This document shows positions 1 through 64,000 of a DNA stretch of 64,000 bases, one piece after another. Source of the stretch: Escherichia coli (lineage in GTDB: Bacteria; Pseudomonadota; Gammaproteobacteria; Enterobacterales; Enterobacteriaceae); assembly GCF_024298765.1 (NCBI RefSeq), contig NZ_CP101210.1. One strand, 5' to 3'. Made by a program: the position numbers and the translations under genes. Positions within the stretch are counted from its first letter, which is position 1. Each line of letters begins with the position of its first letter. The notes beneath the pieces are model-generated. The model was not told the origin of the DNA and made no database searches. It saw only the letters and a list, made by a program, of their open reading frames with translations.

Positions 1-1109
1 CCAAACGCCTCTTTCATCCGATCCTCACTGACCACAAAGGCGCGAAGCTGGTCGGCATCATCAACACCGCGCGCCACCATTCCCTGGCGTTCGGTATTAA
101 TTTGCCAGCGTAAATCCTGACGCTGGGTTTCGCCTGCCAGATGCAGCGGTAATTCCGGCGTTTTGATTTTCACCAGCATCGCCGGGAGTTTCAGCGGCGT
201 GTTATTGCCGAGAAGATTTTTTGCCAGCACCATCGCGCTAAGTTGAATCGGCTGGAGGAACGGCAATACCTGACCGTTAATTTCCGCGCAATCGCCCAGC
301 GCATAAATATCGGCATTACTGGTTTGCAGATAACTATCGACGCAAACGCCGCGATTAATCGTCAGCCCGGCGCGTCGTGCCAGGGCGGTTTCCGGGCGCA
401 GTCCGGTGGCGGCAATTACCGCATCCACTTCGATGCTGCGCTGGCGGTCCAGCGTTGCCAGAATGCCAGAATCCGTTTTTTCCAGCCCCTGCAACTGAGA
501 TTTTAACAGCAGATGAACGCCCATCTCCGTCAACCGATGCTGCAAGCGGCTGCTTACTTCCGGTGGCATTAACGCTGCCAGAATACTGGCAGCGTTGTCG
601 ATTAGCGTGACCGCTTTGCCTGCACGACAAAAATCCATCGCCAGTTCGCTACCAATCAAGCCACCGCCAACAATCAACACGCGTCGGGCATTCCGCAGTT
701 GCGTTTCACAGGCGCGATACTCTTGCTGACTATTTAACGTCAGCATTAACTCACGCCCGGGCACTGGCGGGACAAAGGCGCTGGCACCGGTTGCCAGCAC
801 CAGCTTGTCGTATTGCCACTGATTATTCTGACTTTTCACCACATGGGCTTCGGCATCGATATCCGTTACCCAGGTGTGCGGAAACAGGCGCAGATTAAAC
901 TGCTCGGCAAATTCACCTGCCGTCTGGCGGGTAAGGTCGTCGGCACGTTGCCCCTGACTGATAACATGGCTGAGGTCAGGTTTGTTGTACTCATCCATGC
1001 TGTCGGCGGCAATCAGGGTTAATGGAATACTGGCGTCCTGTTTGCGAATATTTTTCACCAGTTGGCGGGCGGCGAAGCCCGAACCAATGATCACAATGCC
1101 GTTGCTCAT
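1..1109 (-). CDS. norW: NADH:flavorubredoxin reductase NorW, 3' end truncated by window start
   Basis: Reverse strand translation from ATG at ~1109 begins [14 protein letters not shown]; start overlaps norV stop (ATGA); synteny with norV/norR. Confidence 0.85.
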
Positions 1110-2545
1110 TTTGCCTCCGATGCCAGTTCGTCAAAGACGTCTTTGCCGAGAGAGCATTCCGGGCACAGGAAGTTATCCGGGACTTCACGCCACGGCGTTC
1201 CTGGCGCAACGTCCTGCATTGGCTCGCCTTTTGCCGGATCGTAAATCCACTGGCAGACGCTGCATTGCATCCGTGGGCCGAGGTCAGCCGTCGTGGCGGC
1301 AGAGGTTTCTTCTTCAACCACCGTATTCACCGTGCTCTGTGGCAGCGGCGCGAGCGCCCACTGACGGGCGATTTCGCGACCGTGTTCACGACATAACTCC
1401 AGAGCGTCCTGGTCCGGTCGCCATTTGGCTTTCAGGCTAAGCGACATTTCGAAACCCGCATCCTGCAGGCGCGTGGAAAGACGATCCACCGCACCGCCGC
1501 TCCAGCCGTGAGAGCCGAAAGCGCTGGCGCGTTTGTTACGGAAGCGTAATCCGGTCATCTCCTCCACCAGCCCGGCGATTTTCGGCATCATCACGTTATT
1601 CATCGTCGAAGTGCCGACCAGCACGCCTTTTGAGCGGAAGACATTGGTCAGGATTTCGTTTTTATCGCTTCGGGCGACGTTGAAAATTTTCACCGCTACG
1701 CGTGGGTCGGTTTCCGCAATACCCTGGGCTATAGCATCGGCCATCATGCGGGTATTATTCGACATGGTGTCGTAGAAAATGGTGATTCTGTCTTCCTGAT
1801 AATCCGCCGCCCATTTCAGGTACAGCTCGACAATTTGCGTCGGGTTATCGCGCCATACCACGCCGTGAGAGGTCGCTATCATATCGACTGGTAAGTTAAA
1901 GCCCAGGATCTCGGTAATTTTCGGCGTTACCAGGCGGCTGAACGGCGTCAGGATATTGGCGTAGTAACGCTGGCACTGCTCGAAAAGCTCCGTCTGATCC
2001 ACTTCATCGTTGAACAGATGCTCGTCGCAGTAGTGCTGACCGAAAGCATCGTTACTGAACAGCACCGCGTCGCCTGTCAGGTAAGTCATCATGCTGTCCG
2101 GCCAGTGCAGCATTGGCGTTTCGACAAAAATGAGTTGTTTGCCGTTGCCGATATCCAGCGTGTCGCCAGTTTTCACTACATTAAAATTCCACTCCGGATG
2201 ATGGTGATGACCATTTATCGAGTCGATAGCGTTGGCAGTACAGTAGATCGGCGTATCGGGAATTTGTGCCATCAGTTCGGTCAGCGCCCCGGCGTGGTCC
2301 TCTTCAGCATGGTTAATTACGATGTAATCGATATCCGCCAGATCGATTTCATTACGCAGGTTCTGCACAAATTCGCGGCTGAATTTATGGTCGACGGTGT
2401 CGATCAGCACGTTTTTTTCTTCGCGGATGAGGTAGCTGTTGTAGCTGCTGCCGCGCAGCGTTTTATATTCTGTACCGTGAAAATCACGCACTTCCCAGTC
2501 ACGTTGACCAACCCAATGAATGTTATTTTTCACCACAATAGACAT
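1106..2545 (-). CDS. norV: Anaerobic nitric oxide reductase flavorubredoxin NorV
   Basis: 479-aa ORF; metallo-beta-lactamase-like, flavodoxin-like and C-terminal rubredoxin CxxC...CxxC; divergent from norR. Confidence 0.93.
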
Positions 2546-2591
2546 AGCAACCTCAATTTATTCAGCGTGTTCTAAAAAGATGTCTTGCTAA

Positions 2592-2608
2592 TTGCAGATT
2601 GCGTGCCA
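2592..2608 (-). promoter_or_regulatory. sigma54 (-24/-12) promoter of norVW
   Basis: Reverse strand reads TGGCACGCAATCTGCAA (TGGCAC-N5-TTGCA class) upstream of norV. Confidence 0.7.
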
Positions 2609-2663
2609 GTTTTTTATCTAATTGTTTTTACTCTATAAATAAAATTGTGCTCATTAATGAGTA

Positions 2664-2719
2664 GTCAAAATGACTATCAATAAAATGGTCGATATGACAA
2701 TATCTATAGTCAAATTGAC
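2664..2719. promoter_or_regulatory. Three NorR enhancer binding sites (GT-N7-AC)
   Basis: gtcaaaatgac (2664-2674), gtcgatatgac (2688-2698), gtcaaattgac (2709-2719) in the norR-norV intergenic region. Confidence 0.75.
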
Positions 2720-2731
2720 AGTGAGGCAAAG

Positions 2732-4246
2732 ATGAGTTTTTCCGTTGATGTGCTGGCGAATATCGCCATCGAATTGCAGCGTGGGATTGGTCATCAGGAT
2801 CGTTTTCAGCGCCTGATCACCACGCTGCGTCAGGTGCTGGAGTGCGATGCGTCTGCGTTGCTACGTTACGACTCGCGGCAGTTTATTCCGCTTGCCATCG
2901 ACGGGCTGGCGAAGGATGTACTCGGTAGACGCTTTGCGCTGGAAGGTCATCCACGGCTGGAAGCGATTGCCCGCGCGGGTGATGTGGTGCGCTTTCCCGC
3001 AGACAGCGAATTGCCCGATCCTTATGACGGTTTGATTCCAGGGCAGGAGAGTCTGAAGGTTCACGCCTGCGTTGGTTTGCCGTTGTTTGCCGGGCAAAAC
3101 CTGATCGGTGCCTTGACGCTCGACGGGATGCAGCCCGATCAGTTCGATGTTTTCAGCGACGAAGAGCTACGGCTGATTGCCGCACTGGCGGCGGGAGCGT
3201 TAAGCAATGCATTGCTGATTGAACAACTGGAAAGCCAGAATATGCTGCCAGGCGATGCCGCGCCGTTTGAAGCGGTGAAACAGACGCAGATGATTGGTTT
3301 GTCCCCTGGCATGACGCAATTGAAAAAAGAGATTGAGATTGTGGCGGCATCCGATCTCAACGTTTTAATTAGCGGTGAGACGGGAACCGGTAAGGAGCTG
3401 GTGGCGAAAGCGATTCATGAAGCCTCGCCACGGGCGGTGAATCCGCTGGTCTATCTCAACTGTGCCGCACTGCCGGAAAGTGTGGCGGAAAGTGAGTTGT
3501 TCGGGCATGTGAAAGGGGCGTTTACTGGTGCTATCAGTAACCGCAGCGGGAAGTTTGAAATGGCGGATAACGGCACGCTGTTTCTCGATGAGATCGGCGA
3601 GTTGTCGTTGGCATTGCAGGCCAAGCTGCTGAGGGTGTTGCAGTATGGCGATATTCAACGCGTTGGCGATGACCGCAGTTTGCGGGTCGATGTGCGCGTG
3701 CTGGCGGCGACTAACCGTGACTTACGCGAAGAGGTACTGGCAGGGCGATTTCGCGCTGACTTGTTCCACCGCCTGAGCGTGTTTCCACTTTCAGTGCCGC
3801 CGCTGCGTGAGCGGGGCGATGATGTCATTCTGCTGGCGGGGTATTTCTGCGAGCAGTGTCGTTTGCGGCTGGGGCTCTCCCGAGTGGTATTAAGTGCCGG
3901 AGCGCGAAATTTACTGCAACACTACAATTTTCCGGGGAACGTTCGTGAACTGGAACATGCTATTCATCGGGCGGTAGTGCTGGCGAGAGCAACCCGCAGC
4001 GGCGATGAAGTGATTCTTGAGGCGCAACATTTTGCTTTTCCTGAGGTGACGTTGCCGCCGCCAGAAGCGGCGGCGGTGCCCGTTGTTAAGCAAAACCTGC
4101 GTGAAGCGACAGAAGCGTTCCAGCGTGAAACCATTCGTCAGGCACTGGCGCAAAATCATCACAACTGGGCCGCCTGTGCGCGGATGCTGGAAACCGACGT
4201 CGCCAACCTGCATCGGCTGGCGAAACGTCTGGGGCTGAAGGATTAA
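2732..4246 (+). CDS. norR: Sigma54-dependent NO-responsive transcriptional activator NorR
   Basis: 504-aa ORF; GAF N-terminus, AAA+ sigma54 activation domain ([14 protein letters not shown]), C-terminal HTH. Confidence 0.93.
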
Positions 4247-5208
4247 ATAATCCCGGCCTGATAGAAATCCTGCAGGTTAATTGCGCCGGTGAGTTTGCCG
4301 TTTTCATCCACTACCGGTGCGGCGGTGATTTTGCGTTTCATCAGGATTTCTTTGGCGTCGATGGCACGGCTTTGCGATTGCAACGTGGTGCCGCCGACCG
4401 TCATCGCTTCATTGACTGGCGTGGTGAGTGCGCCGCCGCCAACCAGCCAGCGACGTAAATCACCGTCGGTAAAGACGCCTTTCACCAGTCGTTGATCATC
4501 GCACACTGCCACCAGACCTAAACCGGTGCGGCTAAGTTCCAGCATCGCGTCCATCACGCTGGCGGTTAACGCCACCTGCGGGATGGCATCGTCACGACGC
4601 ATAAGATGATGCACTTTGTTCAGCAAGCGAGCGCCCAGTGCCCCGGCTGGGTGGGAGCGGGCAAAATCTTCTTCATTAAAACCACGCGCCTGCATGACTG
4701 CCATCGCCAGCGCGTCGCCCATCATCAGGGTATTCACGGTGCTGGAGGTCGGCGCAAGGTGCATCGGGCAGGCTTCGCGTTCTACGGAGATATCCAGCAC
4801 CGCTTTCGCCGCCAGGCCCAGCGGTGACGTCGGTTTTCCGGTCATTGCCAGCAGCGCGATAGATTTGTCTTCCAGACGCGGAATAATGAGATCCAGTTCC
4901 TTCGCGCCACCGGAATAAGAGATAAACAGCATCACATCGCGGCTTTCAATCATCCCCAGATCGCCGTGCAGTGCTTCTGCCGGATGGACAAAAAAAGCCG
5001 GTGTGCCGGTGCTGGCAAGCGTTGCGGCGATTTTCTTACCAATGTGGCCCGATTTGCCAATTCCCGAAACCACCACTTTGCCTTCGCAGTGCAGGATGAT
5101 ATTGGCGGCGCGAACGAAATCATCGCCCAGACGTTCCGGTAAATGGCTTGCTTCCTGCAACTCCAGCATTAACGTCTGACGTCCCGCGTTCAGTAGTGCT
5201 TCACTCAT
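4243..5208 (-). CDS. gutQ: Arabinose-5-phosphate isomerase GutQ (SIS + CBS domains)
   Basis: 321-aa ORF; SIS motif [13 protein letters not shown]; position at the end of the srl/gut operon. Confidence 0.9.
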
Positions 5209-5974
5209 TGCTCTCTCCGGTTATGATCACGTCGATCCCTTTTTCTTCCAGCGCCTGACGAAACGCTGGATCGATACCTGCGTCGGTAATCAGCTTATCG
5301 ACGCTTTCAAGACTACAAACCACGTTGGGGCTTTTACGACCAAACTTCGATGAGTCAGCCATCAAAATCACTTCGCGCGCGGCATTACACATCGCCTTAC
5401 TGACGGTATAGACCTCGTTAAAGGTGGTTACGCCCGCATTGAGATCGATGCCGTCGGTGCCCATAAACAATTTATCGAAGGTGAAATGCTCGAAGGCATT
5501 CTCTGCCAGTTGCCCGTGAAATGAGGCCGATTTTTTGCGAAATGTTCCGCCTGGCATCAGGATAGTTTGTTCGTTATCCAGTTCGGATAGCGCATTGACG
5601 ATGTGCAGGCTGTTGGTCATCACCGTGATGTTATTAAAGCGCGATAGCAGAGGCACCATCTGCAACACGGTACTGCCAGCATCAAGAATTATTGAGTCGC
5701 CATCATGAATAAAACCAACGGCAGCTTCTGCAATCAGCTCTTTTTTGTGGGTGTTGATAAGCGTTTTATGATCGATAGGCGGATCGGATTCCTCTTTGTT
5801 CAACACCACGCCGCCATAAGTACGAATGACGGTTCCGGCATGTTCCAGAATGACCAGATCTTTGCGAATGGTTGTGCCTGTGGTGTCAAAGTATTGCGCC
5901 AATTCTTCAACCGAGCATTTACCCTGCTTTTGTAGATACTCCAGAATGGCGGCCTGACGCTGACGAGGTTTCAT
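5201..5974 (-). CDS. srlR: DeoR-family glucitol operon repressor
   Basis: 257-aa ORF; N-terminal HTH, DeoR-type C-terminal domain; synteny. Confidence 0.9.
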
Positions 5975-6040
5975 GGGCGTGATTACCTGATTTAGGTTTC
6001 AAAATGATAACTTCGCAAGCAAGTAACATTCACAACGAAA

Positions 6041-6400
6041 TTATCCACGTTTCAGTTTAAGCGCCAATGATAGAGCATTCTGTGATAGTGGATCATGGGG
6101 AAAGATCACATCGGGCTGTAAATCACCCGCATGCATGCCGGTAATTGCGGGAATTTTTTGCGGTCGGGCGAAGACGGTCAGTCCTTTCATAAACAAGGTG
6201 TCGACGATGCGCTGCTGATCGTCCAGCGCAATAGCGACCACGACCCGCGGTTTAAAGCGCCCGCTGGAACGGCCCACGCCAACCCTCCCTTGCTGGCATA
6301 GCGTGTCGAAGGCACGGTTAAAACGAGAAATTTGCCAACCGCCTAAGGCCAGTTGCGCACACCAGGCGATAACGGCGACGGTGATGAGTGCGGATACCAT
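6041..6400 (-). CDS. gutM: Glucitol operon activator GutM
   Basis: 119-aa ORF between srlD and srlR; synteny. Confidence 0.85.
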   Translation of the reverse strand: MVSALITVAVIAWCAQLALGGWQISRFNRAFDTLCQQGRVGVGRSSGRFKPRVVVAIALDDQQRIVDTLFMKGLTVFARPQKIPAITGMHAGDLQPDVIFPHDPLSQNALSLALKLKRG

Positions 6401-6431
6401 AACTTCTCCGTAATGTAGTGGCGGAAGTCCT

Positions 6432-6460
6432 GTAGGCCTGATAAGCGTAGCGCATCAGGC
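6432..6460. repeat. REP (repetitive extragenic palindromic) element
   Basis: gtaggcctgataagcgtagcgcatcaggc palindromic unit in the gutM-srlD spacer. Confidence 0.7.
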
Positions 6461-6505
6461 ATTCTATTAGTCGCGCGGAGATCCTTAACGGATCTCCGCT
6501 GTTAA

Positions 6506-7660
<1,155 letters not shown>

Positions 7661-7670
7661 GTTTCAGCCT

Positions 7671-9208
<1,538 letters not shown>

Positions 9209-9445
9209 TTATTGTTTTATTACCAAACGGCAACCTAATCTAATCAGATTGAAAGATTTAAAAGTGTTATTTTGATCGCAAAATGAAAGATAAATATTTT
9301 AATTTGAAAGTTTGAGTAAAAGGATAGCGAGGAGAATGAGTTGAGTTATGTAAAGTCCGTATCGGGCAGTGACTACCGCTTCCTTGTGCGGGGCGTGATG
9401 CTTTACCATACTTGCCCTTGGTTGAATCTGTTAAATGGACCCCTC

Positions 9446-10531
9446 ATGTTCAAGCGTCGTTATGTAACATTGCTTCCCCTTTTTGTGTTGCTTGCCGCCT
9501 GTAGCAGCAAGCCAAAACCTACTGAGACTGAAACGACCACCGGAACGCCGTCTGGCGGCTTCCTGCTTGAGCCGCAGCACAATGTGATGCAGATGGGCGG
9601 CGATTTCGCTAATAACCCGAATGCCCAGCAGTTCATCGACAAAATGGTGAACAAACACGGTTTCGATCGTCAGCAGTTGCAGGAAATTCTCTCCCAGGCG
9701 AAACGTCTGGATTCGGTACTGCGGCTGATGGATAACCAGGCACCAACGACATCGGTGAAACCGCCATCAGGTCCGAACGGCGCATGGCTGCGTTATCGCA
9801 AAAAATTTATTACGCCGGACAATGTACAGAACGGTGTGGTTTTCTGGAATCAGTATGAAGATGCGTTGAATCGCGCGTGGCAGGTGTATGGCGTACCGCC
9901 GGAAATTATCGTCGGGATTATCGGCGTTGAAACCCGCTGGGGGCGCGTGATGGGGAAAACTCGCATCCTCGATGCGCTGGCAACGCTGTCATTTAACTAC
10001 CCACGCCGCGCGGAGTATTTCTCTGGCGAGCTGGAAACCTTCCTGTTGATGGCGCGCGACGAGCAGGACGATCCGCTCAATCTGAAAGGTTCCTTTGCCG
10101 GGGCGATGGGCTACGGACAGTTTATGCCGTCGTCTTACAAACAATATGCAGTGGATTTCAGCGGCGATGGGCATATCAACCTGTGGGATCCGGTTGATGC
10201 GATCGGTAGCGTGGCGAACTATTTCAAAGCGCACGGCTGGGTGAAAGGCGATCAGGTCGCGGTAATGGCAAACGGTCAGGCTCCAGGCTTGCCAAATGGC
10301 TTCAAAACCAGGTACAGCATTTCGCAGCTTGCCGCGGCAGGTTTAACGCCACAGCAGCCGCTGGGCAACCATCAACAAGCCAGCCTGCTGCGTCTGGATG
10401 TCGGTACCGGTTACCAGTACTGGTACGGTCTGCCGAACTTCTACACCATTACCCGTTATAACCACAGCACCCATTACGCAATGGCGGTCTGGCAGTTAGG
10501 ACAAGCCGTGGCGCTGGCGCGCGTGCAGTAA
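9446..10531 (+). CDS. mltB: Membrane-bound lytic murein transglycosylase B
   Basis: ORF 9341-10531; start placed at MFKRRYVTLLPLFVLLAAC (lipobox) to give 361 aa. Confidence 0.88.
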   Translation: MFKRRYVTLLPLFVLLAACSSKPKPTETETTTGTPSGGFLLEPQHNVMQMGGDFANNPNAQQFIDKMVNKHGFDRQQLQEILSQAKRLDSVLRLMDNQAPTTSVKPPSGPNGAWLRYRKKFITPDNVQNGVVFWNQYEDALNRAWQVYGVPPEIIVGIIGVETRWGRVMGKTRILDALATLSFNYPRRAEYFSGELETFLLMARDEQDDPLNLKGSFAGAMGYGQFMPSSYKQYAVDFSGDGHINLWDPVDAIGSVANYFKAHGWVKGDQVAVMANGQAPGLPNGFKTRYSISQLAAAGLTPQQPLGNHQQASLLRLDVGTGYQYWYGLPNFYTITRYNHSTHYAMAVWQLGQAVALARVQ

Positions 10532-10675
10532 CTATTTGCAAGAGGGGGGCGTGAGCTTCCCTCTGGCTAATCAGCTTTTTTCTGAATCCTCCTCGTAAAA
10601 TTGCAACGCCAACACCATCTTCCTGACGAAAGTGCTATCTTGTCCGGCATAAATTTTTGACTGACAGAGGTTGTG

Positions 10676-11173
10676 ATGACTGACAGTGAACTGATGCAGT
10701 TAAGCGAACAGGTTGGGCAGGCGCTGAAAGCCCGTGGCGCAACCGTAACAACTGCTGAGTCTTGTACCGGCGGTTGGGTAGCGAAAGTGATTACCGATAT
10801 TGCCGGCAGTTCCGCCTGGTTTGAACGCGGATTTGTCACCTACAGTAACGAAGCGAAAGCGCAAATGATCGGAGTACGCGAAGAGACGCTGGCGCAGCAT
10901 GGCGCGGTGAGCGAACCCGTCGTGGTGGAAATGGCGATAGGCGCACTGAAAGCGGCTCGTGCTGATTACGCCGTGTCTATTAGTGGTATCGCCGGGCCGG
11001 ATGGCGGCAGTGAAGAGAAGCCTGTCGGCACCGTCTGGTTTGCTTTTGCCACTGCCCGCGGTGAAGGCATTACCCGGCGGGAATGCTTCAGCGGCGACCG
11101 TGATGCGGTGCGCCGTCAGGCTACTGCGTATGCATTGCAGACCTTGTGGCAACAATTTCTACAAAACACTTGA
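10676..11173 (+). CDS. pncC: NMN amidohydrolase PncC (CinA C-terminal domain family)
   Basis: 165-aa ORF immediately upstream of recA; synteny. Confidence 0.88.
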   Translation: MTDSELMQLSEQVGQALKARGATVTTAESCTGGWVAKVITDIAGSSAWFERGFVTYSNEAKAQMIGVREETLAQHGAVSEPVVVEMAIGALKAARADYAVSISGIAGPDGGSEEKPVGTVWFAFATARGEGITRRECFSGDRDAVRRQATAYALQTLWQQFLQNT

Positions 11174-12314
<1,141 letters not shown>

Positions 12315-12334
12315 TCGTCTTGTTTGATACACAA

Positions 12335-12365
12335 GGGTCGCATCTGCGGCCCTTTTGCTTTTTAA
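12335..12365 (+). terminator. Rho-independent terminator downstream of recA
   Basis: GC-rich hairpin gggtcgcatctgcggccc followed by T-rich tract. Confidence 0.6.
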
Positions 12366-12381
12366 GTTGTAAGGATATGCC

Positions 12382-12882
12382 ATGACAGAATCAACGTCCC
12401 GTCGCCCGGCATATGCTCGCCTGTTGGATCGTGCGGTACGCATTCTGGCGGTGCGCGATCACAGTGAGCAAGAACTGCGACGTAAACTCGCGGCACCGAT
12501 TATGGGCAAAAATGGCCCAGAAGAGATTGATGCTACGGCAGAAGATTACGAGCGCGTTATTGCCTGGTGCCATGAACATGGCTATCTCGATGACAGCCGA
12601 TTTGTTGCGCGCTTTATCGCCAGCCGTAGCCGCAAAGGTTATGGACCTGCGCGTATTCGCCAGGAACTGAATCAGAAAGGTATTTCCCGCGAAGCGACAG
12701 AAAAAGCGATGCGTGAATGTGACATCGACTGGTGCGCACTGGCGCGCGATCAGGCGACGCGAAAATATGGTGAACCTTTGCCAACTGTCTTTTCAGAAAA
12801 AGTTAAGATCCAGCGTTTTCTGCTCTATCGTGGCTATCTGATGGAAGATATCCAGGATATTTGGCGAAATTTTGCCGACTGA
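12382..12882 (+). CDS. recX: RecA regulator RecX
   Basis: 166-aa ORF immediately downstream of recA; synteny. Confidence 0.93.
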
Positions 12883-13009
12883 ACGCATACGGTATTTTAC
12901 TTCCCAGTCAAGAAAACTTATCTTATTCCCACTTTTCAGTTACCAGCCCGGCGGTTAAGACACGCTGGAGCTGGTGGCGATATTTCGTTAGCTTGATTTC
13001 AGGATAATT

Positions 13010-15640
13010 ATGAGCAAGAGCACCGCTGAGATCCGTCAGGCGTTTCTCGACTTTTTCCATAGTAAGGGACATCAGGTAGTTGCCAGCAGCTCCCTGGTAC
13101 CCCATAACGACCCAACTTTGTTGTTTACCAACGCCGGGATGAACCAGTTCAAGGATGTGTTCCTTGGGCTCGACAAGCGTAATTATTCCCGCGCTACCAC
13201 TTCCCAACGCTGCGTGCGTGCGGGTGGTAAACACAACGACCTGGAAAACGTCGGTTACACCGCGCGTCACCATACCTTCTTCGAAATGCTGGGCAACTTC
13301 AGCTTCGGCGACTATTTCAAACACGATGCCATTCAGTTTGCATGGGAACTGCTGACCAGCGAAAAATGGTTTGCCCTGCCGAAAGAGCGTCTGTGGGTTA
13401 CCGTCTATGAAAGCGACGACGAAGCCTACGAAATCTGGGAAAAAGAAGTAGGGATCCCGCGCGAACGTATTATTCGCATCGGCGATAACAAAGGTGCGCC
13501 ATACGCATCTGACAACTTCTGGCAGATGGGTGACACTGGTCCGTGCGGCCCGTGCACCGAAATCTTCTACGATCACGGCGACCACATTTGGGGTGGCCCT
13601 CCGGGAAGTCCGGAAGAAGACGGCGACCGCTACATTGAGATCTGGAACATCGTCTTCATGCAGTTCAACCGCCAGGCCGATGGCACGATGGAACCGCTGC
13701 CGAAGCCGTCTGTAGATACCGGTATGGGTCTGGAGCGTATTGCTGCGGTGCTGCAACACGTTAACTCTAACTATGACATCGACCTGTTCCGCACGTTGAT
13801 CCAGGCGGTAGCGAAAGTCACTGGCGCAACCGATCTGAGCAATAAATCGCTGCGCGTAATCGCTGACCACATTCGTTCTTGTGCCTTCCTGATCGCGGAT
13901 GGCGTAATGCCGTCCAATGAAAACCGTGGTTATGTACTGCGTCGTATCATTCGTCGCGCAGTGCGTCACGGTAATATGCTCGGCGCGAAAGAAACCTTCT
14001 TCTACAAACTGGTTGGTCCGCTGATCGACGTTATGGGCTCTGCGGGTGAAGACCTGAAACGCCAGCAGGCGCAGGTTGAGCAGGTGCTGAAGACTGAAGA
14101 AGAGCAGTTTGCTCGTACTCTGGAGCGCGGTCTGGCGTTGCTGGATGAAGAGCTGGCAAAACTTTCTGGTGATACGCTGGATGGTGAAACTGCTTTCCGT
14201 CTGTACGACACCTATGGCTTCCCGGTTGACCTGACGGCTGACGTTTGTCGTGAGCGCAACATCAAAGTTGACGAAGCTGGTTTTGAAGCAGCAATGGAAG
14301 AGCAGCGTCGTCGCGCGCGCGAAGCCAGCGGCTTTGGTGCCGATTACAACGCAATGATCCGTGTTGACAGTGCATCTGAATTTAAAGGCTATGACCATCT
14401 GGAACTGAACGGCAAAGTGACCGCGCTGTTTGTTGATGGTAAAGCGGTTGATGCCATCAATGCAGGCCAGGAAGCTGTGGTCGTGCTGGATCAAACGCCA
14501 TTCTATGCGGAATCCGGCGGTCAGGTTGGTGATAAAGGCGAACTGAAAGGCGCTAACTTCTCCTTCGTGGTGGAAGATACGCAGAAATACGGCCAGGCGA
14601 TTGGTCACATCGGTAAACTTGCTGCGGGTTCTCTGAAAGTGGGCGACGCTGTGCAGGCTGATGTTGATGAGGCTCGTCGCGCCCGTATTCGTCTGAATCA
14701 CTCCGCAACGCACCTGATGCACGCTGCGCTGCGCCAGGTTCTGGGTACTCATGTATCGCAGAAAGGTTCACTGGTTAACGACAAGGTGCTGCGCTTCGAC
14801 TTCTCACACAACGAAGCGATGAAACCGGAAGAGATTCGTGCGGTCGAAGACCTGGTGAACGCACAGATTCGTCGCAATTTGCCGATCGAAACCAACATCA
14901 TGGATCTCGAAGCGGCGAAAGCGAAAGGTGCGATGGCGCTGTTCGGCGAGAAGTATGATGAGCGCGTACGCGTGCTGAGCATGGGCGATTTCTCCACCGA
15001 GCTGTGTGGCGGTACTCACGCCAGCCGCACTGGTGATATTGGTCTGTTCCGCATCATCTCTGAATCGGGTACTGCTGCAGGCGTTCGTCGTATTGAAGCG
15101 GTAACCGGAGAAGGCGCTATCGCCACCGTTCATGCAGACAGCGATCGCTTAAGCGAAGTCGCACATCTGCTGAAAGGCGATAGCAATAATCTGGCTGATA
15201 AAGTGCGCTCAGTACTGGAACGTACGCGTCAGTTAGAAAAAGAACTACAACAGCTTAAAGAACAAGCTGCCGCACAGGAGAGCGCAAATCTTTCCAGTAA
15301 GGCAATTGATGTTAATGGTGTTAAGCTGTTGGTTAGCGAGCTTAGCGGTGTTGAGCCGAAAATGTTGCGTACCATGGTTGACGATTTAAAAAATCAGCTG
15401 GGGTCGACAATTATCGTGCTGGCAACGGTAGCCGAAGGTAAGGTTTCTCTGATTGCAGGCGTATCTAAGGACGTCACAGATCGTGTGAAAGCAGGGGAAC
15501 TGATTGGTATGGTCGCTCAGCAGGTGGGCGGCAAGGGTGGTGGACGTCCTGACATGGCGCAAGCCGGTGGTACGGATGCTGCGGCCTTACCTGCAGCGTT
15601 AGCCAGTGTGAAAGGCTGGGTCAGCGCGAAATTGCAATAA
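13010..15640 (+). CDS. alaS: Alanine--tRNA ligase
   Basis: 876-aa ORF; class II aaRS motifs; synteny recX-alaS-csrA. Confidence 0.97.
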
Positions 15641-15874
15641 TATAAGCGTAAGGCAATGCCGTGGACTCGCTTCACGGCATTCGCATTAACGCTATCGACA
15701 ACGATAAAGTCAGGTTGAAGTTGTGTATATCGGCTAAACTTAGGTTTAACAGAATGTAATGCCATGACTGCTTAGATGTAATGTGTTTGTCATTGCTTAC
15801 TTTTTGGCGTTATATGATGGATAATGCCGGGATACAGAGAGACCCGACTCTTTTAATCTTTCAAGGAGCAAAGA

Positions 15875-16060
15875 ATGCTGATTCTGACTCGTCGAGTTGG
15901 TGAGACCCTCATGATTGGGGATGAGGTCACCGTGACAGTTTTAGGGGTAAAGGGCAACCAGGTACGTATTGGCGTAAATGCCCCGAAGGAAGTTTCTGTT
16001 CACCGTGAAGAGATCTACCAGCGTATCCAGGCTGAAAAATCCCAGCAGTCCAGTTACTAA
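15875..16060 (+). CDS. csrA: Carbon storage regulator CsrA
   Basis: 61-aa [51 protein letters not shown]... Confidence 0.98.
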
Positions 16061-16375
16061 TCTTTCCGCGTCTCATCTTTATCGGTGAGACGCACCCTCA
16101 AAATTTCTCCTTCACTCTATAGTCTTTTCGCTTTACTCCCGTTCATTCAACTTAAGTCTCCATTTTTTTACATTACTGCTATCTGTCAGACCTCCATTTT
16201 TCTGTTGATAAAACACTCTTTTTGACGTTTTTACAGACTAATTGAACGTGAAGTGTGCAAACGATAAAAGTGTGGGAAAAATTGTTTGACTTATAAGTCT
16301 CAGAAAGTAATATGTGCGCCACGCAGCGACGATGAGCGATAAACAAGTTCTTCGAAGCACTCGTAAGAGGCGTGT

Positions 16376-16468
16376 GGTGAGGTGGCCGAGAGGCTGAAGG
16401 CGCTCCCCTGCTAAGGGAGTATGCGGTCAAAAGCTGCATCCGGGGTTCGAATCCCCGCCTCACCGCCA
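16376..16468 (+). tRNA. serV: tRNA-Ser (anticodon GCU)
   Basis: 93-nt sequence GGTGAGGTGGCCGAGAGG...CCGCCTCACCGCCA with long variable arm; anticodon loop CT-GCT-AA. Confidence 0.92.
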
Positions 16469-16471
16469 TTT

Positions 16472-16548
16472 GCATCCGTAGCTCAGCTGGATAGAGTACT
16501 CGGCTACGAACCGAGCGGTCGGAGGTTCGAATCCTCCCGGATGCACCA
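16472..16548 (+). tRNA. argV: tRNA-Arg (anticodon ACG), copy 1
   Basis: 77-nt GCATCCGTAGCTCAGCTGGATAGAGTACTCGGCTACGAACCGAGCGGTCGGAGGTTCGAATCCTCCCGGATGCACCA. Confidence 0.93.
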
Positions 16549-16746
16549 TATTCTACGTACCTTCAGCGATGAAGGTATGGAAGAGGTGGCGGTAATAACC
16601 GCAGGCACCAGGGAGGATAACGTTGCTTTAGCAACGGCCCGAAGGGCGAGCCGCAAGGCGAGTAATCCTCCCGGATGCACCATCTCTTACTTGATAGGGC
16701 TTTAGTAGCGGTATCAAAAAATCTGCAGTAAAGTAAGTTTCCCGAT
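16549..16746 (+). repeat. tRNA-cluster spacer repeat ending in a duplicated tRNA-Arg 3' end
   Basis: Hairpins cttcagcgatgaag and gttgctttagcaac, then cctcccggatgcacca without a preceding tRNA body; near-identical copy at 17103-17236. Confidence 0.7.
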
Positions 16747-16823
16747 GCATCCGTAGCTCAGCTGGATAGAGTACTCGGCTACGAACCGAGCGGTCGGAGG
16801 TTCGAATCCTCCCGGATGCACCA
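16747..16823 (+). tRNA. argY: tRNA-Arg (anticodon ACG), copy 2
   Basis: Identical 77-nt tRNA-Arg sequence. Confidence 0.92.
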
Positions 16824-16885
16824 TCTCTTACTTGATATGGCTTTAGTAGCGGTATCAATATCAGCAGTAAAATAAATTTTCCGAT

Positions 16886-16962
16886 GCATCCGTAGCTCAG
16901 CTGGATAGAGTACTCGGCTACGAACCGAGCGGTCGGAGGTTCGAATCCTCCCGGATGCACCA
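16886..16962 (+). tRNA. argZ: tRNA-Arg (anticodon ACG), copy 3
   Basis: Identical 77-nt tRNA-Arg sequence. Confidence 0.92.
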
Positions 16963-17025
16963 TCTCTTACTTGATATGGCCTTAGTAGCGATATCAATAT
17001 CAGCAGTAAAATAAATTTTCCCGAT

Positions 17026-17102
17026 GCATCCGTAGCTCAGCTGGATAGAGTACTCGGCTACGAACCGAGCGGTCGGAGGTTCGAATCCTCCCGGATGCAC
17101 CA
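17026..17102 (+). tRNA. argQ: tRNA-Arg (anticodon ACG), copy 4
   Basis: Identical 77-nt tRNA-Arg sequence. Confidence 0.92.
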
Positions 17103-17236
17103 TATTATCCGAAATCTTCAGCAATGAAGATATCGAAGAGGTAGCGGTATTAACCGCAGGCACCAGGGAGGATAACGTTGCTTTAGCAACGGCCCGAAGG
17201 GCGAGCCGCAAGGCGAGTAATCCTCCCGGATGCACC
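17103..17236 (+). repeat. Second copy of the tRNA-cluster spacer repeat
   Basis: Near-identical to 16549-16690 including the terminal cctcccggatgcacca. Confidence 0.7.
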
Positions 17237-17384
17237 ATCTTCTCCAAAAAATTTCCTTCAAAAATATCTCATTTCTAAATAACTACTTTATCCATTTCCT
17301 GAATTTTCTTCTCCTTCGCCATCAGCGACAAAATCAAGCAATTACGCTAAAGTAGCGTCATATTTTTCGACTTGCGAGAAGACC

Positions 17385-17951
17385 ATGTACGAGCGTTATG
17401 CAGGTTTAATTTTTGATATGGATGGCACAATCCTGGATACGGAGCCTACGCACCGTAAAGCGTGGCGCGAAGTATTAGGGCACTACGGTCTTCAGTACGA
17501 TGTTCAGGCGATGATTGCGCTTAATGGCTCGCCCACCTGGCGTATTGCTCAGGCAATTATTGAGCTGAATCAGGCCGATCTCGACCCGCATGCGTTAGCG
17601 CGTGAAAAAACAGAAGCAGTAAGAAGTATGCTGCTGGATAGTGTCGAGCCGCTTCCTCTTGTTGAAGTGGTGAAAAGCTGGCATGGTCGTCGCCCAATGG
17701 CTGTAGGAACGGGGAGTGAAAGCGCCATCGCTGAGGCATTGCTGGCACACCTGGGATTACGCCGTTATTTTGACGCCGTCGTCGCTGCCGATCACGTCAA
17801 ACACCATAAACCCGCGCCAGACACATTTTTGTTGTGCGCGCAGCGTATGGGCGTGCAACCGACGCAGTGTGTGGTCTTTGAAGATGCCGATTTCGGTATT
17901 CAGGCGGCCCGTGCAGCAGGCATGGACGCCGTGGATGTTCGCTTGCTGTGA
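17385..17951 (+). CDS. yqaB: HAD-family sugar phosphatase YqaB
   Basis: 188-aa ORF; HAD motif I in LIFDMDGTILDTE; synteny. Confidence 0.88.
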   Translation: MYERYAGLIFDMDGTILDTEPTHRKAWREVLGHYGLQYDVQAMIALNGSPTWRIAQAIIELNQADLDPHALAREKTEAVRSMLLDSVEPLPLVEVVKSWHGRRPMAVGTGSESAIAEALLAHLGLRRYFDAVVAADHVKHHKPAPDTFLLCAQRMGVQPTQCVVFEDADFGIQAARAAGMDAVDVRLL

Positions 17952-18376
17952 GTGAAGCGTTATCGCTTTTCTCGTTGTTTGCCAGTAGTTTTCTCAGCGC
18001 TACACTATTACCCGGCAACTCCGAAGTCGTGCTGGTGGCAATGTTGCTTTCCGGGATCAGTCATCCCTGGGTTTTAGTTTTAACAGCAACAATGGGTAAT
18101 AGCCTTGGAGGGTTAACTAACGTTATCCTTGGGCGTTTCTTTCCATTGCGTAAAACATCGCGCTGGCAAGAGAAAGCTACCGGCTGGCTGAAACGCTATG
18201 GTGCAGTCACACTATTATTAAGCTGGATGCCCGTGGTTGGCGATTTACTGTGTCTGTTAGCGGGATGGATGCGCATCTCCTGGGGGCCGGTAATCTTTTT
18301 TTTGTGCCTTGGTAAAGCGTTACGCTATGTTGCAGTTGCAGCAGCGACCGTTCAGGGCATGATGTGGTGGCACTAA
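17948..18376 (+). CDS. yqaA: DedA/SNARE-associated family inner membrane protein YqaA
   Basis: 142-aa hydrophobic ORF overlapping the yqaB stop; synteny. Confidence 0.85.
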   Translation: MSEALSLFSLFASSFLSATLLPGNSEVVLVAMLLSGISHPWVLVLTATMGNSLGGLTNVILGRFFPLRKTSRWQEKATGWLKRYGAVTLLLSWMPVVGDLLCLLAGWMRISWGPVIFFLCLGKALRYVAVAAATVQGMMWWH

Positions 18377-18421
18377 TTGTAGGCCTGCACATATGGTCAC
18401 CATTACAGTTATGCTAATTAA

Positions 18422-20005
<1,584 letters not shown>

Positions 20006-20013
20006 CAGAAAAG

Positions 20014-20086
20014 AAAAAGGCCACTCGTGAGTGGCCAAAATTTCATCTCTGAATTCAGGGATGATGATAACAAATGCGCGTCTTTC
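20014..20086 (-). ncRNA. micA: MicA (SraD) small regulatory RNA
   Basis: Reverse strand reads GAAAGACGCGCATTTGTTATCATCATCCCTGAATTCAGAGATGAAATTTTGGCCACTCACGAGTGGCCTTTTT with terminal hairpin; lies between gshA and luxS. Confidence 0.9.
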
Positions 20087-20154
20087 ATATACTCAGACTC
20101 GCCTGGGAAGAAAGAGTTCAGAAAATTTTTAAAAAAATTACCGGAGGTGGCTAA

Positions 20155-20670
20155 ATGCCGTTGTTAGATAGCTTCACAGTCGATCATACCCGGATGGAAG
20201 CGCCTGCAGTTCGGGTGGCGAAAACAATGAACACCCCGCATGGCGACGCAATCACCGTGTTCGATCTGCGCTTCTGCGTGCCGAACAAAGAAGTGATGCC
20301 AGAAAGAGGGATCCATACCCTGGAGCACCTGTTTGCTGGTTTTATGCGTAACCATCTTAACGGTAATGGTGTAGAGATTATCGATATCTCGCCAATGGGC
20401 TGCCGCACCGGTTTTTATATGAGTCTGATTGGTACGCCAGATGAGCAGCGTGTCGCTGATGCCTGGAAAGCGGCAATGGAAGACGTGCTGAAAGTGCAGG
20501 ATCAGAATCAGATCCCGGAACTGAACGTCTACCAGTGTGGCACTTACCAGATGCACTCGTTGCAGGAAGCGCAGGATATTGCGCGTAACATTCTGGAACG
20601 TGACGTGCGCATCAACAGCAACGAAGAACTGGCGCTGCCGAAAGAGAAGTTGCAGGAACTGCACATTTAG
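20155..20670 (+). CDS. luxS: S-ribosylhomocysteine lyase LuxS
   Basis: 171-aa [17 protein letters not shown]...; HxxEH metal motif. Confidence 0.96.
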
Positions 20671-20696
20671 TCAGTAAACTATCTTCACAATTAATT

Positions 20697-20730
20697 GAAA
20701 AAAGCCAGTTCAAATGAACTGGCTTAGTTG
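20697..20730 (-). terminator. Rho-independent terminator of emrRAB (possibly bidirectional with luxS)
   Basis: Hairpin gccagttcaaatgaactggc flanked by an A-tract (T-tract on the reverse strand). Confidence 0.6.
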
Positions 20731-20733
20731 TAC

Positions 20734-22272
20734 TTAGTGCGCACCACCTCCGCCGCCACCTGCGCCAAATGGCGGTTTAGCAAACCACACCAGCCCCAGC
20801 AAGACGAGGAATATCCCGGCTGACATCCAGAAGATCTCATTAGCGGAAATAATCAGCCCCTGATTGGTTATCTGCTGGGCAATCCAGCCTGATGCCTGCT
20901 GTTGCGTCATACCAAGCCCTTCCAGTTGACTGTACATCGCCTGAGCATTCGGGTTGAACGGATTTACCGACTCAGTCAACTGCGCATGGTGCATCGACTC
21001 GCGGTTGGTCCACATGGTGGTGGTGATGGATGTGCCGATAGACCCCGCCAGCGTTCGCGTAAAGTTAGAGAGGCTCGATGCCGCCGCCAGTCGTTCCGGT
21101 GGCAAACCAGACAGCGTAATGGTGGTCAGCGGCATAAAGAAGCAGGCCACCGCAAACCCCTGGATAAACTGCGGCCAGGCCGACGCGCCAAAATCCATAC
21201 CTGGTTCAAAGGTATAGGCACGCCAGTAGAAGCAGACGGCATACATAATAAAGCTGAAGGTTACCAGCCGCCGCATATCCAGTTTATGCGCGAAGCGGCC
21301 GATAATCGGCGACAGGATCACCGGAATAATTCCTACCGGCGCAGAGGCCAGACCTGCCCACGTTGCCGTGTAACCGTAGACCTCCTGCAACAACTGCGGC
21401 AGCAGAACAATAGCGCCGAAGTAGAGCATATACGCGAGGCTGATACACAAACAGCCGATGGTGAAGTTGCGCGACTTAAACAACGACAGATCGACTATCG
21501 GGTTATCGTCGGTCAGCTCCCAGACAATCAGGAAGCAGATAGCCACCACTGCCACCACGGTAAGGATGATAATTTCCTGTGATGAGAACCAGTCCAGCTC
21601 TTTACCGCGGTCGAGCATAATCTGCAGGCTACCGATACCAATAACCAGCAGTGCCAGCCCCACGGCATCAATCCGCCGCCGTTCGGTGCGGGTTTCGCGT
21701 CCGCGCAGGGTTTGCAGTGTCATCAACACCACCGCCACGCCAATCGGTACGTTGATGAAGAATATCCAGCCCCAGTGGTAATTATCGCTGATATACCCGC
21801 CGAGGATCGGGCCGCAAATTGGCGCGACAATCACCGTCATCGACCACAACGCCAGCGCGATCGAGCGTTTGGCTGGCGGGTAGTTATTCAGCAATAGACT
21901 TTGCGAAAGCGGAATTAACGGCCCGGCGACAATCCCCTGAATCACGCGGAAGAAGATCAGCATATTCAGGCTGCTGGAGACACCACACGCCCACGACGCA
22001 ATAGCAAAGGCGATGGTGGACCAGAGGAACAGTTTCACTTCCCCGACGCGCTTTGCCAGCCAGCCGGTAAGCGGGATCGAGATGGCATTCGCCACCCCGA
22101 AAGAAGTGATTACCCACGTTCCCTGGCTGAGCGATGAGCCCAGATTCCCGGCGATAGTGGGGATCGCCACGTTAGCAATGGTGGAGTCCAGCACCTGCAT
22201 GAATGTCGCCAGTGACAGCGCAATCGTCATAATGACCAGTTGCGCGCCTTCCAGCGGTTTTTGCTGTTGCAT
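20734..22272 (-). CDS. emrB: Multidrug efflux MFS transporter EmrB
   Basis: ORF 515 aa; 512 aa from MQQQKPLEG; 14-TMS-like hydrophobicity; C-terminal polyglycine. Confidence 0.93.
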   Translation of the reverse strand: MQQQKPLEGAQLVIMTIALSLATFMQVLDSTIANVAIPTIAGNLGSSLSQGTWVITSFGVANAISIPLTGWLAKRVGEVKLFLWSTIAFAIASWACGVSSSLNMLIFFRVIQGIVAGPLIPLSQSLLLNNYPPAKRSIALALWSMTVIVAPICGPILGGYISDNYHWGWIFFINVPIGVAVVLMTLQTLRGRETRTERRRIDAVGLALLVIGIGSLQIMLDRGKELDWFSSQEIIILTVVAVVAICFLIVWELTDDNPIVDLSLFKSRNFTIGCLCISLAYMLYFGAIVLLPQLLQEVYGYTATWAGLASAPVGIIPVILSPIIGRFAHKLDMRRLVTFSFIMYAVCFYWRAYTFEPGMDFGASAWPQFIQGFAVACFFMPLTTITLSGLPPERLAAASSLSNFTRTLAGSIGTSITTTMWTNRESMHHAQLTESVNPFNPNAQAMYSQLEGLGMTQQQASGWIAQQITNQGLIISANEIFWMSAGIFLVLLGLVWFAKPPFGAGGGGGGAH

Positions 22273-22288
22273 CACACGCACCTCTGGA

Positions 22289-23461
22289 TTAGCCAGCGTT
22301 AGCTTTTACGATATCGTCGATCAGTTTATTGACAGGTGCCAGGCTGATTTCACGCGCGGTGCTTACCGCTACCGGTGTGGAACGTACTTTATTTGCCAGT
22401 ACCTGACCGTCACGGTTAGTGGTATTGACGCTCACCAGCGTGGATAAACCGATACGCAGCGGGTATTGCTCCAGCTGTTTCTGGTCCAGTTCAATACGAA
22501 CAGGCAGACGCTGAACGACTTTGATCCAGTTACCGGTGGCGTTTTGCGCCGGAAGCAGTGAGAACGCGCTACCTGTGCCCATATCCAGACCAACCACTTT
22601 ACCGGTGTATTTCACATCATCGCCGTAAATATCGGTGGTGATGGTGACCGGTTGACCGATACGCATATTGGCAATCTGCGTCTCTTTAAAGTTGGCATCC
22701 ACCCACATATTGGTGGCTGGAACGACCGCCATCAGCGGCGTCGTTGGGCTAATTTGCGCCCCAGGCTGTACCGCGCGGCGGGAGACATAACCGGTCATCG
22801 GACTGACAATACGGGTACGCTCCAGCGCCAGCCAGGCGTTACGTACTTCGGTGGCAGCCTGTTGTACGGCAGGCTGATCTTCCAGTTTAGTCCCCAGAAT
22901 CATCGCCTGATTGGCATTGTATTGTTGAATAGCGACGTCCAGTTGCGCCTGGGCACTGGTGACGGCGTCGCGGGCGTGTTGCAACTCTTCGCGACCAATC
23001 AGGTTGGCATTGCCCAGCGGCACACGGCGGTTGTAGTCGCTTTGTGCTTTCGCGAGGGCGATTTTTTGCACCTCAATATTCGCCTGCAACTGTTTGCTGT
23101 TAATCATCAGCTGGTGGGTTTGGCGAACGCTGGAAGCCAGTGCAGTTTTGGCTTTTTCAAACGCCTGGCGAGCATCTGTCGGGTCGAGAGTGACCAGCAC
23201 ATCGCCTTCTTTTACAAAATCGGTGTTATCGGCCCAGACTTTCGTCACGCTGCCAGACACCTGAGACATAATTTGAATCTGATTCCCTGCCACGTATGCG
23301 TCATCAGTTTCTTCGAAATGACGCAGTACCAAAAACCAATAAATCCCTATCGCTACGGCAATAATTATAAAGAGCAAGGTGAGAAGGAGGAGCAGACGCT
23401 TACGTTTGCCGCTCTTCTTTACCGGTTGCTGCGGGGTTTGAGTCTCCGCATTTGCGCTCAT
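22289..23461 (-). CDS. emrA: Multidrug efflux membrane fusion protein EmrA
   Basis: ORF 394 aa; 390 aa from MSANAETQ; single N-terminal TM then coiled-coil/barrel periplasmic adaptor. Confidence 0.93.
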   Translation of the reverse strand: MSANAETQTPQQPVKKSGKRKRLLLLLTLLFIIIAVAIGIYWFLVLRHFEETDDAYVAGNQIQIMSQVSGSVTKVWADNTDFVKEGDVLVTLDPTDARQAFEKAKTALASSVRQTHQLMINSKQLQANIEVQKIALAKAQSDYNRRVPLGNANLIGREELQHARDAVTSAQAQLDVAIQQYNANQAMILGTKLEDQPAVQQAATEVRNAWLALERTRIVSPMTGYVSRRAVQPGAQISPTTPLMAVVPATNMWVDANFKETQIANMRIGQPVTITTDIYGDDVKYTGKVVGLDMGTGSAFSLLPAQNATGNWIKVVQRLPVRIELDQKQLEQYPLRIGLSTLVSVNTTNRDGQVLANKVRSTPVAVSTAREISLAPVNKLIDDIVKANAG

Positions 23462-23587
23462 ATTGTTCTCCACGATCTTCTTAACTCATCGGCTGAGCCG
23501 ACCTGCTTGCCAAAAAGGCCAGCATGTTGCGATGCTGGCCAGTCATTTTTTCTTTTATAAATCTGGATTTTTGAGCGAGATGACGCG

Positions 23588-24118
23588 TTAGCTCATCGCT
23601 TCGAGAACCACACCGTCTTGTTCCATCTGGTCGAGACGGGAGAGCAATTTGCGGGTGATTTGCTCGAGCTGATCTTTTTCTGTTGTGCTGAGCGCGGACC
23701 AGAGTTGATGCAGGCAGTTATGCTGCGGTGGTAAAACCTCGCGCAAAAACTCGTGACCTTTTTCCGTTAATTGCAGATGCAGGCAGCGGCGATCGTTATC
23801 GCTTTCACGACGTTCGATCCAACCGCGTTTTTCCAGTTCATCGGCAATACGCGTCGCGTTGGTACGGGATGATCCAAGAGCACAACTCAATTCAGAAGGC
23901 TGAATACTGTGGTTTTCCTGAGACTCCAGCGTAATCAACGCCATAAACAACGTCTCGTTAATCCCCTGAGCCTTCAGCATTTTATTGCGGTTCTCCAGCA
24001 GCTTGCTTTGCATGTGCATGCAAAGACGAGTCAGAAGGATCTCCTGATAAGGAAAATCTTCGTGGCGGCTGGCGCGAAATTTTAGCATTTGTTCAATGGG
24101 CGTAAACGAACTATCCAT
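23588..24118 (-). CDS. mprA: MarR-family repressor EmrR (MprA)
   Basis: 176-aa ORF upstream of emrA; winged-helix MarR-like. Confidence 0.9.
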
Positions 24119-24208
24119 TTGGGTATGACCTCATTAATTTCAGCCGATATAGTAACGACAGTGACAAATAAAGTAAATGTATTGTTTTAGAAAAATGATT
24201 CTTGTGGG

Positions 24209-24544
24209 TTATATAATCGCCATCACTTTCCAGGCGAGCCCGTAGGCCAGCGCACTAAGCAGTGTTGGGATGATAATGCTGCGTGTTTTATAGAAACTGG
24301 CACCCAGTACCGCGAAGCCGACCAGCGTGGGCACGAAACGGCGTGTATCGTGCATCACTTCTGGTGCGGTAGAGACAACCAGCAGAGCGCATATCGAGGC
24401 GATGCCAATGGTGTCGAGCAATATGCCTATCGCGCCACGTTTGGTTGGGCGGGCATTACCCACACGCAGGCGCAGCGGCAAATAGCGGAAGCAATAATTC
24501 GCCGTGCCAACCAGTAACCCAAGCAGCAGAACCTCATAGCTCAT
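24209..24544 (-). CDS. ygaH: L-valine exporter small subunit YgaH (AzlD family)
   Basis: 111-aa hydrophobic ORF overlapping the ygaZ stop. Confidence 0.85.
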
Positions 24545-25271
24545 CGGGCGCTCCTTGCCAGAATGCCTGGATTAACGCAGTGAGGCAGCCACAGACAATG
24601 CCTGCCAGAATGGCGACGGGAATAGAAAATAGCGTTACGCCTGCAAGGGCACCAACTAACGCTGCGGTAACGCAAAGAGATTGTTTGCGCTGGAAAGAGG
24701 CGAGCAGGAAACTCATAAAGAGTGCCGGAAGCATAAAACCTAATGCTGCTTCAACGGCGGGATATCCTTGCAGCAAGCCGCTGCCGGAGAATGCCCCTAT
24801 TACCGTACCAAATACCCACGATGACCATGAACTGAAGGCAATGCCGATCATCCAGTTCTCGCTCCAGCGGCGATTATTGCGTACCAGTTTTGCGGTTGCG
24901 GCGGCAAAAACCTCATCCGTCAGGCCAAATGCCCACAGGGCGGTTTTCGATTTTTGCAGACGCTGAATAATACGGCTACGCAGTGACGGGCCATACAAAA
25001 CATGGCGAACATCCATTGCCATGACGGTCAGTGCAGCAACCCACAAACTACTCCCGGCTGCCAGCATCGCGGTAATGACGAACTGGCTCGCGCCTGCATA
25101 AATGATGCAGGAGAAAAAAACGCTTTCGAGAGGAGAGAATCCCAGACGGGTCGCATTCAGACCGAACGCAAAGGCCACCGGAATATAACTAATAACAATC
25201 GGTAAACTGTCTTTGCATCCTTCCATGAAGGTCGCCGAACCAGGAGCAGGCTGTGGAGTAGGGCTTTCCAT
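24534..25271 (-). CDS. ygaZ: L-valine exporter subunit YgaZ (AzlC family)
   Basis: 245-aa membrane ORF; synteny. Confidence 0.85.
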
Positions 25272-25394
25272 AGAGTGTACGCTTAACGATTGTTAATATT
25301 ATAAATAGACTGAATGAATATCTTAACCTTATCAGACTGATGGGCTTCTTAACACCCTTATAAGTGTAAAGCCACGAAAACGGTTGCTGATTGC

Positions 25395-26579
25395 TTAATT
25401 TGCGGCTTCCTGACGATGAAAACCTCGCCACCAGACCAGTAAGTTAACCAGGGCAATCGTCGCGCCAGCCAGACAAACGCCAGCCCAACCGCCATGTTGC
25501 CAGGCTGAGGCTGAAATTAGCGAACCGGCGGCACCGCCAATAAAGTAGCTGGTCATGTAACCTGCGGTCAGGCGATTACGCGCATCAGGGTGTATTCGAT
25601 AAATTACCGTCTGGTTAGTGATATGCACGCCCTGCACGGTGAGGTCCAGCACCAGGATGCCGATAATCAGCGCCAGTACGGAAGTGTGACCAAACCAGAT
25701 TGCCAGCCATGAAAGTAACAGCAGCAGCAGACCGAAAGTTGTGGTGTGGTGCGATTTGCCCTTATCGGCAAAACCGCCCGCCGGACGAGCACCCAACGCT
25801 CCGGCAGCTCCCGCAAGTCCAAACAGACCAATGACGCCATCGCTGTAGTTAAAAGGTGGAGCGGCAAGCAAAAAGGCCATTGAGGTCCAGAGAATGCTGA
25901 AGTTGGCAAAGGTCAGGCAGCCCAGCAACGCACGGGTGCGCAGGATCTTATCGCTGATAAACATGCTGAAAACGGAACCAAGCAACTGTGGGTAGTTGAG
26001 GTGGGTTTCTGATTTCATTTGTGGCAGACCACGCCATAATGCCAGCGTCATCAGTGCCATTAACACCGAGGCAACCCAAAAGACTGTGCGCCAGCCGCCG
26101 AGGTTTGCCAGCAACCCGGCAACGGTTCGTGCCAGCAAGATCCCCAACAGCAGACCGCTCATAATGGTGCCGACCACTTTGCCGCGTTTGTCCGGTGAAG
26201 CCAGCGTCGCTGCCAGCGGAACCAGAATTTGTGCCACGACCGAGAATAAACCGGTTAATGCCGTACCGAGGATCATCATCGCCAGCGACTGACTGCTGGC
26301 AGTGATTAACATGCCGCATGCCGCCAGTAAGGTCATCGAGACAATCAGGCGGCGGCGTTCAAACATATCACCGAGGGGAACAAGAAACAGCAGACCTGCG
26401 GCATAGCCCAACTGCGCGGCGGTAACAATAAAGCCTGCCGAACTGGCGGAAAGGGAAAAGTTACGCGCGATGGTGTCGAGCAATGGCTGGGCGTAATAGT
26501 TACTGGCTACCGCCAGGCCGGTGGCGATAGACATCAGCACGATCAGCGCCGGGCTAAGCTCATGATTAGGTTTAGTCAT
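25395..26579 (-). CDS. ygaY: MFS transporter YgaY (intact here)
   Basis: 394-aa uninterrupted ORF with MFS-type hydrophobicity; position matches ygaY. Confidence 0.8.
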   Translation of the reverse strand: MTKPNHELSPALIVLMSIATGLAVASNYYAQPLLDTIARNFSLSASSAGFIVTAAQLGYAAGLLFLVPLGDMFERRRLIVSMTLLAACGMLITASSQSLAMMILGTALTGLFSVVAQILVPLAATLASPDKRGKVVGTIMSGLLLGILLARTVAGLLANLGGWRTVFWVASVLMALMTLALWRGLPQMKSETHLNYPQLLGSVFSMFISDKILRTRALLGCLTFANFSILWTSMAFLLAAPPFNYSDGVIGLFGLAGAAGALGARPAGGFADKGKSHHTTTFGLLLLLLSWLAIWFGHTSVLALIIGILVLDLTVQGVHITNQTVIYRIHPDARNRLTAGYMTSYFIGGAAGSLISASAWQHGGWAGVCLAGATIALVNLLVWWRGFHRQEAAN

Positions 26580-26687
26580 TATTTTTGTTCATCAGGTGAT
26601 GATTAAGCTGGAAATCAATAATAGCGGATGTTGATGAATATGGGATGAAAGATAGATTGTTGAAATGTGCGGTGTGGTTTGTAGGTA

Positions 26688-26760
26688 TGATAAGACGCAC
26701 CAGCGTCGCATCAGGCATTGTGTACAGAGCGGCGGATGAGGCAAAAACGCCTTATCCGCC
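26688..26760. repeat. REP/BIME palindromic elements
   Basis: tgataagacgcaccagcgtcgcatcaggc and ggcggatgaggcaaaaacgccttatccgcc between ygaY and proX. Confidence 0.7.
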
Positions 26761-26770
26761 CGAATAAAAA

Positions 26771-27763
26771 TTACTTCTGCGCTGCCAGCGCCTCATTCAC
26801 CCAGCCATCGAACTGCTGCTGGTGGGCTTTGATCCAGCCATCAACGTGGCCCTGAATATCGCCTTCTGAGGCTTTGCCGTCATGCATAATGGCGTTCTGG
26901 GCGTTAATATCAGCCACTGGTAACTGCATAATGGCAAACAGTTTCGCTGCTGCCGGGTTTTTCTCGGCCCAGGCTTTGTTGGCAACGATATGCATGGTAC
27001 TGACCGGGAAGCCGTAATTCGCGCCATTCGGCAGTTTGGTATCGGCATTTTTATCGCCCGGCAGTGCGGAGAACGGCACCTGCAACCAGACCACATCTTT
27101 CCCCGGTTTCAGTTCGTTACTCACCCAGTACGGCGTCCAGGTGTAGTAAAACACCGGCTTACCCTCTTTGTAACGACTGATGGTGTCAGCCATCATCGCT
27201 GCGTAGTTCCCCTGATTATGCGTCACGGTATTGGTCAGTCCATACGCGGCAAGCTGGTGGTTGATCGCACCTTCGCAGCCCCAGCCTGGGTTACAGCCGG
27301 TTAAATCCGCTTTACCGTCGCCGTTGGTATCGAACAGTTTGGCGATCTTCGGATCTTTAAGTTGCGCGATGTTGGTAATTTTGTACTGGTCGGCAGTTTT
27401 CTTATCGATCAGGTAACCCTGTGCCGCGCCGTTAACAAATACTCCTTCACGATAAAATTTCTTATCGCCACCGGCAGCTTCGTACATGTTGTCATGCAGT
27501 GGCGTCCAGTTCACTGCGGTGAAGGTTGCATCGCCGGAAGCAAGCGAGGTGTAGCCAACGTTGTAATCCACTTCGCTGGGTTTATTGACGGTATAACCTA
27601 ATTTCTCCAGCGCGCGGCTGACCAGCAGCGTCTGGAAAGTTTCTTCGGTGATGGTGCTCTGAACCGGATTAACAGTAATGCCTTTGCCCGGCAGGTCGGC
27701 AGCAAAAGTTTGTGTAGAGATAAGCGTGGCAAACGCTGTCGCAAAAAGTACGCTATGTCGCAT
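26771..27763 (-). CDS. proX: Glycine betaine/proline ABC transporter periplasmic binding protein ProX
   Basis: ORF 26771-27805; start placed at [21 protein letters not shown] (signal peptide) to give 330 aa. Confidence 0.92.
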
Positions 27764-27820
27764 TGTTATTCCTTTTTTTGGCAGGGTGATAATGCCCGGC
27801 GTCACCGGGCAAGTGCAGAG

Positions 27821-28885
27821 TTACTTAATGAATGGGCGGGTCAGCAGACCGACAGGGCCAGTGGTGTACCAGCGACGGTTGCCGCGACTGCGTGAGTCGC
27901 GCCCAACGGCCTGCGTCAGGCGGTCGAGGATAATGGCGAGGATCACAATCCCGACGCCGCCAACGGTGGCAAGCCCCATATCCAGACGACCGATACCGCG
28001 AAGCACCATCTGACCCAGCCCGCCGACGGCAATCATCGAGGCGATGACCACCATAGAAAGGGCCAGCATCAGCGTCTGGTTAACGCCCGCCATAATGGTC
28101 GGCATCGCCAGCGGTAACTGAACTTTGAACAGCATCTGGCGCGGGCTGGCACCGAATGAGCGCGAGGCTTCAATCAGATCCGCCGGAACCTGGTTAATTC
28201 CCAGAATCGTCAGACGGATAATCGGCGGCAGAGCAAAGATGATCGTCACCACCACGCCCGGCACGTTACCGATACCAAACAGCATGACGATTGGTACCAG
28301 ATAAACAAACGCGGGCGTGGTCTGCATGGCATCAAGCAGTGGACGAATAATTTTCGCCGCTCGCGGACTTCTCGCCAGCCAGATCCCCAACGGCAAACCG
28401 ATGACGATACAGAACAGCAGGGCGGTTAGCACCAGCGCCAGAGTAACCATTGCCTGTGACCAGGCACCGATTGCGCCGATGGCAATCAGCGAAACCAGTG
28501 TCGCCACGCCCATTCCGACACCGGAAATTTGCCAGGCGATGAGAGCGAAAACGATAATCGCCACCGGAGCGGGCATACCCAGCAGCAATTGCTGGAAACC
28601 GTTGAGGATGTAATCAACCGGAACGCGCACGCCCTGAAAGACGGGACGAAAATGGGTAACGACCCAGTCGATCCCTTCAGTGACCCAACTGTCGAGCGGG
28701 ATCAGCGTTTTATGGAACGGATCGAGAATATTAAAATGCTCGACGTTTGGCGCAGGCGTACTGGTCAGCCAGTCAGCACCACCGCCGTCAGTCGGTGCAG
28801 CAGCCGGTGTACCCCAGGCGTCTGCGGACTGTGCGGCACTGTCCGCCGCTGGCGTGGTATCCCACGGATTATTTTGATCAGCCAT
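27821..28885 (-). CDS. proW: Glycine betaine/proline ABC transporter permease ProW
   Basis: 354-aa membrane ORF; synteny. Confidence 0.93.
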
Positions 28886-30080
28886 TATTTACCCCCTCAC
28901 GATCTAAAGCGCGCAGCAGCATTCCTTTCGAAATGATGCCGACATACTGTTGGTCCTCATCGACCACGGGCACCGCACAGGGGGCCTGTCCGACATGAGA
29001 GAGCAACTCGCTAAGAGGCGTTTGTGCATCGACCGCTAACGGCGCATCAATCAGCGCCGCATCAAGACCTTGCTGCTGCGTTAACGCGGCTTTAAGCGAA
29101 TCGATAGACACAGCGCCGACAAACTTATTACCGCGTTCGATGACGTAGCCATATTCGCGATCTTCATCCTGCAATAATTTCAGTGCCGAACGCGGGCCGA
29201 AGCCGGGGGTTTTACGAATTAAGCCGTTTGGTGTACGACGGGCAATATCTTTCGCACTGAACACCTGGCTAATATCGACGCCACGGAAGAAGGTACGGAC
29301 ATAATCATTCGCCGGATTATTGAGAATTTCATCCGGTGTGCCGACCTGTACTACTTCACCATTTTGCATAATGGCAATTCGGTCGCCAATACGCATGGCT
29401 TCATCGAGATCGTGGGAAATAAAGACAATGGTGCGCTGATGTTTCGCCTGTAATTTTACCAGCTCATCCTGCATCTCGGTGCGAATTAATGGATCGAGCG
29501 CCGAGAAGGCTTCGTCCATTAATAATATATCCGGATTAATCGCTAACGCGCGGGCTAATCCCACTCGTTGACGCATCCCGCCAGAGAGTTCATCCGGGTA
29601 GCTGTGGGCATAATTTTCCAGCCCGACCTGACGCAGTGCATCAAGGGCCTTTTCCCGGCGTTCTTCGGCATTAATTCCGGCCAGTTCCATACCGAACGCA
29701 GTATTGTCCAGCACGGTCATATGCGGCATTAAGGCAAAGGACTGGAAGACCATCGCAATCTTTTTTCTGCGCACCTCACGGAGTTCGGCGTCGGATATTT
29801 TGGCAATATCCACACCATCAATCAGCACTTGCCCGCGGGTGGGTTCAATCAGGCGATTGAGAAGGCGTACCATTGTGGATTTACCCGAACCGGATAATCC
29901 CATGATGACAAATATCTCGCCTTCTTCAATGGCCAGACTGGCGTCTTTTACGCCAAGCGATAGCCCAGTTTTTTCCAGAATTTGTTCTTTTGAAAGTCCT
30001 TGTTCGATATATTTGAAAGCTCGCTGTGGATGCTCACCAAATATTTTATAAAGATTTTTAATTTCTAATTTAATTGCCAT
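28878..30080 (-). CDS. proV: Glycine betaine/proline ABC transporter ATPase ProV
   Basis: 400-aa ORF; Walker [13 protein letters not shown] signature [10 protein letters not shown]-terminal CBS domains. Confidence 0.95.
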
Positions 30081-30435
30081 GCAATAGAAAGATTCCTGTT
30101 ATTTGTTTATGTCGATACATTACCCAATGGAAATAGTCACTTTTTTCTACCCTAACATACTGAGAATCTGAGGCAACCCCTGAGGGCAAATGTGGCATGA
30201 ATATTGATGTGAGCAAATCGCCGGAATTTCCCATGATATAAGGGCTGAGAGCAAATCGAGAAAAGTTGATATTTTTTGTCAAAGATAGCAAAAAAACGCC
30301 TGAATATTGTGGTTTCAGGCGAATAATGCAACAGAGTATCAGTGTAGATCACCACAAATTATTTACGTGATATAAAGCTATTTGGCGGGAATTATTTCCC
30401 TGCAGCGGGTAGTGATATTTTTGAAAATAACCCCC

Positions 30436-31404
<969 letters not shown>

Positions 31405-33549
31405 TTAAAGTGCACAGGAGACGCAGCCTTCAATTTCAGTGCCTTCCAGCGCCATCTGACGCAGGCGAATGTAATAGAGCGTTTTGATACCCTTGCGCCA
31501 GGCGTAAATCTGCGCTTTGTTGATATCGCGAGTGGTGGCGGTATCGGGGAAAAACAGCGTCAGCGACAGCCCCTGATCGACATGGCGAGTCGCTTCCGCG
31601 TAGGTGTCGATGATCTTTTCTGCGCCAATTTCGTAAGCGTCCTGATACAGCGCCAGATTCTCGTTAGTCATAAACGGGGCAGGGTAGTAAACGCGTCCTG
31701 TTTTGCCCTCTTTGCGTATCTCTACTTTCGCCACAATCGGATGAATACTCGACGTAGCATGGTTGATATAAGAGATAGAACCGGTTGGCGGCACCGCCTG
31801 AAGATTCTGGTTGTAAATGCCGTAGCGCATCACGTCGTCGCGCAGCTGCGCCCACATCTCACGGGTAGGTAACGTAATACCGCTACGGGTAAACAGTTCG
31901 CCAACTTTCGCCGTTTTCGGCTGCCAGTTCCCTTGCAGATATTGGCTAAAATATTCACCACTGGCATAGCGTGACTGTTTGAACCCGGCGAAGGTTTCAC
32001 CGCGTTCGCGCGCCAGCAACATCGAGGTACGCAGTGCGTGCCAGGTGATGGTATAGAAATAGAGATTGGTGAAATCGAGTGCTTCCGGCGATCCATAAGC
32101 GATGCCTTCTCGCGCCAGATAACCGTGTAAATTCATCTGCCCCAGTCCGATGGCGTGTGAGGCGGCATTTCCGGCTTCGATGGACGGCACGCTGCGGATA
32201 TGACTCATATCTGACACCGCCGTTAAACCGCGCACGGCAGTCTCTACCGTGCGGGCAAAGTCGGGGGAATCCATGGTGTGGGCAATATTCAACGAACCTA
32301 AATTGCAGGAAATATCATGGCCTGTGCGGGCATAGTCGAGATTCTCGTCATACTCTGAGGCGCTGTTAACCTGCAAAATTTCTGAGCAGAGATTGCTCAT
32401 ATTTATGCGCCCGGCGATAGGGTTAGCACGGTTAACCGTGTCTTCATACATGATGTAGGGATAGCCGGACTCAAACTGGATTTCTGCCAGTCGCTGGAAG
32501 AAATCACGGGCGTTGATGTATTTTTTGCGGATGCGTTCATTGGCAACCAGTTCGGCATAGTGTTCACTGATGGCGACATCGGCAAATGGCTTGCCATAAA
32601 CTCGCTCTATGTCATAGGGCGAAAACAGCGCCATCTGCGCATTCTCTTTTGCCAGATGGAAAGTGATATCCGGGATCACCACGCCCAGCGACAGTGTTTT
32701 AATGCGGATTTTCTCGTCGGCATTTTCCCGTTTCGTATCGAGAAAACGCAGAATATCGGGATGATGGGCATGTAAATAGACTGCGCCAGCACCCTGACGC
32801 GCGCCGAGCTGGTTGGCATAGGAAAATGCGTCTTCCAGCATTTTCATCACCGGAATCACGCCAGAAGATTGATTTTCAATACGTTTAATTGGCGCGCCCG
32901 CTTCCCGCAGATTCGACAGCAAAAATGCAACGCCGCCGCCGCGTTTCGACAGTTGCAGTGCGGAATTTACTGCCCGGCCAATCGACTCCATATTGTCTTC
33001 AATACGCAGCAAAAAACAGGAAACCAGTTCGCCGCGCTGCTGCTTACCACAGTTGAGGAATGTCGGTGTTGCAGGCTGAAAGCGTCCTGACAGCATCTCA
33101 TCGGTCAGTTGCGTCGCCAGTGTTTCATCGCCTTGTGCCAGCGTCAGCGCCACCATCGTGACTCGATCGGCAAAATCTTCCAGATAACGTTTACCGTCGA
33201 ATGTCTTCAACGTATAGCTGGTGTAAAACTTCCATGCTCCGAGGAATGTCTGAAAACGAAAACCGCTGGCGTGTGCGTGGGCAAACAGCGTAATGACAAA
33301 GTCGCGAGAGTACCGATTAAGAACGCTTTCATCATAGTAACCTTCGTTGACCAGCCAGTTCAGGCGCTGCTGTTGGCTACTGAAGGTCACACTGTTCGGA
33401 CGCACATGCGTCGTCATAAAGGCGTCTACTGCCTGGCGATCTTTATCGAACTGAATGCGACCTGCGCTATCGTAAAGGTTAAGCATCGCATTCAGCGCGT
33501 GGTAATCCATAGTTTCCTGCGTCAGGCGTTCTGCGGTTGTCGTTGCCAA
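31405..33549 (-). CDS. nrdE: Class Ib ribonucleotide reductase alpha subunit NrdE
   Basis: 714-aa ORF with C-terminal cysteines; synteny. Confidence 0.95.
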
Positions 33550-33932
33550 AATTCGGTTACTCCTTTACGAACGTTTTCGATATCGCTTTGCGTACCCATG
33601 AGTTCAAAGCGGTACAGCCATGGCACGCCGCATTTCCGGGCAATCACATCTCCGGCGCGGCCATATGCCTCACCAAAGTTGCGATTACCCGAAGCAATAA
33701 CGCCGCGCAGCAACGCCCGGTTATGCTCGTCGTTTAAAAAGCGAATGACCTGTCGTGGCACCGCGCCAGCCGTACCGCCGCCGCCGTAAGAGGGCACGAT
33801 CAGGATGTAAGGCTCGTCTACCTGAATCCGTTCCCGCTCATTGAGCGGGATGCGCACCGCGGGTAGCCCTAAACGTTCGATAAAACGCTGCGTATTTTCG
33901 GAGCTGCTGGAAAAGTAGACGAGCTGGCTCAT
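33522..33932 (-). CDS. nrdI: Flavodoxin-like NrdI
   Basis: 136-aa ORF overlapping the nrdE start; synteny. Confidence 0.92.
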
Positions 33933-34174
33933 GCACTGGCAGCGTGTGGCGCTGGATGCAGACGATTGATCATGTCCGGGCGGAAACCAGACCAGCTAAG
34001 ATCGCCTGCAATCACAACCGGCAACTGACGAAAGCCCTGAGCACGCAGCGCTTCCGCCGCTTCAGGAACGCGATCGACATTAATCATTTCAAAGTCAAAG
34101 CCCCGGTTTTCCATCGCCCGTTTGGTGGCGTGGCACTGAACGCAATCGTTACGAGTGTAAATAGTAATGCGCAT
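33929..34174 (-). CDS. nrdH: Glutaredoxin-like protein NrdH
   Basis: 81-aa ORF with redox motif CVQC. Confidence 0.93.
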
Positions 34175-34421
34175 GATTCGTATTTCCGTTTAAAATGAAG
34201 ATACGGCGCGATGATACGCGTCGGGTTGTCTCTCTGTTGATACAGAGATACTAGATGTAGTTGAAAAAAGATTCAACCATACAATATATAGCAAATAGTG
34301 GTCGAAATTACCCTGGGTATAAGCGTGACGGGGTAGGGGGATTTTTGTGATTCACCAGGCAAAAAGAAACCCCGAAGCCAGGCTTCGGGGTCAAAGACGC
34401 GTATTTATTATCATTATTGCA

Positions 34422-34751
34422 CTACGATTTGCGCATGCTTAACAGTGCGCCGATAAAAATACCTACCGCAGCTGCTGTACCCACGCTACACCAGGGTCTT
34501 TCACGAACAAAAGAATCCGCGCAGCCAACGGCATCACGCGCGGCTTGCTGGACGCGAGTACGACCATGCATTCGCGCCCTGGTTTCTTTCAGTAGAGCCT
34601 GCGCTTTACTGCGTGCGGCTTCAGCTTCCCCTTTGGCGTCGCTGCCCCAGGACTTCAATACAGATTCGAGACTATCAGCTAATTGATTGACATCATTCTG
34701 GATATCCTGCACGCCATCATCAACGTCGTTGCGGTTCGGTCGGTTAAACAT
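34422..34751 (-). CDS. ygaM: DUF883/ElaB-family ribosome-associated membrane protein YgaM
   Basis: 109 aa from MFNRPNRND; C-terminal TM anchor. Confidence 0.82.
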   Translation of the reverse strand: MFNRPNRNDVDDGVQDIQNDVNQLADSLESVLKSWGSDAKGEAEAARSKAQALLKETRARMHGRTRVQQAARDAVGCADSFVRERPWCSVGTAAAVGIFIGALLSMRKS

Positions 34752-34902
34752 ATGATCCCCCATTAGAATTCGATGTAATTTTCAGTGTAGACCATAATTT
34801 TCTTAACTGAGGTTCATCGCAGCTTTATGGACTTTTCTGAAAGCGTTGTGAATGCGCAATCAGGTAAGGTAGGCCCGCGGTTGATAATAACGAGGATCAA
34901 AT

Positions 34903-35247
34903 ATGTATTTACGACCAGACGAGGTGGCGCGCGTACTTGAAAAAGTCGGTTTTACTGTCGATGTGGTAACCCAGAAGGCTTATGGTTACCGCCGTGGGGA
35001 AAATTATGTCTATGTTAATCGCGAAGCGCGAATGGGACGTACCGCCCTGGTGATTCATCCAACATTAAAAGAACGTAGTTCAACACTGGCTGAACCCGCT
35101 TCCGATATTAAAACTTGCGATCATTATCAACAATTTCCGCTCTATTTAGCAGGCGAGCGACACGAGCATTACGGTATCCCGCATGGCTTTAGTTCGCGTG
35201 TTGCGCTTGAACGTTATTTGAATGGTTTATTTGGCGAAGCCAGTTAA
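34903..35247 (+). CDS. ygaC: DUF2002-family protein YgaC
   Basis: 114-aa ORF; synteny. Confidence 0.8.
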
Positions 35248-35283
35248 AGACGCGACTGGCGATGCCAGTCGCGAAAAGAAGGG

Positions 35284-35733
35284 TCAGGCTTTTACCTGCT
35301 GGTAACGGCTGACTTTAAACAGTCGGCGGCAATAATCGAGGAAGTAGCCATAAACCGCCCCCATCAACATCGAAACAACGATGTTTGAACTGACCGCCGC
35401 CATAATCTGATGCCAGTCTGCGCCCACCACTAACAAGATCGCCACATACACCGGTGACTGGAACGTCACATAAGCCATGATATCCGCCAGATTTTTTATC
35501 CAGCCCGACGGGCTAACTTTGCGTGCTGCGCGCATAAACAGATCGCGGTACATACCGTATGGCCATGCAATTAAGATGTTTACCGGAATCGCTACCAATC
35601 TGGAATAAAAAGACTGTTCGAAGCTCATTCCGGAGAGGAAAACTTCAATACACATGTTCACGACAGAACAGTAAACAACCATCGCGAACGTATCTGCAAC
35701 TGCATGACGCAAGCGTGACTGCGGTGAGAACAT
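35284..35733 (-). CDS. alaE: L-alanine exporter AlaE
   Basis: ORF 35284-35844; start placed at [10 protein letters not shown] to give 149 aa; hydrophobic. Confidence 0.82.
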
Positions 35734-36399
35734 GCTAATGCTCCTTAATAAAAGCGTAATGGGATGTGAATGGAGATGAAAGCAGTGGATCTCATTGCCA
35801 TCTGCATTTTTGCATAGCGTATATCGCTGGCTATGACTAATCAATTAGTGAAAAATTTTTATTTAATCTGTTTTTGTAGATAAAATATTCCGTAGCGGCG
35901 CGTTTTTTGCACATTGTGGATTTTTACATGCCGATATGATTTATTTTTAATTAAATCAATTGGATATGTGTTTACCTTTATTTTCACTCATGAAGGTTTG
36001 GGGGGGGGTAACGCTATAAGCGTAGAGAATTCGGTGTATGTAGTGATCGGGTCATTTTCAGCATTTTTTATGCCAGATAATGTACATTGACAGCAGAAAG
36101 CACCAGTGATAGATGTTTTCTTTTATTCTGTTGAGTTGCATTTTTATTCACTTTGGTTTTGTCGGGCTTGCGGAATTAGCGAGCAGAGAGCGCCGCTCTG
36201 TTCACCAATAACCTAAATTACTCATCAAAATGGCTAATATATAATCTTGAAATTATTCTGAGGGTTTCAGAAAATAACAGCTGAAATAATCTCGTGCAGG
36301 ACTGTAAATAGATTAAATTTTGTGGAAATATAATAAGTGATCGCTTACACTACGCGACGAAATACTTTTTTGTTTTGGCGTTAAAAGGTTTTCTTTATT

Positions 36400-36804
36400 A
36401 TGTCCGTAATGTTACAAAGTTTAAATAACATTCGCACCCTCCGTGCGATGGCTCGCGAATTCTCCATTGACGTTCTTGAAGAAATGCTCGAAAAATTCAG
36501 GGTTGTCACTAAAGAAAGACGTGAAGAAGAACAACAACAGCAGCGTGAACTGGCAGAGCGCCAGGAAAAAATTAGCACCTGGCTGGAGCTGATGAAAGCT
36601 GACGGAATTAACCCGGAAGAGTTATTGGGTAATAGCTCTGCTGCGGCACCACGCGCTGGTAAAAAACGCCAGCCGCGTCCGGCGAAATATAAATTCATCG
36701 ATGTTAACGGTGAAACTAAAACCTGGACCGGTCAGGGCCGTACACCGAAGCCAATCGCTCAGGCGCTGGCAGAAGGTAAATCTCTCGACGATTTCCTGAT
36801 CTAA
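36400..36804 (+). CDS. stpA: H-NS paralog nucleoid protein StpA
   Basis: 134-aa [36 protein letters not shown]...; C-terminal TWTGQGRTP motif. Confidence 0.95.
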
Positions 36805-36850
36805 TTACTGAGGCCGGATGTTGCTGCTATGGCGCGTCCGGCGTCGCTTC

Positions 36851-37375
36851 TCAAGCTCGTTGGTTCCACGGCATCTTATCTAACAACCTTGCCATCCCAC
36901 AAAAACCGCTAATTCCTGCAAACATTAACCCGGCACCAACAAAGCCGCTTAATAAGAAGAAACCGCTATTTACGGTATAACCTAGTATAACGCCGATTAA
37001 TATTAAACCACCCGCAGCGATCTGCACCTGGCGCATTAACGGCAAGGGTTGAGATTTATTTACCGCTACTGGTAATCCTGCTTTTTTCCAGCCATCAATC
37101 CCATCTTCGAGTAAAAAGATTTCTGCGGGGGCGGCAATCGCTGCTAATTTATCGGCGTTATTACTGGTGCGTTTACCTGCCTGGCAGTGGAATATTATTT
37201 GCTCGCGACGTAATTTAGCCGGAAGACCTGACTGTTTCAGCACGGATAATGGAGCCAGATCTGCTTCAGGAATATGTTCACGAAGATATTCATCAGCGTC
37301 ACGAATATCGATTAACTTTGCGCCGCGTGCGATTAATTCTTGTGCATCATGCGGCGAAATGGTTGTCAAAGCCAT
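36851..37375 (-). CDS. ygaP: Membrane-anchored rhodanese (thiosulfate sulfurtransferase) YgaP
   Basis: 174-aa ORF; rhodanese active-site CQAGKR; C-terminal TMs. Confidence 0.88.
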
Positions 37376-37384
37376 AGTGACTCC

Positions 37385-37684
37385 TTACGGACAATAGACA
37401 TTTTTCAGGGTGGCGATAATGGCATTTACCGCCTCATTTTTAATGGAATATAGAATGCGTTGGGCATCCCGTTGGCTGTCGATAAGCCCTTCGTCCCGCA
37501 TACGAGCGAGATGCTGTGATGTTGCAGAGGCACTTAGTCCGGTAATGCGCGTCAGCTCTCCCGCACTGGTGCCGGGGGAACCGCTAAGCATGCACAGAAT
37601 CAGCAACCGTTTAGGGTGGCTCATTGCTTTCAATAAGGCCGCTGCCTGTTCGGCACTAGCCTGTAATTGCGCGAGTTCAGTCAT
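37385..37684 (-). CDS. ygaV: ArsR-family transcriptional regulator YgaV
   Basis: 99-aa ORF with winged HTH; overlaps the ygaP start. Confidence 0.88.
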   Translation of the reverse strand: MTELAQLQASAEQAAALLKAMSHPKRLLILCMLSGSPGTSAGELTRITGLSASATSQHLARMRDEGLIDSQRDAQRILYSIKNEAVNAIIATLKNVYCP

Positions 37685-37866
37685 AGATATTTAAGTATTT
37701 TCTAAATTAAGTAAACTCTAAATTAAAAATGCAACATATACCAGCCTCAGCAGCGTAAATGAGAGTAAAAGCGTAAGCTGAAACTGGCAGGCTCCGCTAA
37801 AATTACTACGCTTAAGAGATAAAATCTCTTTTTAAACAATGAGTAATTTTCTTATAGGGAGTACAT

Positions 37867-38025
37867 ATGGGTTTCTGGAGAATCGTCATCACCATCATTC
37901 TGCCGCCGCTCGGCGTGCTGCTCGGTAAAGGGTTCGGTTGGGCGTTCATTATTAATATTCTGCTGACACTGCTTGGGTATATCCCCGGTTTGATTCACGC
38001 GTTCTGGGTGCAAACCCGCGATTAA
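37867..38025 (+). CDS. yqaE: Pmp3/UPF0057-family small membrane protein YqaE
   Basis: Hand-translated 52-aa ORF MGFWRIVITIILPPLGVLLGKGFGWAFIINILLTLLGYIPGLIHAFWVQTRD; below the 60-aa ORF-track cutoff. Confidence 0.85.
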   Translation: MGFWRIVITIILPPLGVLLGKGFGWAFIINILLTLLGYIPGLIHAFWVQTRD

Positions 38026-38108
38026 ACCTGTGTTCACCCCCGCGGCGTTAACGCGCCGCGTTCCTCTGCTACACTTTCTGAGTGTTTCCGTTAACGAATG
38101 AGGTAGCT

Positions 38109-38558
38109 ATGGGTCTGTTCAATTTTGTGAAAGATGCCGGAGAAAAACTCTGGGACGCGGTTACAGGTCAGCACGATAAAGACGATCAGGCGAAGAAGGT
38201 GCAGGAGCATCTGAACAAAACCGGTATACCTGATGCCGATAAAGTGAACATTCAAATTGCCGACGGCAAAGCGACGGTCACGGGTGACGGCTTAAGTCAG
38301 GAGGCGAAGGAGAAAATCCTTGTTGCGGTGGGGAATATTTCCGGTATTGCCAGTGTCGATGATCAGGTGAAAACGGCGACACCAGCCACTGCCAGCCAGT
38401 TTTATACCGTTAAGTCTGGCGACACTCTGAGTGCCATTTCCAAACAGGTCTACGGTAACGCTAATCTGTACAATAAAATCTTCGAAGCGAATAAACCGAT
38501 GCTAAAAAGCCCGGATAAAATTTACCCGGGGCAAGTGTTGCGTATTCCTGAAGAGTAG
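38109..38558 (+). CDS. kbp: Potassium-binding protein Kbp (YgaU; BON + LysM)
   Basis: 149 aa from [11 protein letters not shown]; C-terminal LysM ([19 protein letters not shown]). Confidence 0.9.
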
Positions 38559-39221
38559 TTAATTGCCAGCCATCGCCTGCTGGATAATGGGAATTGGCGT
38601 CAGTAAATGCTGGCGCATTAACTCACTGGCGCGCGCGGTATCTCGCGCCAGTACCGTCGCAGTCAGGGTCTGGTGCTGATCGTGTTTATCTTCCAGCATT
38701 TCCACCGAAAGCACTGTTCGCCGCAGCCAGATAAATCGATAACGCGTTGCCAGATCAAACAACCGTTCACGCATTTGCAGCAAATAGTAAGAACCACAGC
38801 CCGCCACAATTGCAGTATGAAACGCCTGATGACGCAGATCCCACTCATCAAGCATTTTCTCACTGGCGTCACAGGCCTCAAGCTTACTGAGCAGATGCGC
38901 CTTCGCAAGAACGTCTGCCTCCCATTCATCGCCACCGCGGGCAATCGCCAGACTCACCAGCATCGCTTCCATATTGGCGCGGGCGTCGAAAATATCGAGC
39001 AGCTCCTGCTCTGACATAGACGCCACCCGATACCCTTTTTGATTCACCACCGTGACCAGTCGTTCTGCCACCAGTTGCGAAAGCGCCTCCCGCAACGGTC
39101 CGACGCCAAGTGCATAACGCGATGTCAGCAAACTCATCCGTAATTTTTCATCCGGCTGAAAATTGCCGCGAATAATATCGTTCTTCAGCCAGCGATAGCC
39201 ATCCAGAGAGGTAATGGTCAT
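38559..39221 (-). CDS. csiR: GntR-family regulator CsiR (GabC)
   Basis: 220 aa from MTITSLDGY; GntR HTH + FCD domain; downstream of gabP. Confidence 0.88.
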   Translation of the reverse strand: MTITSLDGYRWLKNDIIRGNFQPDEKLRMSLLTSRYALGVGPLREALSQLVAERLVTVVNQKGYRVASMSEQELLDIFDARANMEAMLVSLAIARGGDEWEADVLAKAHLLSKLEACDASEKMLDEWDLRHQAFHTAIVAGCGSYYLLQMRERLFDLATRYRFIWLRRTVLSVEMLEDKHDQHQTLTATVLARDTARASELMRQHLLTPIPIIQQAMAGN

Positions 39222-39241
39222 GGTGTGACTCCTGATCATTA

Positions 39242-40642
39242 TCAGCGCGTATTATGAATGGGTGTTTTTTGCCACATTATCAGCTTTTTCCAGCGAGCCA
39301 TAATTGGCACGGTACAGATAATCCCAATCGCTAATAAGCCGGTGGAGAGCACTTCTAACTGTTGCGCCGGGCGGAATAGCATCACTACCAACACAAAGGT
39401 AATAAAACCGATGACCAGCCAGGTGAGCCACGGATAAAGCCACATCCGCAGGCGAATTTCGCTTCCTTCTGCTCGCAGAATTTTGCGCATCCGCAATTGT
39501 GAAACGGCGATGACTAAATAAACCAGCAGGGCGATAGCGCCGGAGCTGTCGATCAGAAATTTAAACACCTTCGCAGGCGCGTAATAGTTCACCACCACCG
39601 TTAAGAATGCCGCGCCGGTGGAGAGTAACACCGCTACGTACGGGGTTTTACTGCGGTTGATTTTACCCATTACCGCGGGAGCATCACCGCGACGGCTTAA
39701 GGAGTAGAGCATCCTGGAAGCGGTATACAGCGCCGAGTTCAGGCAACTGGTTACGGAAAGTAATATCACGCAGTCCATGATTAATTTCGCATGAGGAATA
39801 TTGAGCAATTCCAGAACCGAGCGATAAGAACCAACGGCTTTCAGCCCTGGCATATTCCACGGTATTAATGCCACAACGACAAAAATAGAACACAAATAGA
39901 AAATAGAGATACGCCAGATAACCGAGTTGGTGGCGCGGACAATATGTTTTTCCGGCGTGTCGGATTCCGCGGCGGCAATGGTGACAATTTCTGCGCCCAT
40001 AAACGAGAACATGGTGATCAACATCGCGCTTAATACCGCACCGAAGCCGTTGGGCATAAAGCCGCCGCTATCCCACAATCTTGAAATACCGCTCACGTCG
40101 GCATACGGGTAAAAACCGCTAATTGCGACTGCACCAAGGAAAATAAAGGCCAGGATAGCGATGACTTTACACAGCGCCAGCCAGAACTCAAATTCGCCGT
40201 AGTTTTTAACGCTTAATAAATTACTGCCGGTTAAGGCGAGGGTAATGACGAGGGAAAATAACCAGATGGGAATGCCTGGAACCCACGAGTGCAGGATCAT
40301 GGCGGCGATGTTGGCTTCCAGCGGGATAACCAGTACCCAAAACCACCAGTACAGCCAGCCGATGGTATAGCCCGCCCAACGGCCAATAGCTTTATCGGCA
40401 TAGGTGGAAAACGAACCGGTATCGGGCGTGGCAACTGCCATTTCCGCCAACATCCGCATAATCATAACCACCAGTAATCCGGCGAACAGATAGGCCAGTA
40501 ATACCGCCGGGCCCGCTTCGGCGATGGCGACGCTGGAACCGACAAACAGACTTGCGCCGATAACACCGGCAATAGACAACATGGTGACGTGGCGTGACTT
40601 CAGCCCGCCGCCTAACTCATGTGGTTGCGATGATTGCCCCAT
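39242..40642 (-). CDS. gabP: GABA permease GabP (APC family)
   Basis: 466 aa from MGQSSQPHELGG; 12-TMS-like. Confidence 0.92.
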   Translation of the reverse strand: MGQSSQPHELGGGLKSRHVTMLSIAGVIGASLFVGSSVAIAEAGPAVLLAYLFAGLLVVMIMRMLAEMAVATPDTGSFSTYADKAIGRWAGYTIGWLYWWFWVLVIPLEANIAAMILHSWVPGIPIWLFSLVITLALTGSNLLSVKNYGEFEFWLALCKVIAILAFIFLGAVAISGFYPYADVSGISRLWDSGGFMPNGFGAVLSAMLITMFSFMGAEIVTIAAAESDTPEKHIVRATNSVIWRISIFYLCSIFVVVALIPWNMPGLKAVGSYRSVLELLNIPHAKLIMDCVILLSVTSCLNSALYTASRMLYSLSRRGDAPAVMGKINRSKTPYVAVLLSTGAAFLTVVVNYYAPAKVFKFLIDSSGAIALLVYLVIAVSQLRMRKILRAEGSEIRLRMWLYPWLTWLVIGFITFVLVVMLFRPAQQLEVLSTGLLAIGIICTVPIMARWKKLIMWQKTPIHNTR

Positions 40643-40744
40643 CCTGAATCCTCTCGAAAGTGTGTCACTTGGGAGAGCGCCCCGACATTTCCCGCGTCGG
40701 GTCACGCGTGTAATTGTTATTGGTTCTTTTTACCGGAGAGCGGC

Positions 40745-40870
40745 TCCGCCTTATCCGGCCGACATAGATTTATTCCTGTTCACGTACAGATTGTCGGATG
40801 CAGCGTAAACGCTTTATCCGACCTGGATTCGCGTAGGCCGGACAAGACGCGCAGCGTCGCCTCCGGCATG
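40745..40870. repeat. REP/BIME cluster between gabP and gabT
   Basis: Multiple palindromic units (gccttatccggcc, gtcggatgcagcgtaaacgctttatccgacc, gtaggccggacaagacgcagcgtcgcctccggc). Confidence 0.7.
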
Positions 40871-40879
40871 GGTACGGAT

Positions 40880-42160
40880 CTACTGCTTCGCCTCAGCAAA
40901 ACACTGGCTGATGATTTCCAGACCCTGACGGATCTGAGCGTCTTCAATGGTGAGCGGTACAAGGATGCGCAGCACGTTGTAATACGGGCCGCAGGAGAGA
41001 AGAATCAGGCCTTTATCGCGGGCACGCGCCACGATCTCGGCGGTGAGTTTGGCGTCCGGTTTGCTGTGATCGCCATCTTCAAACAGCTCGATGGCAATCA
41101 TCGCTCCCAGCCCGCGTACATCGCCGATCTCCGGGTGTTTTTCGGCTATCGCCAGCAATCCGTCTTTCAGCTTATGCCCCAGGTCGTTGGCTTTTTGCAG
41201 CAGATTTTCCTGCTCGAATACCTTTAACACTTCCAGCGCTGCCACGCAGGCAATCGGGTTACCGGCATAGGTGCCGCCCAGACCGCCTGGAGCGACGGCA
41301 TCCATCACTTCCGCGCGCCCGGTGACGCCCGCCAGCGGGAAGCCGCCCGCGATCGATTTCGCAAAGGTGGTAAGATCCGGCGCAACGTCCATCTGCTCCA
41401 TCGCAAACAGCGTGCCGGTACGCCCCGCGCCGCTCTGCACTTCATCGGCAATCAGCATGATCCCGTGCTCGTCACACAGCGCGCGTAAACGCTGCATAAA
41501 GGCTGGCGTCGCGGCGTAGAAACCGCCTTCGCCCTGAACCGGCTCAATCACGATGGCGGCGATATCTTCCGGCGCGGCGTCATTTTTGAAGATCCGGTGG
41601 ATGCTGGCGATAGCGTCATCCTCGCTTATGCCGTGCAGCGGGCAAGGATAAAGCGCGCGATAAACATGACCCGGCATCAGCCCCATGCCCGCAGAGTACG
41701 GATTCACCTTGCCGGTCAGCGCCAGCGTGTAATGCGTGCGCCCGTGATACGCACCGCTAAAGGCGATAGTACCGCTACGTTTAGTGGCGGCGCGGGCGAT
41801 TTTCACCGCGTTTTCCACCGCTTCGGAACCGGTCGTAACCAGCAGCGTTTTTTTGGCGAAATCTCCCGGCACCTTCTGATTCATAATCTCGCACAGCTCC
41901 AGATACGGTTCGTAAGCCAGCACCTGGAAGCAGGTGTGCGACAGCTTTTTCAACTGCGCTTCCACCGCCGCAACCACTTTCGGATGCAGGTGCCCGGTAT
42001 TGAGCACCGCAATGCCGCCCGCGAAATCAAGATACTCACGACCTTCAACGTCCCACACCCGGCAGTTTTCCGCGCGGTCAGCGAAAATGGGGTGAATTTG
42101 CCCAACGCCACGAGGAACTGCCTGACTACGGCGCTGCATTAACTCTTTATTGCTGCTCAT
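40880..42160 (-). CDS. gabT: 4-aminobutyrate aminotransferase GabT
   Basis: 426-aa ORF; class III PLP aminotransferase. Confidence 0.95.
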   Translation of the reverse strand: MSSNKELMQRRSQAVPRGVGQIHPIFADRAENCRVWDVEGREYLDFAGGIAVLNTGHLHPKVVAAVEAQLKKLSHTCFQVLAYEPYLELCEIMNQKVPGDFAKKTLLVTTGSEAVENAVKIARAATKRSGTIAFSGAYHGRTHYTLALTGKVNPYSAGMGLMPGHVYRALYPCPLHGISEDDAIASIHRIFKNDAAPEDIAAIVIEPVQGEGGFYAATPAFMQRLRALCDEHGIMLIADEVQSGAGRTGTLFAMEQMDVAPDLTTFAKSIAGGFPLAGVTGRAEVMDAVAPGGLGGTYAGNPIACVAALEVLKVFEQENLLQKANDLGHKLKDGLLAIAEKHPEIGDVRGLGAMIAIELFEDGDHSKPDAKLTAEIVARARDKGLILLSCGPYYNVLRILVPLTIEDAQIRQGLEIISQCFAEAKQ

Positions 42161-42173
42161 TCGCGTTCTCCAG

Positions 42174-43622
42174 TTAAAGACCGATGCACATATATTTGAT
42201 TTCTAAGTAATCTTCGATGCCATACTTCGAACCTTCACGACCCAGACCCGAGGCTTTAATGCCGCCGAACGGGGCCACTTCATTGGAAATAATGCCAGTA
42301 TTAATGCCGACGATGCCGTACTCCAGCGCCTCGCCCACGCGGAAGACGCGGCTTAAATCACGGGCGTAGAAATAGGCGGCAAGGCCAAACTCGGTGTCAT
42401 TGGCCTGCGCAATCACATCGGCTTCATCTTTAAAGCGGAATAGCGGGGCAAGGGGGCCGAACGTCTCTTCTTTCGACACTTTGGCGTTGGCCGGAACGTC
42501 CACCAGAATGGTCGGCTGGAAGAAGTTGCCGCCGCGTTCATCCGCTTTACCGCCGCAAACCACACGCGCACCTTTCTCCAGCGCATCGGCAATATGCTCT
42601 TCCACTTTTGCTACCGCTTTTTCATCAATCAGCGGCCCAATGGTGACGCCATTCTCCAGCCCGTCGCCGATGTGCAGTTTGCTCACCGCCTGCTGCAATT
42701 TTTCGGCAAAGCGGTCATACACGCCGTCCTGCACGTATAAACGGTTGGCGCAGACGCAGGTTTGCCCGGCGTTGCGGAATTTCGAGGCCAGTGCGCCTTC
42801 CACGGCTTTGTCGAGGTCGGCATCGTCAAAGACGATAAACGGCGCGTTGCCGCCCAGTTCCAGCGACACTTTCTTGATGTCTTTCGCGCACTGTTCCATT
42901 AACTGGCGGCCAATTTCGGTCGAGCCGGTAAACGACAGTTTGCGCACCAGCGGGTTGCTGGTCAGTTCGTTACCGACCGCGCCCGCCGAACCGGTGACCA
43001 CGTTAAATACGCCAGCCGGAACGCCTGCGCGAATCGCCAGTTCCGCCAGCGCCAGCGCAGAGAACGGCGTCTGACTGGCAGGTTTCAGCACCATCGTGCA
43101 GCCTGCCGCCAGCGCCGGACCGGCTTTACGGGTAATCATCGCCGCCGGAAAGTTCCACGGCGTGATAGCAGCAGTGACGCCAATCGGCTGCTTGATAACA
43201 ATCAGGCGTTTATCGGCCTGATGACCGGGAATGGTGTCGCCATAAATACGTTTGCCTTCTTCAGCAAACCACTCAATAAAGGAGGCCGCGTAGCTGATTT
43301 CGCCTTTCGCTTCAGCCAGCGGTTTACCCTGTTCGAGGGTCATCAGGCGCGCTAAATCGTCCTGATGCTCCATCATCAAATTGAACCAGTTGCGCAGAAT
43401 GGTGGCGCGTTCTTTGGCGGTGAGCGCGCGCCAGGCGGGCAGAGCGCGGTTGGCGGCGTCGATAGCGGCGCGGGTTTCATCAGCGCCCATTTTCGGCACG
43501 CTACCCAGCTTGTCGCCGTTCGCCGGATTGGTGACGTCGATGACCTCGCCATTGTTGGCGTCCAGCCATTCCCCGTTAATCAACGCCTGCTGGCGGAATA
43601 AGTTACTGTCGTTAAGTTTCAT
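42174..43622 (-). CDS. gabD: Succinate-semialdehyde dehydrogenase GabD
   Basis: 482-aa ORF; aldehyde dehydrogenase family. Confidence 0.95.
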   Translation of the reverse strand: MKLNDSNLFRQQALINGEWLDANNGEVIDVTNPANGDKLGSVPKMGADETRAAIDAANRALPAWRALTAKERATILRNWFNLMMEHQDDLARLMTLEQGKPLAEAKGEISYAASFIEWFAEEGKRIYGDTIPGHQADKRLIVIKQPIGVTAAITPWNFPAAMITRKAGPALAAGCTMVLKPASQTPFSALALAELAIRAGVPAGVFNVVTGSAGAVGNELTSNPLVRKLSFTGSTEIGRQLMEQCAKDIKKVSLELGGNAPFIVFDDADLDKAVEGALASKFRNAGQTCVCANRLYVQDGVYDRFAEKLQQAVSKLHIGDGLENGVTIGPLIDEKAVAKVEEHIADALEKGARVVCGGKADERGGNFFQPTILVDVPANAKVSKEETFGPLAPLFRFKDEADVIAQANDTEFGLAAYFYARDLSRVFRVGEALEYGIVGINTGIISNEVAPFGGIKASGLGREGSKYGIEDYLEIKYMCIGL

Positions 43623-43644
43623 TGTTACGTCCTGTTTTCAAAGG

Positions 43645-44913
43645 TTATTGATTAAATGCGGCGTGTAAGGCATCCACACTACGTGCCGCTCGCAGCGTGC
43701 GTCCGGGGTTACTCTGGCTTGCCAACAGCGTTTGTACCTTGCTGACAATATGCGCACCAATAGGAATTGCTGATGTCGCTGCCGGGGAGGGCGCATTGCA
43801 GGTGTGGATCGTGCGCGGGGTGGTGACAAACAGAAAATCGTCAATCAGCTTGCCGTCCGGCGATACCGCCTGCGCCCGCACACCAGCGGGCCAGGGCTGG
43901 AGATCGCTTAACGAAAGCCGGGGACAATACTTTTGCACCAGCCGCAGATAGCCGCTTTTGCACAGCGAGTTTTTCATCTCGCCCAGTCCTGAGCGTAGAT
44001 GGTTTTGCAGCACCCGGCGAATCCCCGACGAGCCCAAAATCTCCAGCGTGTCGCTAAATGAGAAGTCGCGCTTACGATAGCCTTCGCGTTTGAAAGCCAG
44101 CACCGCGTTTGGCCCGACGGTCACGCTGCCATCGATCATGCGGGTGAGATGCACGCCCAAAAATGGCATCGCGGGGTCGGGAATGGGGTAAATCAGGTGG
44201 TTAACAATCTGGTTATGCTCCGGCGCAAGGCGGAAATACTCGCCACGGAACGGGCAGATAATAAAGCCCGGTTCGAGGCCGAGCATTTTCACCAGCCGGT
44301 CAGCCATCAGCCCGGAACAGCTAATCAGCGTCGATGCTTCATATTCACCGCCCTGACGGGTACGTATCACCACGCCGTTTTTATGCTCACTGAGGGCGCT
44401 GACTTCGGCGTTATAAATAATCTCGCCGCCTCTGGCCTGGAAGATTTTTGCCATCGCCGCCGTCACTTCGCGATAGCTGACAATGCCGCTGGACGGCACA
44501 AAAATGCCGCCGAGCCCGGTGATATTCGGTTCGCGCTCGCGCAGTTCCTCGGCGTTTAGCCACTCGCGCTCGATACCATTCGCCGCCGTACGTTCCCACA
44601 ACGCGCGCATCCGTTCCATTTCGAGTTCAGAGGTGGCGACCAGCATCTTGCCGCAGTTGTCATAGCGAATGCCGTTTTGATCGCAAAAGGCTTTGGTGGC
44701 GCGGTTCCCCGCCAGGCAAAACTGCGCCTTCAGGCTACCGGGCGTGTAATAAACCCCGGCATGGATCACGCCGCTGTTGTGGCCTGTCTGATGACAGGCC
44801 GGACCGGACTCTTTTTCCAGCAACGCAATGCGGGCATCCGGATAAACATCAATCAGTTGCATGGCGGTCGACATGCCGATGATGCCGCCGCCAATAATCA
44901 CAAAATCATACAT
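43645..44913 (-). CDS. lhgO: L-2-hydroxyglutarate oxidase LhgO (YgaF)
   Basis: 422 aa from MYDFVIIGGGIIG (FAD motif); synteny csiD-lhgO-gabDTP. Confidence 0.9.
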   Translation of the reverse strand: MYDFVIIGGGIIGMSTAMQLIDVYPDARIALLEKESGPACHQTGHNSGVIHAGVYYTPGSLKAQFCLAGNRATKAFCDQNGIRYDNCGKMLVATSELEMERMRALWERTAANGIEREWLNAEELREREPNITGLGGIFVPSSGIVSYREVTAAMAKIFQARGGEIIYNAEVSALSEHKNGVVIRTRQGGEYEASTLISCSGLMADRLVKMLGLEPGFIICPFRGEYFRLAPEHNQIVNHLIYPIPDPAMPFLGVHLTRMIDGSVTVGPNAVLAFKREGYRKRDFSFSDTLEILGSSGIRRVLQNHLRSGLGEMKNSLCKSGYLRLVQKYCPRLSLSDLQPWPAGVRAQAVSPDGKLIDDFLFVTTPRTIHTCNAPSPAATSAIPIGAHIVSKVQTLLASQSNPGRTLRAARSVDALHAAFNQ

Positions 44914-44932
44914 CCGCTCAATTCCTTTGCGC

Positions 44933-46009
<1,077 letters not shown>

Positions 46010-46440
46010 TTACATATTGTTTTCTTATTGCGATCAAAAACAACAAATTAATAACAAATAATGTGAGGGATAAGAATTGGGTTGAAAGGAAATGAATAAT
46101 TAAAACAATATATTAAGTGTGCTTATACTCTTTTTCGAACTGGTGGCATTTGTTTAAATGCTATTTAAACTGCTTTTCCAGAGTTCAACTTACTGAGTTC
46201 CGTGTCGACTAATGTGAGTAAGATCAATCGCATCCAACCTATGTTACTTGATGGAATCGATAACAATATTAATGAATATACAGATTCCGGGAAGGCTGGC
46301 TATGGGGGCAAATTATTCTCTTTCTGGCAACGGGTAAATAACAGTGACCATTTGTCGAGAAGCTGATACTGAGCTGAGGGATACTGTATATGTCTGGACT
46401 GTAATTGGATGAATTCTATTCAGGGCGGGTCAGGACCAAT

Positions 46441-46466
46441 AAAAAAGCCCGCATCAGCGGGCTTTA
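46441..46466 (-). terminator. Rho-independent terminator (reverse strand)
   Basis: Hairpin aagcccgc-atca-gcgggctt preceded by A6 on the top strand (T6 after the hairpin on the reverse strand). Confidence 0.6.
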
Positions 46467-46592
46467 ATGTCATAGGGAGTCGCGACTCCGTTGCGTATCC
46501 TTTTTTGTCTCCTCACCGTCTGGTCGGTGTCCTGCTGAGACTTATAACTTCCTGTTTTTGTTGGTGTAGTCCTTACACCGTCCAATCATGAT

Positions 46593-46624
46593 TGGTGGAG
46601 CTGGCGGGAGTTGAACCCGTGTCC
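46593..46624 (-). other. att core: duplicated 3' end of tmRNA (ssrA), 32 nt, no tmRNA body
   Basis: Reverse strand reads GGACACGGGTTCAACTCCCGCCAGCTCCACCA, one mismatch to the remembered E. coli ssrA 3' terminus; upstream sequence does not continue as ssrA. Confidence 0.7.
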
Positions 46625-47050
46625 ATAGTTATGTAATTCATTGAATTTAAATAGCCAAATATTGTTGATTTTACAAGCGGCTCTTTTGCGGAACTTTTTC
46701 TGTCCTGTTACTGTCTTACTATTTATTTTAAAATAGTTTCATTTGGAATTAATGGTTTGTGGTTGCAGTTTCGGAGATAGATAGCATTTTTTGCTAAAAA
46801 ATATTTTTATAAAAAATGTGTGTAAAAATGATGTTATGCACAGATTTATGCACAGAGGCTTTGTGATAAACCAGATTGTTTTGGATAAGTTTGTTTTTTT
46901 GTGATTTGTCAACAATATTATTGACTCTTGTTACTAAAGTGAGTGTTTTCTAAGGTGGTCAGAAGTTGTCCCTTCATGTAATCTTATTAGCCATAAAGAA
47001 CAAAAAATAATTCAACATCATTACCAACTATTTGTAAGATAAGGTTTTTA

Positions 47051-47866
47051 ATGTTGCAGCCAGCAAAAAAAGCATCAGTTATTAGCGCGCGGCTAACGAA
47101 ATACCTCAAAGATGGAGTGAGGATTGATGACTTTAGCTTTAGAAGGATGTTACGTGAGATTGAAGCACTTAGAGATCCTGTCTCTGAGGACTATCTTTTA
47201 GCGTTGGTCTATGGTGCACATGGCCAAGTGAATGAGGCGATAGGCTTCTTTGAGCGTTCCTTGCAGGTATGCCATAATGAGGTTGTTGCAAAGAATTTTC
47301 TTGTTTTCTTGTCAGATTACGGTACGTTGAAGAAAAGCTTTGAAACAAGCATTAAGCTTGCTGAAAGCTTCATATCCCCGTTTATTTATCTTCAAGCTTA
47401 TGAAAACTCCCTCTTTATGGGGAAGATGGCGTTGGCGGAGAAGTATTTCCAGTCATACTCTAAATTGTTCGGAGATAAGGAGCCTGAAAAAATGGACAAC
47501 AATCTTGATGAAGTTGTTTCCCAGGTCGAATCCTTTAAGCAACGTGCCGATCTTTCTGGTTTAGAATATGAACTTATTTTCAATAATGTAGCCAATGTCA
47601 TGGATTCTCAGAAGGTTCATCTTTCGGGAATGCGTTTTTATAATATTTCGGAAGAGAAAGTGAATGCGATTGTATTCATGACAAAGTCTTCTGATGCTGA
47701 ACAAATCGCTGATATGAATATTGAGCTTGCTTTTTCAATGGCTGAGCACGATTGTTTAGTCGGTAAAGATTTTGCTGTTTGGTTTGAATGTAAAGACACA
47801 CATATTGAGCAGAATGCTATCTCCGAATTAGGTCTGATTACCCGGAGGGTTGCACATGCCGGTTAA
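47051..47866 (+). CDS. Hypothetical protein, gene 1 of a two-gene cargo operon between att core and int
   Basis: 271-aa ORF, about 40 percent GC by eye, no TM, no recognizable catalytic motif; stop overlaps the start of the next ORF. Confidence 0.6.
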   Translation: MLQPAKKASVISARLTKYLKDGVRIDDFSFRRMLREIEALRDPVSEDYLLALVYGAHGQVNEAIGFFERSLQVCHNEVVAKNFLVFLSDYGTLKKSFETSIKLAESFISPFIYLQAYENSLFMGKMALAEKYFQSYSKLFGDKEPEKMDNNLDEVVSQVESFKQRADLSGLEYELIFNNVANVMDSQKVHLSGMRFYNISEEKVNAIVFMTKSSDAEQIADMNIELAFSMAEHDCLVGKDFAVWFECKDTHIEQNAISELGLITRRVAHAG

Positions 47867-48239
47867 TAGTCAAGATTTTCTCGGTTTTGCAAAAGACTGT
47901 CATCAACGTAATGACGAAATCGGCTATCGAAATGCTATAGCAAGATCCTACTATGGCGCTTACCATCATGTCTTGCCTTGTATGGTAAACGGGCCGAAAG
48001 ACAGTCATCAGGGGCTAATCAATTATTTGCAGGGCGATGCTTCAAGAGGAAGTGAAGTATATGAAGCTAGATATCTAAAAGGGATTAGTTTTATCCTGAG
48101 TCAACTTAAAGCTCAGAGGATTGTTGCAGACTATCGACTTGATCAATCGGTCACTTCTAAACAGTCTGAAGTTGCGATTCTAACAACTGAGAGGCTCTTT
48201 GCTAAGTGTACGGAAATGCTTAAATCGAGAGCCTCCTAA
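47856..48239 (+). CDS. Hypothetical protein, gene 2 of the cargo operon (unverified HEPN-like R-x6-H motif)
   Basis: ATG at 47856 preceded by SD ggaggg; about 127 aa; motif RSYYGAYHH; terminator hairpin aaagccacttaagtggcttttttt immediately after. Confidence 0.55.
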   Translation: MPVNSQDFLGFAKDCHQRNDEIGYRNAIARSYYGAYHHVLPCMVNGPKDSHQGLINYLQGDASRGSEVYEARYLKGISFILSQLKAQRIVADYRLDQSVTSKQSEVAILTTERLFAKCTEMLKSRAS

Positions 48240-48252
48240 TTGATAAAGCCAC

Positions 48253-49425
48253 TTAAGTGGCTTTTTTTGTGATATTGCTGGTCGTATTACCGTCATATTC
48301 CTTTAAATATAAACCATAATGACGAAATAACATTTCCGGCCCTTTATGCCCCATTTGAGCTGCAAGCCAAAACAGGTTTGCTCCCCGGCTGATATGGCGG
48401 GTGGCGAATGTATGCCTAGTTTGATATGGATTTCTGTAACGAATACCTGCTTTTCGCAATGTTGGCACCCATGCTTTTTTCCTGATTGCATCAGCACTTG
48501 CCCAAGGCTTATTGGTCTTTGGATCTTCAAAGACAGTAGTATCCTTCATGAATGTAAATGGCTTCTGATTTATCAGCGCCAACATTGCCTCTTCTGTCAG
48601 TTCAACTTTCCGAGTACCTGCTTTTGTCTTTGTCCCTTTGATAACACCGACAACACTTGCGCTCTGGACATGGGCAGTTTTTCCAACAAAGTCGATATCA
48701 CGCCATCGAAGGGCACATAATTCAGAACTACGCAGGCCTGTATGTATAGCGAACCGGAACAGATTTTCCCATTGTTTGTTTCCGGCTGCTGCTAGTAATG
48801 CATCAACTTCTGCTGGTGATAGCGGATCAACTACGTAGCTGCTTTCTGCTTCTGACTTATCACTTTGGTAGCGCGAAGCTGTTACTAACGATACGGGGTT
48901 AATTTGAAGTACCCCATCGGTCACGGCTTCATCAAGTGCTGACCGCAGGAAAGATAACTGGTTGCGAATTGTTTTTAAGGTCGTTTTCTGATTTTGAATC
49001 CACGCTTTCAGGGTTGCTGGTGTTAATTCACTTGCAGGGCAAATGTGAAGTGAGGCTAACGCACTACGGCATTTTTTATAGCCACCAATCGTAGAGGGTG
49101 AAAGTTTTCTTGTTTCGCAGATTTCAAGATATTCGTCCAGGTACATCTTTACCGTTTTGCCTGCAGCAGCATTACCAAAAATTTTCAAACGAGCAGAACG
49201 GGGAAAATATTCTGCATAAATGAATGTTCCCCTTTCGATCTTATTATGGATTTCGCCGAGTGTACGCTCGGCGTATTTAATGTTCTTTGGTGTTACTTCC
49301 AGATTGGAAAGCGGCTCACGACATCTAACTCCTTTGTAGGTGAAAGTTATATTGATCGTTTCTCCCTGGCGGTGTTTCCTGATTGTTACGCCGCGCGGTA
49401 GTTTGAGCAGTTTTGTCTGGCCCAT
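48253..49425 (-). CDS. int: Phage integrase (tyrosine recombinase)
   Basis: 390-aa ORF with N-terminal arm-binding-like domain and C-terminal catalytic region (RHTFATRH ... LFRHYGLY). Confidence 0.9.
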   Translation of the reverse strand: MGQTKLLKLPRGVTIRKHRQGETINITFTYKGVRCREPLSNLEVTPKNIKYAERTLGEIHNKIERGTFIYAEYFPRSARLKIFGNAAAGKTVKMYLDEYLEICETRKLSPSTIGGYKKCRSALASLHICPASELTPATLKAWIQNQKTTLKTIRNQLSFLRSALDEAVTDGVLQINPVSLVTASRYQSDKSEAESSYVVDPLSPAEVDALLAAAGNKQWENLFRFAIHTGLRSSELCALRWRDIDFVGKTAHVQSASVVGVIKGTKTKAGTRKVELTEEAMLALINQKPFTFMKDTTVFEDPKTNKPWASADAIRKKAWVPTLRKAGIRYRNPYQTRHTFATRHISRGANLFWLAAQMGHKGPEMLFRHYGLYLKEYDGNTTSNITKKAT

Positions 49426-49592
49426 TTTGCAACCTCACTAAGATCAATCCACCTCTCCTTAACGCCTTCAACCTTTAAAACCTGAACACCTTCACGCCAA
49501 ACACCGCGCTGTACACGTTTGTTTATTGCTTCAGGAGTTTCGCCAGTTTCTTTGCAATAAGTTGAGATAGGAACACAATCGAGGTTCAGCAT
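49386..49592 (-). CDS. Excisionase-like small DNA-binding protein
   Basis: Small ORF overlapping the int start; start placed at MLNLD with SD GGAG; position typical for xis. Confidence 0.5.
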   Translation of the reverse strand: MLNLDCVPISTYCKETGETPEAINKRVQRGVWREGVQVLKVEGVKERWIDLSEVAKWARQNCSNYRAA

Positions 49593-49633
49593 ACGTTTCT
49601 CCATTATCCCGTCTGCACACGGGAGCAACATTA

Positions 49634-50524
49634 TTAACGAATAGTGTCGTTACTTTGAAGTACAGCAAATGCCATTAATACTTCTAAAGTATATCTTCTA
49701 TAAAATTTAACAAAACCAACATAGAAAACATAGACGAAGAAAAAGCTAAGCATTATTGAAAGTAAACTATAAAGATAATCACTATGAGTACATAATCGAT
49801 AAATAAAGGTTGGAACTGATACCCAAAATGAAATTATAAAGATTAAACATATGTTTCTGCAAAAACCATATAATGCAACATAGTTTTGAATTTTTGTTTG
49901 ATGTTGTTTTGAAAACTCATAAACATAATGATATGCCAATCTGAAGAGATCATCATCAAGTCCGTTTTTATCTTGTAATAATTGGCGATTTGTTATGAAC
50001 TTTTTCTCATAACCTTCTTTGATCATTAACCATGTTGTATTAGCTAAATGAAATGGTAGAGATTGAGAATAACATAGTTTTTGTGTTATAAAATCCCATA
50101 GTATTATTGGGCATAATACGCATTTGATTATGCGATTCTTTATTTTTGTTTTTTTATCAGCGCTTCTCTCATCGCATGATGGGCTACAAATGCTTTCTGA
50201 GGTATCTATCAATTTTTTAAATAGATATTTGGAAGGATATCCTAATTCTTTATTCATGTATTTTTCGATAAAAAATGCTGACGTGATAGAAATAAAATGT
50301 CCAGCTATATAAGATATAATAACTATTGAAGCGTAGTTCAAAATGCCAAAGATTTGACTTTGACCTCTGAGCAATTCACTTAAGTCAATAACAATATCTA
50401 GATCGAATGTCAAACCACAGAAATACATTAATAGGATAAAAAAACCACCTGGTATTAAATATCCAAGAAAGTCATAGAATGAGAATGGATTTTGATTCAT
50501 TGTTGCTCTCCAATAATTTTTCAA
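49634..50524 (-). CDS. Hypothetical polytopic membrane protein (very AT-rich cargo gene)
   Basis: 296-aa ORF with hydrophobic segments at both ends; roughly 30 percent GC by eye; sits between xis and the YfdR-like gene. Confidence 0.6.
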   Translation of the reverse strand: MKNYWRATMNQNPFSFYDFLGYLIPGGFFILLMYFCGLTFDLDIVIDLSELLRGQSQIFGILNYASIVIISYIAGHFISITSAFFIEKYMNKELGYPSKYLFKKLIDTSESICSPSCDERSADKKTKIKNRIIKCVLCPIILWDFITQKLCYSQSLPFHLANTTWLMIKEGYEKKFITNRQLLQDKNGLDDDLFRLAYHYVYEFSKQHQTKIQNYVALYGFCRNICLIFIISFWVSVPTFIYRLCTHSDYLYSLLSIMLSFFFVYVFYVGFVKFYRRYTLEVLMAFAVLQSNDTIR

Positions 50525-50608
50525 TTTGTAATATAACCTATATCTATATGTTAATAAATTACTTATATGTTCTTTTATGGCAGAGTTTGAATTCGTACGT
50601 GCTGATTT

Positions 50609-51145
50609 TTACGACTCAGTTAACTCTTTAAAGCGTTCCATAAACATCCCATAGGTATGGCCTGGCGACAGTGGAATAACTTTGAACATCTCTGTTGCCG
50701 GGATACCTTCCAGTACGGGCCAGAAAGAGCCATCATCAAGCCCGAGATCGCGGCGTTCGGTTGCCAGCATGATGAGATCGGCATATTTCACGGGCGTACT
50801 CATAACCGGGGGTAACCCGTATTTCTCACGGATTACGGCGTCTATTTTTTCTTCCATCCGTTTATAGTCAGGAAGAAGGCGTTTCAGTGGAGCCGGGATG
50901 TCCTGGCAATACGCTTCTGTTGCATCATGCATTAACGCTTCAAAAGCAAATTCCTGCGGTACCAGCTGGCTGCAAAGCACCGCATGTTGGGCGACGCTGT
51001 AGAAGTGTGAAAGATGGCCGGCAAAGCGACAGATATTTGAAAGGGAAACCGCGATATCGTTAATATCGATGTTGTCTTTATTTATCCTGTCATAATAAAA
51101 ATGTTTCCCGGAAAAAGTTTTAATAAATGACATTTTGTTCTCCAC
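50609..51145 (-). CDS. HD-domain phosphohydrolase (YfdR-like 5'-deoxynucleotidase family)
   Basis: 178-aa ORF with H...HD motif (AQHAVL ... LMHDATEAY); same size as CPS-53 YfdR. Confidence 0.7.
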   Translation of the reverse strand: MENKMSFIKTFSGKHFYYDRINKDNIDINDIAVSLSNICRFAGHLSHFYSVAQHAVLCSQLVPQEFAFEALMHDATEAYCQDIPAPLKRLLPDYKRMEEKIDAVIREKYGLPPVMSTPVKYADLIMLATERRDLGLDDGSFWPVLEGIPATEMFKVIPLSPGHTYGMFMERFKELTES

Positions 51146-51261
51146 GTTATATGCGCTGCACCGCGCTGAATTTTGGTTAAAGAAAACCCTCGCCTTCAGG
51201 CGATTATTGAGTCAATTACGTTTCCATAAATGCCCCCGCAGGGGCATTTGCAGTAATGAAA

Positions 51262-52086
51262 TCAGGCGGTGAAAGTCCCAATAAAGGTTTCTACTTTGCT
51301 GTCCTTGAATTTCTCAACAAGCAGATCACGAAATTCGTTAGCCATATCTTCCTGCACCGCTTCCAGCTGAATAATGCGCAGAACCAGTACAGGACGATCG
51401 CCAGTGATAATGCTGAGGCGTAATTTAAACGGACGTTCTTTCAGACCTTCAAACGGAACGCATTTAAACTCAAATGCCACTGGCATAATGTCTTTGGTCT
51501 TCGCTTCGACAGACTCCATCAGGGAGCGTTTGCCGCTGAAGTCATTATCTTCAAAATCAGCAGTCTGGTTTGCTTCAATCGTGATTTTACGGACCGCCGC
51601 AGCCGCTTTTGTTGCCTGAATGGTGTCACCATTAGCATCAAAGCCCACAAGATAGTCGGCCCAGTCTTCGATCCATTCTGCCAGTGATTTCTGGGAGTTA
51701 CGCTCTCCATTAACAGACAACAGAGCAGAGAACGGTGCTGTCTTTTTCAGTTTGAGAGTGGCGGTGTTATCTGCGTGACCTGGTTCATCAATAGTACCCA
51801 GGTTAAGCACACTGACGGCACGCATATTATCAGCATCGATAAAGCAGCGGGTGCCTTCATCTGCAAGATCTTTAGAATAACGGGTAAAGTCATCAATGCT
51901 GGCAGTGGAAAGCGCACCACGGAAACGGAAGCGATTTAAATTAAATTTTTCCAGATCATGAATGCGGAAATTCTCAGGCAATGCCACAGCATCGGCACCA
52001 ATCTTACTGATAATTTCATTAACACCCTGAGCAGAAATAAGAGCATGGATTTGATTAATTGCGGTTGCGTCTAAGTTCTGAGACAT
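51262..52086 (-). CDS. Phage protein, YfdQ-like (DUF2303 family)
   Basis: 274-aa ORF adjacent to the YfdR-like gene; size and neighbourhood match CPS-53 YfdQ (from memory). Confidence 0.6.
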
Positions 52087-52151
52087 AATAAGTCCTCACT
52101 ATATAAAGATATTCAGTGATGAGATAAATAATCAGTTAATTAAGAACGATA

Positions 52152-52514
52152 TTAATGACCTGCTGCGCGGAGTTTTCCGTCAGGCTCACCGGCAAGAGTC
52201 AGTAATTGTCCCTGGTCTTCCTGCAGAATAGTCAGGCGACCACCGCGATTGACATACATCGGCGTTTCGGTGGTGTCTTCTTCGGAAATTTTCCCACGGT
52301 TAGTCGGGCGAACATATGAGAGTTTGTGTTTGATTTTCACACGGTTCTCATCAAATGGTTCGATTTCCAGGTTGAGTGAGACCTTACCTTTGGTTTTCGT
52401 GTTCATCACACCGGAAGCGACTTCACTGAGAACTGCGCCGATTTTGGTTTCAAATACGCCGCCGTCCAGCTCCCCGATAAATGCCTGCACATCAGTACTG
52501 CGTTCGCTAGCCAT
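52152..52514 (-). CDS. Phage hypothetical protein, possibly YfdP-like
   Basis: Start placed at MASERSTDVQ (ATG ~52514) with SD AGGAG; about 120 aa; the longer ORF-track extension runs through an 18-bp inverted repeat. Confidence 0.55.
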   Translation of the reverse strand: MASERSTDVQAFIGELDGGVFETKIGAVLSEVASGVMNTKTKGKVSLNLEIEPFDENRVKIKHKLSYVRPTNRGKISEEDTTETPMYVNRGGRLTILQEDQGQLLTLAGEPDGKLRAAGH

Positions 52515-52857
52515 TTTGCTGCTCCTCATCATATCGACCCTGCAAGGCCGATTAGTTTCTCCACAAAACAGAGAAGAACACCTGCGGTGGCAGCCGCCCG
52601 GATGGATTGGGTTATGAGCCCGTCGTCCGATGATGTTCTTCTCTGTTTTGTAAAAAGAGCGGTACCAGCCGGAAGCAAGTGTACAAACTGGTACCGCCAA
52701 AGCAGTGGCTGTTGTGGTGACCGGTGCTGATCTCCGGCTTGCGGTTATTTCAGACTCTCACGGGCGTTTAATTGCCCCGCCGAACAGCTCTTTTCCGCAA
52801 TAGCTGCAATGTCTTTCGCGCATCAGCCTGCGCATTCACCACAACTCTAAAAACAAA

Positions 52858-52908
52858 TGTAGGATATCCAACGTGTGGGTGTCAAGAGTTTATGTTGGTT
52901 ATCCTACA
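52858..52908. promoter_or_regulatory. OL-like operator pair (repressor binding palindromes)
   Basis: tgtaggatatccaac (52858-52872) and tgttggttatcctaca (52893-52908); same half-site family as the OR sites. Confidence 0.6.
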
Positions 52909-52925
52909 TAAAAAGATAGGCTCAT

Positions 52926-52951
52926 AAAAAAACCGGGGATACCCCGGTTTT
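52926..52951 (-). terminator. Rho-independent terminator downstream of the cI-like gene (bidirectional-capable)
   Basis: ccgggg-ata-ccccgg hairpin flanked by A7 and T4. Confidence 0.65.
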
Positions 52952-52971
52952 GCGATAGTGAGGAAGATGTG

Positions 52972-53625
52972 TCAAAAATCCATTATTACTTGTTTGACAA
53001 GACCAACTATTCTGCAGTTCTCACCGCATTCAATAGTTTTATAGTTAGGATTTAGTGGGACGAGATACCTGTTCGGCCAGTCCTCAACAAATTTTTTGAG
53101 TGTCGCTTCTTGCCCACCATTGATATGGGCAACAACGATTTTTCCGTTAATACACTCTGTATCAATAATATCTGGCTCTACGATAACGATAGAACCTTCT
53201 GGTATCGATGGTGAGCCGAGGGGATTGGTCATTGAATCACCACGGACCCGTAGTGCAAATGCCATTTCTGATACAAGGGCGGTAGTATAAACCCACTCTT
53301 CAGCATCTTCTTTCCTGACACCAGGCTCCGTCATTGTCCATGAACCCGCCTGAACCCACGAGATGAGGGGGACTTTTTTAACTGCGAATATTTCAGGTTT
53401 TAGATTTATCTTTGGTTCAGGCGAGCCTTTTCCGCTAACAAGCCACAGAGGATCGCATTTAAGTGCGTTGGCTAGGGCTTGAAGGTTGGCTCCATTTGGT
53501 TGGTAGTCGTCCTTTTCCCATCCAGTAACCGTGACACGGTTCACACCAGTCAAATCAGCCAGTGCTTGTTGTGTCAGGTTCAGTTCTTTTCGCCTTTGGC
53601 GAATACGATCACTCATGTTCATCAT
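52972..53625 (-). CDS. CI-like prophage repressor (HTH + S24 LexA-type peptidase domain)
   Basis: 217-aa ORF; N-terminal HTH (LNLTQQALADLTGVNRVTVTGWE), C-terminal GDSM serine motif; divergent from the cro-like gene. Confidence 0.88.
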   Translation of the reverse strand: MMNMSDRIRQRRKELNLTQQALADLTGVNRVTVTGWEKDDYQPNGANLQALANALKCDPLWLVSGKGSPEPKINLKPEIFAVKKVPLISWVQAGSWTMTEPGVRKEDAEEWVYTTALVSEMAFALRVRGDSMTNPLGSPSIPEGSIVIVEPDIIDTECINGKIVVAHINGGQEATLKKFVEDWPNRYLVPLNPNYKTIECGENCRIVGLVKQVIMDF

Positions 53626-53689
53626 GTAGGCAATCCTACCACATGCTCATGTAGGATTCTTGACATTGATATGTTGGATATCCTACATT
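53625..53689. promoter_or_regulatory. OR-like operators and PR/PRM region
   Basis: Palindromes tgtaggcaatcctacc (53625-53640), tgtaggattcttgaca (53650-53665), tgttggatatcctaca (53672-53687); TTGACA -35 at 53660-53665; first operator abuts the cI start codon. Confidence 0.6.
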
Positions 53690-53720
53690 TCTGCTTAACG
53701 TAATTTAACGGGAGACAGAA

Positions 53721-53918
53721 ATGCGGAAATCCGACGTGATTAATTATTTCGGCGGAGTTTGTAAAACCGCCGAAGCCCTAGGTATTAAGCATCCGTCTGT
53801 TTCAGAGTGGCCTGAGATTATTCCTGAAGGCCGAGCGTACCAGTTAGAAAAAATTACTAACGGGAAACTGAAAGTTGACGTGTCTTTATATCAAAAGACT
53901 AACAGTGCTGCGGCATAA
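53721..53918 (+). CDS. Cro-like small DNA-binding protein
   Basis: 65-aa ORF divergent from the repressor with operators between them. Confidence 0.7.
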   Translation: MRKSDVINYFGGVCKTAEALGIKHPSVSEWPEIIPEGRAYQLEKITNGKLKVDVSLYQKTNSAAA

Positions 53919-53945
53919 AAACACCACAGAAATGAGGAATTAACC

Positions 53946-54530
53946 GTGGGTAAAGAACCTGAATGGAAAGTTGATAAACAACCAGCATGGCTGGTGGCAG
54001 CAATACGAAGAACGATTGCTGATTTACCTCATGGCTATGAGGAAGCAGCAGAAATTCTTGGTTTGTATAAATCTGATGATATCACCCCAGCAAAAGATCA
54101 ATTGCATAACAGACTGCGTAGCGGTGGGGATCAAATTTTTCCACTTGAGTGGGCCATGGTTTTACAGGATGCCAGTGGTACCAGGCATGTAACAGATGCA
54201 ATAGCCCGTCGTAGTAATGGGGTGTTTGTGCCGCTGGTGGTCATTGATGACATTGACAATGGTGACATTAATCAGCGGCTGATGGAGTCAATAGAATGGA
54301 TTGGCAAGCATTCCCAGTACTTACGCAAGGCAACTGCTGATGGAGTTATTGACCAAGCTGAGCGTGAGCAAATCGAAGAGAACAGCTACCAAGTAATGGC
54401 GAAGTGGCAGGAGCATTTAACACTGTTATTTCGTGTTTTTTGTGCGCCGGAAAAGAGTAACGCCCGCGAGTGTGCAGCTCCGGGCGTCGTGGCGTCGATT
54501 GCTTCTGGTTGTGGAGAAACTAACGCATGA
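53946..54530 (+). CDS. Phage regulatory protein, CII-like (tentative)
   Basis: 194-aa ORF directly after cro in the cII position; family assignment from position and vague similarity only. Confidence 0.45.
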
Positions 54531-54865
54531 ACAGTTTAACAACACACTACCGTCGTTCGCAACTGATTGCGCTTCCTGTACCGGGTGGAAAAGCGAAGGT
54601 GGAGTATTGCTATGCAGTGAATGTACCAGGTGATAGGGAAATTGTAACCCACAGCTTTGCAGAGTGGGCTGTGGGTGATTTCAACCGGCAGAAGGAGACA
54701 GTCCTTTGCGACAAGTTAACCGCTGGTTCAAAGATCACTACGGAGTGCCCGTCAGAGTCATTCGTTGGGAGCCGGAAACACAACGGGTTATCTACCTCCG
54801 TGAAGGCTATGAACATGAATGCTTCAGTCCGCTCGAACAGTTTCGTCGTAAATTCAGGGAAATAG
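54527..54865 (+). CDS. Hypothetical phage protein (C-terminal part doubtful)
   Basis: 112-aa ORF starting at the ATGA overlap with the upstream stop; the last ~50 aa are low-complexity and overlap ORF 54706-54918 out of frame. Confidence 0.35.
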
Positions 54866-54918
54866 AGGTCGGTCATGAGCCTGTTAATGACATCCCAGCC
54901 CATTGTGATAAATCGTGA
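54706..54918 (+). CDS. Hypothetical phage protein (TTG start)
   Basis: 70-aa ORF with strong SD gaaggaga about 7 nt upstream of TTG; protein-like composition; overlaps the O-like gene start. Confidence 0.45.
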
Positions 54919-55867
54919 TCTTGCATGCCGTATTGGTCTGAATGAGGCAATTGTGTTGCAGCAGCTTCATTACTGGCTGAATGAAACGAATTCAGGCACT
55001 GAGCATGGCGGAATTCGCTGGGTTTATAACACGACAGAACAGTGGCTGGAGCAGTTTCCGTTCTGGTCAGAGTCCACTCTGAAACGCACATTTGCAAGCC
55101 TGAAATCACTTGGGGTTTTGCGTCGCGAGCAACTCAATAAATCGAAGCGTGACATGACCAACTTCTACACGATCAACTATGAAAGTGAGCTTTTAGAAGA
55201 GGTCAAAGTGAACGAATCCATCAGGTCAAAATGCACTTCTCCATCGGGTCAAAGTGACCTGATGGATGAGCGCAAAATGACACGATCCATTGGTTCAAAA
55301 CGACACGCTGTCATCGGGTCAAAATGGCCCAATGATCTTACAGAGAATACAACAGAGATTACTACAGAGAATAAAACCTCTTCTCGTCCGGACGCTTCGC
55401 AACCGGACACGCAGATGGCTGAACAGGATTTTTTAACTCGCCATCCTGATGCGGTTGTATTCAGCCCTAAAAAGCGCCAGTGGGGAACGCAGGATGATTT
55501 GACCTGCGCACAGTGGCTCTGGAAAAAAATCATCGCTCTGTACGAGCAGGCCGCCGAATGTGACGGCGAAGTGGTACGTCCTAAAGAACCGAACTGGACA
55601 GCCTGGGCAAACGAAATTCGCCTGATGTGTGTACAGGATGGGCGTACTCACAAACAAATCTGCGAGATGTACAGCCGCGTCAGCCGCGATCCGTTCTGGT
55701 GCCGTAACGTGCTCAGCCCGTCGAAGCTGCGGGAAAAATGGGATGAGCTTTCCCTGCGCTTATCGCCGTCCGTCAGCACGTACACAGAAAAACGCGAAGA
55801 TCCGTACTTCAAAGCCAGTTACGACAACGTGGACTACAGCCAGATCCCGGCAGGATTCAGGGGGTGA
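54875..55867 (+). CDS. Replication initiation protein, lambda O-like, with internal iterons
   Basis: 330-aa ORF; N-terminal O-like domain; four to five direct DNA repeats of the ggtcaaaatg type at ~55196-55330. Confidence 0.8.
   Translation: MSLLMTSQPIVINRDLACRIGLNEAIVLQQLHYWLNETNSGTEHGGIRWVYNTTEQWLEQFPFWSESTLKRTFASLKSLGVLRREQLNKSKRDMTNFYTINYESELLEEVKVNESIRSKCTSPSGQSDLMDERKMTRSIGSKRHAVIGSKWPNDLTENTTEITTENKTSSRPDASQPDTQMAEQDFLTRHPDAVVFSPKKRQWGTQDDLTCAQWLWKKIIALYEQAAECDGEVVRPKEPNWTAWANEIRLMCVQDGRTHKQICEMYSRVSRDPFWCRNVLSPSKLREKWDELSLRLSPSVSTYTEKREDPYFKASYDNVDYSQIPAGFRG
55196..55330. repeat. Origin iterons inside the O-like gene
   Basis: Direct repeats gaggtcaaagtg, caggtcaaaatg, cgggtcaaagtg, tggttcaaaacg, cgggtcaaaatg spaced ~20-25 bp. 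Confidence 0.7.
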
Positions 55868-55869
55868 TC

Positions 55870-55962
55870 ATGAGTCTTTTGAATGAAGTTCAGAAATTCA
55901 TTGAAGCCCATCCGGGGTGTACTTCCGGAGACATTGCGGATGCTTTTTACGTGGGGGCTTAA
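55870..55962 (+). CDS. Small ORF (30 aa) translationally coupled between the O-like gene and the methyltransferase
   Basis: ATG at 55870 preceded by SD aggggg; stop overlaps the methyltransferase ATG (TAATG). Confidence 0.3.
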   Translation: MSLLNEVQKFIEAHPGCTSGDIADAFYVGA

Positions 55963-56615
55963 TGAGTAATAAATATTGTCAGGCGCTGGTGGAGCTGCGG
56001 AACAAACCATCCCATGAACTGAAGGAGGTGGGCGATCAGTGGCGCACGCCGGACAGCATTTTCTGGGGAATTAACACCTTGTTTGGCCCGTTTGTTCTGG
56101 ATCTGTTCACTGACGGTGATAACGCCAAATGTGCCGCGTATTACACGGCGGAAGACAACGCGCTGGCGCATGACTGGTCAGAACGCCTTGCGGAGCTTAA
56201 AGGTGCTGCCTTTGGCAATCCCCCATACAGTCGCGCCAGTCAGCATGAGGGGCAATACATCACCGGCATGCGTTACATCATGAAACATGCCAGTGCCATG
56301 CGTGATAAGGGCGGGCGCTATGTTTTCCTGATCAAAGCTGCCACCAGCGAAGTGTGGTGGCCGGAAGATGCGGACCATATTGCTTTTATTCGCGGGCGTA
56401 TTGGTTTTGAACTGCCTGCCTGGTTTATCCCGAAAGATGAGAAGCAGGTGCCGATAGGCGCTTTCTTCGCTGGTGCTATTGCTGTTTTTGACAAGACCTG
56501 GAAGGGACCGGCAATCAGCTACATCGGGCGCGATGAACTTGAGGCATGTGGTGAGGCCTTTCTGGCGCAGGTTCGCCAGCAGGCAGAAAAACTGGTCAGG
56601 GAGATGGTGGCATGA
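55962..56615 (+). CDS. Phage DNA N6-adenine methyltransferase (Dam-like)
   Basis: About 218 aa from MSNKYCQALVEL; motif IV FGNPPYS. Confidence 0.85.
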   Translation: MSNKYCQALVELRNKPSHELKEVGDQWRTPDSIFWGINTLFGPFVLDLFTDGDNAKCAAYYTAEDNALAHDWSERLAELKGAAFGNPPYSRASQHEGQYITGMRYIMKHASAMRDKGGRYVFLIKAATSEVWWPEDADHIAFIRGRIGFELPAWFIPKDEKQVPIGAFFAGAIAVFDKTWKGPAISYIGRDELEACGEAFLAQVRQQAEKLVREMVA

Positions 56616-57001
56616 AGCTGATCCTGCCTTTTCCGCCCAGCGTGAACACGTACTGGCGACACCCCAACAAAGGGGCGTTTGCTGGTAAGAGCCTGATAAG
56701 CGCGGCGGGGCGAAAATTCCAGAGCGCGGCGTGCGCAGCAATAGTTGAGCAGTTACGTCGTCTGCCGAAACCAACGTCGGCACCTGCTTCAGTGGAGATC
56801 GTGTTGTTTCCTCCGGATAACCGGATCCGCGATCTGGACAACTATAACAAGGCGCTGTTTGACGCCCTGACCCACGCGGGTGTGTGGGAAGACGACAGTC
56901 AGGTGAAAAGAATGCTGGTGGAGTGGGGACCGGTTATCCCGGGAGGGAAGGTCGAGATCACTATCAGTAAGTACGAGAAAACGGCGGGTGCAGCCGCCTG
57001 A
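56612..57001 (+). CDS. rusA: Holliday junction resolvase RusA-like
   Basis: 129-aa ORF; RusA-like pattern (PPSVNTYWRH ... DLDNYNKALFDALTHAGVWEDDSQV). Confidence 0.85.
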   Translation: MKLILPFPPSVNTYWRHPNKGAFAGKSLISAAGRKFQSAACAAIVEQLRRLPKPTSAPASVEIVLFPPDNRIRDLDNYNKALFDALTHAGVWEDDSQVKRMLVEWGPVIPGGKVEITISKYEKTAGAAA

Positions 57002-57020
57002 TTAAGAGGAGAAACGAAGT

Positions 57021-57818
57021 ATGAATAATCTGATGGTCATTGATGGTATTGAAGTTCGTCGTGATGCTTATGGTCGTTACAGCCTGAACGATCTGCACAG
57101 GTCTGCCGGTTCTCTGGATAAGCATAAGCCTGCATTCTGGCTCCGCAATGAGCAAACTGAACGTTTAATAAGCGAGTTGCAGATTTGCAACTCGGTCAAT
57201 ATAGAGCCAGTTAACGTTATTCGTGGCGGAAATAACCAGGGGACGTATGTCTGCAAAGAACTGGTGTATGCCTATGCAATGTGGATCAGCCCGTCATTCC
57301 ATCTGAAGGTGATCCGTACTTTCGACATGGTAACCAGCGCACCGGAAAAATTATCCGGACAGGCTGCTGACAAGATGCAGGCTGGTGTGATCCTGCTGGA
57401 CTTTATGCGCCGGGAATTAAACCTGTCTAACTCATCAGTGCTTGGAGCCTGTCAGAAGCTTCAGGAGGCTGTTGGCTTACCGAATCTGGCACCGCGCTAT
57501 GCCATTGATGCTCCTGCTGATGCACTCGATGGCTCAAGCCGCCCGACACTGTCACTGAGTGCACTGCTGAAGCAGTATGGTATCCGCCTGACAGCTAATC
57601 AGGCATATCACCAGATGGCGAAGCTGGGGATCGTTGAACAACGTGAACGATACAGCCGCACTGCGATTAACAACATCAAAAAATTCTGGTCGCTGACGGC
57701 GAAAGGCTGCATGTTCGGCAAGAACATCACCAGTCCCGCAAATCCGCGCGAGACGCAGCCGCATTTCTTCGAATCCCGATTCCCTGAGCTGTTAAAGCTG
57801 CTCGATACCGTTCATTGA
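57021..57818 (+). CDS. KilA-N domain protein (antirepressor-like)
   Basis: 265-aa ORF; N-terminal KilA-N-like region (VRRDAYGRYSLNDLHRSAG ... KPAFWLRNEQTERLI). Confidence 0.7.
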   Translation: MNNLMVIDGIEVRRDAYGRYSLNDLHRSAGSLDKHKPAFWLRNEQTERLISELQICNSVNIEPVNVIRGGNNQGTYVCKELVYAYAMWISPSFHLKVIRTFDMVTSAPEKLSGQAADKMQAGVILLDFMRRELNLSNSSVLGACQKLQEAVGLPNLAPRYAIDAPADALDGSSRPTLSLSALLKQYGIRLTANQAYHQMAKLGIVEQRERYSRTAINNIKKFWSLTAKGCMFGKNITSPANPRETQPHFFESRFPELLKLLDTVH

Positions 57819-57819
57819 G

Positions 57820-58815
57820 GTGACCGTGAGAGCACTACTGACCCCTGAAATTGCCCCGCGTATGGGGATCGTATTGTTCAGACCAGGTTCAGAGCTGATG
57901 CCCTTGTTTATGCAGGGGCGTGTCCTGCTGGAGCCTGAGCCGGAACGTTATTCATCTTTCGCCAGTGGTGCCGTTCCGGCGGCATCACAACCGCTGGCGG
58001 ATGATCCTGCCGTTCGGGCCGTGTTCCGCAATGAGGCAGTGATCCGTCGTGCTGGTGGCGTGGAATGTCTTGAAAGCTGGTTACTTCGTGAAAAAGGCTG
58101 CCAGTGGCCTCATTCCGGCTGGCACAGCGAGAACATGACAACAATGCGACACGCTCCGGGCGCAATCCGTCTGTGCTGGCACTGCGATAACCAGCTGCGC
58201 GATCAGTTCACGGAACGGCTGGAATCAATGGCAACGGATAACTGTGCCCGCTGGGTGTTGTCTGTTGTGCGTCGGGATCTCGGTTTTGATGACAGTCATG
58301 TTGTGACAATGCCGGAACTGTGCTGGTGGCTGATTCGTAATGATCTGGCGGATGCCTTACCGGAAAGTGCAGCCCGTAAGGCACTGAGATTACCGAAGCC
58401 TGTTGTGCCGTCTGTTACCCGGGAAAGTGACCTTGTGCCTTCGGTTCCTGCCACCAGCATCATCCAGGATAAGGCGAAAAAGGTGCTGGCGCTGAAAGTG
58501 GATCCGGAGTCGCCGGAGTCTTTTATGTTACGCCCAAAACGTCGCCGCTGGGTTAATGAAAAGTACACGCGCTGGGTTAAGACACAGCCGTGTGCATGTT
58601 GTGGAAAGCCCGCTGATGATCCCCACCACCTGATAGGTCACGGTCAGGGTGGAATGGGAACAAAAGCGCATGACCTCTTTGTGTTGCCTTTGTGCAGAAA
58701 GCATCACGACGAGCTGCATGCGGATACCGTGGCATTTGAAGAGAAGTATGGCTCTCAGCTGGAGCTGATATTTCGTTTTATCGATCGTGCGCTGGCAATT
58801 GGCGTATTGGCGTAA
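57820..58815 (+). CDS. DUF968-family phage protein (YdfU-like)
   Basis: 331-aa ORF with GTG start; C-terminal Cys/His-rich region (QPCACCGKPADDPHHLIGHG ... CRKHHDELH); usual position between rusA and Q. Confidence 0.65.
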   Translation: MTVRALLTPEIAPRMGIVLFRPGSELMPLFMQGRVLLEPEPERYSSFASGAVPAASQPLADDPAVRAVFRNEAVIRRAGGVECLESWLLREKGCQWPHSGWHSENMTTMRHAPGAIRLCWHCDNQLRDQFTERLESMATDNCARWVLSVVRRDLGFDDSHVVTMPELCWWLIRNDLADALPESAARKALRLPKPVVPSVTRESDLVPSVPATSIIQDKAKKVLALKVDPESPESFMLRPKRRRWVNEKYTRWVKTQPCACCGKPADDPHHLIGHGQGGMGTKAHDLFVLPLCRKHHDELHADTVAFEEKYGSQLELIFRFIDRALAIGVLA

Positions 58816-58828
58816 GTGGAGAACGAGC

Positions 58829-59581
58829 ATGAACCTTGAAGCCTTACCAAAATATTACTCCCCAAAATCTCCAAAATTGAGCGATGACGCACCGGCGACA
58901 GGCTCTGGTGGTTTAACAATTACGGATGTAATGGCTGCGCAGGGGATGGTGCAGTCGAAAGCACCGCTTGGGTTTGCCTTATTCCTGGCAAAAGTTGGTG
59001 TTCAGGATCCTCAGTTTGCGATTGAAGGTCTGCTCAATTACGCGATGGCACTGGATAACCCGACATTGAATAAATTGAGTGAAGAAACCCGGCTACAGAT
59101 CATTCCTTACCTTGTGAATTTTGCCTTTGCTGATTATTCCAGGTCTGCGGCAAGTAAGGCTCGCTGTGAGCATTGTGCTGGTACTGGATTTCATAATGTA
59201 TTGCGCGAGGTGGTGAAACACTCCAGAAGCGGGGAATCTGTTATCAAGGAAGAGTGGGTGAAGGAACTATGTCAGCATTGTCATGGTAAGGGAGAAGTCA
59301 GCACAGCGTGCAGAGGGTGTAAGGGTAAAGGTATTGTCCTGGATGAAAAAAGAACCCGGCTTCATGGTACGCCTGTTTATAAGATTTGTGGGCGTTGCAA
59401 TGGTAACCGTTTTAGCCGTTTACCAACCACACTGGCGCGGCATCATGTCCAGAAGCTGGTACCAGACCTGACGGATTATCAGTGGTACAAAGGATATGCA
59501 GATGTCATTGATAAACTGGTTACAAAGTGCTGGCAGGAAGAAGCATATGCAGAGACACAATTGAGAAAAGTGACAAGATAA
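58829..59581 (+). CDS. Late gene antiterminator Q
   Basis: Start at MNLEALPKYY with SD ggaga; zinc-finger-like CEHCAGTG ... CQHCHGKG ... CRGCKGKG ... CGRCNG; followed by late promoter/terminator region. Confidence 0.8.
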   Translation: MNLEALPKYYSPKSPKLSDDAPATGSGGLTITDVMAAQGMVQSKAPLGFALFLAKVGVQDPQFAIEGLLNYAMALDNPTLNKLSEETRLQIIPYLVNFAFADYSRSAASKARCEHCAGTGFHNVLREVVKHSRSGESVIKEEWVKELCQHCHGKGEVSTACRGCKGKGIVLDEKRTRLHGTPVYKICGRCNGNRFSRLPTTLARHHVQKLVPDLTDYQWYKGYADVIDKLVTKCWQEEAYAETQLRKVTR

Positions 59582-59691
59582 ATGATTTTCGCCGAAGATG
59601 GCGACATGATGCTTGCATTTTTCAAAAAATCTGGTTAGGATTCTCCTAACGATGGGCTTTGTATGTCTGCCGTTAACGAAATCATAACAAA

Positions 59692-59713
59692 CCTCGCTTC
59701 GGCGGGGTTTTTG
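59692..59713 (+). terminator. tR'-like rho-independent terminator after the late promoter
   Basis: Hairpin cctcgc-ttcg-gcgggg followed by tttttgctttt. Confidence 0.7.
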
Positions 59714-59731
59714 CTTTTCTGGAGGTCAATA

Positions 59732-59989
59732 ATGCAGGGCGAAAAGCAGCAGCCATATTTTTTTAACCCTGGTATGACTGTTGAACAGCTTGAAGACTGG
59801 CTGGAGCAGCAAAAGCTTCATCTAAGCCGCTATAACCGTCTGGTAAAAGAAAAAGCAGAGCTTGAAGAACGGCTCAGTGATATTTCTGTGGAAATTGAAC
59901 GAATGTCTGCTGGTGGTTTTAACGGAAAGTTGAGTTTCCCCTGGGAGTCAAGTTCGCTTCTGAGAAATCATCAACAGGGTAGTGTTTGA
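59732..59989 (+). CDS. Hypothetical small protein (85 aa) immediately downstream of tR'
   Basis: ATG at 59732 with SD ggagg; coiled-coil-like (LEQQKLHLSRYNRLVKEKAELEERLSDISVEIERM). Confidence 0.5.
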   Translation: MQGEKQQPYFFNPGMTVEQLEDWLEQQKLHLSRYNRLVKEKAELEERLSDISVEIERMSAGGFNGKLSFPWESSSLLRNHQQGSV

Positions 59990-60068
59990 CTGAAATAATA
60001 AACAGACTGTCATTAAGATCCCTTCCCCTCATATCTGAGAGGACCAACAGCAATTAAGAGGGGGCTAA

Positions 60069-60455
60069 ATGTCCGATCCGATTTCCGGTACTGGGCTGGC
60101 TGGTGGTGCCCTGACGGGTGCCAGTGTTTATGGACTGCTGACCGGAACTGATTACGGCGTTGTATTTGGCGCATTTGCAGGGGCTGTATTCTACATAGCA
60201 ACAGCAGCAGATCTGAGTGCATCGCGTCGACTGGCATATTTTATCGTGTCATATATTGCCGGGATTCTTTGCTCTGGGTTGGTTGGCTCCAAGCTGGCGA
60301 ACTTGACCGGATACAGTGATAAACCTCTGGATGCTATTGGTGCCGTAATCGTCTCTGCTTTAGCCGTTAAAATCCTGACGTTCCTGAATAATCAGGATAT
60401 CGGCTCGCTGGTGGCGCTCATAACGCGCCGGGGAGGTTCAGGTGGAGCTAAATGA
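60069..60455 (+). CDS. Putative holin (multi-TM small membrane protein)
   Basis: 128-aa ORF with about three hydrophobic helices; first gene of the lysis cassette; SD agaggggg. Confidence 0.6.
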   Translation: MSDPISGTGLAGGALTGASVYGLLTGTDYGVVFGAFAGAVFYIATAADLSASRRLAYFIVSYIAGILCSGLVGSKLANLTGYSDKPLDAIGAVIVSALAVKILTFLNNQDIGSLVALITRRGGSGGAK

Positions 60456-60723
60456 CCCGACAGCAACTATAAATGCGCTGTTATGTGCTTGTGTTGTTAT
60501 TACTCTGATGTTTTATCGTCGTGGTGATTCGCGGCATCGTCCTTGGGTTTCACGTTTAGCCTGGCTGATTACTGTTACATACAGTGCTGTTCCGTTGGCC
60601 TATCTCTGTGGGATTTATCCTCATTCCTCATGGCCCATTATCGTGGCGAACACTATTTTTCTTTCCGTGCTGGTGGCCGTCAGAGGCAACGTTGCACGTC
60701 TGGTTGATCATCTGAGGCACTAA
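60442..60723 (+). CDS. Putative second holin/antiholin-like membrane protein
   Basis: 93-aa ORF with three hydrophobic segments; overlaps neighbours at both ends. Confidence 0.55.
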   Translation: MELNDPTATINALLCACVVITLMFYRRGDSRHRPWVSRLAWLITVTYSAVPLAYLCGIYPHSSWPIIVANTIFLSVLVAVRGNVARLVDHLRH

Positions 60724-61337
60724 TGAACCAACAATTATTTCAAAAGGCGGCTGGTATTAGCGCCGGGCTGGCTGCGCGCTGGTTTCCGCACATTGATGCG
60801 GCGATGAAGGAATTCGGCATTACAGCACCAGCGGATCAGGCAATGTTTATCGCTCAGGTAGGCCATGAGTCGATGGGGTTTAGCGCCGTAGTTGAAAATT
60901 TTAACTACACACCATCTGCGCTGGTGGCGACGTTCGGAAAGAGGATCACACAGCAGCAGGCTGATGCCCTTGGCAGAACATCCGGACATGCAGCTCGTCA
61001 GGATGCTATTGCCAATCTGGTGTATAGCAACCGACTGGGTAACAAAGCACCAGGTGATGGCTGGAAATATCGTGGTAGAGGATTAATTCAAATCACTGGC
61101 CTCCATAATTATCGCATCTGTGGCGCGGCGCTGAAGTTAGATCTGGTGACTTCACCTGAACAACTGGAACAGGAACTACAGGCTGCGCGCTCAGCTGCAT
61201 GGTTCTACACCTCTAAAGGTTGCATGATCTACGGTGCCGATATTAACCGTGTTACGCGCATCATTAACGGCGGTCTGAACGGTATTGAGGATCGTAAGGT
61301 CCGATACAACAAGGCGCGGGCGGCGCTGCTGGTATGA
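60723..61337 (+). CDS. Endolysin, glycoside hydrolase family 19 (chitinase-like)
   Basis: 204-aa ORF; GH19-like catalytic region (FIAQVGHESMGF ... YRGRGLIQITG); ATGA overlap with upstream gene. Confidence 0.8.
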   Translation: MNQQLFQKAAGISAGLAARWFPHIDAAMKEFGITAPADQAMFIAQVGHESMGFSAVVENFNYTPSALVATFGKRITQQQADALGRTSGHAARQDAIANLVYSNRLGNKAPGDGWKYRGRGLIQITGLHNYRICGAALKLDLVTSPEQLEQELQAARSAAWFYTSKGCMIYGADINRVTRIINGGLNGIEDRKVRYNKARAALLV

Positions 61338-61726
61338 AGATGAGTTATTGGGCGCTCATTTTAACGTTTATTGCTTGTGTCGCTGGTGGTCTTGTCTGGT
61401 CAGCGAATCACTATCATGGAAAGTTTCTGGAGGAGCAGAAGCGTGCTGATGCTGCGGAACAGCGAGCTGATTCTACTGAGGCTATCACCGCGAATGTTCT
61501 GCGTACTATGGCAATAACGAACATCATTCAGGAGGCGAATCAACATGCAAAACAGCAGATCGCACTGGAGTCACAGAGAACCCAGGAAGATATCAAAGTG
61601 GCTGTTGCGGATGATGATTGTGCTTCACGTCCTGTGCCTGCTGCCGCTGCTGACCGGTTGCGGAAGTACGCGAACAGTTTACGTCCAGGTTCCGGTAGTT
61701 CCGTTACCAGCCAGCCTGACGGCTGA
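61334..61726 (+). CDS. Rz-like inner-membrane spanin (i-spanin)
   Basis: 130-aa ORF; N-terminal TM then coiled-coil periplasmic domain; follows the endolysin. Confidence 0.75.
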   Translation: MKMSYWALILTFIACVAGGLVWSANHYHGKFLEEQKRADAAEQRADSTEAITANVLRTMAITNIIQEANQHAKQQIALESQRTQEDIKVAVADDDCASRPVPAAAADRLRKYANSLRPGSGSSVTSQPDG

Positions 61727-61880
61727 AACCCCTCAGCCTGATTTACCTGATCATTTTACGTGGGGCTCGAGCTTAGATCTGAATGTCGCCTTGTTGTCTG
61801 CATTGGCGCAGTGTAATACCGATAAAGCTGACATCAGAAGGATTGAAGTTGAGCGTGGTCACATCATGCAAAAAAAATGA
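61611..61880 (+). CDS. Rz1-like outer-membrane lipoprotein spanin (o-spanin), overlapping Rz in another frame
   Basis: Start at MMIVLHVLCLLPLLTGCGS (lipobox LTGC); proline-rich; overlaps the Rz 3' end. Confidence 0.7.
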   Translation: MMIVLHVLCLLPLLTGCGSTRTVYVQVPVVPLPASLTAETPQPDLPDHFTWGSSLDLNVALLSALAQCNTDKADIRRIEVERGHIMQKK

Positions 61881-61972
61881 TGTTAACTTTGTTTTGTTCC
61901 TTGATTTGATATGTGATGGCCCAATAGATACAAAGCACCTGATTTTGGTGACTCTTTTAAAGGGCTTTACAC

Positions 61973-62293
61973 ATGAAAGATGGTATCTATTTTGTTGTTT
62001 TCAGAAGCAATCAACGTGATTTTGGTAATGGTACCGTAGTTGTCAAAAACAATGCAGTAAATGGCGGAGATTTTGGTTTTACGTATCAGGGAAAAATTGA
62101 CGGTAGCCAACTTATTCTGCGCGTATCGCAGCATGATTTAAATGTCACCTCGGTTTTCCCTGGGGTAAAGAACTTTGAATTGAGTCTTTCTTTGCAGGAA
62201 CGAGGACGTGATTACCTGTTAAATGGATCTGTGGTCGGAATGCCTCAGATGCAAATTTCAATTAGTGCAAAATACATTGGTGATCTGATTTAG
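61973..62293 (+). CDS. GrlR-like (lipocalin-fold) family protein, tentative
   Basis: 106-aa ORF starting MKDGIYFVVFRSN, reminiscent of GrlR-family proteins from memory; followed by terminator aaccgcctccgggcggtttttta. Confidence 0.45.
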   Translation: MKDGIYFVVFRSNQRDFGNGTVVVKNNAVNGGDFGFTYQGKIDGSQLILRVSQHDLNVTSVFPGVKNFELSLSLQERGRDYLLNGSVVGMPQMQISISAKYIGDLI

Positions 62294-62385
62294 TTTATCG
62301 AGATGATAATTGAACCGCCTCCGGGCGGTTTTTTATTGCCATTTCTATGGTCTGTTCCATCGTAATAACTTAAAGGGAAGCATTA

Positions 62386-62736
62386 ATGCCGCCACGAACC
62401 CCGAAAGCCTGCCGTGTTCGCGGCTGCCGCCATACCACTACTGACCCTTCAGGCTACTGCGAAAGCCACAAAAGCGAAGGCTGGAAGCAATACAAACCTG
62501 GACAATCCCGTCATCAGCGCGGCTACGGTTCGAAGTGGGACAGTATCCGCGCTCGTGTTCTGAAGCGTGACAAAGGCCTGTGTCAGTTATGTCTGCGTGC
62601 TGGTGTGGTGCGTGAGGCGAAAACTGTTGACCACATCATCCCTAAAGCGCATGGCGGCACTGATGCCGACTGTAATCTGCAGAGTCTGTGCTGGCCGTGT
62701 CATAAGGCGAAGACGGCCCGTGAACGGTTGAAGTGA
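62386..62736 (+). CDS. HNH endonuclease (terminase-associated)
   Basis: 116-aa ORF; zinc/HNH motifs CRVRGCRH ... CQLCLRAG ... VDHIIPKAHGGTD ... NLQSLCWPCH; directly upstream of terminase. Confidence 0.85.
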   Translation: MPPRTPKACRVRGCRHTTTDPSGYCESHKSEGWKQYKPGQSRHQRGYGSKWDSIRARVLKRDKGLCQLCLRAGVVREAKTVDHIIPKAHGGTDADCNLQSLCWPCHKAKTARERLK

Positions 62737-62861
62737 TAATGATTCTCAACTGCCTGAGGGGAGGGGCGGGTCAAATCCCTGCGGCCTGACGTCTTCCGGA
62801 CTGCCCGCCCCATCGTTTTTTTATACCCGCGAAAAATGAAATTTAACCAGGAGTGCCGCAT

Positions 62862-63356
62862 ATGGCTGGAACGGCGGGGCGTTCCGGGCGTCGCCCCAAG
62901 CCAACGGCGCGCAAGGCGCTGGCCGGAAACCCCGGCAAGCGAGCCCTGAATAAAGATGAACCTGTTTTTACGCCCATCAAAGGTGTTGAGCCACCGGAGT
63001 GGTTCGCTGAAGAAGATCTCCCTCTCGCCACGATCATGTGGCAACTGACAACCAAAGAACTCTGCGGTCAGGGCCTGCTGTGCGTGACTGACCTCGCGGT
63101 GCTTGAGCGGTGGTGCGTGGCCTATGAGTTCTGGCGACGTGCCGTGAAAAATATTGCCAGCCAGGGCAACACCATTACCGGTGCAATGGGCGGTATGGTC
63201 AAAAACCCGGAGCTGACCGCCAAGAAAGAACAGGAGTCCGAGATGAGCAGCACGGGGGCAATGCTCGGACTCGACCCCAGCAGCCGCCAGCGTCTGATTG
63301 GCCTGGCGGGGAAGAAGAAAGCCACTAACCCGTTTCTGAAAATCATCGAGTCATGA
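62862..63356 (+). CDS. Terminase small subunit (P27-like family)
   Basis: Start at [14 protein letters not shown]; typical N-terminal basic region; stop overlaps the large-subunit ATG. Confidence 0.8.
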
Positions 63357-64000
63357 GCCGGAAATCTTACCCCAACGTAAATGCTGCCAATCAGTATGCC
63401 CGGGATGTCGTGCGCGGAAAGATTGTTGCCTGCCAGTTTGTGATTCAGGCCTGCCAGCGCCATCTTGATGACCTGATGGCGGAAAAAAGTAAGTCGTTTC
63501 GTTACCGCTTCGACAAGGACCTGGCTGAACGGGCCGCGAAATTTATTCAGCTGTTGCCGCACACCAAGGGTGAGTGGGCATTCAAACGGATGCCCATCAC
63601 GCTGGAGCCGTGGCAGCTATTTGTGATCTGCTGTGCGTTTGGCTGGGTCAATAAAGGCACCCGGTTGCGCCGCTTCCGGGAGGTGTATACCGAAATCCCC
63701 CGTAAGAACGGCAAATCAGCAATCTCTGCCGGTGTTGCCCTGTATTGTTTTGCCTGTGATAACGAGTTTGGCGCGGAAGTGTATTCCGGTGCCACGACAG
63801 AGAAACAGGCGTGGGAAGTCTTTCGCCCGGCGCGACTGATGTGTAAACGCACACCCATGCTGACGGAAGCGTTCGGGATTGAGGTTAACGCCTCAAACAT
63901 GAACCGTCCGGAGGATGGCGCGCGGTTTGAACCGCTGATCGGCAACCCCGGTGATGGTTCATCACCCCACTGTGCCGTGGTTGATGAATATCACGAGCAT
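63353..64000 (+). CDS. Terminase large subunit, 5' part (truncated by window end)
   Basis: Hand-translated [29 protein letters not shown]... with Walker A-like [11 protein letters not shown]; open to the window end. Confidence 0.8.

Follow-up and report, generated by a model that had tools for sequence, protein, structure and literature searches.

An AT-rich cargo cassette in lambdoid prophages of Escherichia coli encodes a four-helix membrane protein, predicted to be a distant relative of Csx27 and possibly involved in phage exclusion

Several phage exclusion proteins, including lambda RexB, P22 SieA/SieB, T4 Imm and HK97 gp15, are small multi-helix proteins of the inner membrane. The classical exclusion proteins are dispensable cargo of temperate phages, often AT-rich and located in variable slots. 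Csx27 is an accessory of type VI-B1 (Cas13b) systems; to our knowledge, no mechanism has been assigned to it since 2017, and computation is the sole source of what has been described of its wider family. In 2019, Makarova, Gao, Zhang and Koonin reportedly tied an expansive four-helix Csx27 family to ubiquitin-system, competence, WYL and DNA-modification genes, and they are said to have proposed that its members form ssDNA channels. Smargon et al. described a decrease of Cas13b interference by Csx27 of up to 1e5-fold and noticed no Csx27 homologs beyond type VI-B loci. Rousset et al. 2022 (PMC9122126) defined the interval between gpA and gpQ of P2-like phages as the P2 defence hotspot. System #3 in Table S5B of that study consists of a 'DUF4760' protein and a '4 TM' protein and is the third most abundant cassette, with 1102 occurrences; it was catalogued but is absent from the systems that were cloned (PMC9122126).

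Here we analyzed a stretch of 64,000 nucleotides from Escherichia coli (contig NZ_CP101210.1, assembly GCF_024298765.1), referred to below as the window, in which a prophage carries a very AT-rich gene between yfdR and xis. The encoded protein shares with RexB, SieA/SieB, Imm and gp15 a multi-helix inner-membrane architecture and a place among phage cargo in a variable slot, but it has no detectable sequence or fold similarity to them. Unlike these proteins, it belongs to a family that has a large conserved cytoplasmic domain, extends over many phyla and also occurs in non-phage contexts.

On the minus strand, the prophage genes are arranged in the order cI-type repressor, yfdP, yfdQ, yfdR, the AT-rich gene, xis and int. 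Beyond int lie a two-gene cargo pair and then the chromosomal genes glaH-lhgO-gabDTP. The xis product matches the excisionase PHROG 2917 (E 8e-45) from residue 10 of its longest ORF. The initial annotation had placed an ORF (49634-50524, minus strand, 296 open codons counted from a TTG in the ORF list) between xis and the early genes and had described it as far more AT-rich than its flanks. Both descriptions hold (Table 1). The GC content of the gene is 28.5% (GC3 22%), compared with about 42-50% in the flanking phage genes and 50.5% in the window, and the composition profile restricts the dip to about 49.6-50.6 kb.

A sibling prophage in E. coli AZ146 is 97% identical to the window over int/xis and yfdR-yfdQ, and in place of the 990-bp cassette it has a segment of 610 bp that holds two small phage genes. 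These replacement genes are a 71-aa gene and a gene for a 120-aa 'phage protein', the frame of which overlaps yfdR. When the window was compared with the loci L084, L085 and L086 by blastn, homology to the sibling prophage broke at 49623/49624 and 50613/50614. In other relatives, genes of the yfdS/yfdT type or the ea22 type occupy the slot. Since the content of the slot differs among these related prophages, the AT-rich gene is a 990-bp replacement cassette with its own spacer. These observations support a discrete and separately acquired cassette, as had been proposed from the compositional shift. Separate acquisition is also backed by the family as a whole, whose genes are lower in GC than their surroundings at 66 of 68 loci from unrelated genomes (median -7.5 points, extreme -27). 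This difference, seen across phyla, suggests a horizontally moving accessory gene.

Table 1 Features of the cassette, its flanking genes and the encoded protein in the window.
Feature	Position	Strand	Size or residues	Remarks
Tyrosine integrase	48253-49425	-		RefSeq 'site-specific integrase'
xis (excisionase)	49386-49604	-		Directly downstream of the cassette
AT-rich cargo cassette	49624-50613		990 bp	Gene plus 113-bp upstream spacer
Preferred frame of the AT-rich gene	49634-50500	-	288 aa	ATG at 50500; TAA stop 49636-49634
TM helix 4	49703-49774	-	Residues 243-266	Closes with KFYRRxTLE; invariant K265
TM helix 3	49790-49885	-	Residues 206-237	Opens with QNYVALYGFxR; invariant R215
Cytoplasmic domain	49886-50272	-	Residues 77-205, ~130 aa	Between helices 2 and 3
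TM helix 2	50273-50347	-	Residues 52-76	Conserved Y64, G67, H68, S74
TM helix 1	50408-50479	-	Residues 8-31	
Extra in-frame codons from TTG	50501-50524	-	8 codons	Shine-Dalgarno falls inside; family N-terminus begins later
Shine-Dalgarno GGAGAG	50506-50511	-		5 nt before ATG; 7 nt measured from the GGAG core
Candidate -10 TATATT	50530-50535	-		30 nt before ATG; without a good -35
Alternative weak promoter-like site TTCAAA-18 nt-TATAAG	50562-50591	-		Under scan threshold
yfdR (5'-deoxynucleotidase)	50609-51133	-		Final conserved early-left gene; stop codon at the cassette border

The AT-rich gene is real and under selection. At its composition, a stop codon is expected about every 12 codons, and the probability of 288 stop-free codons is ~3e-11. 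When the cassette was shuffled 2000 times, the longest open frame had a mean of 64 and a maximum of 149 codons, compared with 324 codons in the real cassette. Comparison with an E. coli allele of 78% identity gives a dN/dS of 0.24, which indicates a selected coding gene, and the differences cluster in two loops. At least 593 homologs have the same length as the 288-aa protein, and the RefSeq product WP_001075212.1, annotated in strain 1500 and, as C_RS15230, in CFT073, is identical to it. A chance ORF, or a decaying gene without function, could be suspected from the annotation, which is 'hypothetical' only, from the unusual composition and from TTG as the longest start. This reading is refuted by the open-frame statistics and the dN/dS value, and also by a family of 659 clusters with invariant residues and by a confident structure model, and we give it next to no weight. 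An ORF of 62 aa on the opposite strand (50124-50312) is without support and was interpreted as merely shadowing the AT-rich frame.

The true start of the gene is most likely the ATG at 50500 rather than the upstream TTG, because GGAGAG lies upstream of this ATG, RefSeq uses the same start, and the N-terminus of the family begins with Mxx(x)NPFS. The segment between TTG and ATG, though counted in the 296 aa, is most likely a non-coding 5' leader. In an alignment of upstream regions, TTGGAG is kept in the 85%, 78% and 52% alleles.

The AlphaFold model of the protein is all-helical (pLDDT 90.5, pTM 0.89), and hydropathy and the model concur on the four transmembrane helices listed in Table 1, which are followed by a C-terminal helix. 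Averaged over 113 family members, the central domain contains 18.3 K/R and 12.7 D/E residues. Across these members, Lys and Arg abound in the central domain and at the C-terminus, whereas both short loops are acidic or neutral. This charge distribution places both termini and the central domain in the cytoplasm. The protein is a four-helix inner-membrane protein in a 2+2 arrangement, with cytoplasmic N- and C-termini. The prediction of four transmembrane helices, with which the positive-inside charge bias agrees, also confirms the hydrophobic helices at both ends and the soluble centre seen in the initial annotation. A near-invariant motif at residues 4-18, NPFSxYDFLGYLIPG, is the cytoplasmic N-terminal motif ahead of helix 1, and helix 2 extends into the cytoplasm as far as the invariant E79. 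The cytoplasmic domain contains a GYPSKY motif, a hydrophobic helix-Pro-helix (residues 116-139), the conserved H191 and H200, and two variable loops of low confidence. At the other end, the KFYRRxTLE motif leads into the C-terminal helix, which is cytoplasmic. All of these strongly conserved motifs and positions are located at the cytoplasmic membrane face, as are all the strongly conserved polar residues (D10, H68, E79, H191, H200, N206, R215, K265 and E273). In the P2 homolog, Phobius likewise predicts four transmembrane helices (Rousset Table S5B). Longer family members have additional membrane helices, which are found between helices 3 and 4 only, and no fused enzyme domain.

The large cytoplasmic domain between helices 2 and 3 gives the protein a layout like that of the MotA/PomA/ExbB stators and, by extension, of Zorya ZorA. 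Kinship with MotA/PomA/ExbB was rejected: the top Foldseek matches in the PDB are non-significant (E 0.4-5, TM-scores 0.17-0.24), and there is no MotB-like partner.

The polar residues raise another reading, in which the protein would be a membrane enzyme or transporter and would modify the envelope, a lipid or a small molecule, as in lysogenic conversion. Nine nearly invariant polar residues gather at one membrane face, and this cluster of conserved His, Glu, Arg and Lys residues could equally be a catalytic site. The helix-Pro-helix may be re-entrant, dipping back into the membrane. As general background, related prophages bear envelope-modifying genes near int, such as the gtr genes of CPS-53. 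However, no similarity to an enzyme or transporter was found in Pfam, NCBIfam or the PDB, no metabolic partner is conserved in the 78 genomic loci of the family, and the longer members are without a catalytic domain. We consider an enzyme or transporter of this kind quite improbable.

An exhaustive search collected 659 clusters at 50% identity, nearly all of 270-300 aa. The family loci are distributed over Gamma- and Betaproteobacteria, Bacteroidota, Firmicutes, Verrucomicrobiota, Chloroflexota and others. The family is already catalogued, as PHROG 12528 (unknown function, matched end to end) and in system #3 of Rousset; a literature search found no functional study of this protein or of any family member. 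In Pfam, neither the query nor the 113 aligned members had a match, and the stray weak hits differ by member. In NCBIfam, nothing was found beyond a Csx27 model below its cut-off. The structure search proposed in the initial annotation found no solved structural relative, as the PDB gave no sequence match and no significant fold match among solved structures. The neighbours in AlphaFold DB (AFDB50) are all labelled 'uncharacterized', apart from a few 'RDD domain' names, and these labels are without Pfam backing. The earlier statement that the protein has no recognizable motif is correct for Pfam, but a distant relationship to Csx27 is seen reproducibly.

Among the 5027 models of PADLOC, only Csx27 and tm_4, a second Cas13b-associated membrane model, match the query, both weakly. 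The match to Csx27 has an E-value of 1.4e-5 and covers residues 6-268 of the query against positions 4-188 of the 206 in the profile; for the family consensus, the E-value is 9e-12. Csx27 also ranks first in PADLOC for all of ten diverse members (best 1.3e-8), with the N-terminal motif always at position 4 of the Csx27 profile. For an intermediate of 250 aa, the scores are 9.3e-13 with Csx27, 1.6e-10 with tm_4 and 2.8e-17 with the profile of the family, and a homolog search from it returned no named proteins. The Csx27 model of NCBIfam (NF040557) aligns in the same register, but the query scores 14.9 bits and the consensus 19 bits, below its cut-off of 65 bits. Judged by these sequence-to-profile scores, the protein is predicted to be a distant branch of the Csx27 superfamily and no Csx27 ortholog. 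The family very probably falls within the Csx27 family of Makarova. An assignment to Csx27 proper was rejected, given the missed NF040557 cut-off and the lack of cas13b or a CRISPR array nearby. Beyond the weak Csx27 and tm_4 matches in PADLOC, no model of a validated defence protein matches the query, and Pfam and NCBIfam gave nothing else.

Csx27 and the window protein both have four transmembrane helices and an N-terminal motif in the same register, and in several family members the Csx27 match is colinear across all four helices. The Csx27 profiles have ~206-223 positions, whereas the window protein has 288 aa with a domain of ~130 aa between helices 2 and 3. Csx27 is an accessory of Cas13b; the window protein, in contrast, is encoded by a solitary prophage gene with no CRISPR array nearby. 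Cas13b was found neither in the window nor at the 78 genomic or 59 viral loci of the family. A metagenome scan with the Cas13b repeat pattern gave only Porphyromonas-type loci with a 181-aa accessory gene of one helix, which we tentatively read as Csx28-type and not Csx27.

The same position next to xis and int is used by other phages, a check that the initial annotation had proposed. In IMG/VR, 31 of the 59 viral contigs have the family gene, ~200-270 bp (xis) and an integrase gene in this order on one strand. These 31 contigs include alleles as low as 48% identity and at least five integrase size classes, so lambdoid lineages use the slot recurrently. The order can be seen in an annotated genome, that of Klebsiella phage P7641. 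Within E. coli, the exact allele is present in 204 of 5426 complete genomes (~4%), CFT073 and UTI89 among them, and a homolog of any kind detectable by DNA in 491 of 5426 (~9%). E. coli S88 encodes an identical protein (UniProt B7MJR3). The 78% allele, very widespread in draft E. coli assemblies (2138 index blocks), occupies the same position after yfdR in an integrase-less prophage remnant by zur-dinF-lexA, with a Panacea-type toxin-antitoxin gene after it. A holin or other lysis protein would be expected in a late lysis cassette with endolysin and spanin genes and at a size of 70-150 aa. This candidate was rejected, as the gene lies in the early-left/int region and encodes 288 aa with a large cytoplasmic domain.

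P2-like phages carry a homolog of 42% identity (full length, E 2e-64) between the portal gene gpQ and the replication gene gpA, and the 4 TM sequence printed in Table S5B of Rousset, protein 2 of system #3, is a member of the family. The P2 protein and the window protein are homologous, have the same motifs and are both AT-rich phage cargo in a variable slot. They differ in their surroundings: the P2 protein has a one-helix DUF4760 partner and is located at gpA-gpQ next to cos, whereas the window copy has no DUF4760 and belongs to a lambdoid prophage, in which it is flanked by yfdR and xis. By tblastn, the DUF4760 protein was found only in the P2-like phage L082, and not in the window or at any other locus.

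No partner gene is universal across the 78 genomic loci, and at least 18 of them are defence-linked. With type I restriction-modification genes, the family gene is found 15 bp downstream of HsdR-HsdM-HsdS on the same strand (L071), inside the operon between HsdS and HsdR (L023), or followed by further type I genes (L032). With type III genes, again on the same strand, it is located 67 bp downstream of Mod-Res (L076), 16 bp after a Mod gene that itself stands behind Res-like and SIR2-like genes (L074), or adjoining Mod (L052). A SIR2-like gene adjoins it in L064, and in L081 a divergent relative of 250 aa is encoded 95 bp after a 769-aa E1-E2-JAB protein, on the same strand. A 769-aa neighbour in L072 was compared with this E1-E2-JAB enzyme and found to differ from it. 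Six loci in Bacteroidales or Bacilli share an operon of a Cas2-like gene (93 aa), a PIN_8 nuclease gene (Pfam E 4.5e-23) and the family gene. Neighbours of this kind, ubiquitin-system enzymes and DNA-modification operons, have also been reported for the Csx27 family; the link is present in the relatives (type I and type III restriction-modification, E1-E2-JAB) and absent at the window's copy. Most of the 78 loci are without a recognized defence neighbour, and some are located amid housekeeping genes. In L046, L047, L015 and L038, no PADLOC model matches the large genes that adjoin the family gene on its strand, so the big upstream operon is not always a defence system.

The tight placement of family genes inside restriction-modification operons is relevant to the possibility that the protein modulates or antagonizes a host or co-resident defence, or DNA uptake, by analogy with Csx27. 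Such a role would agree with the reduction of Cas13b interference by Csx27, up to 1e5-fold in Smargon et al. It would also agree with the DNA channels that Makarova et al. (2019) reportedly predicted for the family. However, neither E. coli nor the window nor any family locus has Cas13b, the prophage gene stands alone with no system to modulate, and the channel idea is conjectural. We regard a modulator or antagonist as distinctly unlikely.

A consensus scan found no full promoter upstream of the gene. The candidate -10 aligns to TATAAT in alleles of 49-50% identity, which hints at an own promoter at this site. No terminator was found between yfdR and the gene, and no Rfam families in or beside the cassette. 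The gene could be an accessory gene of the 'exo-xis region', transcribed from the early-left promoter only and tuning the host or the lysis-lysogeny choice for its own phage. It closes the early-left operon, taking the place of yfdS/yfdT, with no terminator after yfdR and no strong promoter of its own. Overexpression of the K-12 genes yfdQ-yfdR-yfdS-yfdT acts on DnaA and replication initiation (PMC4776307), and lambda exo-xis genes such as ea22 affect the developmental choice (PMC10834534). Outside phages, however, the family is found by restriction-modification, ubiquitin-like and PIN operons, and it is found in the P2 hotspot, and these are not early-operon contexts. Moreover, the 78% allele persists in the integrase-less remnant, where a purely lytic-cycle role would be useless. 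On balance, an accessory role of this kind seems unlikely to us, though it merits consideration.

We favour the reading that the prophage carries a cargo cassette of one gene, the membrane protein of which excludes other phages, and we give this reading a probability of about 0.5. Exclusion is suggested by the relatives in the P2 hotspot, by the restriction-modification, ubiquitin-like and PIN neighbours, and by the recurrent xis-int slot. It is through association, by these same three lines, that the role proposed in the initial annotation, superinfection exclusion or abortive infection, gains its support. The 990-bp cassette is a self-contained unit of cargo in a lambdoid prophage of the CFT073/UTI89 type. 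It is located where the early-left operon ends, directly before xis-int, and replaces the small genes of the yfdS type that are usual there. The membrane protein would serve phage-against-phage competition at the inner membrane. It might block the entry of incoming phage DNA, as in superinfection exclusion. Alternatively, its conserved cytoplasmic site might sense infection and trigger a membrane leak or an arrest of the cell, as in abortive infection. Because the gene stands alone in prophages, the protein would have to be capable of acting without a dedicated partner.

Several observations point away from phage exclusion. The gene has no strong promoter of its own, and most of the 78 loci are without a defence neighbour. 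The sole tested relative, Csx27, reduces Cas13b interference instead of raising it, and the P2 version is paired with DUF4760, which is missing at the window's locus.

A broader view, which we put forward tentatively and hold to be doubtful, is that Csx27-like four-helix proteins of 280 aa are a widespread, self-sufficient membrane 'gate' module of bacterial immunity. On its own, the module would keep out incoming phage DNA or act by abortive infection; docked to restriction-modification, ubiquitin-like, PIN or Cas13b systems, it would couple them to the passage of DNA across the inner membrane. If this is true, the copy in the E. coli prophage would for the first time offer a tractable model in which to approach what Csx27 does. 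The window copy is useful in that it is solitary, native to E. coli and easily tested: cloning, mutagenesis and a challenge with standard panels of phages would take a day, and its hosts include the uropathogens CFT073 and UTI89. If the protein is protective, an abundant single-gene membrane system would join the defence repertoire of prophages. A protective protein would also explain the third commonest cassette of the P2 hotspot and provide a handle on the wiring with restriction-modification and ubiquitin-like systems. If it is not protective, the result would point to a role in phage development or in the envelope for a family of more than 650 clusters.

The prophage that carries the gene for the Csx27-like four-helix membrane protein contains further cargo on the far side of int. 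An overlapping gene pair lies between int and the prophage end, with a GC content of ~39-41%, and encodes proteins of 271 aa (PHROG 17809) and 129 aa (PHROG 5176). The sibling prophage in E. coli AZ146 (L084) has a different gene, of 259 aa, at the same position, and this location is therefore a second variable cargo slot. The 129-aa protein contains an R-x6-H stretch (RSYYGAYH) and weakly matches the PADLOC model HEPN_IX (E 1.4e-3), with no match in Pfam. The two genes may act as a HEPN toxin or defence pair.

Between this cargo and glaH, a copy of the tmRNA 3' end was found in an AT-rich stretch with few ORFs (45911-47050). In strain 1500, which has an identical 288-aa family product, an additional integrase-domain gene is located at the site of this copy. 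The copy looks like an attachment-site remnant left by an ssrA-targeting element. We also note that within the serV-argV tRNA cluster, ARAGORN called an antisense tRNA-Arg(tcg) at 16492-16563 (-), overlapping tRNA-Arg(acg) at 16472-16548 (+); the antisense call is probably spurious.

Features described in this section, with their coordinates
Feature	Location	Strand	Remarks
tmRNA 3'-end copy, 48 nt, GGACACGGGTTCAACTCCCGCCAGCTCCACCA	window 46593-46640	-	Rfam RF00023, E 2e-5, below gathering
Overlapping gene pair	window 47051-48239	+	between int and prophage end
Restriction-modification operon with family gene	L023 4614-13831		family gene 466 bp past HsdS
Restriction-modification operon with family gene	L071 1947-8873		gaps in L071 and L076: 15-67 bp
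Restriction-modification operon with family gene	L076 3036-8900		gaps in L071 and L076: 15-67 bp
One-helix accessory gene, 181 aa	L097 604-1149	-	in Cas13b locus

Relatives of the family gene occupy several other settings. In six E. coli loci (L087-L092), an allele of 78% identity lies inside a prophage remnant without an integrase that adjoins zur-dinF-lexA, at one fixed chromosomal site across very many E. coli assemblies. After this allele come a PyocinActivator-like gene of 93 aa and a gene with a SocA/Panacea domain. Some restriction-modification operons of type I and type III have a same-strand family gene inside them or at their end, a placement that suggests co-transcription of the membrane protein with the restriction-modification enzymes. 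Separately, a metagenomic Porphyromonas-type locus encodes a 1119-aa Cas13b with an array, and its one-helix accessory gene is presumably of Csx28 type; this locus has no bearing on the Csx27-like gene.

The PADLOC model PDC-M48A ("phage defence candidate", about 164 aa) weakly matches five proteins (P0151, P0187, P0321, P0322, and P0324). The similarity corresponds to the N-terminal motif of the Csx27-like family (E 7e-5 to 0.09), and PDC-M48A may be another short branch within the superfamily of this family.

Finally, a three-gene operon is conserved at L054, L063, L066, L075 (6766-8375), L079, and L080, in Bacteroidales and one Bacilli MAG. Its first two products are a Cas2-like protein of 92-97 aa (PADLOC Cas2, E about 2e-3) and a nuclease of 304-326 aa that matches PIN_8 in Pfam (E 4.5e-23); the third is a four-helix protein of the Csx27-like kind. 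The operon appears to be a candidate defence module not described before.

Follow-up and report, generated by a model that had tools for sequence, protein, structure and literature searches.

The closest described relatives of the genes considered here are yfdP, yfdQ and yfdR of CPS-53 (KpLE1), a cryptic remnant in Escherichia coli K-12, and for one member of this block, YfdR, a biochemical activity and a role in binding DnaA have already been published. Purified K-12 YfdR binds domain I of DnaA via Phe46, in competition with DiaA and DnaB (PMC4776307; reviewed in PMC5448010), and multicopy yfdQ and yfdR, together with either yfdS or yfdT, inhibit initiation at oriC both in vivo and in vitro, yfdP being dispensable for the effect (Noguchi and Katayama 2016, PMC4776307). 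The authors proposed that such inhibition aided phage growth in an ancestral phage (PMC4776307; PMC5448010); the phenotype is seen only with overexpression, deletion of yfdQRST has no effect, and a possible artefact was conceded in the same study (PMC4776307).

The same block occurs at 96-98% DNA identity in phages SfV (orf32-31-30), SfIV, mEp460 and cdtI, in Stx2a and Stx2c phages, in Ayreon and in phages of the LLS/ST64B type, and in SfV-like phages (e.g., SfV, Ayreon and an Stx2a phage) it sits between the CI repressor gene and xis/int, usually followed by a yfdS-like gene (DUF551 according to PMC4776307). SfV/LLS-like phages form a class without N or a Rec module, with O-only replication and a high density of Chi sites, and phages of the LLS type have been speculated to use a put-like element (Zheng et al. 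2025). In HK022, itself an N-less lambdoid phage, the leftward promoter is closely followed by put, a structured RNA that acts in cis, is about 70 nt long and is composed of two stem-loops (PMC9378689).

In the 64-kb stretch of E. coli DNA that we analysed (the window), positions 50609-52514 hold three successive minus-strand open reading frames that are orthologues of yfdP, yfdQ and yfdR (Table 1). By BLASTP against the CPS-53 proteins, 119/120 residues of YfdP (99%), 272/274 of YfdQ (99%) and 164/173 of YfdR (95%; E = 2e-129) are identical, and the DNA of the block is collinear with that of MG1655 at 96.5% identity, with the same gene order, orientation and spacing. Judged on these alignments the likeness is far above chance, and it bears out the original prediction, which had described the three leftward genes as a YfdP/YfdQ/YfdR-like module. 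The block is nonetheless already known: its members are widespread early genes of lambda-like phages that have been partly studied before, and for this reason the initial observation is correct yet ordinary. Block DNA was found in 3011 of 5426 complete E. coli genomes, and the window holds one more copy of a block that is carried by over half of these genomes and by many sequenced phages. Beyond E. coli, the order repressor-YfdP-YfdQ-YfdR is kept in Klebsiella and Yersinia ruckeri, at 58-64% protein identity, and also in Serratia and Leclercia.

Table 1. Features of the leftward early region, by position in the window
Feature	Position	Strand	Basis or remark
Integrase	48253-49425	-	Pfam integrase domains
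Excisionase	49386-49631	-	PHROG 2917
Multi-pass membrane ORF	49634-50524	-	288-296 aa, likely start 50500; PHROG 12528
Rest of leftward operon, downstream of yfdR	48253..50524	-	Membrane ORF, excisionase, integrase
yfdR orthologue, HD-domain phosphohydrolase	50609..51133	-	174 aa from ATG 51133; GGAG upstream
HD-protein ORF as listed mechanically	50609..51145	-	178 aa from GTG
yfdQ-yfdR spacer with two terminator-like hairpins	51134..51261	-	Terminator scan
yfdQ orthologue	51262..52086	-	DUF2303 family, 274 aa; 99% identity to K-12 YfdQ
yfdP orthologue	52152..52514	-	120 aa from ATG 52514; 99% identity to K-12 YfdP
Proximal structured leader of yfdP	52515..52705	-	191 nt; RNA folding, conserved architecture across genera
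Distal leader domain	52706..52850	-	3-4 hairpins inside enclosing helix (folding)
Candidate early-left promoter, TTGACA-18-TACATT	52885..52856	-	Promoter scan, 10/12 matches
Promoter region with two operator-like palindromes	52856..52908	-	Palindromes 52858-52873 and 52893-52908
CI-type repressor	52972..53625	-	Pfam Peptidase_S24 E 3.7e-25, HTH_3 E 1.1e-15

Translation of yfdR most likely begins at ATG 51133, since a GGAG lies six bases 5' of it and the resulting protein is the one annotated by RefSeq for a yfdR copy of 99% identity. The longer mechanical frame gains its four additional codons by way of a GTG (51145) that overlaps the ribosome-binding site, and the window gene stops four codons before its K-12 counterpart, whose product has 178 residues. 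Because the likely length in the window is 174 residues, the agreement with K-12 YfdR at 178 would be partly accidental; of the sizes first put forward as matching K-12 (120, 274 and 178 residues), the first two stand and the third is probably four residues too long.

The metal-site residues of YfdR are intact (H50, H69-D70 and D119, in 174-residue numbering) and line up with those of 2gz4 and YfbR, as expected of the HD superfamily. Among 52 diverse homologues, H50 is kept in all 52, H69 and D70 in 51 each and D119 in 50, and R36, E73, D78, K84 and E126 are likewise kept in 50-52. The H...HD phosphohydrolase motif that had been noticed in the last gene thus holds up on alignment, and YfdR is likely to be an active enzyme. 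YfdR matches PHROG 318 (E = 1e-106), and its family numbers more than 22,000 cluster representatives. Profile comparison assigns it to the Atu1052/YfdR branch of the superfamily: Agrobacterium Atu1052 (PDB 2gz4) gives a full-length match to YfdR residues 4-172 (E = 3e-12 as a single sequence and 9e-30 with the YfdR-family profile), whereas YfbR (PDB 2paq) is reached by that profile at E = 1e-4 over about 45 residues, a remote kinship. Atu1052 is an uncharacterised structural-genomics entry, chromosomal and not phage-borne, and differs from YfdR in extra insertions (207 vs. 174 aa).

The three genes come first in a leftward early operon under repressor control, within what is apparently, as far as the window shows, a complete lambdoid prophage. 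The S24 repressor gene lies immediately upstream of the candidate leftward promoter, the hexamers of which recur, together with an 18-nt block (GTTGGATATCCTACATTT), at the rightward promoter (53660-53689). The operator pattern is matched nine times in the window, where 1.1 matches would be expected, and seven of the nine fall within the two promoter regions. A candidate promoter, operators shared with the rightward promoter and an adjoining S24 repressor all agree with the early leftward operon in which the module had initially been placed. What is observed directly at this locus is sequence identity, conserved gene order, an intact catalytic motif and an early position under repressor control.

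The early-left operon contains only yfdP, yfdQ, yfdR, the membrane ORF, xis and int. After yfdR, where K-12 has yfdS, yfdT and torI, the window has the membrane ORF, excisionase and integrase. Homology to K-12 ends 19 nt 5' of yfdP (at window position 52533) and about 5 nt beyond the yfdR stop, and K-12 is therefore without the promoter, operators and leader of the window copy. Unlike the cryptic K-12 remnant, this copy lies, as the window shows it, in an apparently complete prophage with a native promoter, operators and leader, which makes it a better background than K-12 for deletion and induction work. Within the operon, the spacer between yfdQ and yfdR can form two hairpins. The first, at about 51248-51229, is AAAUGCCCC-loop-GGGGCAUUU; the second is UCGCC-UGAA-GGCGA (51203-51190), with GGGUUUUCUUU after it. 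Folding of the corresponding spacers shows the first hairpin to be kept, with altered sequence, across seven genera, and at the same position in phage Ayreon the depositors annotated a terminator.

We found neither an N gene nor a Rec module in the window's part of the prophage, its replication gene is O-like only, with no helicase loader, and 12 Chi sites lie on one strand of 7.4 kb of prophage, against eight in 46 kb of host DNA. Judged on the prophage part inside the window, the locus therefore combines the lack of a Rec module with the high Chi density used to define LLS-type phages (Zheng et al. 2025), and it shares the remaining features of the SfV/LLS-like class. Its immunity differs, however, from that of SfV-like phages, in that the window's CI type occurs in only 2/80 related viral loci. 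These 80 loci were gathered with the YfdP alignment and are all 100% identical in YfdP, so that they can be used for counts of co-occurrence and not for covariation. The membrane ORF occurs in only one of the 80, and counts over the 72 E. coli viral loci whose flanks are complete give yfdQ in all, yfdR in 68, yfdS in 44 and yfdT in 19. YfdP and YfdQ are closely linked and evolve together as a pair.

YfdQ covers positions 2-269 of the 269 in the Pfam DUF2303 profile (PF10065; E = 1.7e-92, 309.9 bits vs. a gathering cut-off of 26.6), is assigned to PHROG 210 and matches, with E = 3.5e-44 and about 40% identity, a homologue deposited as 'YfdQ Protein' in a 36-chain entry (PDB 9o7m). For YfdP, the family PF27127 ('YfdP') is precomputed in a cluster representative of 99% identity (P0121) and in all 120 listed homologues, while a direct Pfam search with the window protein returned no family, so that its membership is by proxy only. 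Although the mechanical yfdP frame extends to a TTG at 52700, the start at 52514 is backed by the N-termini of 39 homologues and by a GAGGAG upstream; those N-termini give no support to an in-frame TTG extension of yfdP or to a 49-aa TTG frame in the leader. Fold searches returned no informative match for YfdP or YfdQ. At its C terminus, YfdP has a conserved tail of low confidence (residues about 78-112), which is a candidate interface.

The best explanation overall, and one to which we give an even chance, is that yfdPQR is an early block of the SfV/mEp460/LLS-like lambdoid kind in which YfdR acts through DnaA to restrain initiation at the host oriC. The block would be silent in the lysogen because, as we propose, the S24-type CI repressor binds operators overlapping the leftward promoter; upon SOS-induced cleavage of the repressor, or upon infection, the operon would be transcribed through its long structured leader. 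YfdR, a small member of the Atu1052/YfdR family of metal-dependent HD phosphohydrolases, would most likely bind host DnaA in its N-terminal domain, at the Phe46 patch used by DiaA and DnaB, and, aided by YfdQ, would damp oriC initiation early in lytic growth, a weak dNMP phosphatase activity being a secondary or unrelated property. Both DnaA binding and the initiation block are proposed by analogy with the literature on K-12 YfdR, to which the window protein is 95% identical. The function of the module had been described as not established, which needs qualifying for YfdR, given the published DnaA binding and multicopy oriC block (PMC4776307), and holds for YfdP and YfdQ, which are among the commonest lambdoid early genes without known biochemistry.

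Since the prophage has an O-like gene only and no helicase loader, it may plausibly need to interfere with the contact between DnaA and DnaB of the host, and YfdP, YfdQ and YfdR together could be a device for taking DnaB from host DnaA in O-only, Rec-less lambdoid phages. The restriction of the K-12 phenotype to overexpression weighs against the proposed involvement of DnaA, as do two further observations. The K-12 phenotype requires yfdS or yfdT, both of which vary among phages, and a tblastn search of the 64-kb window with K-12 YfdS, YfdT and TorI found nothing, so that the gene set of the oriC inhibitor is incomplete, with yfdQ and yfdR present and yfdS and yfdT absent. Moreover, the strict conservation of catalytic residues across the YfdR family argues that catalysis, and not DnaA binding, has been selected family-wide.

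Catalysis would be the main activity if YfdR worked early in infection mainly as a 5'-deoxynucleotidase on dNMPs, shifting dNTP pools toward the phage, with YfdP and YfdQ unrelated to this role. The intact and strongly conserved HD quartet and substrate-site-like residues are consistent with such remodelling; YfdR is labelled a 5'-deoxynucleotidase or dNMP phosphatase by RefSeq and PHROGs, it has in common with YfbR, which carries the same annotation, an H...HD...D metal site and the motif hDAxE...GDxxxPxK, and a phosphatase activity of the K-12 protein on nucleotides is reported at second hand (Zimmerman 2008, as cited in PMC4776307; PMC10870394). [quoted passage not shown] YfdR also falls below the curated cut-offs for YfbR (24.4 vs. 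25.9 bits for Pfam PF12917, and 20 vs. 122 bits for the NCBIfam equivalog NF003009) and resembles Atu1052 far more closely. We consider this explanation unlikely, and the deoxynucleotidase altering nucleotide pools that was originally suggested is the less supported function.

Another possibility starts from the position of the block, which is that usually occupied by the Rec module in lambdoid phages: given that the prophage has no recognisable Rec genes, YfdP and YfdQ (with YfdR) might stand in for a Red/Erf-type module, for instance by binding ssDNA, by annealing or by recruiting a helicase for an O-only phage. The 36 chains of the YfdQ-homologue entry agree with such a role in DNA transactions, which we regard as improbable. 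Equally improbable is a function in anti-defence or host takeover, in which the HD hydrolase would destroy a nucleotide-derived immune signal or toxic nucleotide and an oligomeric YfdQ (with YfdP) would block or sequester a host factor: the block is among the first expressed and widely mobile among prophages, pairs an active-looking hydrolase with a protein whose deposited structure is a large assembly and adjoins variable operon positions with cargo-like genes, but nothing at the locus points to a target, literature searches found no support, and none of the three proteins matched a PADLOC model, PADLOC covering defence and not anti-defence.

The leader 5' of yfdP, about 340 nt in length, is structured, with a z-score of -5.7 for the RNA fold of the whole. 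Its proximal part has a GC hairpin at about 52698-52658, after which comes a U-run (52656-52652) that is paired with a conserved GUGGAGAAA in a 25-bp hairpin (52656-52558), and a small hairpin at about 52552-52533 lies just 5' of the yfdP ribosome-binding site. When sequences are folded one by one, the same architecture is found in seven genera, i.e., a terminator-like hairpin and then a hairpin of 22-32 bp joining the U-run to GUGGAGAAA, with stem sequences that are largely different. The proximal leader precedes yfdP in 80/80 E. coli viral loci, whatever their immunity type, and is absent from K-12; an Rfam search of the leader gave no match, and no small ORF or N-like gene was found in it. 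Consensus structures that RNAalifold computed from MAFFT leader alignments were weak (-13, -7 and -5 kcal/mol); as MAFFT cannot align fully diverged stems, we used per-sequence folding instead, and the conservation described here is that of the individual folds.

Like put, the leader is structured and closely follows the leftward promoter of an N-less lambdoid phage. Identity with put was considered and rejected: there is no blastn similarity to the HK022 leftward region, and size and architecture differ, a multi-hairpin domain being joined in the leader by a terminator-like hairpin and one of 22-32 bp. The leader might act by processive antitermination of the put kind, or by attenuation coupled to a switch that depends on RNase III processing. 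A reading in which it is an undescribed cis-acting RNA that controls early-left expression in lambdoid phages lacking N, and YfdPQR a DnaB-diverting device, is one that we hold to be unlikely. A conserved leader RNA may explain how early-left genes are expressed in N-less phages of the LLS/SfV type.

In the distal domain, the enclosing helix is formed by GUUGUGGUG (52845-52837) and CACCACAAC (52719-52711), two 9-mers that occur as a pair only at the leader within the window. SfV and Ayreon keep this helix around a different internal sequence. Three sequence variants of the domain were found among E. coli/Shigella phages, and the window's own variant is also present in one Yersinia ruckeri locus.

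The three leftward genes belong to a prophage module that is already known and very widespread, and the biochemistry of one of its members has been published. Comparison with the proteins of the CPS-53 genes of E. coli K-12 (from the MG1655 chromosome) revealed strong identity to each of the three, with 119/120 residues identical for YfdP, 272/274 for YfdQ and 164/173 for YfdR; the DNA is 96.5% identical and the gene order the same, a resemblance far beyond chance that bears out the original prediction of a YfdP/YfdQ/YfdR-like module. Of 5426 complete E. coli genomes, 3011 gave a match to the block, and 2455 of these 3011 have at least 80% of its length. The predicted K-12 sizes hold for the 120-aa and 274-aa proteins but not for the 178-aa HD-domain protein, whose gene most likely starts at ATG 51133: a GGAG ribosome-binding site lies 6 bases upstream of this ATG and is overlapped by the GTG at 51145. 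Given this probable start, the length of 174 aa assigned by RefSeq to a 99%-identical copy in NZ_CP148393.1, and a stop located four codons before that of K-12 yfdR, the agreement at 178 aa is partly accidental. NZ_CP148393.1 is also the best match to the block as a whole (99.1%); this circular record of 44.6 kb, labelled as a plasmid of E. coli, has a full set of lambdoid genes along with one of the ParA family and could represent either a phage-plasmid or a phage genome that has circularised.

Features of the lambdoid prophage around the yfdP-yfdQ-yfdR block, in rightward order, with the three proximal leader elements numbered leftward (positions in the window)
Feature	Position	Strand	Description
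Integrase	48253-49425		first of the prophage genes listed
Excisionase			after integrase
Membrane ORF	49634-50524	minus	multi-pass, 288-296 aa, PHROG 12528
yfdR orthologue	50609-51145	minus	ORF of 178 aa counted from GTG
yfdQ orthologue	51262-52086	minus	ORF of 274 aa
yfdP orthologue	52152-52514	minus	ORF of 120 aa
Intergenic region			457 nt, between yfdP and repressor
Leader, proximal part	52515-52705	minus	191 nt, three elements
Proximal element 1			GC hairpin then U-run, intrinsic-terminator-like
Proximal element 2			25-bp hairpin; 5' arm starts in the U-run, 3' arm ends in conserved GUGGAGAAA
Proximal element 3			small hairpin directly before ribosome-binding site
Leader, distal part			145 nt, multi-hairpin domain closed by helix GUUGUGGUG/CACCACAAC
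Candidate leftward promoter	52885-52856		TTGACA-18-TACATT
Repressor	52972-53625		CI-type HTH + S24
Divergent genes			past repressor: Cro-like, YmfL/CII-like, O-like replication, Dam, RusA, KilA-N, DUF968, Q, holin, endolysin

The hexamers of the candidate leftward promoter are identical to those of the rightward promoter (53660-53689), the two promoters have the block GTTGGATATCCTACATTT in common, and a palindromic operator-like motif occurs nine times in the window against 1.1 expected, with 7/9 matches falling within the two promoter regions. Because of these shared signals and their clustering, we regard the trio as the opening genes of an early-left operon under repressor control, in agreement with the early placement originally proposed. 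The block is carried at 96-98% identity by 46 phage records, and the annotated arrangement in SfV (orf32-31-30), Ayreon and one Stx2a phage is the same as in the window. The spacer between yfdQ and yfdR (51134-51261, minus strand) contains terminator-like hairpins. The first of these (AAAUxCCCC-loop-GGGGxAUUU) persists, with altered sequence, in most of the seven genera compared, which suggests either that yfdR and yfdPQ are expressed at independently set levels or that yfdR requires antitermination.

In all of 72 E. coli viral contigs with complete flanks yfdP is followed by yfdQ, and 68 of them have yfdR; yfdS occurs in 44 and yfdT in 19, and none has the membrane ORF of the window. The order repressor-YfdP-YfdQ-YfdR is kept in Klebsiella and Yersinia ruckeri, where each protein is about 58-64% identical to its counterpart in the window, and also in Serratia and Leclercia; in Cronobacter an unrelated 411-aa gene occupies the yfdR position, and in Xenorhabdus yfdR is truncated. 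From these counts and comparisons, YfdP and YfdQ always go together, YfdR very often joins them as a third member, and the downstream genes are variable cargo. Just one of 80 related viral loci has the membrane ORF, which stands in place of yfdS/yfdT downstream of yfdR; in PADLOC this ORF weakly matched Csx27, an accessory membrane protein of CRISPR type VI-B (E 1.4e-5).

The leader that separates yfdP from the leftward promoter (52515-52850, minus strand) is about 340 nt long, and its predicted fold is much more stable than those of shuffled sequences (z = -5.7). Its three-part proximal architecture recurs in Klebsiella, Leclercia, Yersinia, Xenorhabdus and Serratia, and the shorter Cronobacter leader has the long and small hairpins without the GC hairpin and U-run. 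Across genera the long stems span 22-32 bp (in Xenorhabdus, a stem of about 25 bp with a few further pairs at the base) and their inner sequences largely differ, with fold z from -3.3 to -7.9; SfV and Ayreon retain the distal closing helix around different internal hairpins. Since the proximal leader precedes yfdP in 80/80 E. coli viral loci, whereas only 2/80 share the window's CI type, it is linked to yfdP rather than to the immunity region. Folds and presence counts, on which its conservation rests (MAFFT alignments being inadequate for a covariation statistic), indicate that the proximal leader is a real, conserved element. K-12 lacks the leader, as homology ends 19 nt upstream of yfdP. 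The leader had no match in Rfam and no similarity to the HK022 putL region. It could combine a leader terminator with an RNase III-type processing hairpin, as the lambda N leader does. An equally good reading makes it a candidate for the put-like RNA that, as Zheng et al. speculate, is used by N-less LLS-type phages (PMC12315714).

The original prediction held that the function of the module was not established, which is only half right, in that DnaA binding and an inhibition of initiation by multicopy genes have been published. Noguchi and Katayama found that yfdQ-yfdR-yfdS-yfdT in multicopy suppresses the over-initiation of hda-185; suppression needs yfdQ, yfdR and either yfdS or yfdT, with yfdP dispensable, binding of purified YfdR to DnaA depends on Phe46 and competes with that of DiaA and DnaB, and extracts inhibit oriC replication in vitro, which the authors suggest aided the ancestral phage similarly to lambda P (PMC4776307). 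On balance, we consider with moderate confidence that the main role of the block is most likely interference with host replication: upon induction, YfdR would bind domain I of DnaA and, together with YfdQ, would make DnaA interact less with DiaA and DnaB at oriC. Such a role suits a prophage with an O-like replication protein only, and no helicase loader. Our confidence is no higher because the K-12 phenotype needs yfdS or yfdT, both absent from the window, and was seen on overexpression only; because no informative fold relatives were found for YfdP or YfdQ; and because strict conservation of catalytic residues in a huge family argues that catalysis matters.

This last point bears on the remodelling of nucleotide pools, which we judge a doubtful account of the block. 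The HD motif read in the third protein is indeed present: H50, H69-D70 and D119, and likewise R36, E73, D78, K84 and E126, are kept in 50-52 of 52 diverse homologues, in a family with 22,789 representatives of 50%-identity clusters at E <= 0.001. A profile of YfdR homologues matches the uncharacterised Agrobacterium HD structure Atu1052 (2gz4) at E 9e-30 and reaches the 5'-deoxynucleotidase YfbR at E 1e-4 only, across the hDAxE..GD..P.K motif. [quoted passage not shown] By curated thresholds YfdR falls outside the YfbR family itself, scoring 24.4 bits against 25.9 for the Pfam YfbR-like family and 20 against 122 for the NCBIfam YfbR equivalog. Four family representatives of 354-401 aa (P0242, P0248, P0249 and P0257), with two matched stretches each, look like tandem-duplicated HD proteins.

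Zheng, Casjens and colleagues found the cluster to be common in lambdoid early-left operons (e.g., LLS, ST64B, ArgO145) and judged a hidden recombination system unlikely because ArgO145 has the cluster beside a complete Rec module (PMC12315714). We rate a hidden DNA-transaction module as improbable here, and an anti-defence role just as low. What is left as new is the YfdP-YfdQ pair, still unexplained, together with the conserved leader RNA. YfdQ matches DUF2303 over its full length (Pfam E 1.7e-92), and YfdP homologues carry the newer family PF27127, "YfdP", with no family found for the window protein in the local Pfam copy. A 36-chain PDB entry named "YfdQ Protein" (9o7m; E 3.5e-44) is about 40% identical to the window's YfdQ, as estimated by eye from the alignment; the entry was not among the matches from fold libraries, and no publication on it was found in the literature.

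The prophage contains no N, Rec-module or helicase-loader genes, and Chi (GCTGGTGG) occurs 12 times on the plus strand within 7.4 kb (53990-61382), with two more sites on the other strand, as compared with eight in 46 kb of host DNA; this gene content and these sites match the 'no Rec module, high Chi, O-only' LLS class (Zheng et al. 2025). Beyond the integrase by 1.6 kb and adjoining glaH, a 48-nt tmRNA fragment (46593-46640, minus strand; Rfam RF00023, E 4.5e-5, below the gathering score) probably represents the attachment-site repeat of an element that targets ssrA, and would thus mark the left end of the prophage. Between this fragment and the integrase, two overlapping ORFs in DNA of low GC content (38%; 47051-48239, plus strand) encode a 271-aa protein with a weak TPR match (PHROG 17809) and a 129-aa protein with a weak HEPN-like PADLOC match (PHROG 5176), and look like a pair of cargo or defence-type genes.

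Follow-up and report, generated by a model that had tools for sequence, protein, structure and literature searches.

The lambda N leader and T7 early mRNAs contain RNase III sites, long near-perfect hairpins that lie in an early leader just before the first ribosome-binding site. Mimics of parts of tRNAs are known from mRNAs and small RNAs, among them the thrS operator, viral tRNA-like structures, YrlA, mascRNA and the P1/P7 C4 RNA precursor, which is cut by RNase P. The putL and putR elements of HK022 are cis-encoded structured leader RNAs of lambdoid early operons in N-less phages, built of two adjacent stems with conserved unpaired bases; they lie upstream of terminators, in both the PL and the PR operon, have no enclosing stem and act through the beta´ zinc-binding domain of RNA polymerase. 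Here we show that an inverted repeat in the early-left leader of an Escherichia coli prophage, analysed within a 64,000-nt stretch of contig NZ_CP101210.1 (hereafter the window), is the outer stem of a conserved, portable, strand-specific noncoding RNA of Enterobacterales temperate phages, which has a tRNA-fMet-like apex and occurs in two forms. The element shares with the lambda and T7 sites its long near-perfect hairpin and its placement, but it lacks a conserved boxA, a boxB and N, and its hairpin bears a conserved three-way junction as cargo. It differs from put in lying downstream of a terminator-like hairpin, in being present as a single copy, in its 25-bp enclosing stem and in also having a tRNA-like gene form, and it has no sequence or structure match to put. 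The element appears to be an undescribed RNA family, akin to tRNA-part mimics and phage leader RNAs: no description of it was found in the searchable literature, and the Rfam scan that an earlier note on this DNA had proposed, carried out with Rfam 15, returned no family matching it at E<=1 for the region, at the gathering score for the whole window (where the prophage gave no match at all), or in 10 related loci.

The immunity region of the prophage is of the lambdoid type, with a cI-like repressor gene (52972-53625, minus strand), Cro-like (53721-53918), CII-like (53946-54530) and Q-like (58787-59581) genes and an integrase gene (48253-49425). A PL-like sigma-70 promoter, TTGACA-18-TACATT (52856-52885, minus strand), overlaps an operator-like inverted repeat (52857-52872 / 52894-52909) and has hexamers identical to those of a PR-like promoter (53660-53689, plus strand). 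The leftward operon runs yfdP, yfdQ, yfdR, an unknown ORF, xis and int. Its first gene, of the yfdP family (52152-52514, minus strand), has the Shine-Dalgarno sequence GAGGAG at 52522-52527 and its ATG at 52512-52514; from the positions of this ATG and the PL-like promoter, the leftward transcript has a non-coding leader of ~335 nt. No N-like protein is encoded in the leftward operon. The surroundings are as the earlier note had drawn them. Between cI and PL, immediately past the cI-like gene, a perfect 10-bp hairpin, AAAACCGGGG...CCCCGGTTTT (52929-52951), with A-runs and T-runs on its flanks, resembles a bidirectional terminator. Outside the prophage, the window contains host features, namely a cluster of tRNA-Ser and four tRNA-Arg genes, MicA and an naRNA4 (REP-type) element (16376-17102, 20015-20086 and 26684-26761); ARAGORN additionally called an overlapping opposite-strand tRNA-Arg at 16492-16563, without support from the Rfam tRNA model.

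The repeat itself consists of two 18-nt arms, ACAAAACAGAGAAGAACA at 52563-52580 and its perfect complement at 52634-52651, with 53 nt between them, and a repeat search extends the arms to 25 nt at 88% complementarity. By our own arithmetic, 64 kb of sequence should contain about 1e-4 perfect 18-bp inverted repeats with loops of <=100 nt, so the repeat reported earlier is real and far beyond chance. When the minus strand is folded with RNAfold, 25 consecutive pairs join 52632-52656 to 52558-52582, the outermost including G-U pairs between an upstream U-tract and a downstream GGAGA. The folding energy of the element is -47.9 kcal/mol compared to -23.7 +/- 3.3 for shuffles (z -7.3), with none of 200 shuffles folding as well as the native sequence, and folding the element together with the upstream hairpin gives a z of -8.1. 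The resulting stem, P1, has no mismatches in the window; its 5´ arm (52632-52656, minus strand) and 3´ arm (52558-52582, minus strand) each include one perfect 18-nt arm, such that the 18-bp repeat is the core of the stem, and the U-tract supplies the outer part of the 5´ arm. P1 encloses a three-way junction of two further stems, P2 and P3, which abut without a linker, and one unpaired A stands at each side of P1. P2 (52598-52630, minus strand) consists of a lower stem of 5 bp that covaries (52626-52630 / 52598-52602), an internal loop that is invariant, YGAC / AAUCCA (CGAC opposite AAUCCA in the window), inside which RNAalifold places GA-UC pairing, and the apex GGG-CUCAUAA-CCC, with its loop at 52612-52618. 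P3 (52584-52597, minus strand) is a small hairpin, GCGG-CUGCCA-CCGC, that is variable in sequence and 13-41 nt long in relatives. The three-way-junction module comprises ~63 nt and the whole hairpin 105 nt, which is, as had been remarked, far larger than a lambda boxB hairpin. With about two turns of uninterrupted double-stranded RNA (25 bp here, 18-26 bp in relatives), P1 is a predicted RNase III substrate; known substrates of this enzyme have stems of matching length.

Conservation of this structure was assessed with a covariance model, R1, built from 35 sequences and a hand-drawn structure, for which scores of 15-28 bits were regarded as too weak for membership. R1 finds exactly one copy in the window, at 85.5 bits, and matches in all 58 of the 58 selected relatives; by this model the PR operon has no further copy, and put phages lack the element. 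Among 56 distinct R1 matches, 96.6% of cells are standard pairs and changes on both sides are seen at 11 of 19 pairs (for P2, CCGGA/UCCGG, CCGGG/CCCGG and CCUGA/UCAGG), although these statistics, like the overall conservation, are somewhat inflated by close kinship, by retrieval patterns that fix part of the core and by the model-fitted alignment, A4. None of 500 shuffles reached the observed covariation score, slid controls pair at 33-46%, and RNAalifold recovered P1, P2 and P3 from an independent MAFFT alignment of 18 full leaders. The stem is therefore held by compensatory changes in ~60 distinct relatives, the outcome on which the earlier note had made its suggestion depend. U-G pairs recur, for example in 42 of 56 matches at one P1 pair, and would be A-C mismatches on the opposite strand, such that they fit the leftward transcript alone. 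The other observation named as able to undo the suggestion was translation of the long ORF through the region. Coding by ORF 52152-52700 was rejected, as the distance from core to ATG is 0, 1 and 2 mod 3 in 21, 31 and 39 contexts, respectively, only 27 of 91 contexts are stop-free in frame, and P3 varies in length; the ORF is an upstream extension of yfdP that arose by chance.

Closest to the promoter, the leader contains a multi-hairpin domain, D1 (52711-52845, minus strand), closed by a 10-bp helix, GUUGUGGUGA / UCACCACAAC. D1 is a separate mosaic module, with a mosaic boundary at about 52699-52719, and E. coli plasmids of ~95 kb carry it by itself. D1 is related to the late-leader sRNAs of the STnc100/PasD type; with the Rfam STnc100 model, whose gathering score is 47, its counterpart in ST64B reaches 35 bits. 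These prophage sRNAs (RF02076; bioRxiv 10.64898/2026.05.13.724894) neighbour the element in both of the genomic settings described below, in the order STnc100-like domain, terminator, junction element, and they correspond to D1, not to the inverted repeat; the preprint covers D1-type sRNAs and does not describe the junction element. Klebsiella phage 2 LV-2017 has a true STnc100 directly after its late promoter, which lies downstream of Q. Given this placement and the likeness of D1 to STnc100, PL may make an STnc100/PasD-like sRNA that terminates at the hairpin following D1.

This hairpin, T (52652-52698 including the U-tract, minus strand), has a 13-bp GC-rich stem (52658-52698) directly before a U-run, UCUUUUU, the arrangement of an intrinsic terminator, and folds at -21.2 kcal/mol (z -4.2); termination here is predicted. 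A hairpin with a U-run is found in 78 of 81 distinct upstream variants, with differing stem sequences. It is here that the motif taken for boxA lies: CGCUCUUUUUACAA (52661-52648, minus strand) does precede the P1 stem on the transcribed strand, as had been stated, it resembles the boxA consensus and it is in a PL leader, all of which would suit a lambda-like nut site or an rrn-like NusB/NusE-dependent site in which the hairpin takes the role of boxB. However, only 24 of 101 distinct contexts have the sequence CGCUC, UUUUU, ACAA. In the remainder, CGCUC is replaced by CGCCC, CGUCC, CGACC, CGCAC or CGCAA followed by 5-7 U, and the "CUC" positions (CCC, UCC, ACC, CAC or CAA) vary in step with the T stem, of which they form the covarying 3´ strand (GGCGGUACC, GGCGGCGUC, GGCGGCAUC, GUCGGCGUC, GCGGUUAUCC). 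This covariation, together with the likeness of T to sRNA-type terminators, indicates that the "boxA" is the 3´ end of the T stem plus the U-tract, that is, a terminator tail. In addition, N is absent, no boxB-like hairpin was found in the leader, and a 105-nt three-way junction is not a 15-nt boxB. The nut or rrn reading is thus largely refuted by non-conservation, and we consider it highly improbable. Of the earlier proposal of a regulatory or antitermination RNA, a conserved structured RNA element in the early-left leader remains, while the boxA/nut part does not.

In many leader-form relatives, AUUGCUGUGUGUAGUCUU together with T matches the 3´ half of RprA, an sRNA-type Rho-independent terminator, at 40.8 bits (E 0.05), which is below the gathering score. 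This combination of RprA-like AUUGCUGUGUGUAGUCUU, T hairpin and U-run is seen at L005:1370-1506 and at many other leader-form loci (e.g. L015, L003, L036) and may be a phage copy of the Hfq-binding seed and terminator module of the host sRNA; the window copy is without the RprA-like seed and has CAGCCACUGCUUUGGCGG in its place. We also noted a second long hairpin further upstream in several leaders (L029:1442-1743, L005:1203-1504, L010:205-506, L054:3748-4049, L076 and L074), with P1-like CACAAC...GUUGUG outer arms and different cargo. Some of these cargos carry tRNA T-arm-like hairpins (GGUUCGAUUCC, UCCGUUCGAUUCGGA), and none was recognized by Rfam or ARAGORN. The GUUGUGG segment has two potential partners, CACAAC upstream and CCACAAC downstream. 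A promoter within the T loop was considered and rejected: GATAAT is conserved in large-loop variants, where no convincing -35 accompanies it, and is absent from the window.

Downstream, the conserved sequence GGAGAAAC (52555-52562, minus strand) lies just 3´ of the 18-bp repeat. Its GGAGA is what pairs with the U-tract in the predicted fold, and it is also kept in relatives without the U-tract; in the window, the 25-bp P1 is then followed by AACUA. Just upstream of the yfdP ribosome-binding site is H3 (52533-52552, minus strand), an 8-bp hairpin with a UGCA tetraloop. H3 is found in 87 of 101 contexts, with covarying stems and UGCA or GGCA loops, at a distance of 5-25 nt from the ribosome-binding site. 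The apical motif, U-UGCA-G or U-GGCA-G on covarying stems, is seen in the H3 region in these 87 contexts and in P3 in 31 of the 101, and may be a repeated protein-binding hairpin. A search for targets of the CUCAUAA loop found AUGAG at the Shine-Dalgarno sequence or start of yfdP in some contexts and not in others.

The element is widespread. BLAST found it in 71 phage records, including mEp460, cdtI, 2H10, Ayreon, many Stx2a/2c/2k-converting phages, the serotype-converting phages SfV, SfII and SfIV, ST64B, Citrobacter phage phiNP, and Klebsiella and Pantoea phages. At a coverage of at least 80%, 2480 of the 5426 complete E. coli genomes (46%) carry it, in up to five copies, and it is mostly unannotated there or buried under "hypothetical protein". 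Some genomes have the element and no yfdP, and other genes occupy the same position in relatives, which places yfdP outside the RNA module. True copies in a scan of species-representative genomes were limited to Enterobacterales (Citrobacter, Enterobacter, Klebsiella, Kosakonia, Mixta, Pantoea, Phytobacter, Pseudescherichia and Pseudocitrobacter), a record labelled Chryseobacterium being probably contamination, and the core is invariant over Escherichia, Salmonella, Klebsiella, Citrobacter, Enterobacter, Kosakonia, Mixta and Pantoea. A genome-wide scan in which the anticodon was left free gave ~18 true hits, all with CAU. The other free-anticodon or relaxed-core hits (L135-L173) trace to DGLFTQSNYGIV, a protein-coding motif conserved in unrelated bacteria (for example, Novosphingobium, Salinisphaera, Desulfacinum and Telmatospirillum), and were discarded as false positives.

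These copies fall into two genomic forms. The leader form, to which the window copy belongs, has a P1 of 18-26 bp and lies after the T hairpin; ~100 distinct contexts share the arrangement T hairpin, P1 element, GGAGAAAC, H3, SD-ATG. In the second form, found in Klebsiella-type phages, the core comes after tRNA genes in the interval between Q and the lysis genes, as in Klebsiella phage ST16-OXA48phi5.2, where tRNA-Asn, -Phe, -Thr and -Arg precede it. P1 of the second form is a 6-7 bp acceptor-like stem, GGCCUG/CAGGCC, that begins with GGCC, as tRNA-Ile2 presumably does. Of 100 copies, 98 have GCCA or ACCA after this stem, and before the stem stand the preceding RNA's NCCA and GAUAA. The copy in Pantoea phage PA-1, with an 11-bp P1, is intermediate and lies between lysis genes after a canonical terminator. 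One viral contig, IMGVR_UViG_3300029616_000040 (L179), carries both forms, at 6066-6100 and 14622-14654, 8.5 kb apart, showing that they are not strictly alternatives. Both the downstream genes and the position relative to PL differ among copies, as expected for a portable element.

The invariant core reads YGAC-GGG-CUCAUAA-YCC-AAUCCA, and CGGGCUCAUAACCC is identical over 14 nt to the anticodon arm of E. coli tRNA-fMet; the matching tRNA-Met gene is that of the initiator tRNA, present in ~4 copies in 5425 of 5426 E. coli genomes. The apex GGG-CUCAUAA-CCC is the same as in the tRNA-fMet anticodon stem-loop. With the 13-nt apex left free in the search pattern, and hence unconstrained, 239 of 240 copies still had CUCAU. 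Compensatory variants, AGG/CCU and GGA/UCC, occur in the apical stem, and loop positions 37-38 vary (AA, UA, UC, GA); true tRNAs avoid U at position 37. The mimicry is partial, with three of five anticodon-stem pairs retained. Unlike a tRNA, the element has no D arm and no T loop and is rejected by tRNA models: ARAGORN, in standard and mitochondrial modes, found no tRNA gene in either form, and the Rfam tRNA model had no hit on L006-L008 (E<=10) or on the window element (E<=1). An acceptor stem and NCCA are absent from the window copy and present only in the Klebsiella-type form, which adds the acceptor-like stem and RCCA beside tRNA genes. A canonical tRNA was accordingly dismissed, ARAGORN in relaxed mode having given only spurious opposite-strand calls at -ps80. 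Three further identities were rejected. The Rfam YrlA model for Y RNA has no hit on the element; the hammerhead-like CUGAUGA of the Klebsiella form belongs to a stem that covaries, and the leader form lacks it; and an AgvB-like GcvB sponge, brought to mind by the CACAACA-rich P1 arm, is at odds with the duplex pairing of that arm and with the lack of a match to the Rfam AgvB model.

One explanation of the likeness is that a phage tRNA(CAU) gene, or an attachment site derived from a tRNA, is decaying and has left the present element, which would now be without function. The 14-nt identity to tRNA-fMet, the placement of the Klebsiella-phage form in tRNA arrays with RCCA and the presumably tRNA-Ile2-like start of its acceptor-like stem speak for such an origin. 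Against it, P1, P2 and P3 are all upheld by compensatory changes, the core is invariant over eight genera, and neutral decay does not fit an element carried by 2480 of 5426 E. coli genomes. We regard a functionless remnant as very improbable.

The resemblance in setting to HK022 raises a different explanation, that the element is a new protein-independent processive antiterminator, put-like but unrelated, whose P2 and P3 would bind elongating RNA polymerase and confer terminator resistance in the early-left or late operon. The absence of N from the leftward operon fits this, as do the positions in the PL leader and downstream of Q, both classical sites of antitermination signals, and the linker-free abutment of P2 and P3, which recalls the two put stems. 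Release by processing would also be compatible, since put remains active once untethered from the transcript (PMC9378689). We compared the locus with a covariance model, R2, of seven put RNAs (putL and putR extracted from HK022/O276, HK639, phiEt88, UPF_BP1, CobraSix and S9-5). R2 scores 91-102 bits on seed putL and 47-49 bits on putR sequences that were not in the seed, and finds nothing at E<=10 in window positions 52000-54500 or in 15 related loci. Membership in put was therefore rejected; by-eye similarities (GACGA.CGG, AAxCCAU) had no support from the model. Other observations also count against an antiterminator: R1 finds no copy in the PR operon or in put phages, and the element lies downstream of the sole strong terminator-like site, with only one, weak, terminator candidate in the 4.3 kb of leftward operon that follow. 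Moreover, polymerase in the late operon is already Q-modified, and the RCCA tail and tRNA-array placement are left unexplained. As neither the nut nor the put idea foresees a core that also sits in tRNA arrays with a CCA tail, both are weakened by it, and we consider an antiterminator unlikely.

The reading that we place first, tentatively and at somewhat less than an even chance, is of a portable RNA module of phages that RNase III or tRNA-processing enzymes would excise and that would act through mimicry of the CAU anticodon arm. The core is invariant, whereas P1, P3, the flanks and the neighbouring genes vary freely, pointing to the junction as the functional unit. The mimicry and the excision are suggested by the RCCA form among tRNAs, by a P1 of RNase III-substrate length and by the position at the start of the early-left operon, a frequent place for phage counter-defence functions. 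In the proposed mechanism, the window form would be transcribed from PL, after D1 and the terminator-like hairpin and before the first gene. RNase III would cut the near-perfect 25-bp P1, freeing the junction as a small stable RNA, and the tRNA-array form would be freed by RNase P and 3´ trimming. The freed junction would then work in trans by tying up a factor that recognizes C34-A35-U36 on a GGG:CCC stem, for which MetRS, the 30S P site with IF3, TilS and a tRNA-fMet-specific nuclease such as VapC are candidates.

A purely trans-acting RNA does not easily account for the flanks of the leader form, as the conserved terminator-like hairpin, GGAGAAAC and H3 suggest that this form has a role in cis too. 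In the fully cis-acting alternative, the element is an early-left leader in which P1 would be an RNase III site that severs the leader and terminator, P1 together with GGAGAAAC and H3 would set the stability and translation of the first gene, and the junction would be a folding or protein-binding platform. This is consistent with the conserved order from T to SD-ATG in ~100 distinct contexts, with the 18-26 bp of P1, with the 5-25 nt between H3 and the ribosome-binding site, and with the retention of GGAGAAAC where no U-tract is available for pairing. However, the same core occurs with an RCCA tail in tRNA arrays, without the long stem or an adjacent gene start, the Pantoea phage PA-1 copy lies between lysis genes, and the downstream gene varies among leader-form copies. 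An invariant 24-nt core would also be needless for a simple processing site. We consider a solely cis-acting leader a serious alternative, but a rather doubtful one.

A more specific version of mimicry of the CAU anticodon arm is that the RNA is a phage decoy of the initiator-tRNA anticodon arm, soaking up an attacker of tRNA-fMet (e.g. a VapC-type abortive-infection nuclease) or diverting a reader of tRNA-fMet (the 30S P site with IF3, or MetRS). Such a decoy would be made at the very start of early-left transcription or, beside phage tRNAs, late in infection. We hold this specific proposal to be improbable as it stands; if true, it would represent RNA-based counter-defence or a takeover of translation initiation.

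Apart from the factor involved, the element is a concrete, testable example of a phage RNA that reproduces the initiator tRNA in its most distinctive part. That two different maturation routes are apparently in use points to a function of the excised RNA itself. The leaders in which it is found also show the early-left leaders of N-less lambdoid phages to be chains of RNA modules, in which an STnc100-like domain and an sRNA-type terminator stand alongside long-stem cassettes that carry tRNA-like cargo, and such modular leaders bear on how early transcription is controlled without N or put.

Follow-up and report, generated by a model that had tools for sequence, protein, structure and literature searches.

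A predicted lysis-lysogeny switch on the P22 immC plan, with its own operator half-site, in a lambdoid prophage of Escherichia coli

We analyzed the immunity region of a lambdoid prophage within a stretch of 64,000 nucleotides of Escherichia coli DNA, referred to here as the window. The central gene of the locus (52972..53625, minus strand) encodes a repressor of 217 aa that joins a P22 C2-like N-terminal helix-turn-helix (HTH) domain (HTH_3, 1.1e-15) to a self-cleaving S24 C-terminal domain of the LexA/lambda cI kind (Peptidase_S24, 3.7e-25). The N-terminal domain resembles the solved P22 C2 domain structures 1ADR, 2R1J and 3JXB (E 4e-14 to about 5e-14), and the C-terminal domain resembles lambda cI (E 7e-25), with VQAG, GDSMT and LKK of the repressor aligning to VQAG, GNSMT and FKK of lambda cI at the cleavage site and catalytic motifs. 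Residues A93, G94, S131, K177 and K178 are invariant in the alignment of the repressor family. Over its full length the protein is 44% identical to P22 C2, and it shares about 34-36% identity with the repressors of Stx2a-type phages.

Divergent from the repressor gene lies a cro-like gene of 65 aa (53721..53918, plus strand; P22_Cro family, 7.6e-22), with GGGAGA upstream, followed by a gene of 194 codons with a weak CII match (Phage_CP76, 1.3e-6; score 28.8 against a cut-off of 26). This order, a divergent cro-like gene and then a cII-like gene, is that of a lambdoid CI/C2-type repressor locus, and the repressor itself carries both an HTH and an S24 domain with the Ala-Gly site and the Ser/Lys pair, as is characteristic of SOS-cleavable lambdoid CI/C2-type repressors. 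The repressor transcript has an intrinsic terminator (52929..52951, minus strand), with a CCGGGG/CCCCGG stem followed by a T-run on the minus strand, positioned between the repressor stop codon and the left operator region (OL). The stem shows compensatory changes among relatives, which also keep the T-run. A simple terminator scan did not detect this hairpin.

Four full operator sites flank the repressor gene, each a copy of the 18-bp pseudo-palindrome ATGT(A/T)GG-N4-CC(A/T)ACAT. Scored with a weight matrix built solely from the sites of relatives, OL1 (52857..52874; ATGTAGGATATCCAACGT) reaches 25.5 bits, OL2 (52892..52909; ATGTTGGTTATCCTACAT) 26.8 bits, OR3 (53624..53641; TGGTAGGATTGCCTACAT on the minus strand) 22.1 bits and OR1 (53671..53688; ATGTTGGATATCCTACAT) 29.1 bits, the best score in the window. 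The four full sites thus span 22-29 bits, the next position in the window reaches 8.4, and no further operator above 8.4 bits was found elsewhere in the 64 kb with this matrix. A search for TGTAGGATATCCTACA with at most three mismatches likewise returned four matches in the window (52858-73, 52893-908, 53625-40 and 53672-87), all of them inside the region that the first-pass annotation had singled out; shuffled sequences gave an expectation of 0.12, and none of 100 shuffles reached four. That annotation had described five related palindromes of 16 bp, two to the left of the repressor gene and three to the right. Our results bear out the four full sites; the fifth, OR2 (53649..53666), is a half-site, ATGTAGGAT (53649-53657), joined to the -35 hexamer of the rightward promoter, and the natural operator unit is 18 bp rather than 16 bp. 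A third left operator was sought 19-25 bp past OL2, as in P22, and was rejected: AGATAGGCT, near 52914-52922, resembles a half-site but has no counterpart in relatives.

A consensus scan found an identical pair of sigma-70-like hexamers twice, facing outwards. The predicted pL (52856..52885, minus strand) consists of TTGACA (52885-52880), an 18-nt spacer and TACATT (52861-52856), and the predicted pR (53660..53689, plus strand), which points towards cro, of TTGACA (53660-53665), an 18-nt spacer and TACATT (53684-53689), each with 10 of 12 matches. Transcripts would be expected to begin near 53696-53697 for pR and near 52848-52849 for pL. In both promoters TACATT is formed by the outer end of an operator plus one T, with OL1 providing the -10 of pL and OR1 overlapping that of pR. 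The -35 of pL sits in the 17-bp gap separating OL1 and OL2, whose centres lie 35 bp apart, and is invariant in all relatives (6/6 columns); pR is likewise conserved. Its -35 makes up the right half of the OR2 hybrid, so that the TTGACA which had been noticed inside one operator is indeed the -35 hexamer of a promoter (TTGACA-18-TACATT) directed towards cro. With 35 bp between their centres, the OL sites have the phasing of two adjacent sites moved apart by one further helical turn. The predicted pL leader has no significant overall structure (z = -1.4), a second copy of this leader, as in a putL/putR-like pair, was not found within the window, and an Rfam search of 51900-54600 returned just two matches, both at chance level (E = 0.15 and 0.74).

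To follow these elements through related phages, we scanned viral contigs and obtained 80 loci, in most of which the repressor is identical, and in 18 of which it shares 76-92% identity. Footprints were compared across nine distinct lineages (76-100% repressor identity), and site positions were tabulated for 16 loci. Among the nine lineages, invariant columns number 18/18 in OR1, 16/18 in OR3, 13/18 in OL1 and 10/18 in OL2, compared with 4/48 in the remainder of the cro-cI interval and 12/122 in the remainder of the region after the cI stop codon. Variation in the OL sites falls in the central 4 bp and leaves the half-sites unchanged, the pattern expected of a dimer contacting the outer bases only. 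The arrangement is equally stable: the OL1-OL2 spacing is 35 bp in all 16 loci, OR3 starts constantly 16 nt before the A of the repressor ATG in the same 16, and in every lineage OR1 and OR3 are 47-48 bp apart, with individual OR spacings of 22 and 25-26 bp.

The layout most closely follows that of P22 immC, where the sites are also 18 bp and two-fold symmetric, the outer half-sites being conserved and the central 4 bp free to vary. In the P22 record OR3 occupies 868-885 and the c2 ATG begins at 886, so the last base of OR3 directly precedes the ATG; the PRM promoter is annotated over the TAAGAT that fills positions 4-9 of the OR3 operator, where this module has TAGGAT (T-A-x-x-A-T being common to both), and the annotated 5' end of PRM lies 4 nt before the c2 ATG. 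Sites in P22 are spaced 23/25 bp in OR and 35 bp from OL1 to OL2, compared with 22/25 bp and 35 bp in this module, the OL pair enclosing the -35 in each case, and in both the outer end of OL1 makes the -10 of pL. The two differ in that P22 has three full sites each in OR and OL, whereas this module has a half-site at OR2 and no conserved OL3; in that pR is about 14 bp nearer cro here, while OR2 of P22 lies between the PR hexamers; in that the distance from the -10 to the ATG is 2 nt shorter here; and in that OR3 here includes an extended -10 TG, which P22 lacks. They differ as well in the half-site, GT(A/T)GG here and TTAAG in P22 (ATTTAAG-N4-CTTAAAT), and in the recognition helix, NRVTVTG here and SNVAIS(Q) in P22. 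Since half-site and helix both differ, the module would represent a different immunity type, and the phages should be heteroimmune; heteroimmunity is likewise predicted among this type, 733R5 and P22 or CUS-3. A comparison with known lambdoid immunity types, which had been suggested as a check, yields the layout of P22 with a half-site that is not that of P22.

The resemblance to lambda, to which the first-pass annotation had likened the maintenance transcript, is more limited. As here, three OR positions in lambda control divergent pR and pRM, with OR1 over the -10 and OR2 over the -35 of pR, and there is no room for a leader at the repressor start codon. However, the lambda sites are 17 bp and of other sequence, OL has three of them, and in the lambda record 10 bp separate OR3 from the cI ATG, whereas here OR3 overlaps the ATG; because OR3 abuts the ATG in P22, the geometry is better described by the P22 plan than by that of lambda. 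From the centre of OR2 to the repressor start the distance is 42 bp in lambda (cI), 32.5 bp here (first ATG) and 30.5 bp in P22 (annotated start), and the module has no activating operator near -42 of PRM such as lambda cI uses. Other phages share parts of the arrangement. The Stx2 phage 933W has three OR sites and two OL sites (PMC8065619, PMC3317979), the same three-right/two-left count as this module, but each of its sites has 15 bp, with a single base pair as the centre of symmetry (PMC3317979), unlike the even-length sites described here, with 18 bp and a 4-bp centre. Escherichia phage vB_EcoS-733R5 (733R5) shows the same layout: its OR3 includes the AT of the ATG, its OR2 is a half-site, and its two OL sites, spaced 35 bp apart, flank TTGACC, with TACATT as the -10.

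Recognition helix and operator change together among these phages. The repressor segment GVNRVTVTGWEKDDYQPNGANLQ and the Cro HTH segment GIKHPSVSEW are invariant in all lineages sharing these operators, and the linker and C-terminal domain of the repressor vary among the same lineages. In 733R5, whose repressor is 51% identical, the helix VSRVSVTKWE is accompanied by GTAAC/GTTAC palindromes at equivalent positions, and in P22 the helix VSNVAISQWE is accompanied by TTAAG-type palindromes, again at equivalent positions; the Cro HTH segment is altered in both. Of the computational evidence available, this joint change of palindrome and recognition helix argues most strongly for recognition of the sites by the repressor and Cro. 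Together with the HTH_3 and Peptidase_S24 gene between the operators, its P22_Cro and CII-like neighbours, the overlap with promoters, and the conservation of the sites compared with diverged surroundings, it supports the earlier proposal that these are lambdoid repressor operators which would set the immunity specificity of the prophage.

At the repressor start the coding strand reads TGGTAGGATTGCCTACATGATGAAC. The earlier observation that an operator abuts the start codon is correct: T53625 is the complement of the A in the first ATG, and the 18-bp OR3 takes in its AT as its final two bases. Within OR3, TGgTAGGAT (53633..53641, minus strand) is a putative extended -10 of pRM, with its end 7 nt upstream of the ATG (A at 53625), and has the right spacing for such an element. 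Its TG departs from the AT of the operator consensus yet is invariant in all nine lineages, whereas the preceding base varies; alternatively, this conserved TG might tune repressor affinity rather than serve as an extended -10. As the hexamer ends 7 nt before the A, and the start equivalent to that of P22 would be the A two bases earlier, the pRM leader is predicted to be 0-2 nt, and on balance we favor expression of the repressor from a leaderless or near-leaderless transcript. TAGGAT also occurs within OR1, and was rejected as a promoter there, as it has no usable or conserved -35. Counted from the first ATG as +1, the centre of OR2 falls at -32.5, not at the -42 of lambda, and positive autoregulation cannot simply be assumed.

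Several other readings of these elements deserve consideration. It is extremely improbable that the palindromes arose by chance or are remnants without a role in regulation, given that shuffled sequences never matched their number, that they are conserved on a diverged background, that their positions are fixed relative to promoters and start codon in 16 loci, and that they co-vary with recognition helices. The status of OR2 is less clear-cut. It may be that there are only four operators, and that the OR2 segment is unbound and conserved for promoter needs, either as the -35 of pR with its upstream flank or as the -35 of pRM; such a switch would work via OR1 on pR and OR3 on pRM, mirroring the two-site OL. 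As a full 18-bp site OR2 scores just 8.1 bits, against 22-29 for the other sites, and 53650-53665 (TGTAGGATTCTTGACA) has five mismatches to the operator pattern and is not palindromic. OL has no counterpart of the OR2 half-site, 733R5 likewise carries a half-site alone at this position, and two lineage groups (L064 and L077-L081) share a GTAAG variant in the half-site, at an otherwise invariant G, all of which would suit a segment that is not bound. Scored as a half-site, on the other hand, OR2 reaches 15.0 bits, and the perfect 9-mer ATGTAGGAT occurs four times in the 64-kb window, every time in OL or OR, forming exact repeats with OR3 and OR1. This copy stands where P22 has a full OR2 and at the spacing seen there (centre-to-centre distances of 22 bp to OR1 and 25 bp to OR3), and its columns (6/9 invariant) are conserved above the adjoining spacer (4/48 in spacers), as are those of the half that holds the -35 (9/9). 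We consider it fairly probable that OR2 is a real, functional site that depends on cooperativity, and regard the alternative of four operators as possible but rather unlikely.

Similar considerations apply to the maintenance transcript. In lambda and P22, CII or C1 activates PRE, so that an establishment transcript is expected, and the CII-like gene downstream of cro fits with one. The AGGA in OR3, 8 nt before the first ATG, could act as a ribosome-binding site for such a longer transcript, and a maintenance transcript with a leader might then start upstream of OR3, either from an establishment promoter on the far side of cro or from a pRM at another position, in which case the contact between operator and ATG would be incidental to translation. 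We think this improbable for maintenance: the promoter scan found no leftward promoter upstream of OR3, including the minus strand between cro and OR3, the OR2-OR3 interval is not conserved, and P22, which has the same layout, is annotated with its PRM 5' end 4 nt before the ATG. Transcripts with and without a leader may also coexist, as they do in lambda. More improbable still is a lambda-like geometry in which pRM transcription and translation both start at the third ATG (53616, Met4), although OR2 and OR3 would then lie at -41.5 and -16.5, compared with -42 and -19 in lambda, Met4 is invariant across the family (including P22, as Met6, and 733R5), and TACATG at the outer operator end would fall at -12 to -7. 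Against such a start, TACATG does not end in the T expected of a -10 and has no conserved -35, P22 PRM is annotated in the inner half of OR3, and ATGATGAAY is conserved, with changes in the third repressor codon being exclusively synonymous (AAC/AAT). The solved chains of P22 C2 moreover have five residues ahead of the residue-4 equivalent, consistent with the annotation of the c2 start at the first ATG.

With transcription of the repressor from the pRM within OR3 as the preferred reading, the locus very likely controls the choice between lysis and lysogeny in a lambdoid E. coli prophage, following the P22 immC plan with a DNA specificity of its own. Repressor dimers would bind the 18-bp two-fold symmetric sites. 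At pL, a dimer on OL1 would cover the -10, and OL2 lies beyond the -35, at a distance of 35 bp; at pR, OR1 would cover the -10, and the OR2 half-site would be filled only with the help of a neighbouring dimer. OR3 would cover the -10 of pRM and the first two bases of the start codon, so that repressor at high levels would stop its own synthesis, and the pRM transcript may begin at the AUG or 2 nt before it, being leaderless or nearly so. The P22_Cro-family protein presumably shares the sites of the repressor, and repression would be relieved when the SOS response induces the repressor to cleave itself at the conserved Ala-Gly bond. More speculatively, we tentatively suggest that the module could belong, together with its relatives (among them 733R5 and partly P22), to a separate sub-class of lambdoid switches, distinguished by a help-dependent half-site at OR2, by two dimers exactly 35 bp apart that bracket the -35 of pL and silence it, and by a 21-bp element combining operator, extended -10 and start codon that would give a truly leaderless mRNA. 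If such a sub-class exists, stability and induction threshold could differ from those of lambda, which would be relevant to the Stx1a and Stx2c phages that carry the module. In Stx phages the repressor-operator switch governs prophage induction and hence toxin release.

To assess how widely the module occurs, we surveyed complete E. coli genomes and found at least 80% of the 1.3-kb region in 139 of 5,426. Copies with 99.4-99.8% identity occur in Stx2c-converting phages, SKA5, 720R4 and the Stx1a phage Lys8385Vzw. An exact-string literature search with seven operator variants returned no paper containing these sequences, and a search for literature on the Stx2c repressor, operator or immunity returned general papers only. 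The module adds an uncharacterised immunity type to a well-known kind of switch, new in its specificity and not in its mechanism, and ATGT(A/T)GG-N4-CC(A/T)ACAT offers a usable marker for this immunity group as well as a basis for the design of binding and reporter work. According to its published description (PMC7946995), Lys8385Vzw lacks CI, Cro, CII, CIII and N; the presence of the module shows, in contradiction to that statement, that the phage has counterparts of CI, Cro and CII.

The immunity module of the window also lies in the Stx1a phage Lys8385Vzw, where a repressor/Cro/CII-like module with 99.5% identity is present at 6273-7831 of locus L001 (MT225100.1). Its three genes bear the annotations LexA family repressor, hypothetical protein and DNA-binding protein. 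The paper that describes the phage reports CI, Cro, CII, CIII, and N as all absent (PMC7946995), and the presence of the module runs counter to that account for CI, Cro, and CII.

A second uncharacterised immunity type appears to be carried by phage vB_EcoS-733R5 (locus L084), with a layout as in the window and GTAAC/GTTAC half-sites at L084 positions 420-495 and 1195-1255. Its OR3, ATGTAACATTGGTTACAT, includes the AT of the repressor ATG, as does OR3 of the window. Among the aligned relatives, the OR2 half-site, which precedes the start codon of the repressor gene by ~30-40 nt, occurs in two conserved forms, ATCCTACAT versus (A/T)TCTTACCT. The latter form (L064, L077-L081) is common to a 92% lineage and the 76-80% lineages, which otherwise have little resemblance, and this points to recombination or to selection that favoured a weaker site.

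Alignment of the repressors demonstrates that the second in-frame Met (codons 1-4 at window 53614-53625) is invariant across the family, as Met4 here, Met6 in P22, and Met5 in 733R5; it could have a structural role or act as an alternative start. Upstream of cro, an ATG within OR1 of two relatives (L078 and L081) begins an in-frame 18-codon extension of the cro reading frame, MLDILHCV..., which is probably an ORF-calling artefact because the equivalent start in the window is the conserved MRK.

The leader of the predicted leftward promoter, pL, contains a hairpin, GCGGTACCAG/CTGGTACCGC, on the minus strand at window 52659-52697, followed by TCTTTTT on the pL-transcript strand, and together these look like an intrinsic terminator. 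The hairpin lies ~150-190 nt past the predicted pL start and ahead of the first leftward ORF. The interval from pL to the hairpin lacks an N-like gene, and its sole ORF has 23 codons, a GTG start, and is Arg/Lys-rich. Directly upstream of the first leftward ORF is a long inverted repeat (52563-52587/52627-52651; arms of 25 nt, 88% complementary, 39 nt between), for which an Rfam search gave no match. Immediately downstream of pL, ~146 bp (52700-52846) share 98-100% identity with mEp460, several Stx2a phages, and P1-like phages/plasmids, where annotation places the counterparts within or close to plp; the neighbouring immunity genes are not common to these matches. This stretch has the look of a boundary between mosaic segments or of a conserved leader element.

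A simple terminator scan of the window did not detect the repressor terminator (52929-52951). In the alignment with L064-L081, its stem, 3′ of the repressor stop codon, carries paired changes between lineages (CCGGGG/CCCCGG, CCGGGC/GCCCGG, CCGAGC/GCTCGG, and CCGGAT/ATCCGG) with the T-run kept.

Follow-up and report, generated by a model that had tools for sequence, protein, structure and literature searches.

An embedded DUF4222 gene and ymfM form a maintained out-of-frame overlap in an e14-like prophage of Escherichia coli

We show that ymfM and a gene of the DUF4222 family, two known prophage genes that have never been annotated jointly, form a real and evolutionarily maintained overlapping pair in an e14-like lambdoid prophage, sharing 160 nt on the same strand but in different frames. 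The pair was examined in a 64,000-nt stretch of E. coli contig NZ_CP101210.1 (the window) and in its relatives. The best explanation, which we regard as reasonably probable, is that ymfM was extended over an older DUF4222 gene by loss of its stop codon and that the extension has since been kept open by selection. The locus adds a new example to a phenomenon already known, with consequences for annotation and for the experiments on ymfM/SfiC. It also offers a clean natural case of a long same-strand overlap whose new frame is preserved in its openness alone, and should be useful for studies on the emergence and persistence of overprinted, disordered protein segments.

Geometry and identity of the overlapping genes

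The region under study is the early-right operon of the prophage (Table 1), in which the O-like gene is followed by genes for a Dam methylase, RusA and a KilA-N protein. The frame of ORF2 (the DUF4222 gene) lies one base 5' of that of ORF1 (ymfM), and each ORF1 codon is made of positions 2 and 3 of one ORF2 codon and position 1 of the next. By its motifs, each gene of the pair appears to have its own translation signals. The ymfM ATG follows a GGAG and is coupled to ymfL through an ATGA in which the TGA stop of ymfL and the ymfM start coincide, and the AAGGAG of DUF4222 stands 8 nt before the TTG. ymfM stops 9 nt before the ATG of the O-like gene, with which it shares a frame in the window, and the ORF2 codons that hold the ymfM stop and the Shine-Dalgarno sequence of the O-like gene (codons 53-54) read ATA-GAG or TTA-AAG in 57 of 57 distinct sequences. 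The first 44 nt of the O-like gene (54875-54918) also encode the predicted disordered C-terminus of DUF4222.

Table 1. Coordinates of the overlapping genes and of neighbouring features in the window
Feature	Positions	Strand	Remarks
LexA-like repressor gene	52972-53625	minus	
cro-like gene	53721-53918		
ymfL-like CII-type regulator gene	53946-54530	+	NCBIfam phage_reg_YmfL, 181 bits; Pfam Phage_CP76 match
ORF1 = ymfM	54527-54865	+	ATG start, 112 aa
Non-overlapped part of ymfM	54527-54705	+	codes for the conserved N-terminal domain
AAGGAG Shine-Dalgarno sequence of DUF4222, within ymfM	54692-54697	+	read from sequence
ORF2 = DUF4222 gene	54706-54918	+	TTG start, 70 aa
Dual-coding zone, 160 nt	54706-54865	+	DUF4222 codons 1-53 and YmfM codons 61-112
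ymfM stop TAG (54863-65) fused to the GAGG Shine-Dalgarno sequence of the O-like gene	54863-54868	+	read from sequence
O-like replication initiator gene	54875-55867	+	phrog_391 'replication initiation O-like', 8e-102

The original prediction had described ORFs of 112 and 70 aa in different frames, overlapping by about 160 nt, with the second also overlapping the O-like start by about 44 nt, and both lengths are exact. It had also drawn attention to a strong Shine-Dalgarno sequence before the TTG of ORF2, to a protein-like composition of that ORF and to a low-complexity tail of ORF1. All three descriptions hold, as ORF2 contains a full-length DUF4222 domain by Pfam, preceded by the AAGGAG, and the tail of ORF1 is rich in Ser, Lys, Val, Asn, Thr and Gly and predicted to be disordered; the identities of the two genes, however, had been missed. 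Many overlapping ORFs occur in the ORF list of the window, so that an out-of-frame pair of such size is unremarkable alone. The significance of this pair comes from comparative data and not from the window itself.

Database matches identify ORF1 as ymfM of prophage e14. The region is 98-99% identical in nucleotide sequence to K-12 e14 ymfM (b1148) up to the O junction, both genes having 112 codons, and the product matches phrog_1170 at about 1e-69 (1.2e-69), its N-terminal part also matching phrog_20047, a 63-aa family. K-12 annotates ymfM as 'cell division inhibitor YmfM'. The first 60 or so residues of the protein make up a folded N-terminal domain and are followed by a tail of 52 residues, 10 of which are Ser. 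AlphaFold gives pLDDT values of 72-86 for residues 9-66 and below 50 for residues 67-112, and the tail is thus predicted to be disordered.

ORF2, which is WP_001250270.1 in the PGAP annotation, matches Pfam DUF4222 (PF13973) with 66.5 bits (E = 1.5e-18; gathering cut-off 27 bits) over model positions 3-52 of 53. The Pfam family comprises proteins of 59-80 aa from lambdoid prophages; ORF2 fits the full model and lies at the usual position of the family, between cII-like and replication genes, and differs in carrying an 11-residue C-terminal extension coded inside the O-like gene. A DUF4222 profile search gave 71 representative clusters, and searches of viral contigs with distant DUF4222 queries returned 0 and 1 loci. 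The protein is predicted with high confidence to form a five-stranded SH3/Tudor-like beta-barrel with a short helix (pLDDT above 90 over residues 1-50); the C-terminal 15 residues, which are those coded inside O, are poorly ordered (pLDDT 53-69 over residues 55-70). DUF4222 has its own Shine-Dalgarno sequence and start in all lineages. Of 57 distinct relatives, 42 start the gene with ATG, and the TTG start is confined to the E. coli clade. A literature search on the family name returned only passing mentions of DUF4222.

Between the O-like and Dam methylase genes lies a short ORF remnant (55864-55962), which PGAP marks as an incomplete CDS without a C-terminus (L001 4465-4548). Phage mEp460_4F5 has a full gene of 489 nt at this position, which suggests a deletion in the prophage of the window.

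Both frames across relatives

The original prediction had offered three explanations, a real overlap, a frameshifted gene or a sequencing indel, and had proposed an alignment to related prophages to find the conserved frame. In that alignment both frames are open, with amino acid constraint in the DUF4222 frame, and of the three only the real overlap stands. A 601-nt query from the locus is matched at 100% identity by six complete E. coli chromosomes and at 99.7% by many others. Both frames are open, with the stop of ORF1 at the same position, in 74 of 74 distinct IMG/VR and GenBank phage sequences, which are close and medium relatives. Both are also open in Klebsiella, Pantoea, LLS and Phi06 phages and in distant lineages with a DUF4222 nucleotide identity of 52-60%. 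Overall, relatives with a nucleotide identity as low as about 55% keep the two frames open. The +2 frame over DUF4222, meanwhile, is full of stops in all lineages. The idea that the geometry arose from a sequencing or assembly indel, or from a frameshifted pseudogene of a single ancestral gene, has the out-of-frame arrangement in its favour and nothing more. It is next to impossible to reconcile with a sequence that is identical in independent complete genomes, with frames that are intact in all the relatives examined, with the occurrence of the two parts as separate genes in other phages (phiNP, L095) and with the different folds predicted for them.

Programmed -1 ribosomal frameshifting, which would fuse the YmfM N-domain to DUF4222, is also very improbable. 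ORF2 does lie in the -1 frame relative to ORF1, and a few database proteins are in-frame YmfM-N::DUF4222 fusions. However, the ORF1 frame (54527-54865) contains no X XXY YYZ heptamer, DUF4222 has its own Shine-Dalgarno sequence and a start that is ATG in most relatives, and the gene is found without YmfM-N upstream. The single uninterrupted gene that the original prediction had named as contrary evidence was, moreover, not seen in the relatives examined, which have two frames throughout. The fusions are rare, come mostly from read-level assemblies and show five different junctions, no two alike. They are sporadic, as expected of sporadic indels or assembly noise. The frameshifted-gene option of the original prediction thus fails together with the sequencing indel.

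Some phages carry the two genes as independent neighbours, and by their sequences these are natural controls that show the unconstrained state. In Citrobacter phage phiNP, a separate 65-aa YmfM-N is followed by a Rha gene and this by DUF4222 just before O; the +1 frame there contains 6 stops across the DUF4222 gene, 4 of which fall in the 47-codon core, and no read-through ORF. In L095/L097 a 61-aa YmfM-N ends as ATGA on the DUF4222 start, and further +1 stops follow downstream. The DUF4222 of phiNP (L010 2397-2558, between rha and the replication gene) is itself unannotated and was found only by tblastn.

The +1 frame over DUF4222 is also open at loci without a YmfM N-domain upstream (L094/L108, L106, L109, L099 and the Ant/Rha/Ash-fused forms). 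The constraint thus extends beyond YmfM and may have another cause; openness may belong to the whole DUF4222 module rather than to ymfM. Long annotated Ant/Rha/Ash CDSs have this +1 frame as their 5' part at the mEp460, ST64B, Stx-phage and Hafnia loci. In L102/L103 the +1 ORF ends past the O ATG, in a frame different from that of O; stop-codon readthrough from ymfM into O had been considered and was dropped on account of these two loci.

Two further arrangements were seen among these loci. In Providencia phage PSTCR8lys (L108 851-1054) and in L094 (95-283), a nested +1 ORF begins with an ATG 7 nt after the ATG of DUF4222, and at that distance the two would share one Shine-Dalgarno sequence. 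The product of the nested ORF has a hydrophobic start of about 20 residues (MKMLIISIAFIWISGVFAFASYV) and could be a small membrane peptide. In phage mEp460 (L092 1301-2452), and likewise in L111, L112, L114 and L107, the 'Rha/Ant/Ash' CDS is one long ORF with a YmfM-N-like start, a +1 overlap with an intact DUF4222 and the antirepressor domain last. In mEp460 this ORF stays open through isrK (1661-1737) and the C4 antisense RNA (1762-1849), both Rfam-significant, and the Rha/Ant/Ash annotation of this type is probably chimeric. The layout (isrK, C4, then ant) resembles that of P1 immI. ARAGORN found no tRNA-like element in the mEp460-type loci, and Rfam gave no isrK/C4 or other relevant match in L001, the FORC_082 locus, which served as a stand-in for the window and is 100% identical to it over the 601-nt query.

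Stop avoidance, asymmetric constraint and the origin of the overlap

Stop codons are avoided in the frame of the YmfM tail. A stop in ORF1 arises only where the second and third bases of a DUF4222 codon are T and a purine and the next codon begins with A or G. In 57 distinct sequences, the stop-prone DUF4222 codons (4, 16, 18, 28 and 43) have only C or T as third base, and yet these five codons are variable, with C and T exchanging for each other and Val, Leu and Ile likewise. Safe Val, Leu and Ile codons, which precede C or T, take purines (GTG/GTA at codon 14, ATA at 19 and 29, CTG at 31), and all bases occur at four-fold Gly, Pro and Arg sites, with four-fold sites saturated between clades. 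Across 14 lineage representatives with 52-82% pairwise nucleotide identity, 0 of 69 stop-prone codons end in a purine, as against 24 of 59 safe Val/Leu/Ile codons (Fisher P = 3.6e-10). When each DUF4222 protein was recoded over its 47-codon core with synonymous codons at the usage of the neighbouring genes, the chance of an open +1 frame was 0.3-18% per lineage (P 0.003-0.18). The frame is open in 14 of 17 deep lineages, with 1.5 expected (Poisson-binomial P ~3e-14 if lineages are taken as independent, which they are not fully, and with a null that depends on the codon-usage table). Against a link of this avoidance to ymfM, 8 of 9 stop-prone codons are still pyrimidine-ending in the non-overlapping L095.

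These counts bear on the proposal that only DUF4222 and the short YmfM N-domain are functional and that the 52-codon tail is neutral read-through, open by chance and shared ancestry. The tail is without amino acid conservation, of low complexity and predicted to be disordered, stand-alone YmfM-N proteins of 61-65 aa exist (phiNP, L095/L097), and DUF4222 has only 4-7 stop-prone sites, with chance openness put at 3-18% per lineage; all of this is as the proposal would have it. The excess of open lineages over expectation and the lack of purines at sites that do vary, both in base (C or T) and in residue (Val, Leu or Ile), are not, however, and neither are the saturated four-fold sites between clades and the stops of phiNP, where no read-through ORF exists. 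We consider a neutral tail improbable.

The two frames differ sharply in what is conserved. Over the overlap, nucleotide diversity at ORF2 codon positions 1, 2 and 3 is 0.08, 0.03 and 0.31, the signature of a normal coding sequence, and the DUF4222 frame is under purifying selection. In terms of ORF1 codons, variability in the overlap is highest at the second position; that of the non-overlapped ymfM sequence is highest at the third, as in ordinary coding sequence. When the window was compared with Klebsiella-type or other relatives, amino acid differences amounted to 10-20% for DUF4222, 30-40% for the YmfM N-domain and 50-57% for the YmfM tail, and four-fold sites differed by 65-72% in the overlap, 43-58% in ymfM-N and 41% in O. 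Four-fold sites in the overlap thus diverge at least as much as those of neighbouring genes, so that no extra constraint from the tail sequence is detectable, and purifying selection on amino acids in both frames was not found in this comparison. The constraint is asymmetric: DUF4222 holds its amino acid sequence and the YmfM tail drifts freely. A tail without sequence conservation is, however, an unusual object for selection to maintain.

One answer could be that the act of translation matters and not the tail peptide. Ribosomes arriving from ymfL/ymfM would have to reach the TAG within the Shine-Dalgarno sequence of O, for termination-reinitiation coupling or for unmasking of the O start, and upstream stops would be selected against. 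The unconstrained tail is consistent with this, as are the position of the ymfM stop just before the O ATG and overlapping its Shine-Dalgarno sequence, the invariance of ORF2 codons 53-54, the joining of ymfL to ymfM via ATGA and the behaviour of the +1 ORF, which in all lineages either stops where the following gene (O, Rha, Ant or Ash) starts or is fused to that start. On the other hand, ribosomes translating DUF4222 already cross the same RNA and end at or after the O start, which makes the coupling seem redundant; the +1 ORF of L102/L103 ends beyond the O ATG and out of its frame; and an RNA structure masking the O start is hypothetical only. On balance we think this explanation rather unlikely, though it keeps some weight.

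The reading that we prefer, a stop-loss extension of ymfM, would run as follows. DUF4222 would be the older, sequence-constrained gene, which makes a barrel protein of 59-70 aa from its own Shine-Dalgarno sequence and TTG. The ancestral stop of ymfM, which elsewhere lies as ATGA on the DUF4222 start, would have been lost in the e14-like lineage, and ymfM, now read in the +1 frame of DUF4222, would then continue for 52 more codons as far as the TAG in the O Shine-Dalgarno sequence. Upon inactivation of the repressor, transcription from the early-right promoter would give one mRNA, on which ribosomes that finish ymfL could restart at ymfM via the ATGA and read across DUF4222 to the TAG. Other ribosomes would start at the internal Shine-Dalgarno sequence and TTG, make DUF4222 and terminate 44 nt inside O, and both proteins would be produced. 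Any tail sequence set by the wobble positions of DUF4222 would be tolerated and stops would be removed by selection; with stops removed from the tail frame, translation of full-length ymfM would matter. The most likely reason for the tail, in our estimation, is that a disordered, sequence-independent C-terminal extension is needed for the stability or activity of YmfM. The arrival of ribosomes at the O start is a second possible reason for the openness of the frame.

Embedded phage genes in the +1 frame of the same strand, with their own start, are known from lambda Rz/Rz1 and from phiX174 and MS2, and the embedded proteins have a defined, conserved function and sequence. Here, in contrast, the embedded DUF4222 is the conserved gene and the host frame adds an unconstrained tail only. 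The c4-icd-ant operon of P1 immI encodes Icd, a division inhibitor whose translation is coupled to that of ant. Like YmfM, it is a small prophage division inhibitor encoded upstream of, and overlapping, the next early gene. Its sequence bears no resemblance to YmfM or DUF4222 in a comparison made by eye only, and no P1/P7 record is among the 60 listed of 111 DUF4222 tblastn hits.

Typical bacterial overlaps are far shorter than the 160 nt seen here. Same-strand overlaps arise by loss of the upstream stop codon, according to the parts of Fonseca et al. (2013; PMC3887535) considered here, and, like ymfM, the upstream gene then extends to the next in-frame stop. The 4-nt ATGA overlap seen in L095/L097 would be a plausible ancestral state for this route. 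As outlined in a review, considered in part, viral overprinting yields disordered novel frames (Pavesi, 2021; PMC8227390). As there, the novel frame of our pair is of low complexity and predicted to be disordered, and the older frame keeps the amino acid constraint. Compared with the cases in these portions of the two papers (PMC3887535; PMC8227390), selection is detectable here only on the openness of the new frame and not on its sequence.

Prophage e14 of K-12 and the SfiC experiments

In K-12, an intact ORF for a 59-aa DUF4222 protein lies at NC_000913.3 1204001-1204180 (L003 2502-2681), inside and just beyond ymfM, with a TTG start and its own Shine-Dalgarno sequence, and is unannotated. 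The annotation of E. coli K-12, the best-annotated genome, is thus without a conserved Pfam-family gene that sits in ymfM. PGAP makes the opposite choice, calling DUF4222 only, and not ymfM, in 30 of 30 E. coli chromosomes listed, whereas RAST-type and Prokka-type phage records, like K-12, call ymfM only. Pangenome and functional catalogues therefore disagree at this locus. Since both frames are kept open, the annotation of one gene is incomplete, and so are the published experiments on ymfM.

ymfM has been published as the SfiC cell-division inhibitor, whose expression leads to inhibition of the FtsZ ring and filamentation (Ansari et al., bioRxiv 10.1101/2020.11.19.390815; here and below, from the portion of the text considered). 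The ymfM ORF was cloned into pBAD24, and ymfM was deleted to assign SfiC (10.1101/2020.11.19.390815). An earlier library clone ran from the 3' end of ymfL through ymfM to the first 92 codons of ymfN (10.1101/2020.11.19.390815). In that portion of the text the locus is treated as one gene and the embedded DUF4222 is not mentioned (10.1101/2020.11.19.390815). The literature on ymfM and DUF4222, judged by titles and abstracts, yielded no paper naming the embedded gene, and searches for ymfM with 'overlapping' or 'ribosome profiling' gave no title or abstract that addresses the overlap. The ymfM ORF contains the Shine-Dalgarno sequence and the start of DUF4222 together with 52 of its 59 codons, that is, the whole predicted barrel. 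In silico, single bases tell the frames apart: C54712T gives a TAA at codon 3 of DUF4222 and leaves the ymfM residue unchanged (GAC to GAT), and T54717A gives a TAA at codon 64 of ymfM (L64stop) and leaves the DUF4222 residue unchanged (GTT to GTA). The published constructs thus carry most of DUF4222, and the responsible frame is therefore not formally established for a phenotype that is 40 years old and whose gene was assigned with constructs carrying both frames. It is a tentative and somewhat doubtful proposition that the division block ascribed to SfiC/'YmfM' is due to, or needs, the embedded DUF4222 in place of the annotated 112-aa product, and that DUF4222 is obligately dual-coding family-wide. 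Because the +1 ORF is open across the family whatever lies upstream, be it YmfM-N, nothing or Ant/Rha/Ash, DUF4222 is perhaps read in two frames almost always. If this proposition is true, DUF4222 would be an obligately dual-coding module of lambdoid early operons.

K-12 e14 shares with the window its neighbours, ymfK-ymfT-ymfL upstream and a replication gene downstream, but the downstream gene, ymfN, differs from the O module of the window. DUF4222 is 59 or 70 aa long depending on the O module that follows, within which its C-terminus is coded. The window and K-12 e14 cease to be homologous exactly at the first two codons of the replication gene (54875-54880, ATGAGC), which form a mosaic junction.

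Follow-up and report, generated by a model that had tools for sequence, protein, structure and literature searches.

The prophage locus

The feature described here lies in a prophage of Escherichia coli, within a stretch of 64,000 nucleotides of contig NZ_CP101210.1 that was analysed as a whole (the window; all positions refer to it). Prophage homology starts near 50.6 kb, and genes for a cI-like repressor, Cro and a CII-like regulator are the upstream neighbours of a gene for an O-like replication initiator. Within this gene, between the parts that encode its two folded domains, six direct repeats of 23 bp (iterons) are followed by an AT-rich segment with three repeats of 12 bp. The features are as follows.

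54875–55867, + strand: gene for the O-like replication initiator, 330 aa (open reading frame; PHROG 391)
54875–55198, + strand: N-terminal winged-helix domain, aa 1–108, presumed to bind the iterons (AF2 model, Foldseek)
55196–55218, + strand: iteron 1 (weak), GAAGAGGTCAAAGTGAACGAATC
55219–55241, + strand: iteron 2, CATCAGGTCAAAATGCACTTCTC
55242–55264, + strand: iteron 3, with an internal dyad, CATCGGGTCAAAGTGACCTGATG, 18/23 self-complementary
55265–55287, + strand: iteron 4, degenerate here (GATGAGCGCAAAATGACACGATC), GGTCAAAATG in relatives
55288–55310, + strand: iteron 5, CATTGGTTCAAAACGACACGCTG
55312–55334, + strand: iteron 6, with an internal dyad, CATCGGGTCAAAATGGCCCAATG, 16/23 self-complementary
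55335–55380, + strand: AT-rich segment with three 12-bp repeats (TACAGAGAnTAC), presumed DNA-unwinding element (GC content, Tandem Repeats Finder, conservation)
55378–55390, + strand: mosaic junction, end of the module of N-domain and putative origin (identity switch against SfII and SfIV)
55481–55756, + strand: C-terminal helical domain, homologous to the C-domain of lambda O (BLASTP, AF2)
55838–55864, + strand: C-terminal tail SQIPAGFRG, a near match to the end of E. coli DnaT (SQIPPGFRG)

Public annotations differ in the start of the initiator gene, which is placed at 54875 or at 54887. The first 44 nt of the initiator reading frame are shared with a DUF4222 gene (54706–54918; E 1.5e-18), which is itself overlapped, in another frame, by a reading frame of 112 aa (54527–54865). 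A scan of 54400–56100 for sigma-70 promoters found no promoter, and the terminator-like matches in the same interval are weak and on the opposite strand.

Downstream of the initiator gene follow a PerC-like remnant of 30 aa, a Dam methylase recognised by Pfam, and reading frames that correspond in position to RusA, KilA-N and antiterminator Q when set against the annotations of close relatives. The remnant (55870–55962, MSLLNEVQKFIEAHPGCTSGDIADAFYVGA) derives from a gene for a PerC-like activator of 162–164 aa, which mEp460_4F5, SfII, SfV and many IMG/VR relatives have in intact form; a small LexA-like gene that lies between dam and rusA in those phages is missing here. Together these two observations suggest deletions in the present prophage, and given the truncated neighbour gene it may be partly decayed. 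The dam gene (55962–56615) places a prophage-encoded Dam methylase 600 bp downstream of the candidate origin cassette, which carries two GATC sites (55284–55287 and 55334–55337), the second of them variable and reading GATCC or GTTCT in some relatives. The part of the window that belongs to the host chromosome holds a cluster of one tRNA-Ser and four tRNA-Arg(ACG) genes (16376–17102), the sRNA MicA (20015–20086) and a match to naRNA4 just above threshold (26684–26761).

The initiator protein

The initiator matches PHROG 391 ('replication initiation O-like') over its full length (E 8e-102) and is 99.4% identical to the 'Primosomal protein I' of phage mEp460_4F5. Scans against Pfam and NCBIfam assigned it to no family, and Phage_rep_O (PF04492) gave no match even at E ≤ 10, with lambda O as a positive control at 5.7e-36. 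Sequence searches of the PDB, with the whole initiator and with its tail as queries, returned no matches.

The AF2 model of the N-terminal domain (pLDDT 85.8) has the topology H-H-E-E-H-H-E-E of a winged helix, and Foldseek searches with this model returned winged-helix DNA binders. The top TM scores (0.55–0.63) were to the N-domains of staphylococcal plasmid RepA proteins and to a Rep-DNA complex (4pql, 5kbj and 4pt7), at weak E values of 0.02–0.08. RepA_N-type staphylococcal plasmids carry their origin inside repA, and the winged-helix N-domains of their initiators bind iterons, as is presumed for the N-domain modelled here; they differ from the present initiator in that there is no match between sequence families, and we read the likeness of the modelled domain as a weak resemblance at the level of the fold and not as demonstrated homology. 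By sequence, the N-domain is approximately 50% identical to the N-domains of initiators from Staphylococcus, Bacillus and Listeria phages. Most proteins recovered in a homolog search with the 110-aa N-domain were short or partial; they served for an alignment and were of no use for context.

The C-terminal half is related to lambda O (aa 147–294, 34% identity over 148 aa by BLASTP, E 2e-27), and in the full-length AF2 model aa 183–295 are well folded. Between the two folded domains of this model, aa 109–178 (nt 55199–55408) have pLDDT values of 26–43 and lack secondary structure, and they are predicted to form a disordered linker. The iterons and the 12-bp repeats would therefore sit where the protein product is least constrained.

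An array of six iterons

The preliminary description of this DNA had reported four to five regularly spaced repeats of the ggtcaaaatg type inside the O-like reading frame. The location and the regular spacing hold, and the number has to be raised to six: laid out by hand, 55196–55334 consists of six head-to-tail units of 23 bp that start at 55196, 55219, 55242, 55265, 55288 and 55312 (spacing 23, 23, 23, 23 and 24), at offsets 321–459 of the 993-nt gene and thus between the N- and the C-domain. Repeat detection, which had been proposed as a check, recovers the same array independently of the layout by hand, both in a repeat search that found copies at 23-bp steps and with Tandem Repeats Finder (period 23, 5.4 copies, 55201–55326). 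The consensus of the six units is CATCAGGTCAAAATGACCCGATC, with RGGTCAAARTG as their core, and each unit agrees with it at 16–19 of the 23 positions. Four units are strong (55219, 55242, 55288 and 55312) and two are weaker (55196 and 55265). Internal dyad symmetry is found in units 3 and 6 (18/23 and 16/23 positions), against 10–12/23 in the other four, and as only these two show a dyad, the stoichiometry of initiator binding to the iterons may differ from that in lambda.

A 17-mer consensus with at most three mismatches matches four times in the 64-kb window against 0.23 matches expected, and none of 100 shuffles reached four. All four matches lie on one strand inside a 110-bp stretch of the array, and the window holds no further iteron copies by this measure outside the array. 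The 10-mer GGTCAAAATG by itself, with one mismatch, shows no excess over the window (8 matches against 6 expected), and four of its eight matches are inside the array. DnaA boxes (TTWTNCACA) are absent in and near the putative origin, and their window-wide counts are at chance.

An adjoining AT-rich segment with 12-bp repeats

Directly 3′ of the iteron array lie three 12-bp repeats, TACAGAGAATAC, AACAGAGATTAC and TACAGAGAATAA (55339–55377), for which Tandem Repeats Finder gives a period of 12 and 3.2 copies. The GC content reaches its minimum for the interval 54500–56200 here (0.35 at 55320–55379, against approximately 0.50 for the whole gene). The preliminary description had not included these repeats, and when the motifs themselves (TACAGAGAATAC, GGTCAAAATG and others) were searched for in the literature, only unrelated primers and no account of the 12-mer came up.

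Constraint on the DNA and not on the peptide

Since 23 is not a multiple of 3, the six units fall in different reading frames (0, 2, 1, 0, 2 and 2). The peptides SIRSK, SIGSK and VIGSK, in which the array was earlier thought to be mirrored, are indeed present, but they are encoded only by the three units that share a frame and are a by-product of that frame, with no parallel signal in the protein; the remaining units encode EEVKVN, PSGQSD and DERKMT. The rotation of the units through the three frames, here and in every relative examined, argues that the repeat exists at the level of the DNA and not of the protein.

Variability was measured by codon position, as column entropy in bits, in an alignment of 73 distinct relatives (80 IMG/VR loci and phage records).

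Region: codon position 1 / 2 / 3
N-domain: 0.16 / 0.10 / 0.75
Iteron cores: 0.12 / 0.23 / 0.28
12-mers: 0.18 / 0.48 / 0.14

The N-domain has the usual pattern of a coding sequence, which neither the iteron cores nor the 12-mers show. At third codon positions, variability in the cores is lower than in the N-domain by a factor of 2.7, and the drop from 0.75 bits to 0.28 in the cores and to 0.14 (0.137) in the 12-mers leads us to conclude that the constraint acts on the DNA. Compared with the group of HannyBb, PhiR42_1 and mEp460_ev081, identity is 82% in the iterons and 96% in the 12-mer region, against 74% in the N-domain and 64% in the C-domain, and hundreds of relatives have kept the array. 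Both the fall in third-position entropy and the 82% identity of the iterons thus speak for repeats that are conserved, a point on which the preliminary description had made its reading depend.

Modularity and spread

Phages SfII and SfIV have another N-half (an HTH_36 domain) and, at the equivalent place, other repeats with a period of 15 bp (GTCAAAATCTGACCC). From gene nt 491–497 on (approximately 55365–55385), the present gene shares 97% identity with SfII, SfIV and many others, and this junction coincides exactly with the end of the 12-mer segment. Lambda, too, combines a different N-domain with different repeats. The N-domain, the iterons and the AT-rich element therefore form one exchangeable unit. 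That the N-domain and the repeats travel together is what would be expected if this domain recognises the repeats.

With the N-domain as query, tblastn found relatives in 115 phage records that range from phages of Enterobacteria to those of Staphylococcus, Bacillus, Listeria and Bacteroides, and the architecture was compared in fourteen phage relatives, two close E. coli phages among them. Three to six GRnCAAAATG units at 22–23-bp steps are present in phages of Klebsiella and Pantoea, in Pseudomonas phage 8P, SopranoGao, Staphylococcus phage IPLA88 and Bacillus phage TP21-L and in Listeria phages; in each phage with such an array the frames of the units rotate, and MCAGAGAnTAC repeats come next. 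The Geobacillus and Pseudomonas AF phages have the MCAGAGAnTAC motif and no clear iteron array, Lactobacillus phage mv4 has it after repeats of a different sequence, and it is absent from the more distant Stenotrophomonas and Vibrio relatives. The Glu codon in the motif is always GAG, despite a preference for GAA in the same genes of 17:3 (Staphylococcus) and 17:7 (Bacillus), and TP21-L and mv4 each have one motif copy in another frame. The DNA motif is thus kept across phyla, in phages of Proteobacteria and of Firmicutes, while the encoded peptide changes. The 12-mer next to the iterons is retained from E. coli to phages of Staphylococcus, Bacillus and Lactobacillus, and this conservation makes it more specific than a generic AT-rich tract.

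Within E. coli, the 271-bp putative origin region was found, at a coverage of at least 80%, in 1771 of 5426 complete genomes; the matched places number 4064, and ten of them are on plasmid records. The same region, at 99.6%, stands at the end (43442–43671) of NZ_CP081794.1, a 43.7-kb E. coli CT01 record that is classed as a plasmid and that could be either a phage-plasmid or a phage genome in circular form.

No loader gene and a DnaT-like tail

At the locus, no P-, DnaC- or DnaB-like gene was found downstream of the initiator gene, and the 78 related complete IMG/VR loci have no helicase or loader gene after it. This agrees with a recent survey (Genome Res 2025, PMC12315714), where O-only replication modules are counted in 34 of 314 lambdoid phages, phage LLS included, LLS is set beside mEp460_4F5, and the replication of O-only phages is said to be 'not yet understood'. 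As in the module of LLS described there, the present locus has a single O homolog without a helicase or loader, and phage mEp460_4F5 carries the present gene at 99.4% identity; the locus differs from these modules as the survey presents them in that the accessible text names no origin, iterons or C-terminal motif.

The last residues of the initiator, SQIPAGFRG, are identical to residues 171–179 of E. coli DnaT in eight of nine positions, and the HannyBb tail reads SEPDTEIPPGFRG against SEPDSQIPPGFRG in DnaT. The likeness ends there: BLASTP aligns the last nine residues only (pairwise E 0.008), and neither BLASTP nor the PDB sequence searches found homology to DnaT beyond the tail. The pattern [IV]PxGFR[GS] stands at the C-terminal end of most of the 78 complete IMG/VR relatives (73 in its strict form, with a few variants). 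It occurs on three combinations of N- and C-domains (two types of each), all without a loader gene, whereas neither lambda O nor the relatives with a primase-helicase, P/loader or DnaB gene after the initiator have it. The DnaT-like tail is likely the source of the 'Primosomal protein I' annotations, and these observations suggest that it may link the origin complex to the DnaT-dependent helicase-loading route of the host. DnaT that lacks residues 154–179 shows weaker cooperative binding to ssDNA (PMC4132743), and this effect is the only role of the C-terminal peptide found in the structural papers on DnaT that were consulted; a preprimosome paper of 2026 makes no residue-level statement on the DnaT tail in its text.

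The C-termini of relatives from phages of Gram-positive hosts read ...DIVLPF in Bacillus phage TP21-L gp32 (1192–2007) and ...DDDLPF in Lactobacillus phage mv4 ORF292 (1192–2067). The acidic C-terminal tip of bacterial SSB is DDDIPF, which these ends resemble, and they may be another kind of host-mimicking tail.

Comparison with known lambdoid origins

In lambda (NC_001416), four annotated iterons lie at approximately 348–433 of the 900-nt O gene with a spacing of 20, 24 and 23, and an AT-rich tract is next to them. A comparison with the lambda origin had been named as a further check, and the layout found here matches the annotated ori. In both, the origin or candidate origin lies midway along the initiator gene, flanked by the parts for a DNA-binding N-domain and for a C-domain that is homologous in the two proteins; the direct repeats are approximately 20–24 bp apart with a central A-tract and share TCAAAAYG; the AT-rich region is on the downstream (C-terminal) side of the iterons; and the initiator gene comes just after cro and a cII-like gene. 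The two differ in that there are six 23-bp units here and four of 18–19 bp in lambda, that clear palindromes are found in only two units whereas lambda iterons typically have a dyad, in keeping with binding of an O dimer, that the N-domain is outside the Phage_rep_O family, that the AT-rich part is a specific, widely conserved 12-mer repeat, and that no P gene is present.

According to the literature (PMC7466680), a lambdoid origin generally lies midway along O and combines an AT-rich tract with iterons, of which lambda has four and Stx phages have six. The Stx phages 933W and P27 are like the present locus in their six iterons, the distal ones of which are weaker, and in the placement of the origin in O (PMC7466680), but they have O and P proteins and iteron sequences of the lambda type.

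Alternative explanations

Could the repeats be something other than an origin? A chance likeness of short A-rich words, as the lack of a window-wide excess of the 10-mer GGTCAAAATG might be taken to indicate, is refuted by the statistics of the array and by its conservation, since half of those eight matches follow each other at exact 23-bp steps on a single strand within 125 bp, the 17-mer occurs four times where 0.23 matches are expected and in none of 100 shuffles as often, and the array recurs in hundreds of relatives; we give this explanation practically no weight. It is also very unlikely that the repeat belongs to the protein, as a low-complexity linker with S-I-G/R-S-K peptides that has no function as DNA. 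Three of the units do encode similar peptides, in a region predicted to be disordered, but the six units are spread over three frames, half of them encode unrelated peptides, codon periodicity is lost in cores whose third positions vary less than those of the N-domain, and across phyla it is the DNA motif that persists and the peptide that changes. Just as little probability attaches to an action of the partly palindromic units through mRNA structure or ssDNA hairpins. Folded as RNA, the single sequence 55190–55390 has a low minimum free energy (−67.4 kcal/mol, z = −6.1 against shuffles). In the other 61 distinct relatives, however, only 75% of the pair cells are kept, many pairs are broken in more than 80% of the sequences, and the consensus is a weak fold of −11 kcal/mol that keeps only the invariant dyad of unit 3, without compensatory changes. 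Rfam is blank in the prophage part of the window. The low fold energy can be ascribed to the presence of repeated, partly palindromic sites that are predicted to bind protein.

A further alternative, which we consider improbable, accepts that the repeats bind the initiator and takes them as control sites, for autoregulation, copy control or exclusion by titration, with replication starting elsewhere or by recombination. Plasmid iterons also serve copy control, and the locus has no gene for a helicase loader. The 2025 survey (PMC12315714) treats recombination-dependent growth in the O-only phage LLS and its relatives and calls the replication of these phages not understood. Against a control site, the array is tightly coupled to conserved AT-rich repeats, both are inherited with the N-domain as an origin would be, and the 64-kb window contains no further iteron copies.

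Proposed function and significance

We consider it very probable that the iterons and the presumed unwinding element together form a lambda-like replication origin of a lambdoid prophage inside its own initiator gene. The lambda-like arrangement put forward in the preliminary description is supported by the position and spacing of the repeats, the AT-rich flank, the O-homologous C-half and the conservation at the level of the DNA, and the domain layout and the modular inheritance of the N-domain with the cassette are observed alongside these. By analogy with lambda, the winged-helix N-domain of the 330-aa O-like protein would bind the six iterons on its own coding DNA, and with several initiator molecules in place on the array the DNA would become bent or wrapped, as in the 'O-some' of lambda. 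The resulting strain would open the adjoining AT-rich 12-mer segment (55335–55380), after which the host helicase would be recruited through the lambda-O-like C-domain together with the C-terminal tail. All of the cassette lies in the part of the gene that encodes the predicted disordered linker, where the protein could tolerate almost any sequence.

That an origin can lie inside the initiator gene is textbook knowledge from lambda, and in this respect the arrangement is ordinary. The variant described here, with a different DNA-binding domain, a conserved 12-mer and no phage-encoded loader, is common. More tentatively, and as a possibility that we hold to be doubtful rather than likely, these elements could define a distinct type of origin across phyla, consisting of a winged-helix N-domain, 23-bp iterons and a MCAGAGAnTAC unwinding element, which in the O-only phages of enterobacteria is free of a loader and uses an (S/T)xIPxGFRG tail to plug into the DnaT/PriA-DnaC-DnaB loading of the host.

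For the O-only type of module, which the 2025 survey counts in 34 of 314 lambdoid phages, the present analysis pins a likely origin to the base. The occurrence of the cassette with its specific 12-mer in phages of both Gram-negative and Gram-positive hosts points to a conserved opening mechanism tied to the N-domain, and the DnaT-like tail offers a testable idea of how a phage without a loader of its own may have the helicase of its host loaded.
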